Positions 1 through 20,000 of a stretch of 20,000 bases of DNA are shown here, one piece after another. The position numbers and the translations under genes were made by a program. Position 1 is the stretch's first letter; every line of letters begins with the position of its first letter. Under the pieces are notes generated by a model. That model did not search any database. It was given only the letters and a program-made list of their open reading frames with translations, and was not told where the DNA came from. Origin of the DNA: an uncultured virus (IMG/VR IMGVR_UViG_3300042317_001798) (taxonomy: Duplodnaviria > Heunggongvirae > Uroviricota > Caudoviricetes); the IMG/VR virus record IMGVR_UViG_3300042317_001798, positions 56,517-76,516 of that record; one strand, written 5' to 3'.

Positions 1-1451
1 ACTCCGACAGTTTTTGATGAAGTCGCTTCAGAGGAATTGGATGCTCTCTTTACAGAAGCCCTATCTCCAGCAGCCCCAAATAGATAAACTACTTCGCCGA
101 TACTCAAAGCATTTGCTTCAGCGTTCCTTGCATATGTAACAGTCGGGGCATACTCATTAACCCAGTTTGTTCCGTTGTAGGTTAATGACTGATGATTTAA
201 CGGGCTTGTGATTACAACATCTGAAATTTCATCAAGGCTCACACCAGAGTTAACAACGCTTGCGCTGATGGTTATGTCTGTAGTTCCGTTAAAAGAAGCA
301 GAACCGCTTAAGTCTCCAGCGAGCGAGATGGTTCGTGCGGTTTCTAACGCGCTTGCAGTAGACGCATTCCCAGTAACATCTCCTACGAGGTCTGCTGTTA
401 CATTTGCAAAAGTCACTGAAGCGGAAGTGCCAACAGCCTGTCCAATAGCAACCGTTGGACTTGAGCCTTCACCAGGAGTATGCGTTACCGTGACACCAGT
501 GCCTGCGGTTAGGTCGTTTACATAGTTGCCAGTTGTATCAACACCCAGGGCGATGCTGTTCGGCTGAAGCGTTGTTGAGATATTTACGCTTGCAGAACCA
601 TCGAACATGACCGAGCCAGAAACATCTCCACTCAATGCGATTATGTGGGAACCAAACAAATTTGAAACAGTGTCGTTGTACCAGTCAAGGCCGTCAAATG
701 CTAAAACATCGCCAGCGTTTGCGTTGTCAATGTATACATTGTCCAGTTCTTCAACTGTTAGGAATTCTGGTGTGAGCGTTACCTGAATCCACGAACCTGA
801 GTAATATGTATAAAGTTCAAGTTCGCTTGAGTTATACCAAAAGTCGCCGACTCTTATCTCGTCAGTAGGTTCCGTGTCAGAGACTGTAATGAAGTGGATT
901 GTTTCGTTAATCCAAGCAGAAGCAGAGTTCTTGTAAACAAGGAAATCACCCTCTTCTACGTTGTTAATTGTTACATCACCAATGTCATTGAGGCTGTTGA
1001 TTGTTGGTATTGACGCCCACTCAACTCCAGCAGATGCTGAGCTACTTGCTTTTAGGAAGTAGCCTTCTGCTCCAACACCCAAACGAAGAAGATTGGTTCC
1101 ATCAGTAACGAGCAAGTCGCCTTTGGTGGTGAGTTTGCTTACAAGTTCGTTTGCTTCGTCTGCGTCATTGGCGGTGAATACTGGGTAAATAACCGAACCA
1201 ATTGGGTGCTCGGATGCGGTGGTGTCGTCTTGGGCTCTTGTCAGGGTTAGGGTTGAGCCAGAAATCGTTGCCAAACACTTTTCTTCATATATCGAAGATG
1301 GTCGGATTACTACGTAAAACGGGATGCCAGCAATGGATGGCCATCCAGTTGTTGCCGCAATGTCAACAGTTGTGCCAACGTTCGTCAGCAGCGTTGTTGT
1401 CGTCGTGTTGCGCGCTGCACCCGAATATTGTTTGCGTGTAAATGCTGCCAT
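1..1451 (-). CDS. Tail fibre / virion structural protein, runs off the left edge of the window (not in ORF track)
   Basis: Hand translation from ATG at 1451 (GGAG just upstream) stays open to base 1: MAAFTRKQYSGAARNTTTTTLL...; contains TTKGDLLVTDG..RLGVG and three L-D-I-DV...L-Y/F...W-N units (LNDIGDV..GDFLVY..WIN; EELDNV..GDVLAF..WYN; LDEISDV..QSLTY..WVN) plus ARTISLAGDLSGSASFNG, all typical of phage fibre shafts. Confidence 0.8.
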   Translation of the reverse strand, partial: MAAFTRKQYSGAARNTTTTTLLTNVGTTVDIAATTGWPSIAGIPFYVVIRPSSIYEEKCLATISGSTLTLTRAQDDTTASEHPIGSVIYPVFTANDADEANELVSKLTTKGDLLVTDGTNLLRLGVGAEGYFLKASSSASAGVEWASIPTINSLNDIGDVTINNVEEGDFLVYKNSASAWINETIHFITVSDTEPTDEIRVGDFWYNSSELELYTYYSGSWIQVTLTPEFLTVEELDNVYIDNANAGDVLAFDGLDWYNDTVSNLFGSHIIALSGDVSGSVMFDGSASVNISTTLQPNSIALGVDTTGNYVNDLTAGTGVTVTHTPGEGSSPTVAIGQAVGTSASVTFANVTADLVGDVTGNASTASALETARTISLAGDLSGSASFNGTTDITISASVVNSGVSLDEISDVVITSPLNHQSLTYNGTNWVNEYAPTVTYARNAEANALSIGEVVYLFGAAGDRASVKRASNSSEATSSKTVG

Positions 1452-1474
1452 GATTACTCCTAGTTTACTTCATC

Positions 1475-4198
1475 TCAACTAATGAGAGCCTGAATACCCC
1501 AGTATCCAGCTGTAATTCCCTGGATTGGGTCTGTGTCATAACTTGCTGTTTCGCTTGAATGGCCTGTTCCACTCGCGGTTCTTGGTGCGGTGTGCAATCC
1601 AACTGCAGTGTCTCCTGCGGTTGCTCCACCTTGACCAGTTGCAGTAAGCGGTGTTGTTATTAATTGCGTTACTGATTGAGAACTCTGACCACTTGCTGAT
1701 GCGGTTCTAATAATCGTTAGCAATTGAGCTAATGATGATGAACCAGTTCCATTTCCACTTGCGCCTCTTGGTGCAGTATGCAAACCGTTCGCTTCATCGC
1801 CAGCCGCGGCCCCACCAAATGCTGTTGCCTGACGGAGATTGCTGTGAAGACTTGAGGCAAATGAACCGCTTGTTCCGGAACCATTTGCATTTCGGAGATG
1901 TGAATGCAACCCAACTGCTTCGTCGCCAGCTGTTGCAGAACCAGTACCCAAAGCTGTCCTGAGGTTTGAGTACAAGATGGTGTTGTTTGAATTTCCAAAA
2001 CCAGAACCAGAAGCGGTTCTGATAAATGTTGTGACGATTGATGTCGCCGAATCTCCAGTTCCATTTCCATCTGCTGTTCTTGGTGCAATATGAAGACCAT
2101 TTGCTGTATCGCCTGCAGTCGCACCGCCAGAAGCAGTTGCTGAACGAAGATTGCTTTGTAGAGTCGCATTGCTTGAACCGCTTATTCCATTGCCGGTTGC
2201 AGTTCTTGGTGCTGTATGCAGGCCAACTGCAGTATCTCCAGCTGTGGCAGAACCAGAACCAGTAGCAGCTCTTGGTGCAACGTGTAGACCAGTTGCTGTT
2301 TGACTTGATGTTCCAACAGATACAGATGTTCTATAAAGAATCTTGAATTCATTCGTGCTCTCCGTGCCAGAGCCAGAACCAGTTGCGTTTCTTGGAGCTG
2401 TGTGCAGGCCAACTGCTTCGTCTCCAGCTGTCGCTCCACCTGATGCACTTGCGGAACGAAGATTGGTATAAAGGATTGAGGCACTAGAGCCACCAGTCCC
2501 TTCGCCAGTTGCCGTTCGAGGTGCGGTGTGCAATCCAATGGCTTCATCGCCAGCTGTTGCCGAACCAGAACCTTGAGCAGTTCTAATATTCGAATATAGA
2601 ACCGAGTTGTTGGATGAACCAAGTCCAGAACCGTTTGCAGTACGAATGAAAGTAGTGATAATTGAAGTCGATGAATCACCAGAGCCAGAACCGTCTGCAG
2701 TTCTTGGTGCAATATGTAGTCCGTCTGAACTTTCAAAACTCTGACCAGAAGCATTCGCTGTTCTAACAGGAGTCTTAATTGAAGACGAAGTTGAAGAGCC
2801 ATCACCATCTCCGCTTGCGGTTCGGATTGAGGTATGAAGGATGAGTGCTTCATCGTTGGCGGTCGCACCACCGTCTCCGTATGCAGTTCTCAGTTTTCCG
2901 TACCTGAAAGATGCAAGCGAGTCAGAGACCCCTGATGCAGAACCGGTTCTATGAACAGTTCGCAATTCACTAGATGTTGACGAACCGACACCATTGGCAG
3001 ATGCAGTTCTGAAGAATGTTGCTCTTTCTTCAGATACAGATGAACCTGCCCCATCAGCAGTTGCTGCTCTTGGTGCAGTGTGCAGTCCTGTCGCCGTATC
3101 TCCGGCAGTAGCCGAACCAGAACCATATGCCGTTCTGAGATTTGAATGAACAATTGCGTTATTTGACGAACCAGTTCCAGAAGCAGATGCTGTTCTGAGA
3201 TGGGTGAACAGTTGAGAAACTGATGAATCTCCATCACCAGAACCGCTTGCTGTTCTTGGTGATGTGTGTAGACCATCTGAAGACTCAGATGACTGTCCTG
3301 CAGCAGAAGCTGTTCTAACAGGTGTCTTGAACGAAGATGAATTTTCAGAACCGCTTCCAGAAGCACTTGCGGTTCTAAGGCTTGAATGAAGAATTAGGGC
3401 AGTGTCACCTGCGGTTGCAGAACCTGAACCTTGAGCGGTTCTAAGGTTTGAGTAGAGAATTGAGTTGTTAGATGTTCCAGAACCACTAGCTGAAGCAGTC
3501 CGGAGATGGGTATGTAGGGCGAGAACAAGCGAGTCGCCATTTCCTGAACCAGTAACACTTCTTGGGGAAATAATGAGTCGTATTGCAGACTCGTTTGACT
3601 GGCCGGATGCGCTTGCCGTTCTTGGCGAGGTGTGTAGACCAATAGCGGTTGAATTGCTCGTTGCGGAACCAGTTGCGGAAACAACGGATGTTCTAACTCT
3701 GGTTGAAGATTCGCTTGATGTCCCAGACCCAGATGCGCTTCTTGGCGCGGTGTGTAGGCCAATTGCCGAATCTCCAGGCGTGGCACCACCACTAGCAGTT
3801 GCAGACCTAAGGAACGTAATGACTTCGCTAAGGTTGGACGAGGAGCCCGTTGCACTTCCAGATGCCGTTCTTGGTGAGGTATGCAAGCCGTCGGCAGTGC
3901 TATCTCCATTCGCAGAAGCAGACGCTTGACGTGGTGCAGTGTGAAGTCCAATCGCTTGGTCCCCAGCTGTTGCGGAGCCAGAACCAGTTGCGCCACGTGG
4001 TGATACATGGAGCGAGATGACTGTATGACTGGATATGCCAGACGCTGACGCAGTCCGTATTGCCGTATGAAGTTGGGATACGGAAGAAGAACCACTGCCA
4101 GCAGCGGAGGCATTCTCCGATACTGTTTTAAATCCTACATAGAACGACGAGGTCCCTCGGAATGGTTCCGAGAAACCAATTATCTCTTGTTCATCCAT
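1475..4198 (-). CDS. 907-aa Ser/Thr/Gly/Ala-rich repeat protein, probable virion fibre
   Basis: Long ORF with GGAG upstream; about 41 tandem units of 20-22 aa, consensus LHT(A/S)PRTA(S/T)GSG; lies within the structural gene run. Confidence 0.7.
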   Translation of the reverse strand: MDEQEIIGFSEPFRGTSSFYVGFKTVSENASAAGSGSSSVSQLHTAIRTASASGISSHTVISLHVSPRGATGSGSATAGDQAIGLHTAPRQASASANGDSTADGLHTSPRTASGSATGSSSNLSEVITFLRSATASGGATPGDSAIGLHTAPRSASGSGTSSESSTRVRTSVVSATGSATSNSTAIGLHTSPRTASASGQSNESAIRLIISPRSVTGSGNGDSLVLALHTHLRTASASGSGTSNNSILYSNLRTAQGSGSATAGDTALILHSSLRTASASGSGSENSSSFKTPVRTASAAGQSSESSDGLHTSPRTASGSGDGDSSVSQLFTHLRTASASGTGSSNNAIVHSNLRTAYGSGSATAGDTATGLHTAPRAATADGAGSSVSEERATFFRTASANGVGSSTSSELRTVHRTGSASGVSDSLASFRYGKLRTAYGDGGATANDEALILHTSIRTASGDGDGSSTSSSIKTPVRTANASGQSFESSDGLHIAPRTADGSGSGDSSTSIITTFIRTANGSGLGSSNNSVLYSNIRTAQGSGSATAGDEAIGLHTAPRTATGEGTGGSSASILYTNLRSASASGGATAGDEAVGLHTAPRNATGSGSGTESTNEFKILYRTSVSVGTSSQTATGLHVAPRAATGSGSATAGDTAVGLHTAPRTATGNGISGSSNATLQSNLRSATASGGATAGDTANGLHIAPRTADGNGTGDSATSIVTTFIRTASGSGFGNSNNTILYSNLRTALGTGSATAGDEAVGLHSHLRNANGSGTSGSFASSLHSNLRQATAFGGAAAGDEANGLHTAPRGASGNGTGSSSLAQLLTIIRTASASGQSSQSVTQLITTPLTATGQGGATAGDTAVGLHTAPRTASGTGHSSETASYDTDPIQGITAGYWGIQALIS

Positions 4199-4219
4199 GA
4201 GGGGTTACTCCCCTCTGGC

Positions 4220-4588
4220 TTACTCGAGTGTCAGCGTAAGGGAAGTGATTTCGAACGTGTCGCCAGCAGTAACTGAAGCGTTCGCAGAAAGAGCACCGTA
4301 CCAGAGGCAGTTACCAGCAGTTGAGTTATCCCACAGCGACCAGTGCGAGTATGTCTCTGTAGCAGCAACGAGCGTCCACTCAACAGTTGCAGTTGATGTC
4401 TTTGAGCCACCAGAAGCGGCACCAAAAGAAACTGCCTTGCGTGTTGTCTCGGTTGCTGGGTTGCCAGTTCCGTTTTCGCCTGGGTCTCCAAGATGAAGCT
4501 TGAGATAAGTAGCAGAAGCCGAGTATGCAGAACCCGAACCGTCCAAGGTATCGAGTAGCTCGTTTTCTAGGAAGTTTGAAATTGTCAT
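4220..4588 (-). CDS. Small virion structural (tail-associated) protein
   Basis: MTISNFLENELLD...YLKLHLGDPG...H-SLWD..TAGNCL-YGAL...V-AGDTF pattern is a common small phage tail protein found just before repeat fibre genes. Confidence 0.7.
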   Translation of the reverse strand: MTISNFLENELLDTLDGSGSAYSASATYLKLHLGDPGENGTGNPATETTRKAVSFGAASGGSKTSTATVEWTLVAATETYSHWSLWDNSTAGNCLWYGALSANASVTAGDTFEITSLTLTLE

Positions 4589-4644
4589 GTGATTGATACC
4601 TTTTTGCTAGGGACCGGTTAATACCGCTTGCTACAAGAATACAC

Positions 4645-5082
4645 CTAAGGGGTGAACTCTATTTGAACTGATAGGTCGGCCCCTGGATTTAATGACCCTA
4701 TTTGGTCAATGTCAACTGTTAAATAATCACCAGTCGTCAATTCCGTAACGTTTGGTGTTGAAGTTGAGACGAGAGTTTGTCCTGCAAAAATTTTTGGCCT
4801 GCTTGCCTGGGTAGTGAATATTGTCGTTCCGTTTTTGTTCACGTCTATCACTAGGTCAGACCCGGTCGGTGCGGTACCAACCGAAGCTCTTACGTTCCCG
4901 ATTGTTATTGGGCCAGGAATGTAAAATTTTGCTCTTCCCGTCCCGGTGCTCAATGTTCCCGGAACAGTGAATACCTGAACTTGATACGTAAACTGTTGAA
5001 CACCGGGTGCGCGTGTCGTGGTAACAAGAACTCGGTTTGGGATTTCAGTTGTGATTACTTGGACTACGTTTTCGCCTGTCAT
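4645..5082 (-). CDS. Putative tail-associated beta-sandwich protein
   Basis: RASVGTAPTGSDLVIDVNKNGTTIF...GDYLTVDIDQIGS..PGADL motif resembles terminal domains of phage tail proteins; start overlaps the upstream stop (ATGA). Confidence 0.6.
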   Translation of the reverse strand: MTGENVVQVITTEIPNRVLVTTTRAPGVQQFTYQVQVFTVPGTLSTGTGRAKFYIPGPITIGNVRASVGTAPTGSDLVIDVNKNGTTIFTTQASRPKIFAGQTLVSTSTPNVTELTTGDYLTVDIDQIGSLNPGADLSVQIEFTP

Positions 5083-5495
5083 CGCGTCACCTCTTGTGAA
5101 AGAATGAAGTCGCCCTGCAGTATTCTGTCTATTTCGTTTGTTGGCGAGATTATTTCAATGTCGTAAACACCAGACATGGTTATTGCTCGGGTGTCCTCGG
5201 CCCTTATAAAAAGGGTTATCGTTCCATCCTCCGGGTCTGGGTTGCCGAGCGTAATTCTATTTGTAGCAAGATTCTGGGTCGTCAGTTCTGTAATTGTTGT
5301 TGCCGACTCCATATATCTTCTGACTTGCATTCTTGCGGTATACCCGGTGAGGTCCCACGGAAGAAACTCTGGGCACACCTCAGCTCCGCCGCAGCCATTG
5401 GCGTAGTCAGGATTTGTGTACTGCAGCGTCAATTGAAGGTCAAAAGTTGACCCTTGCTGACAAGTGATGTTGTATCTTCCCGCGACCATTGACAC
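5079..5495 (-). CDS. Putative virion/baseplate-associated protein
   Basis: YNITCQQGSTF...DLTGYTARMQVR...GVYDIEI...RILQG...EVTR is a widespread phage structural pattern. Start moved to GTG 5495 (GGAG 6 nt upstream); ATG 5489 is an alternative. Confidence 0.65.
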   Translation of the reverse strand: MSMVAGRYNITCQQGSTFDLQLTLQYTNPDYANGCGGAEVCPEFLPWDLTGYTARMQVRRYMESATTITELTTQNLATNRITLGNPDPEDGTITLFIRAEDTRAITMSGVYDIEIISPTNEIDRILQGDFILSQEVTR

Positions 5496-5562
5496 GGCTT
5501 TCTCCAATCATTGACCTACAAGATTGTAGATGAGAACACGCCGGGCTGGTCGGCAATCCGCC

Positions 5563-5778
5563 TTACAAAACTGAAGCGGAGTCCTTATTTGGCCCAACCT
5601 TCTTGAGACCCATGCTCATCGCGACCGACAAGGCAACGGCAACAACGCCAACTTTTAGGTTTGAAGCATTAACTAGCCCGTCAAAATCTGCTCCGGTGGC
5701 CAGCCATGAGCCAAGGTAACCCTGGGCAAATGTTCTTGCTGCTCTCTCAACAACGTCTTTCATGAATGCTTGATTCAT
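5563..5778 (-). CDS. Holin, r1t-like family
   Basis: F-KD--ERAARTFAQ signature, two hydrophobic segments, basic tail. GGAG precedes tandem ATGs at 5781 and 5778; 5778 has the better spacing. Confidence 0.7.
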   Translation of the reverse strand: MNQAFMKDVVERAARTFAQGYLGSWLATGADFDGLVNASNLKVGVVAVALSVAMSMGLKKVGPNKDSASVL

Positions 5779-5898
5779 CATGTTCTCCCATTTTTGAATA
5801 GATGACACAACAATAATATCACATGTATTTTTTTATTCGCCGTGAACCAATTACTGCTCTCGCTGCGCTATTTATAAATTAGTATCTTTAAAACGCCT

Positions 5899-6990
5899 AT
5901 GAAAAAACCACAAAAACCAACAATCGCATTTCTTACCCATGACTGGTCGTGGGGAACGAACCCACTACAACCAAATGGGTGTGCTTGGTATAGGTGTAAG
6001 TTGCCTGCGGATGAATTGAATAAGCGTGGCTGGTTTTCTTCTGTTGGATTCCCAGGTTTCACAACACAGCGTGGTTTCGGAATGCTTGTCGAAGGAGATA
6101 AAGCAGTTCACGGTTGGGACATTATAGTTTTTAAATTATTGATGCAACAAGAAGTACTAGATGCCATGCCACTTGCCCGTGCGATGGGTCAAAAAATCGT
6201 AGTTGATGTTGACGATTGGTTTGATGGGTTGTCTGAATCAAATAGGGCTTTTGAGGCAACACATCCAGATAAAAATCCAAAATCAAATCGCGAAATATAT
6301 TCTAAAATAATTCTTTCTGCTGACGCCGTAATCACATCAACGCCATTCTTGTTCGACTACTACGCAAAACAACGAGATAATGTTTTTCTCGTCCGAAACG
6401 GGATAGACCTGCCTAGGTGGCAAAAAAAACAATTTCGCTCGAATAAAAAAACAAAAGTTGGCTGGGTTGGAGCTACGCATTGGCGCTCAAACGACCTAGA
6501 GCAATTATCTCCATTTCTTGGACAATACCTAGAGATAAGAAATCTTGGATTTCATCACTCCGGACACAGCACCACTGCGCCACAGGCAAACCATATGTTT
6601 GGCATTCCTGATTCAATTACGAAAATGTCGCCAATGGTTCCAATTCTTTCGTACCCATCACTTTTTCAACACATTGACATTGGGCTGATACCGCTGAACA
6701 ACATCTCTTTCAATCATGCAAAATCTTTTATTAAGGGACTGGAATATGCTGCAGCTGGTGTGCCTTTTGTTTCATCCTATTCGCCTGAATATGAGCTCCT
6801 TGCCAACCAGGGGATAGGACGGGTTGCTCGTTCAACGTCTGAATGGGTTTATCATTTAGATGAGCTCCTCGACGCAAGAATGAGAAAAGATGAAATCGAC
6901 GAAAATTACGAACTTCTTAAAGATTTCACCATGGATAAGCGTGGTGACGACTGGGATGCAACGTTTCGCGTAATATTGGAGAAGATATGA
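5899..6990 (+). CDS. Glycosyltransferase, GT-B fold (GT4-like)
   Basis: GCAWYR..P, KIVVDVDD, ADAVITSTPFL, VRNGID, VGWVG, DIGLIPL...FNHAKSFIKGLEYAAAGVPFVSS. Confidence 0.85.
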   Translation: MKKPQKPTIAFLTHDWSWGTNPLQPNGCAWYRCKLPADELNKRGWFSSVGFPGFTTQRGFGMLVEGDKAVHGWDIIVFKLLMQQEVLDAMPLARAMGQKIVVDVDDWFDGLSESNRAFEATHPDKNPKSNREIYSKIILSADAVITSTPFLFDYYAKQRDNVFLVRNGIDLPRWQKKQFRSNKKTKVGWVGATHWRSNDLEQLSPFLGQYLEIRNLGFHHSGHSTTAPQANHMFGIPDSITKMSPMVPILSYPSLFQHIDIGLIPLNNISFNHAKSFIKGLEYAAAGVPFVSSYSPEYELLANQGIGRVARSTSEWVYHLDELLDARMRKDEIDENYELLKDFTMDKRGDDWDATFRVILEKI

Positions 6991-7805
6991 GTACGACAGA
7001 ATTCCTTGAACAGCAGTACGCAGAACTAACCGTTCCGGCACCAGAACCAGGCCCAGCTGACTGGAATGACAACGGCTTCGTGATTAAAAAAGGACTTCTT
7101 CCAGAAGAACTAATGGAACGCTACGAAGCTTGCTGGATTGAAAACAACGCAGAATACGTAGACGGTCAATTCTCAATGACTCGACCTGGAGGTTGGCCAG
7201 ACTGCACGCCATACAGAAGACACCCAGAGGTAATGGAAATCCTTACGTTCAAGGGAATTAACGACACAATGGAAGAGCTCATTGGCGAACCGGCGGCCGT
7301 TCACCTTAACCTGACTGGATGGGTTACAACAACAAGAAACTGGCATCAAGATACATACCTAAATCCAGAACATGTAGGAGATTTTTATGTTGCAATATGG
7401 ATTGCGCTTGAAACAATCAATCCAGATTCTGGTCCGTTTCAACTAATACCTGGCTCACACAGGTGGCCTACGGTAACACGGGAAAAAATTCTCCAGGTAC
7501 TTCCGCCGGAAAAACGAGATTATCGATGGCCTACATACAGCGAAGAAATTCTTACCCCTATATTTACTCATCAAATTGAAAAGCGTAATGCTGAAGTTTT
7601 AACATACCTGCCAGAACGCGGTGACGTTTTATTTTGGCATGGACGACTTCTTCACAGGGGTTCTTTACCAAACCAAACGGGAATGATTAGAAAATCACTT
7701 ATTGCCCATTATTCCGGAATTAATCATAGAAGTGACATGCCAAAAGCAGAGCGCCACGGAGATGGTTGGTACTTCCCAATCGATGGCGGAAATGTAGGAC
7801 GATAA
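6987..7805 (+). CDS. Phytanoyl-CoA dioxygenase (PhyH)-like 2OG-Fe(II) oxygenase
   Basis: WHQD iron motif, WIALE...GP..LIPGSH, GDVLFWHGRLLHRG and downstream Arg; ATGA overlap with the glycosyltransferase. Confidence 0.85.
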   Translation: MSTTEFLEQQYAELTVPAPEPGPADWNDNGFVIKKGLLPEELMERYEACWIENNAEYVDGQFSMTRPGGWPDCTPYRRHPEVMEILTFKGINDTMEELIGEPAAVHLNLTGWVTTTRNWHQDTYLNPEHVGDFYVAIWIALETINPDSGPFQLIPGSHRWPTVTREKILQVLPPEKRDYRWPTYSEEILTPIFTHQIEKRNAEVLTYLPERGDVLFWHGRLLHRGSLPNQTGMIRKSLIAHYSGINHRSDMPKAERHGDGWYFPIDGGNVGR

Positions 7806-8380
7806 TGAATTTACTTAATGCCGGCTGTGGAACTCATTACGCAAAAGGATGGGTCAATACCGATACATGGGTTACTGAGGACACGCGACCAGACGTTCGT
7901 GTTGAGCCCGGCAAACCCTATCCATTTGACGACAATTATTTTGACGCAGTATTTCTTGGGCATGTGCTTGAGCACATTCCATGGAAAGAAGTGCCTGCAT
8001 TCGTTTCCGATATGAAACGAATAGCAAAACCTGGAGCACAGTTCCTTATTTGTGGACCAGACGTCAGACGAACAATCAAGCGATGGGCTCAGGGACAAGA
8101 GCCATGGGAAATGGTCTTGTCAGTCATGGAGCACCTTGATGTTGAAGATACGCATGTTCCCGGCCTTGAGTGGTGGGATGGTGCGCACCACCACTGGAAC
8201 TGTCATCACGACAGAGTTTGGAAACTCTTACATCAGGCTGGATTTACTGAAATGCAAGACGTTTTTGACGTCATACCCAAAGACCCATCTGGCAGCAGCT
8301 GGATGAACGATGGTATCAAGTGGCCAGTTGTTGGTCATTGGCATTGGCACTTCGCAATTATGTGCACAAACAACAAATGA
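7805..8380 (+). CDS. Class I SAM-dependent methyltransferase (type 11-like)
   Basis: LNAGCG motif I, GWVNTD, PFDDNYFD, HVLEH, RIAKPG. Start reassigned to ATG 7805 (TAATG overlap with upstream stop). Confidence 0.8.
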   Translation: MNLLNAGCGTHYAKGWVNTDTWVTEDTRPDVRVEPGKPYPFDDNYFDAVFLGHVLEHIPWKEVPAFVSDMKRIAKPGAQFLICGPDVRRTIKRWAQGQEPWEMVLSVMEHLDVEDTHVPGLEWWDGAHHHWNCHHDRVWKLLHQAGFTEMQDVFDVIPKDPSGSSWMNDGIKWPVVGHWHWHFAIMCTNNK

Positions 8381-8428
8381 CGCAAGTTGCTTTTATTTAA
8401 ATTGATTTAATAAATTATATTTAGCACA

Positions 8429-8467
8429 CTCCAAAAAAATGCTAGAATTAGTGGTATTTTTTTGGAG
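8429..8467 (+). promoter_or_regulatory. 12-bp inverted repeat enclosing an extended -10 and covering the Shine-Dalgarno of the 1212-aa gene
   Basis: CTCCAAAAAAAT (8429-8440) / ATTTTTTTGGAG (8456-8467); TG-C-TAGAAT at 8440-8448; GGAGG at 8464-8468. Confidence 0.65.
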
Positions 8468-8473
8468 GTGTAG

Positions 8474-11400
8474 GTGTTCAGAAGGCGTAACCGTGTAAAC
8501 AAACCTGCTCTTGTGATGGCAGTTCCGTCAGTATTTTTTCTGCTTATCTCGATTTTTGGTTTTTCCGTGCCCGCTGGGGCGACATTCACCACAAATACTC
8601 AAATATCCAATGGACAAGCCTTCCTTCAAGGAGAGTATGCCGAAGTTGGCGTACGAGCCAACGGAGCCTTTGGCTCAACGAGCGTTCCTTCGGGTTTCCA
8701 CGCAAACCCAACAAACTGCCTCGGATTCCGAGTTGACCGTGAAATGGACGGCTGGGGTGAAACAACGGATGACGGAGACTACTTCTGTCCAGGCTCACCT
8801 TTTGAGGGCTGGCAAATGAAGGTTGCTGGGAGTATTGGCAAAAACGACCACGGTCAAACACTTATCGCAGGTGCGGTTTCTGACATTCAAGACTCTGGCT
8901 CGTCTCAATGCGTTTCTTGGATTAGTGCCAGCCCATTCAACGGCGTAAGTGTTTCGCAAAGGTACTGCGTTCCAACGGCAGGGCAAGCGCTTCATACGGA
9001 CGTGACTCTTACCAACACAACCGAGTCCGCAATTAGTGATGTGTATTTTGGTCGAGGCTTTGACCCAGACAACGCAACTGGCTCTGGCTCTATGACTTGT
9101 GCTGGTGGAACCGTGAGTACATCAATGTTCCAGTCTTGCAACGGTGTAACTGGTCAAGGAACAGAAGCACAAGCAACAGCAAGGTGGGGAAATAACGCAT
9201 TTATTGCTCTTCAGTCATTTGACGCTCGTGCTCGTGTTGCTAGACAAACTGGTGGATTTTCTTCCCCAGACCCTGCTGACATTTGGAACGCTGGAAACAC
9301 ACTTGCAACTAGCGGAACATATCTTGGCAATGTTGGAGAAATGTATGCCGACGCAGGAATATACGTTGCCCTGAATGTTCCAACACTTGGAGCTGGCTCT
9401 TCAACTTCGTTCCGCATTAGCTATGTTCTTTCGGCTGATGGAAACAATGCCCCAGTTCTTGGCTCTCCGGTTGTAAGCGGTATTGGCCAGACTTCTGCGA
9501 CTATTGCTTCAACAGTTAACCCAAAGGGTTTCTCTACCACAGCAGAATTGGTCTACTCAACTGACCCGGACTTTGGAACTTCTAGCACAATATCAATGGG
9601 GACTTTTACTGGTTCAGATGAAGTAGCTATTGATGCAGAGATTACTGGTCTTGACCCAAGCGAAACCTACTACGCAAAGATTGTTGCAACTAATGAAACT
9701 GGAACAACAGAGTCTGCTGTATTTGACTTTGAAACCCTTGCAGCTACTGCGCCAATAGTTTCATCAGAGGAACCAACTGTCACAGTTGATGACGGTCCTG
9801 TGACGCTGTCCGGAACGCTAAACCCCAATGGATTTAGTTCTACAGCTGTATTTCAATACAGCACGACGGCTGACTTCTCTGGAACTGTCGTTGACATTCC
9901 GGTCTCTGGAACTTTTACTGGCACATCTCTTTCAACCGTATCAACAGTTGTTGAAGGCTTGACTGGTTCAACCACCTACTACTTCAGACTAAAAGTCACT
10001 AATGCTTCAGGCTCGGCATATGGCTCAACTCTTTCTTTTGTTCCTGCCGACATTCCTGCCCCCACTGCTGCTTACCTGAATCCAGTTACAAACCTGACGG
10101 CTGTTGCAAACGCAGACGGAAGTGTTGACCTTGATTGGGATGCATCGGCGGCAAGCAATACCGCCATCTATGGTTACTCGGTTAGTTTTTATGACCTAAC
10201 CGTGATTGGTGGAGCCACGTCAGGAGGCTGGGGAGTTTGGACTAATCAAGGAACCAACTACTCGTTAAGCACTGGGATGTTTTCTGGAAGTAATCCTGTC
10301 ACGACTGGATATGGACCAGTTCGTTTCGGTATCAAAGCGGGAAATCAGAGTTGTTTCTCCAACGAAGGAGTGGGTCCGTGCGTGTACGGACCAGAAGTGA
10401 CTGTTGATGCAACTGTTCTTGACCCGACTCCAGTAACTACTACTACTACTACTACTACAACTACGACCAGTACGACTGTCGCTCCTGTCGTCGTGACTCC
10501 CCCATACGGTACAACAGTGCCACTCCCGCAATACCCAGAGCCTGAAACAGAATCCACAACGGTGCCGCTTCCCGTAGAAACAGAACCTGGAATCGAATTG
10601 CCGACAGAGACAATTCCAGAATATTCAGAACCAATTGGAATAGACCCAACAGAAACCGAAACGGTAGTAATAATAATTCCACCAGATGATTATACCGTCA
10701 CAGACATAGAAGACAACGAGCCAATCACGACGGTCATACTGGACAATATTCTTGAAGATACGTTCACTACCGATATTGACGCTGACGAGGTTGGCACTGT
10801 TCTTGACACACTTCTTGGCGCAGAACTTACCGACACTCAGTTTGACAATGTCCTAGAAGCCGTGTTTACCGAAGATGTTTCGGCAGATGTATTCACCGAA
10901 GCACTGACGACGATGCTGGATGCAGACATCACTAGCGCACAGTTGACGGCAGTTTTGGATTCAGCGTTCTCAGAAGATACTTCTGCTGAGAATATGGTGT
11001 CGGCTTTGGTGTCAATCTTTGATGGTCCGCTTAGTTCTGGCGACCTAGACACAGTTATGGCAGCCGTATTTGACGAAGATATATCGGTTGCGGACACTAT
11101 GACCGTACTTGGAGACTTGCTTGAAACAAACCTAAGCGCGTCAGAAACAGAAGCAATCTTTGACAGCGTGTTTGACAGTGACCTTTCCGACGCAGAAACC
11201 ATTGACCTCATCGTTGATGTGTTGGAGGAAGAACTCACCTCAGAGTTGTTGAACACTGTTCTTGGTGCGGTCTTTGACGAAGAAGTAAGCAACGAGGTTT
11301 TGATTGAAACCTTCACCGCAGTCTTGGGTAATGAACTAGACGCTGAGTCTGTTGGTGTAATCGTGGATGTGTTGGAATCTGACACGATTTCAAGCGAGCA

Positions 11401-12112
11401 GGTCGGACAAGTCGTCACGTTGGTAATTGAGCAAGAGGGTGGCATTGAGTCAGGACAAGCAACCGAACTTGCAACTAGCGCCAAGGTTCTCGAAAGCATT
11501 GACGGCGAACAAGCAGCCTCAGTGTTTAACGCAATCGTTGTTGCCGAAGTTTCCGAAGAAGCGGGTGCTGCAATTTCAGAAGCACTCACCGAGGCGCCAA
11601 CCGATGTTAAGGAATCATTTGAAGAAGAAATCAACGTATTCGCCGGAGTGTTTGATACGTATACCGCATTGGGTTCTTCTATAGATGTTGGTACAAGAAG
11701 AAGCGTAATTGCGGTAAACTTGGTGACCAGTACTGTGGCTCTAGCCGCTGCTGCTGGTGGAATACCAACCCCAGGCTCTAGTCCATCTAGCCCATCTGGC
11801 CCAAGACAAGACGTTGCGGTCCGCAGGGAGGACGAAGAAGCCGAGGAAGGTGGAGCAATCGAGGGCGAAGGTCCTGAATGGATTAAGAGAATATCTATTT
11901 ACAAATACGAAGATGGAGTAAGAGTTATGGACTGGAAGAATTTCACTAAGAAATTTGTTTACGGAGTGATGGGCTCTGGATTCACTCTTGCTGGGGCAGT
12001 GGTGATGTACTTCACATTGTCCGGGTTTACCCAGCAGGTAGCGCTATGGGGTACGTCAATCGCATTTGCTTGCGCGATGTACCTCCACATGAAAGAGCCA
12101 GATGGGGAATAA
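8474..12112 (+). CDS. Large secreted, membrane-anchored protein with FN3-like domains and acidic 17-aa helical repeats
   Basis: Basic/hydrophobic signal peptide ending AGA; FN3-like motifs (ITGLDPSETYYAKIVATN, VEGLTGSTTYYFRLKVTN, PVTNLTA...LDW); poly-Thr and Pro/Glu/Thr linker; 17-aa repeats; two C-terminal hydrophobic helices; GGAGG upstream of GTG. Confidence 0.8.
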   Translation: MFRRRNRVNKPALVMAVPSVFFLLISIFGFSVPAGATFTTNTQISNGQAFLQGEYAEVGVRANGAFGSTSVPSGFHANPTNCLGFRVDREMDGWGETTDDGDYFCPGSPFEGWQMKVAGSIGKNDHGQTLIAGAVSDIQDSGSSQCVSWISASPFNGVSVSQRYCVPTAGQALHTDVTLTNTTESAISDVYFGRGFDPDNATGSGSMTCAGGTVSTSMFQSCNGVTGQGTEAQATARWGNNAFIALQSFDARARVARQTGGFSSPDPADIWNAGNTLATSGTYLGNVGEMYADAGIYVALNVPTLGAGSSTSFRISYVLSADGNNAPVLGSPVVSGIGQTSATIASTVNPKGFSTTAELVYSTDPDFGTSSTISMGTFTGSDEVAIDAEITGLDPSETYYAKIVATNETGTTESAVFDFETLAATAPIVSSEEPTVTVDDGPVTLSGTLNPNGFSSTAVFQYSTTADFSGTVVDIPVSGTFTGTSLSTVSTVVEGLTGSTTYYFRLKVTNASGSAYGSTLSFVPADIPAPTAAYLNPVTNLTAVANADGSVDLDWDASAASNTAIYGYSVSFYDLTVIGGATSGGWGVWTNQGTNYSLSTGMFSGSNPVTTGYGPVRFGIKAGNQSCFSNEGVGPCVYGPEVTVDATVLDPTPVTTTTTTTTTTTSTTVAPVVVTPPYGTTVPLPQYPEPETESTTVPLPVETEPGIELPTETIPEYSEPIGIDPTETETVVIIIPPDDYTVTDIEDNEPITTVILDNILEDTFTTDIDADEVGTVLDTLLGAELTDTQFDNVLEAVFTEDVSADVFTEALTTMLDADITSAQLTAVLDSAFSEDTSAENMVSALVSIFDGPLSSGDLDTVMAAVFDEDISVADTMTVLGDLLETNLSASETEAIFDSVFDSDLSDAETIDLIVDVLEEELTSELLNTVLGAVFDEEVSNEVLIETFTAVLGNELDAESVGVIVDVLESDTISSEQVGQVVTLVIEQEGGIESGQATELATSAKVLESIDGEQAASVFNAIVVAEVSEEAGAAISEALTEAPTDVKESFEEEINVFAGVFDTYTALGSSIDVGTRRSVIAVNLVTSTVALAAAAGGIPTPGSSPSSPSGPRQDVAVRREDEEAEEGGAIEGEGPEWIKRISIYKYEDGVRVMDWKNFTKKFVYGVMGSGFTLAGAVVMYFTLSGFTQQVALWGTSIAFACAMYLHMKEPDGE
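10436..10456 (+). repeat. (ACT)7 in-frame microsatellite encoding part of a poly-Thr linker
   Basis: Seven perfect ACT copies followed by degenerate Thr codons. Confidence 0.9.
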
Positions 12113-12208
12113 GTACTCAATTTAGTAACTTATTATTATCCAACTTTTGTTGTAAAATCTTTTAGCGTTCTTTAGCGCTCTCAGTTATTTGCACGAAAAG
12201 AGTTGACA

Positions 12209-12970
12209 ATGAGCAAGCTTGCATGGGATTACATCGTCCCCGTAGTTCTTCCAAAAGACCTTAAAGGCATCGAACCAGGAAAGCTCCCTGCCAATCTTTT
12301 AAGAGCTGTCCCAGGCGGTGGGAAAATGCATTGGATTGCTGCATCCGCATGGACGGCAATGGTTGAGAAAGCAAAAGCTGAAGGTGTTGAACTAAAACCG
12401 ACTTCCAGCGGCGATACATATAGAGATTACGAGAGCCAAAAAAAAGGATTTCTCACCAGATACCAGCTTGAGCCAGTAGCCGGTACCAGCACAAAAACAT
12501 TTGAGGGGAAGACTTGGTATCTCAAGAAGGGTATGGCGATGCTTGCCACGCCGGGTAAATCGCAGCATAACCTCGGCTTGGCCGTTGACGTTCATTCAGC
12601 ATCAGAACCAAAGCGCCTCAACTGGCTTATTGCAAATGTTAAAGAGTTTGGTTTCTCATGGGAAGTGGTTCCATCAGAGCCATGGCACCTTCGATATGTC
12701 AACGGCGACAATGTTCCGGCATCTGTAAAAGCATGGATGGACGCAAACGGAGTAGTTGCTCCAGCAGGTGGTGCTCCAGCCCCAGCATCTGGTAGCAACG
12801 ACATAAGCAAGCTCCAAGAAGCACTTAAGGCTAAGGGTTTCTATAAGGGCGCAATCAACGGGCAAAAAGATGCCGCAACCGACGAAGCAATTAAGGCGTT
12901 TAAAATTGCCAACAATCTTGCAGCTGACTCGGTAGCTGGTCCAAAAGTAAAAGAACTTCTCGGCCTTTAA
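12209..12970 (+). CDS. Endolysin: M15 (VanY-like) Zn peptidase with C-terminal peptidoglycan-binding domain
   Basis: S...YR, PGKSQHNLGLAVD (SxHxxGxAxD), EPWH; Pro/Ala/Gly linker; LQEALKAKGFY.G..NG....T..AIKAF..ANNL..D..AGP PG-binding pattern. ATG 12209 preferred over TTG 12203. Confidence 0.9.
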   Translation: MSKLAWDYIVPVVLPKDLKGIEPGKLPANLLRAVPGGGKMHWIAASAWTAMVEKAKAEGVELKPTSSGDTYRDYESQKKGFLTRYQLEPVAGTSTKTFEGKTWYLKKGMAMLATPGKSQHNLGLAVDVHSASEPKRLNWLIANVKEFGFSWEVVPSEPWHLRYVNGDNVPASVKAWMDANGVVAPAGGAPAPASGSNDISKLQEALKAKGFYKGAINGQKDAATDEAIKAFKIANNLAADSVAGPKVKELLGL

Positions 12971-12986
12971 CAACAATCGAGGGACT

Positions 12987-13238
12987 ATGCAACAAGCAAT
13001 TCTTCCAGCAATAATCACAGGGTGTTTCGGAATTCTTATTGCCCTTGTGCAAAAGGGCAGAAAAGAAAACACACGCGACCACGGAATTGTCGCCGAACGC
13101 CTAGAAGCACTGCGTGAAGATATTCACGATATTGATTTAGATATAGCTGTAATTGAAGCAAAAATAGATGGCCATATCAACGACCATGCCGTTGGTTTGG
13201 TTAGCGAGATACGACACAAGAAAAAGAGCAAGGTATGA
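12987..13238 (+). CDS. Small membrane protein (N-terminal TM plus coiled coil), lysis cassette
   Basis: One hydrophobic helix then heptad-like region; directly after the endolysin; GAGGG upstream. Confidence 0.6.
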   Translation: MQQAILPAIITGCFGILIALVQKGRKENTRDHGIVAERLEALREDIHDIDLDIAVIEAKIDGHINDHAVGLVSEIRHKKKSKV

Positions 13239-13525
13239 ATAACTTAAAGCACATCGTGCTTAGAATTCTTGCTGTTTTTGCATCAAATGCTCTTGGCGTC
13301 ATCGGAGCTGGTGCAATTGCTGGAATCCCACTGTGGAAAGCATGCTTTGTTGCCGGCATAGGCGGCGTAGCAACTGTTGTGGAAAGACTCGCTCGTGCAT
13401 ATATGGATGACGGTAAACTCTCTGTTGCAGAAATAGACGGAGCCTTCAGCCAGGCCAGACAAGAGGTCGAGGCAAAAGCGGAAGAGGCATCTGCGACTAA
13501 GAAAGAAAAATCAGCAACTGCATAA
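13235..13525 (+). CDS. Putative holin
   Basis: Two hydrophobic segments, DDGKLSVAEI motif and charged tail; ATGA overlap within the lysis cassette. Confidence 0.55.
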   Translation: MNNLKHIVLRILAVFASNALGVIGAGAIAGIPLWKACFVAGIGGVATVVERLARAYMDDGKLSVAEIDGAFSQARQEVEAKAEEASATKKEKSATA

Positions 13526-13629
13526 TTTGCTGCAACTAAATACCTACACCTATTTGACATTTTGCTGTGATAACTTTTTGTTGTCCCACCGCGCCCAAGG
13601 TCGAACCACAATTTTGAAATTTATCCGAA

Positions 13630-13992
13630 ATGCCCGCACCTAAAGAGATAGAACAACTATGGCACTGTGATGGCCACGAACTTCTTCTTAGGATAAACCG
13701 TGCTGAACTCGAAATACTCTCCATCTTCTGTCCACATGAGGAAAAAGATGGGCCATGCAAGAATCGGAAAGGCGAGTGCATAGTCTCAACACACATCACC
13801 AGATACGGGATGGACTGCAATGGTGGCGTATCTCCGGCAATGGAGAAGCTATCTCTCTGCTGGACGCTTATAGGAGATGTAGATGATATCGATTCTTCAC
13901 AGCTGTGGTTTATGCCGACATCCGACGATGTGTTTCAAGCATGGATTATTGCGAACAACGAAGACGAAGAAACTACTGAGAGCGATACTTAG
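13630..13992 (+). CDS. Hypothetical Cys/His-rich protein
   Basis: 120-aa ORF filling the gap; six Cys, several His, acidic tail; 3' end overlaps the convergent gene by 20 nt. Confidence 0.6.
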   Translation: MPAPKEIEQLWHCDGHELLLRINRAELEILSIFCPHEEKDGPCKNRKGECIVSTHITRYGMDCNGGVSPAMEKLSLCWTLIGDVDDIDSSQLWFMPTSDDVFQAWIIANNEDEETTESDT

Positions 13993-14437
13993 ATTTTTGA
14001 CTTGCTCGTCTATTTTTAATTAATCTCATCCTGTTTTCGACAGCAATAAGTATTTCTTCTTCTTCGTCATACTTGTCCATGCTGTCTGATTTTGCAATAT
14101 TTGATATCTGCTTATTTGTATTAGCTACATACCTTTTGCCAAGAAATCTTTCTTTTTGACCGCGGTAAACAGCGGCTGATTTAAAAATCTGCTCAATTCC
14201 ATTTTCTGTTATGAGCCACTCATCCTCTGATGCCCGGGATATGTAGCCATTTTTCTCCAAAGACTTTAATTGCTCTTTAGCGCGAGAGATTCCAGTTTCA
14301 TGGAACACACCCCGAAGGCATTCTTTTAATTGAATTGCGCTAAATGACCGTCCGTAAGACTTCATCATTTTTGCGAAGCAAAGGGTGTTGTACCCAGCTG
14401 AGTTGTAAACGACTAATCCTTTTGTTGAGCCTGGCAT
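13973..14437 (-). CDS. Putative winged-helix DNA-binding protein
   Basis: AKEQLKSLEKNGYISR...WLITENG matches a recognition helix plus wing; basic C-terminus. Confidence 0.55.
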   Translation of the reverse strand: MPGSTKGLVVYNSAGYNTLCFAKMMKSYGRSFSAIQLKECLRGVFHETGISRAKEQLKSLEKNGYISRASEDEWLITENGIEQIFKSAAVYRGQKERFLGKRYVANTNKQISNIAKSDSMDKYDEEEEILIAVENRMRLIKNRRASQKSKYRSQ

Positions 14438-14451
14438 GAGCTGGAAGCGTA

Positions 14452-14901
14452 TTAGAAGGGTTCTTGTTCTACAACTTCATCTTCGTTTTTTTCTTGCGTT
14501 GAGTACATCGATTCAATCGCATTGGCAAAATGTCGTATATCAGGTTGCTCAAGAACGAGATTTTGGTTAACCCGATAAATATTTTGGCGATTGACTTTTG
14601 TCTTTGTAATTAGACCAGCATTAATCAGCTGCTTAACTGTTTTGTCAATCATGGTTTCGCTTAAATCTAAGTATACAGAAATTGCGCGAATAGTCATAGT
14701 CGGGTCTTCAATTATCGCAATCAACACACGTCCAGGTGTTGATAGAAGACCTATGTCAGAATCACGATGGTAACGCAAAACCTTCTTGCTGTCTAATGCG
14801 CGAAGTATTTTCTCAAGCGTTTCTTCCGTCGACTCCCCAGGTCTCGCATCGATAACTTCTTCCAAAGCTTTTTTAATGTCTTCAGTTTTTTGTGCCCTCA
14901 T
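14452..14901 (-). CDS. MarR/AsnC-like winged-helix regulator
   Basis: RVLIAIIEDPTMTIRAISVYLDLSETMIDKTVKQLINAGLITKTKVNRQNIY. Confidence 0.8.
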   Translation of the reverse strand: MRAQKTEDIKKALEEVIDARPGESTEETLEKILRALDSKKVLRYHRDSDIGLLSTPGRVLIAIIEDPTMTIRAISVYLDLSETMIDKTVKQLINAGLITKTKVNRQNIYRVNQNLVLEQPDIRHFANAIESMYSTQEKNEDEVVEQEPF

Positions 14902-15020
14902 GACATGTCACCCGCTCCCCACGTCCATGGTGTACTATCAATTGGGGTCACGACAGAGGTCACACCACAATTCACAGTCGGTAAACGATTCATACCAAGA
15001 GAGAGTAGCAGGTGGGGATA

Positions 15021-15290
15021 ATGCTAAAAGATGCATTGAATTCGCTAAAGGCGACGCAGGGTAAACAACAGCTATGTAAGTTGGGAAGATTGGTCACTGA
15101 CCTCGAAGACGATGAATCACAGCTTCTTATTGACATCCTGCGTAGCGACGTGTCCACAATGAATTTAGTTCGGACACTGAAGTCAGAAGGCATATCGCTA
15201 AGTCGAGAATTTCTCGGAGAGAAAAGAAATTGCTTCAAAGATGACGATGAAGCACGGACATGCTGCATAGCAGAGAGGCTAAAGAAATGA
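15021..15290 (+). CDS. Hypothetical protein, possibly metal/DNA binding
   Basis: ORF coupled (ATGA) to the phosphoesterase; one N-terminal and three C-terminal Cys. ATG 15021 follows GGTGGGG; GTG 15012 is the alternative. Confidence 0.6.
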   Translation: MLKDALNSLKATQGKQQLCKLGRLVTDLEDDESQLLIDILRSDVSTMNLVRTLKSEGISLSREFLGEKRNCFKDDDEARTCCIAERLKK

Positions 15291-16504
15291 CCACAAAGAA
15301 AAAGCCAACATCAAAACTGGGTGAAAAATTAAAAGCCGTCAAGGTGGCCCAGCAAAAAGAAGATGCTAGCGCCAAGGCTCTCGGTGATATCGCAGCGATG
15401 CTCAAGGCCAAAAACATCGACCCGTCCGAAATTGGGACTATTAACAAAGTGTCGTTGTATCAGACGGTAACAAAGAACGAATTGGGCGAGACGGAAGTCC
15501 ATAATTTGCAAGCAATTCAGTTCAGCCCCACTTGGGACCAGGGGCCACAGTGGCCACTAATTGAACAAGGCCCCAAGATACAACTACAAAAGTCAACGAC
15601 AAAAGTCACCCGTCCGAAAGGCTGGGAAGAGGCTGTCATCGTACCTGATATACAAATCGGCTTTTACCGTAAATCATTGGATTCTATGGACCTGGAACCA
15701 ATCCACGACGAGCAGGCAATAGCAGTAGCCTTGAAACTGATTGAAGACATCCAGCCAAATCAAGTGGTGATGGTCGGAGACAACTTAGACTTTGCAGAAT
15801 TCGGCAAATTTTTGACTGCTGCTCCGTTTAAGCAACTAGTTCAGGCAGCTATCGACAGGGCAACAATGCTTTGTGCCCAAATTAGGTCAGCTGCACCAAA
15901 TGCAAAAATCTCGTGGATTGCCGGCAACCACGAAGCCAGAATGGCGAGATATGTCCAAACCAACGCCGAAGCCGCCTTCGGAATCACTAGAGGCAAACTC
16001 AATGACGAATTGAGGGATAACTGGCCAGCCATGTCGGTTCCATACCTTTGTCGAATGGACGAGTTCGGGGTTGACTATATTCCTGGATACCCAGAGTCCT
16101 ATGTCAGCCTGAATGAAAACCTGATGGTTATCCACGGACACAAGGTTACGTCCAATGGTTCAACGACCAGTAAGTACCTAAATGACGCCCATGTGTCGGT
16201 GATATACGGACATATCCACAGGACAGAGTATGCCTTCCGCACTCGTCTGTCCAAGAATGGTCCAAGAACCATCATGGCGGCAAGTCCTGGCTGTCTCTGC
16301 AGGATAGACGGCGCAGTTCCTTCCACGAAATCTGGCGCAGATGAATTCGGACGTCCTATGCTCATGGGAGCAGAGAACTGGCAACAGGGAATGGCAGTAG
16401 TCCAGTACCAGCCGCCAGGGGTAGGCAACGAATGGTTCAACTACGAGCCAATGTGGATTTATAACGGACGAGGATTCTTCCGAGGCAAGGAGTACAGCGC
16501 ATGA
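15287..16504 (+). CDS. Calcineurin-like metallophosphoesterase
   Basis: PDIQ, GDNLD, GNHE, HGH, GHIHR motifs in order. Start reassigned to ATG 15287 (GAGG upstream, ATGA overlap). Confidence 0.85.
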   Translation: MTTKKKPTSKLGEKLKAVKVAQQKEDASAKALGDIAAMLKAKNIDPSEIGTINKVSLYQTVTKNELGETEVHNLQAIQFSPTWDQGPQWPLIEQGPKIQLQKSTTKVTRPKGWEEAVIVPDIQIGFYRKSLDSMDLEPIHDEQAIAVALKLIEDIQPNQVVMVGDNLDFAEFGKFLTAAPFKQLVQAAIDRATMLCAQIRSAAPNAKISWIAGNHEARMARYVQTNAEAAFGITRGKLNDELRDNWPAMSVPYLCRMDEFGVDYIPGYPESYVSLNENLMVIHGHKVTSNGSTTSKYLNDAHVSVIYGHIHRTEYAFRTRLSKNGPRTIMAASPGCLCRIDGAVPSTKSGADEFGRPMLMGAENWQQGMAVVQYQPPGVGNEWFNYEPMWIYNGRGFFRGKEYSA

Positions 16505-16746
16505 GTTCAAACGACCTTCCGCAAGAGTGGAGCGACTATTCAAAAGAAAACCTCCTCGAGGACATGGAACTTCTGAGGAAACAAGGTTTGATTGAAGTAG
16601 TAGGGATAAATAGTGACGGTGATTGGCTGTACGCCCTCACCGAATCAACAAGAAAGTTAATTGACGAAAACAAGTCAGACGACCCTTGGGCTGTGATATC
16701 ACAACTACTCATCGATGAACTACCGAATAGAGACGATATCAGTTGA
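16501..16746 (+). CDS. Small hypothetical protein with a wing-like motif
   Basis: AGGAG upstream, overlaps both neighbours; LRKQGLIEVVG...LYALT. Confidence 0.6.
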   Translation: MSSNDLPQEWSDYSKENLLEDMELLRKQGLIEVVGINSDGDWLYALTESTRKLIDENKSDDPWAVISQLLIDELPNRDDIS

Positions 16747-17369
16747 CAACAATAATCGGCATTCAGGGAGATGGGTTCTGTATAGCGACCGCTGATTCGC
16801 GTATCGCTGAGACCGATGCCGAGTCAAATTTGATTTCGCAAATTGTCGGTCTAAAAGAGAACAACAGCAAATTAGGGATTAACGGTAAGTACATACTCGG
16901 CGCTGCCGGCGACCTGCGGGCAATAAATATCCTGCATCATGCATTCAGCCCACCAACTCCGCCCCCAAATCTCAAAGGCAAGAAGCTTGACCATTTTGTT
17001 ACAGTTAAATTTATCCCAAGCTTGAGAGAATGCTTCGAAGCACAGGGATATGCCTCACCCGACAACGATTCAAAACAACATATCGCCGAACACGCTTCAA
17101 CGATATTCATGGCTGTCAATGGACAGATTTACATCATTGACGGTGACTACTCATGGATTTCAGACTCCAGTGGGATGTTTGCCATCGGAAGCGGCGCTCA
17201 GTACGCACTCGGAGCGATGTTCGCCATGCAACCGAAAGGCAAGATGACTGTTGGTGCAGCGCGAAAGCTTGCACTAAAAGCAATCGCCGCATCTGCCAAG
17301 TTCGACCCCTATACCGGTGCTCCGTACCATACGTTTTCACAGGGATTAGATAAAACCACTGACCGCTAG
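16743..17369 (+). CDS. Ntn-hydrolase of the HslV / proteasome-beta family
   Basis: N-terminal (M)TTIIGI...ADSR, conserved Lys (NSK), GAAG, AIGSG..YALGA, DPYTG; no propeptide; TTG start overlapping the upstream stop. Confidence 0.85.
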   Translation: MTTIIGIQGDGFCIATADSRIAETDAESNLISQIVGLKENNSKLGINGKYILGAAGDLRAINILHHAFSPPTPPPNLKGKKLDHFVTVKFIPSLRECFEAQGYASPDNDSKQHIAEHASTIFMAVNGQIYIIDGDYSWISDSSGMFAIGSGAQYALGAMFAMQPKGKMTVGAARKLALKAIAASAKFDPYTGAPYHTFSQGLDKTTDR

Positions 17370-17377
17370 TTACTTCT

Positions 17378-17511
17378 GGATAAATTTATCCTGACTCAGA
17401 TGACTAGATAAGTCCATTTAGGACAAGAAAGAAAGCGCCGCTTTTTCCTTTCACGGATTACAAAGGCCGCGTAATCCCCTAGGACCGCATAACGCAATCC
17501 GTTATGCCTAG
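17378..17511. other. Tandem inverted-repeat array in non-coding DNA
   Basis: GGATAAATTTATCC palindrome 17378-17391; GTCC/GGAC 17412-17424; GAAAG-AAAGC/GCTTT-CTTTC 17427-17452; GGATTAC/GTAATCC 17455-17477; GCATAACG/CGTTATGC 17487-17507 flanked by CTAG/CTAG. Confidence 0.7.
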
Positions 17512-17521
17512 AGACTAGATA

Positions 17522-17587
17522 GGGGTAAGGCAGAGCAATGGGGTGCCAGTAGGGGCAAGGCATAGTTGCAGGGGGGGTAAGGCATAG
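17522..17587 (+). repeat. Three direct repeats GGGGYAAGGCAKAG
   Basis: 17522-17535, 17552-17565, 17574-17587. Confidence 0.85.
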
Positions 17588-17690
17588 TACGAACCAAAAC
17601 CAACATCCACTTGACCACCACCTACCAGCAATTACCTAGTAGTAATTATCCAAAGAGATAAGAAATTCATCTTTTCTCTGAGGAGATTTT

Positions 17691-18041
17691 GTGACAAGCA
17701 AGAAAGAAATATCCAAACAAAAATTACCCAATAAAAATACCCAACCATTTTCAGAGATAGCTATACCTGCGAAAGATTGGTTTCAACTGGCAGCCTGTAG
17801 GGGAAAGACCGAACTAATGTTTCCCAAACAACATAAGGATATTACTTACATTGCACAGGCAAGAACCATCTGTAGGGCGTGCCCGGTTCGAGACAAGTGT
17901 TTAGAGTACGCACTTGAGTTTCCACCTGCTGATATGCACGGTGTTTGGGCAGGACTAACGAGCAGACAGCTTGCAGCAGAACAGAGAAGAAGAAAGATAA
18001 AGCCAACACGGCCAACGCTTGCACAGATGTGGGGAAATTAA
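17691..18041 (+). CDS. whiB: WhiB-family Fe-S transcription factor
   Basis: W...AAC, FP, ARTICRACPVRDKCLEYAL (four Cys in total), HGVWAGLT turn, basic tail; GAGGAG upstream of GTG. Confidence 0.95.
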   Translation: MTSKKEISKQKLPNKNTQPFSEIAIPAKDWFQLAACRGKTELMFPKQHKDITYIAQARTICRACPVRDKCLEYALEFPPADMHGVWAGLTSRQLAAEQRRRKIKPTRPTLAQMWGN

Positions 18042-18043
18042 AT

Positions 18044-18149
18044 GTCCACCCGGGCACCTCACTTGAGGAGGGGTCATGCACCCGACGCAAGGAGTCGTCG
18101 GTAGACGATGGCATAACCACCAAGCGAGTTAATTCCGGCCCGAGTGGAC
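18044..18149 (-). ncRNA. Candidate structured small RNA (about 106 nt), family not recognised
   Basis: 12-bp terminal stem GTCCACTCGGGC/GCCCGGGTGGAC, three or four internal hairpins, G-U pairs favouring the minus strand, extended -10 six nt before the first base. Confidence 0.6.
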
Positions 18150-18155
18150 GAGAGT

Positions 18156-18166
18156 AACCTAGCACA
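18156..18166 (-). promoter_or_regulatory. Extended -10 promoter TGTG-C-TAGGTT
   Basis: Matches TGnTAnnnT; predicted +1 at 18149. Confidence 0.55.
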
Positions 18167-18260
18167 GCAGATGGCCGGCATCTAATAAAAGGCGAAAAAA
18201 GACCAAAAATCCTGCGCCGGCGGTCCTAAAAATTTTTTTTCGAAATTTTGTAATTACAAA

Positions 18261-18605
18261 TTACATAATGCGCAAGTTGCAAGTCTCACAAAATTGCCAC
18301 TCATTTAATTGGGTAATTTTTTGCAGGCAATCTTTTTTGCCGCACGGCTTTAGTAATTGTTCCCCGCGCACGTACGCCAACACTTGCTCTTCCACTGTTG
18401 GTATTGAGAATTGCGCAGAGCCAGGAGCAGGGAATCCCTTTTGGTTGCGTACGAATTCATAGAGTGCATAGATGCACAATTGATTTACAGATATTCCCTG
18501 TTTAGTTGCGTACTCAACTATCTCGTTTTTCACCCGGCCTTTTAGTCGGATGTTCAGCGTTACATAGCTGTCGAGATGTTTAGTCTTTTTGCTTTTAGCG
18601 CCCAT
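18261..18605 (-). CDS. Ribbon-helix-helix protein with C-terminal four-Cys (Zn-ribbon-like) segment
   Basis: VTLNIRL...KNEIVEYATKQGISVNQLC is Arc/HicB-like RHH; CGKKDC...CETC. Confidence 0.75.
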   Translation of the reverse strand: MGAKSKKTKHLDSYVTLNIRLKGRVKNEIVEYATKQGISVNQLCIYALYEFVRNQKGFPAPGSAQFSIPTVEEQVLAYVRGEQLLKPCGKKDCLQKITQLNEWQFCETCNLRIM

Positions 18606-18762
18606 CTCGCTCGACCAACGACTCTATGTACGCAGTCAAGCTCAAGTCGACGGCGCCGGCCTGATGCATGAGTTTTTCTTTAAATTCTTTTGTGACGCGC
18701 AATGTCAGCGTCACTACTGGCTTCGTTGGTATAAGAGCTGGTCTGCCTGGGTTTCTCTTCAC
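18595..18762 (-). CDS. 55-aa ribbon-helix-helix protein (below ORF-track cutoff)
   Basis: Hand translation MKRNPGRPALIPTKPVVTLTLRVTKEFKEKLMHQAGAVDLSLTAYIESLVERDGR; GRP + TLTLRV strand + SLTAYI helix. Confidence 0.8.
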   Translation of the reverse strand: MKRNPGRPALIPTKPVVTLTLRVTKEFKEKLMHQAGAVDLSLTAYIESLVERDGR

Positions 18763-18772
18763 AAACCAGAAG

Positions 18773-18913
18773 CTAGCCCAGGACGACAGACCTCATTGCA
18801 ACTACTAGCGAGACAACAATAAATATCTTCAGCAGGAAAGCAATCCTGGAATACATTACAGCATAAATAAAAAGACTAGAAAAAAATAGGTAAATTATTG
18901 TTGGGGTATTCAT
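18773..18913 (-). CDS. 46-aa membrane microprotein (below ORF-track cutoff)
   Basis: MNTPTIIYLFFSSLFIYAVMYSRIAFLLKIFIVVSLVVAMRSVVLG; ATG overlaps upstream TGA (ATGA). Confidence 0.65.
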   Translation of the reverse strand: MNTPTIIYLFFSSLFIYAVMYSRIAFLLKIFIVVSLVVAMRSVVLG

Positions 18914-19392
18914 TTACTACTATCCAATTCAGGAACTGAGTACCGGTCCATATCTAGTTCATTGACGATTCGTTCATATGTACGACAGAATGCTTCTCTG
19001 TCTGAATTGGTGTGCATTCCCCAGGCAGCGTCTCCCAGTGCCCTTACTGTAGAGCGGAGGGCGTCTGACATCTCAACTGGGTTACCTACACCAGAATTGA
19101 CGTTAGAAATTACGGTAAGGAATTTACCCCAAGCAACAAGGGGGTCATCGAATGAGGTCATTTTTGTACGCCTATTTATTGTGGCACGACGTATCTCGCC
19201 AGGCCTGGGCATGAACTGGGCGCTGACCGCAATCTGGAGGAAAGCCTTCTTTGTCTCGTCGTACTCCAGGTCATGGAGTAAATCGTGCCAGGACGAATAC
19301 AGGGTCATTAGTCTGTCTTCTGCCGAGGGGAGTGTTTGGTTGTAGGTGGCATAGGCCTGCTCTACCAATTGAACTAATTCGGTTTTAGTCAC
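18910..19392 (-). CDS. Replicative helicase loader/inhibitor-like protein (SPP1 G39P / lambda P position)
   Basis: MTKTE..QLV....A.Y...SWHDLLHDLEY......F........FMPRPGEIR...AW pattern; GAGG upstream; follows a replication-type gene. Confidence 0.7.
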   Translation of the reverse strand: MTKTELVQLVEQAYATYNQTLPSAEDRLMTLYSSWHDLLHDLEYDETKKAFLQIAVSAQFMPRPGEIRRATINRRTKMTSFDDPLVAWGKFLTVISNVNSGVGNPVEMSDALRSTVRALGDAAWGMHTNSDREAFCRTYERIVNELDMDRYSVPELDSSK

Positions 19393-19484
19393 TCGTCATC
19401 CTCTTCTTCATTGCAGCGTAGGGGTCGGGTAATCCTATCCATCTCACAGTCGCATGGGGGTTTGCTCTTGCCGGCAATAATCAT
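19389..19484 (-). CDS. 31-aa Cys-containing microprotein (below ORF-track cutoff)
   Basis: MIIAGKSKPPCDCEMDRITRPLRCNEEEDDE; ATGA overlap with upstream stop and GTGA overlap with downstream start. Confidence 0.65.
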   Translation of the reverse strand: MIIAGKSKPPCDCEMDRITRPLRCNEEEDDE

Positions 19485-19879
19485 TTATCCCCACTTATCC
19501 ATTTATCTCGAGCTGTGTTGCCTGTCTTTTCTTCCAGCTTCCTTAGGAACATCTCGACGTGCTGTGCATCAATGAAGATGTTATGGATGTCGTTGTACTT
19601 CTTCCCGTTGGGGTTCTTGCCCATATGCCAATCAGAGACAAGGCATCCGTCTATAGCGTCCTTGCAGGACTTGATTCCGTAGTTCTTGATAGCCCATCCA
19701 ATTCTTGCCGCGCGTTTGGCGTCCAGGACTGCAGCTCTTTTGGAATGGCGTTCTTTCCAATAGTCGAAAACTATTTTCTTTGCATCTTCAGAAATTGTTT
19801 CCGCCGCCGTGCGTTGGTCTTTGGTGTGCTGATTCGGACCGCGCTTCTTCTTCTCCCTGGGGAAGAGCTCATCAACCAT
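19481..19879 (-). CDS. Putative replication protein resembling the C-terminal domain of phage replisome organisers
   Basis: VFDYW...KR..RI...IK.YG......AIDG...SDWHMGKN..GKKY.DI..IF pattern and position before a loader-like gene. Start placed at ATG 19879 from promoter geometry. Confidence 0.55.
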   Translation of the reverse strand: MVDELFPREKKKRGPNQHTKDQRTAAETISEDAKKIVFDYWKERHSKRAAVLDAKRAARIGWAIKNYGIKSCKDAIDGCLVSDWHMGKNPNGKKYNDIHNIFIDAQHVEMFLRKLEEKTGNTARDKWISGDK

Positions 19880-19885
19880 AGACAC

Positions 19886-19914
19886 ATCCTATCGTTGCTT
19901 TCCGCCACCGTCAA
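19886..19914 (-). promoter_or_regulatory. Housekeeping-sigma promoter giving a leaderless mRNA
   Basis: TTGACG (19914-19909), 17-nt spacer, TAGGAT (19891-19886), 6 nt, then ATG 19879. Confidence 0.75.
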
Positions 19915-20000
19915 TACTTATCGACACAGAAATGGTACAAACAGGAAAAAAAATTTTGCTTAATTTTCAATTGAGTAAAACTAAATTTCGTAAATGAAAA

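What the first reader, a model, noticed from the sequence alone, without database searches (positions are those of the whole stretch)
18044..18166. Candidate novel phage small RNA with its own promoter, converging on whiB
Seen (minus strand): TGTG-C-TAGGTT, 6 nt, then G18149, which is exactly the first base of a 12-bp stem pairing the two ends (GUCCACUCGGGC/GCCCGGGUGGAC). Inside are hairpins GGUGG/CCAUC, CCGACG/CGUCGG, CCUC/GAGG and a partly overlapping GGGU/ACCC. Positions that are C-A mismatches on the plus strand become G-U pairs on the minus strand. One loop (ACUCCUUG) and a linker (CCCCUCCUC) carry anti-Shine-Dalgarno CUCCU. The 3' end lies 2 nt from the whiB stop and is followed by AUUUAAUUU. 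Inference: a discrete ~106-nt multibranch RNA that may block ribosome-binding sites in trans, act as a protein decoy, or extend as antisense into whiB. I do not recognise the family, but cannot exclude an existing Rfam entry.
Basis: partly seen in the sequence, partly recalled or inferred. Interest (0 to 1): 0.78.

Follow-up and report, generated by a model that had tools for sequence, protein, structure and literature searches.

The report
Rod-shaped small RNA of freshwater actinophage
A freshwater bacterial virus carries, just behind its whiB gene, an uncatalogued 106-base rod-shaped RNA gene with its own promoter. Its tip mirrors a ribosome-binding site, so it probably damps translation of some messages, but no transcript or target has been shown.

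Summary
Minus-strand 18149-18044 folds as an unbranched four-helix rod (-52 kcal/mol, z -4.3). The proposed multibranch is 9 kcal/mol worse, and three of its four inner hairpins have pairing probability of about 0.

An extended -10 promoter sits 6 nt before G18149, and its key letters are invariant among close relatives. The element occupies an exchangeable slot behind whiB in a ~154-kb phage. Of 80 relatives, 12 carry it, 16 a second structured RNA, 2 a third, 6 a tRNA-Thr and 44 none of these. Only near-identical copies were found, so covariation is untestable (four one-sided G-U changes, none breaking a pair). There is no Rfam hit and no expression data.

New here: two identical 9x2 internal loops (GC-C-N7-A-C / G-GU-GC) and an open, invariant anti-SD tip loop.

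Best reading (0.4): a trans-acting sRNA that pairs with ribosome-binding sites. Its best phage candidate (13-14 of 15 pairs, window 16479-16493) is not better than controls. Rivals: protein decoy via the twin loops, whiB antisense, plus-strand small ORFs, neutral insertion.

The parts
18156..18166 (-). Extended -10 promoter-like element (TGTG-n-TAnnnT)
   Evidence: Sequence. 0 of 7 key positions vary against 5 of 10 other positions among 12 close relatives, Fisher p 0.04. Kept in L011, where the DNA just upstream is replaced. No transcript start observed.
18044..18149 (-). 106-nt rod-shaped small RNA (predicted +1 at G18149; 3' end not defined)
   Evidence: MFE -52, z -4.3; pair probabilities; alignment A1 and pair counts
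18138..18149 (-). P1 5' strand, pairs with 18055-18044 (12 bp closing helix)
   Evidence: Pair probability 0.96-1.0; one C-G to U-G change
18129..18137 (-). Internal loop 1, long strand (C-N7-A), opposite GU at 18057-18056; first copy of the twin 9x2 motif
   Evidence: middle letters vary, junction letters do not
18058..18128 (-). P2 (18128-18120 with 18066-18058), 1x5 loop, P3 (18118-18111 with 18079-18072)
   Evidence: P2 core probability 0.95-0.98 in 4 of 5 variants, 0.66 in one
18102..18110 (-). Internal loop 2, long strand (C-N7-A), opposite GU at 18081-18080; second copy of the twin motif
   Evidence: 10 of 10 junction letters identical to loop 1; 11 of 200000 structure-keeping shuffles match this (core chosen after seeing it), 0.049 over a fixed 23-letter frame
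18082..18101 (-). Apical hairpin P4 with the open anti-SD loop ACUCCUUG (18095-18088)
   Evidence: Opening cost 0.5 kcal/mol; invariant in all variants; chance 0.005-0.009
16479..16493 (+). Best candidate target: ribosome-binding site of the 81-aa gene that starts at 16501 (end of the metallophosphoesterase gene)
   Evidence: 13-14 of 15 pairs with RNA nt 55-69; best of 191 starts in the complete close relative, but not beyond controls
17691..18041 (+). whiB gene, convergent with the RNA
   Evidence: Pfam PF02467 E 2.5e-15; PHROGs
18042..18104 (+). 20-codon hydrophilic ORF starting right after the whiB stop, antisense to the RNA's 3' half (rival reading)
   Evidence: both changes inside it are synonymous (read)
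18195..18240 (.). A-tract / GC core / T-tract motif between the upstream minus-strand operon and the RNA promoter; putative terminator or insulator (inferred)
   Evidence: Pattern kept in 8 of 8 aligned loci, including empty slots; weak fold, -7.7; not listed by the terminator scan
18261..18605 (-). Arc/HicB-like small DNA-binding gene, last gene of the replication-side operon, bounding the slot
   Evidence: Pfam HicB E 2e-4; PHROG Arc-like repressor E 2e-4

Best explanation
The element is an accessory small-RNA gene cassette (own sigma-A-type promoter plus a 106-nt rod) that one phage lineage carries in an exchangeable slot behind whiB. The closing helix protects both ends. The open tip loop, a complement of the Shine-Dalgarno sequence, starts pairing with a ribosome-binding site, and the duplex extends into the 3' strand of the short P4 helix. 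This blocks 30S loading on one or a few phage or host mRNAs without an RNA chaperone. The twin 9x2 loops are read as structural or protein-docking joints. Shown: fold, strand, promoter letters, slot, loop content. Inferred: transcription, 3' end, pairing in trans, target and effect.
For: Fold and strand. None of the 9 variable sites breaks a pair, p about 0.04; 4 of 4 stem changes swap Watson-Crick and G-U, p about 0.10 alone. Promoter. The same slot holds tRNA-Thr in 6 and other structured RNAs in 18 of 80 relatives, on the same strand. The tip loop is open, invariant and holds an anti-SD 6-mer at 0.5-0.9% chance. A different hairpin RNA whose loop keeps CUCCUUUCGGUA while the stem changes occurs in 4 of 6 complete related genomes, including the closest. 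The best of 191 gene starts in the close relative is a 13-14 of 15 match in the operon next door. Chaperone-free pairing by C-rich loops is shown for the actinobacterial 6C sRNA (PMC6486639, abstract).
Against: The candidate target is not significant: net -17.8 kcal/mol against best scores of -15.4 to -19.7 in 5 genomes that lack the RNA; 16 of 120 and 27 of 120 random-stem controls reach it. The weaker match in relatives without the RNA is expected after picking the best site in the own genome. Only 7 of 191 starts carry AAGGAG. The same ranking also failed to single out an own-genome target for the other hairpin family in 4 of 4 genomes. No two-sided covariation exists. The reading does not explain the twin loops. 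The host is inferred from whiB only, and host mRNAs were not screened.
Confidence: 0.4

Rival explanations
1. Protein-binding decoy or scaffold: the rod presents two copies of one asymmetric loop, 27 nt apart on the 5' strand, to a dimeric or two-site host or phage RNA-binding protein and titrates it.
For: Two loops of equal size (9x2) with 10 of 10 identical junction letters while the flanking helices differ. Changes fall in the middle of the loops, never at the junctions. The ends are sealed by a 12-bp helix.
Against: No partner found: no reverse transcriptase, Ro60/TROVE, RNA ligase or RNase III family among 125 of 191 ORFs of the complete relative scanned. The motif core was chosen after seeing it (p 0.049 on a fixed frame). 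A nested duplication could give the same pattern. No other helix-flanked copy survived folding in 6 complete genomes.
Confidence: 0.22
2. Cis-antisense control of whiB, like lambda OOP on cII: the rod is a stabilising 5' cap on a transcript that runs on into whiB, or the convergent promoter interferes with whiB transcription.
For: Convergent, 2 nt from the stop codon, with no conserved terminator after the rod. whiB mRNA probably reads across the element to the A/T-tract motif. Replication initiator and helicase-loader genes lie on the promoter side. OOP overlaps 52 bases of cII and suppresses it (PMC5869508, passages).
Against: The folded part overlaps no whiB codon. 68 of 80 relatives run whiB without it, and tRNAs and other RNAs fill the same slot, so position alone explains the convergence. 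It needs neither the twin loops nor an anti-SD tip.
Confidence: 0.15
3. The plus strand matters: a 20-codon ORF coupled to the whiB stop (18042-18104), or an 18-codon ORF behind a strong SD (18076-18132). The 'anti-SD' letters are then just their complement, and the minus-strand RNA is at most their antisense.
For: The ATG follows the whiB stop in all variants, and both changes inside the 20-codon ORF are synonymous. Short hydrophobic peptides (GRAVY above 0.8) sit just behind whiB in 25 of 80 relatives. The 18-codon ORF keeps its start and stop in 3 of 3 variants.
Against: Both peptides are hydrophilic (GRAVY -1.6 for the first) and unlike the relatives' membrane peptides. The 18-codon ORF changes residues at 2 of 3 varying codons. 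The helices extend 45 nt beyond the 20-codon ORF, and the fold favours the minus strand in 5 of 5 variants.
Confidence: 0.08
4. Non-functional or DNA-level insertion (inverted-repeat relic, terminator or origin hairpin) with a chance promoter.
For: Confined to one species-level clade with whiB identity of about 95% or more. Its variable-site density (0.085) is no lower than in whiB (0.077). No expression data.
Against: Single copy in its own record and in the complete relative, no target duplication seen by eye, DNA folds only -24 and -21, no strand-composition skew in the element, and the promoter letters are conserved.
Confidence: 0.15

Closest known systems
6C sRNA (B11) of Actinobacteria (PMC6486639, abstract and outline read)
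   Same: Actinobacterial setting; pyrimidine/C-rich open loop able to pair with G-rich mRNA leaders without Hfq or ProQ.
   Different: No Rfam match. One unbranched rod with a single 8-nt tip loop rather than several C-run loops; phage-borne and confined to one lineage; twin internal loops.
Lambda OOP RNA (PMC5869508, passages read)
   Same: Short RNA from its own promoter, convergent on the 3' end of a transcription-factor gene, near replication genes.
   Different: OOP overlaps 52 coding bases and ends at its own terminator; here the folded part overlaps no whiB codon and no conserved terminator follows.
Stable non-tRNA RNAs in phage tRNA regions, such as T4 RNA C and D (recalled, no call)
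   Same: Small structured RNA of unknown function with paired ends, in a place where relatives keep tRNAs.
   Different: No sequence or model match tested; stands alone with its own promoter rather than inside a tRNA cluster.
RNA-based origins of cluster A mycobacteriophage prophages (PMC7157519, passages read)
   Same: Non-coding RNA in an actinophage, transcribed against its neighbour.
   Different: Those lie beside parABS in phages without RepA; this phage has a replication-initiator-like gene, and 68 of 80 relatives lack the RNA.
Candidate structured RNAs of IMG/VR (Fremin et al. 2023, PMC10690425; abstract, methods section 4.2 and supplement list read)
   Same: Same kind of object and same database.
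   Different: Their pipeline required significant covariation, which this RNA lacks. One candidate (DNAVirus_8169) lies upstream of a whiB gene, not downstream. Their alignments and main table could not be read, so overlap is not excluded.

Membership tests
Any Rfam 15 family | Covariance-model score at or above the gathering threshold | tested here: not met
   0 hits in the window. Best over the element at E up to 10 is mir-67, 15.9 bits against 53; none over it.
6C sRNA | Match to the 6C model | tested here: not met
6C sRNA | Single-stranded C-rich loop that can pair with G-rich leaders | tested here: met
   Tip loop opening cost 0.5 kcal/mol and anti-SD content; one loop only, two C in a row
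6C sRNA / anti-RBS sRNAs | Specific mRNA targets repressed by pairing | tested here: inconclusive
   Best site not beyond controls; host mRNAs not screened; repression not testable here
OOP-type cis-antisense RNA | Own convergent promoter | tested here: met
   Sequence and conservation only
OOP-type cis-antisense RNA | Overlap with the 3' coding end of the target, closed by its own terminator | tested here: inconclusive
   Folded part stops 2 nt short of the stop codon; no terminator right after the rod; read-through unknown
Type I toxin-antitoxin | Small hydrophobic toxin ORF opposite the RNA (feature recalled) | tested here: not met
   Overlapping ORFs are hydrophilic
Pistol ribozyme | GU junction plus P1 hairpin, pseudoknot and catalytic long strand (features recalled) | tested here: not met
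   Only the G-GU-GC junction resembles it; long strands are 9 nt, the P1-like hairpin has probability 0.00, no Rfam hit
tRNA / tmRNA | Cloverleaf or tag reading frame | tested here: not met
   ARAGORN 0 genes in the window
Retron or other RT-linked RNA | Reverse transcriptase in the genome | tested here: inconclusive
   None among 125 of 191 ORFs of the complete relative or 13 window ORFs; the rest not scanned
MITE / non-autonomous insertion | Several copies and target-site duplication | tested here: not met
   One copy in G000 (record about 51% complete) and in complete G001; no duplication seen
Expressed small RNA | Strand-specific transcript with defined ends | not testable with these tools
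   Only contig-level, DNA-like runs were available

The most novel reading that the evidence does not exclude
The twin 9x2 loop is an undescribed protein-binding RNA motif. This phage uses the rod as a two-site decoy, possibly baited with an anti-SD tip that mimics the 16S rRNA tail, against a host translation or anti-phage factor. The slot behind whiB is then an exchangeable cassette from which these actinophages draw tRNAs and at least three unrelated, uncatalogued small RNAs.
Probability: 0.2. Interest if true: 0.75.

Novelty: new variant of a known kind. Interest (0 to 1): 0.45.

Why it matters
Small regulatory RNAs of lytic phages, and of phages of freshwater Actinobacteria in particular, are hardly characterised. 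This one is short, has a clear promoter and a named candidate target, so it can be tested in a laboratory actinobacterium with a reporter. The exchangeable slot suggests that these phages swap non-coding cargo as they swap accessory genes. The twin loop offers a built-in control for finding a new RNA-protein motif. Interest is held down by the narrow distribution, the lack of covariation and expression data, and a target that does not beat chance.

Tried and rejected
Search for distant homologues, all without result:
- blastn against 50,697 phage records: 5 chance hits of 19-22 nt.
- Model R1 on 50 related virus records, of the 80 loci in hand: 6 hits, all close copies.
- Pattern scans of viral contigs: 17 loci, 12 close copies and 5 chance; 12 of 12 close copies; 37 loci, 12 close copies and 25 without the fold.
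Of 530 distinct matches in 369 loci, only close copies had all four stems. These scans are incomplete and prove no absence.
- 119 further loci from a whiB C-terminal pattern: 43 new downstream sequences, none with the element; R1 on 70 of the 119 gave 2 close copies.
- R1 on 151 genomes of the family of an Ilumatobacteraceae-labelled genome and 151 of the order of a Nanopelagicales-labelled genome: 0 and 0, without a positive control.

Expression: no RNA holder listed. Four laid runs were contigs, probably DNA, and say nothing on expression.

Readings rejected:
- A pistol- or HDV-like ribozyme.
- attC-like cassette end: boxes do not fit, judged by eye from recalled features.
- A pseudoknot between loop 1 and the 3' trailer: 8 possible pairs, but a 2-nt linker cannot span the 12-bp helix (inference).
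- A G/T mutation skew as the cause of the G-U asymmetry.
- whiB's own ribosome-binding site as target: rank 23 of 191.
- Long exact complements in the own genomes: none of 12 nt or more.

The atlas search on the 81-aa candidate target gave no usable family.

Literature searches listed no paper describing this RNA. The library lacks most subscription papers, and the Fremin alignments and main table could not be read.

Full report
Setting. The window is the last 20 kb of a 76.5-kb virus record, about 51% complete. The gene at 17691-18041 is WhiB. 212 relatives were found in viral contigs and the best 80 kept. A near-identical phage is complete at 153,913 bases, with tail-sheath, baseplate, ribonucleotide reductase, ThyX, many 2OG-Fe(II) oxygenases, a second whiB and tRNAs. 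whiB is used as a marker of freshwater actinophages (PMC10914622, passages); the host is inferred from that alone. To the right, on the minus strand, lie a replication-initiator-like gene, a helicase-loader-like gene and an Arc/HicB-like gene.

Observation. The promoter letters, the 6-nt spacer, the 12-bp closing stem and the 2-nt distance to the whiB stop are as described. The minus strand folds at -52.0 kcal/mol, z -4.31, 0 of 200 shuffles as good; the plus strand at -43.4, z -3.50. The structure is not multibranched. It is a rod: P1 12 bp, 9x2 loop, P2 9 bp, 1x5 loop, P3 8 bp, 9x2 loop, P4 6 bp, 8-nt tip. The rod is the minimum-energy fold in 4 of 5 distinct variants and within 0.3 kcal/mol in the fifth. 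Rfam gives nothing at gathering level and nothing meaningful at E up to 10; ARAGORN finds no tRNA.

Variation. 12 of 80 whiB loci carry the element, all with whiB identity of about 95% or more. Six rows (5 distinct) were aligned; 9 sites vary. Four lie in helices, and each swaps a Watson-Crick pair for G-U on the minus strand; none breaks a pair and none is two-sided. Since 40 of 72 possible transitions would keep a pair, this is p about 0.10 for the stems alone and about 0.04 for no break among nine sites: mild support. The element is not more conserved than whiB (0.085 against 0.077 variable sites per base) and shows no G/T skew that could fake the asymmetry. In the promoter, 0 of 7 key positions and 5 of 10 others vary (p 0.04), and local chance for such a box at that distance is 0.0014. 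In one relative the upstream DNA is replaced up to just before TGTG.

The slot. Between whiB and the Arc-like gene the 80 loci hold this RNA (12), a second structured RNA with a conserved A-rich core and varying stems (16), a third element (2), tRNA-Thr (6) or none of these (44). The gap ranges from 32 to 759 bases, and 25 loci have a short hydrophobic peptide just behind the whiB stop. The second family folds at z -4.4 to -5.4 in 4 of 5 variants, shows two-sided changes in 7 of 18 predicted pairs in an imperfect alignment, and has TAnnnT 5-7 nt before its stem in 5 of 6 variants (read). The place and strand are therefore those of an exchangeable slot for small RNAs, which supports the RNA reading and weakens any special link to whiB.

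Anatomy. Two features call for explanation. First, both 9x2 loops have the same junction, GC-C-N7-A-C opposite G-GU-GC: 10 of 10 letters. That arises in 11 of 200,000 structure-keeping shuffles, but the core was picked after seeing it; over a fixed 23-letter frame p is 0.049, and the equal loop size is not counted in either figure. No other copy survived folding in six complete related genomes. Second, the tip loop ACUCCUUG is open (0.5 kcal/mol), invariant, and holds a complement of the Shine-Dalgarno sequence, which a random 8-nt loop of this make-up does in 0.5-0.9% of cases (the SD motif is recalled). A separate ~60-nt hairpin RNA with a conserved CUCCUUUCGGUA loop and changing stems lies in 4 of those 6 genomes, including the closest, so anti-SD loops recur in this clade.

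Targets. Among 191 predicted starts of the complete relative, the best site is the ribosome-binding site of the 81-aa gene at window 16501. RNA nt 55-69 pair with 16479-16493 at 13-14 of 15 positions, hybrid -25.6, net -17.8 after opening the RNA; opening the target costs a further 4.8. The site is intact in the 11 element-bearing loci that reach it and weaker (-6.0 to -19.8) in the others. It does not beat controls: five genomes without the RNA give best scores of -15.4 to -19.7, and 16 of 120 random P4 stems do as well. The same method found no own-genome preference for the other hairpin family, so it may simply lack power. The site is a candidate to test, not a finding.

Rivals. A protein decoy fits the twin loops, but no partner family was seen in 125 of 191 ORFs scanned. 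Antisense control of whiB resembles lambda OOP (PMC5869508, passages), but no whiB codon is overlapped by the folded part and most relatives do without it. Two small plus-strand ORFs cross the element; the 20-codon one starts where relatives have a coupled peptide and has only synonymous changes, but it is hydrophilic and covers little more than half of the rod. A neutral insertion cannot be excluded without expression data; no RNA holder was listed.

Known and new. No Rfam family matches. Ten literature searches listed no description; for papers not named in this report only the search listings were seen. The IMG/VR survey of structured RNAs (PMC10690425) required covariation, and its alignments and main table could not be read, so an entry there is unlikely but not excluded. 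It works most like 6C and other C-rich-loop sRNAs (PMC6486639, abstract) but is not a member. Earlier unchecked notes of this scan report several anti-SD small RNAs in other actinophages. They are leads, not support, but together they moved my ranking from decoy to anti-RBS.

Verdict. Probably a real small RNA gene (about 0.75-0.8), with a rod fold rather than the proposed multibranch, uncatalogued and confined to one lineage in the data reached. Most likely action: ribosome-binding-site pairing through the tip loop (0.4); then protein decoy (0.22), whiB antisense (0.15), no function (0.15), small ORF (0.08). Interest 0.45.

Noticed in passing
L017:2418-2494 (-), L031:582-658 (-), L062:2406-2484 (-), L064:1859-1936 (-), L237:577-654 (-): A second uncatalogued ~75-nt RNA family with a conserved CCACACAAAAAGG...GCUAACGG core, freely changing closing stems and a -10 box; in the whiB slot in 16 of 80 loci, always beside a short hydrophobic peptide gene on the other strand (a type I toxin-antitoxin-like layout, though the peptide also occurs without it). 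No Rfam hit. A better covariation candidate than the finding itself.
   Followed up: partly
L490:5653-5711 (+), L501:6401-6466 (+), L521:1408-1472 (+), L524:17173-17237 (+): ~60-nt hairpin RNA with a 17-19 bp variable stem and a conserved anti-SD loop, in 4 of 6 complete genomes; no own-genome target stood out.
   Followed up: partly
L013:1183-1285 (-): A third element with GC-rich paired ends in the same slot in the nearest outgroup (whiB 81-82% identical); weak fold, z -0.7.
   Followed up: partly
L492:18112-18182 (+), L490:10407-10466 (+), L524:7992-8122 (-), L525:8073-8174 (+): Further closed-stem RNA candidates in related complete genomes, three of the four with a -10-like box.
   Followed up: no
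window 17517-17588: Three imperfect 20-nt direct repeats (GGGG.AAGGCA core) and nearby inverted repeats upstream of whiB; possible protein-binding sites.
   Followed up: no
window 18042-18104 and relatives: Short hydrophobic peptide genes (about 19-27 aa) start at or just after the whiB stop in 25 of 80 relatives; the window has a hydrophilic ORF at that position.
   Followed up: partly
window 18034-18041 and 18129-18136: Loop 1 of the RNA can pair with the RNA's own 3' trailer (8 pairs), and a shifted 5-pair match persists in the two variants with a different whiB end; sterically unlikely within one molecule (read).
   Followed up: partly
window 18247-18269: Palindrome around GTAATTAC at the end of the Arc/HicB-like gene, partly kept in relatives; possible operator.
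   Followed up: no
G036 (L531-L538): The hexamer GCCGGC is absent (0 seen, 24 expected) while five related genomes hold 30-71 copies; suggests restriction-site avoidance in that phage's host.
   Followed up: no
window 16743-17369: HslV/proteasome-subunit-like peptidase gene directly upstream of the whiB region.
   Followed up: no
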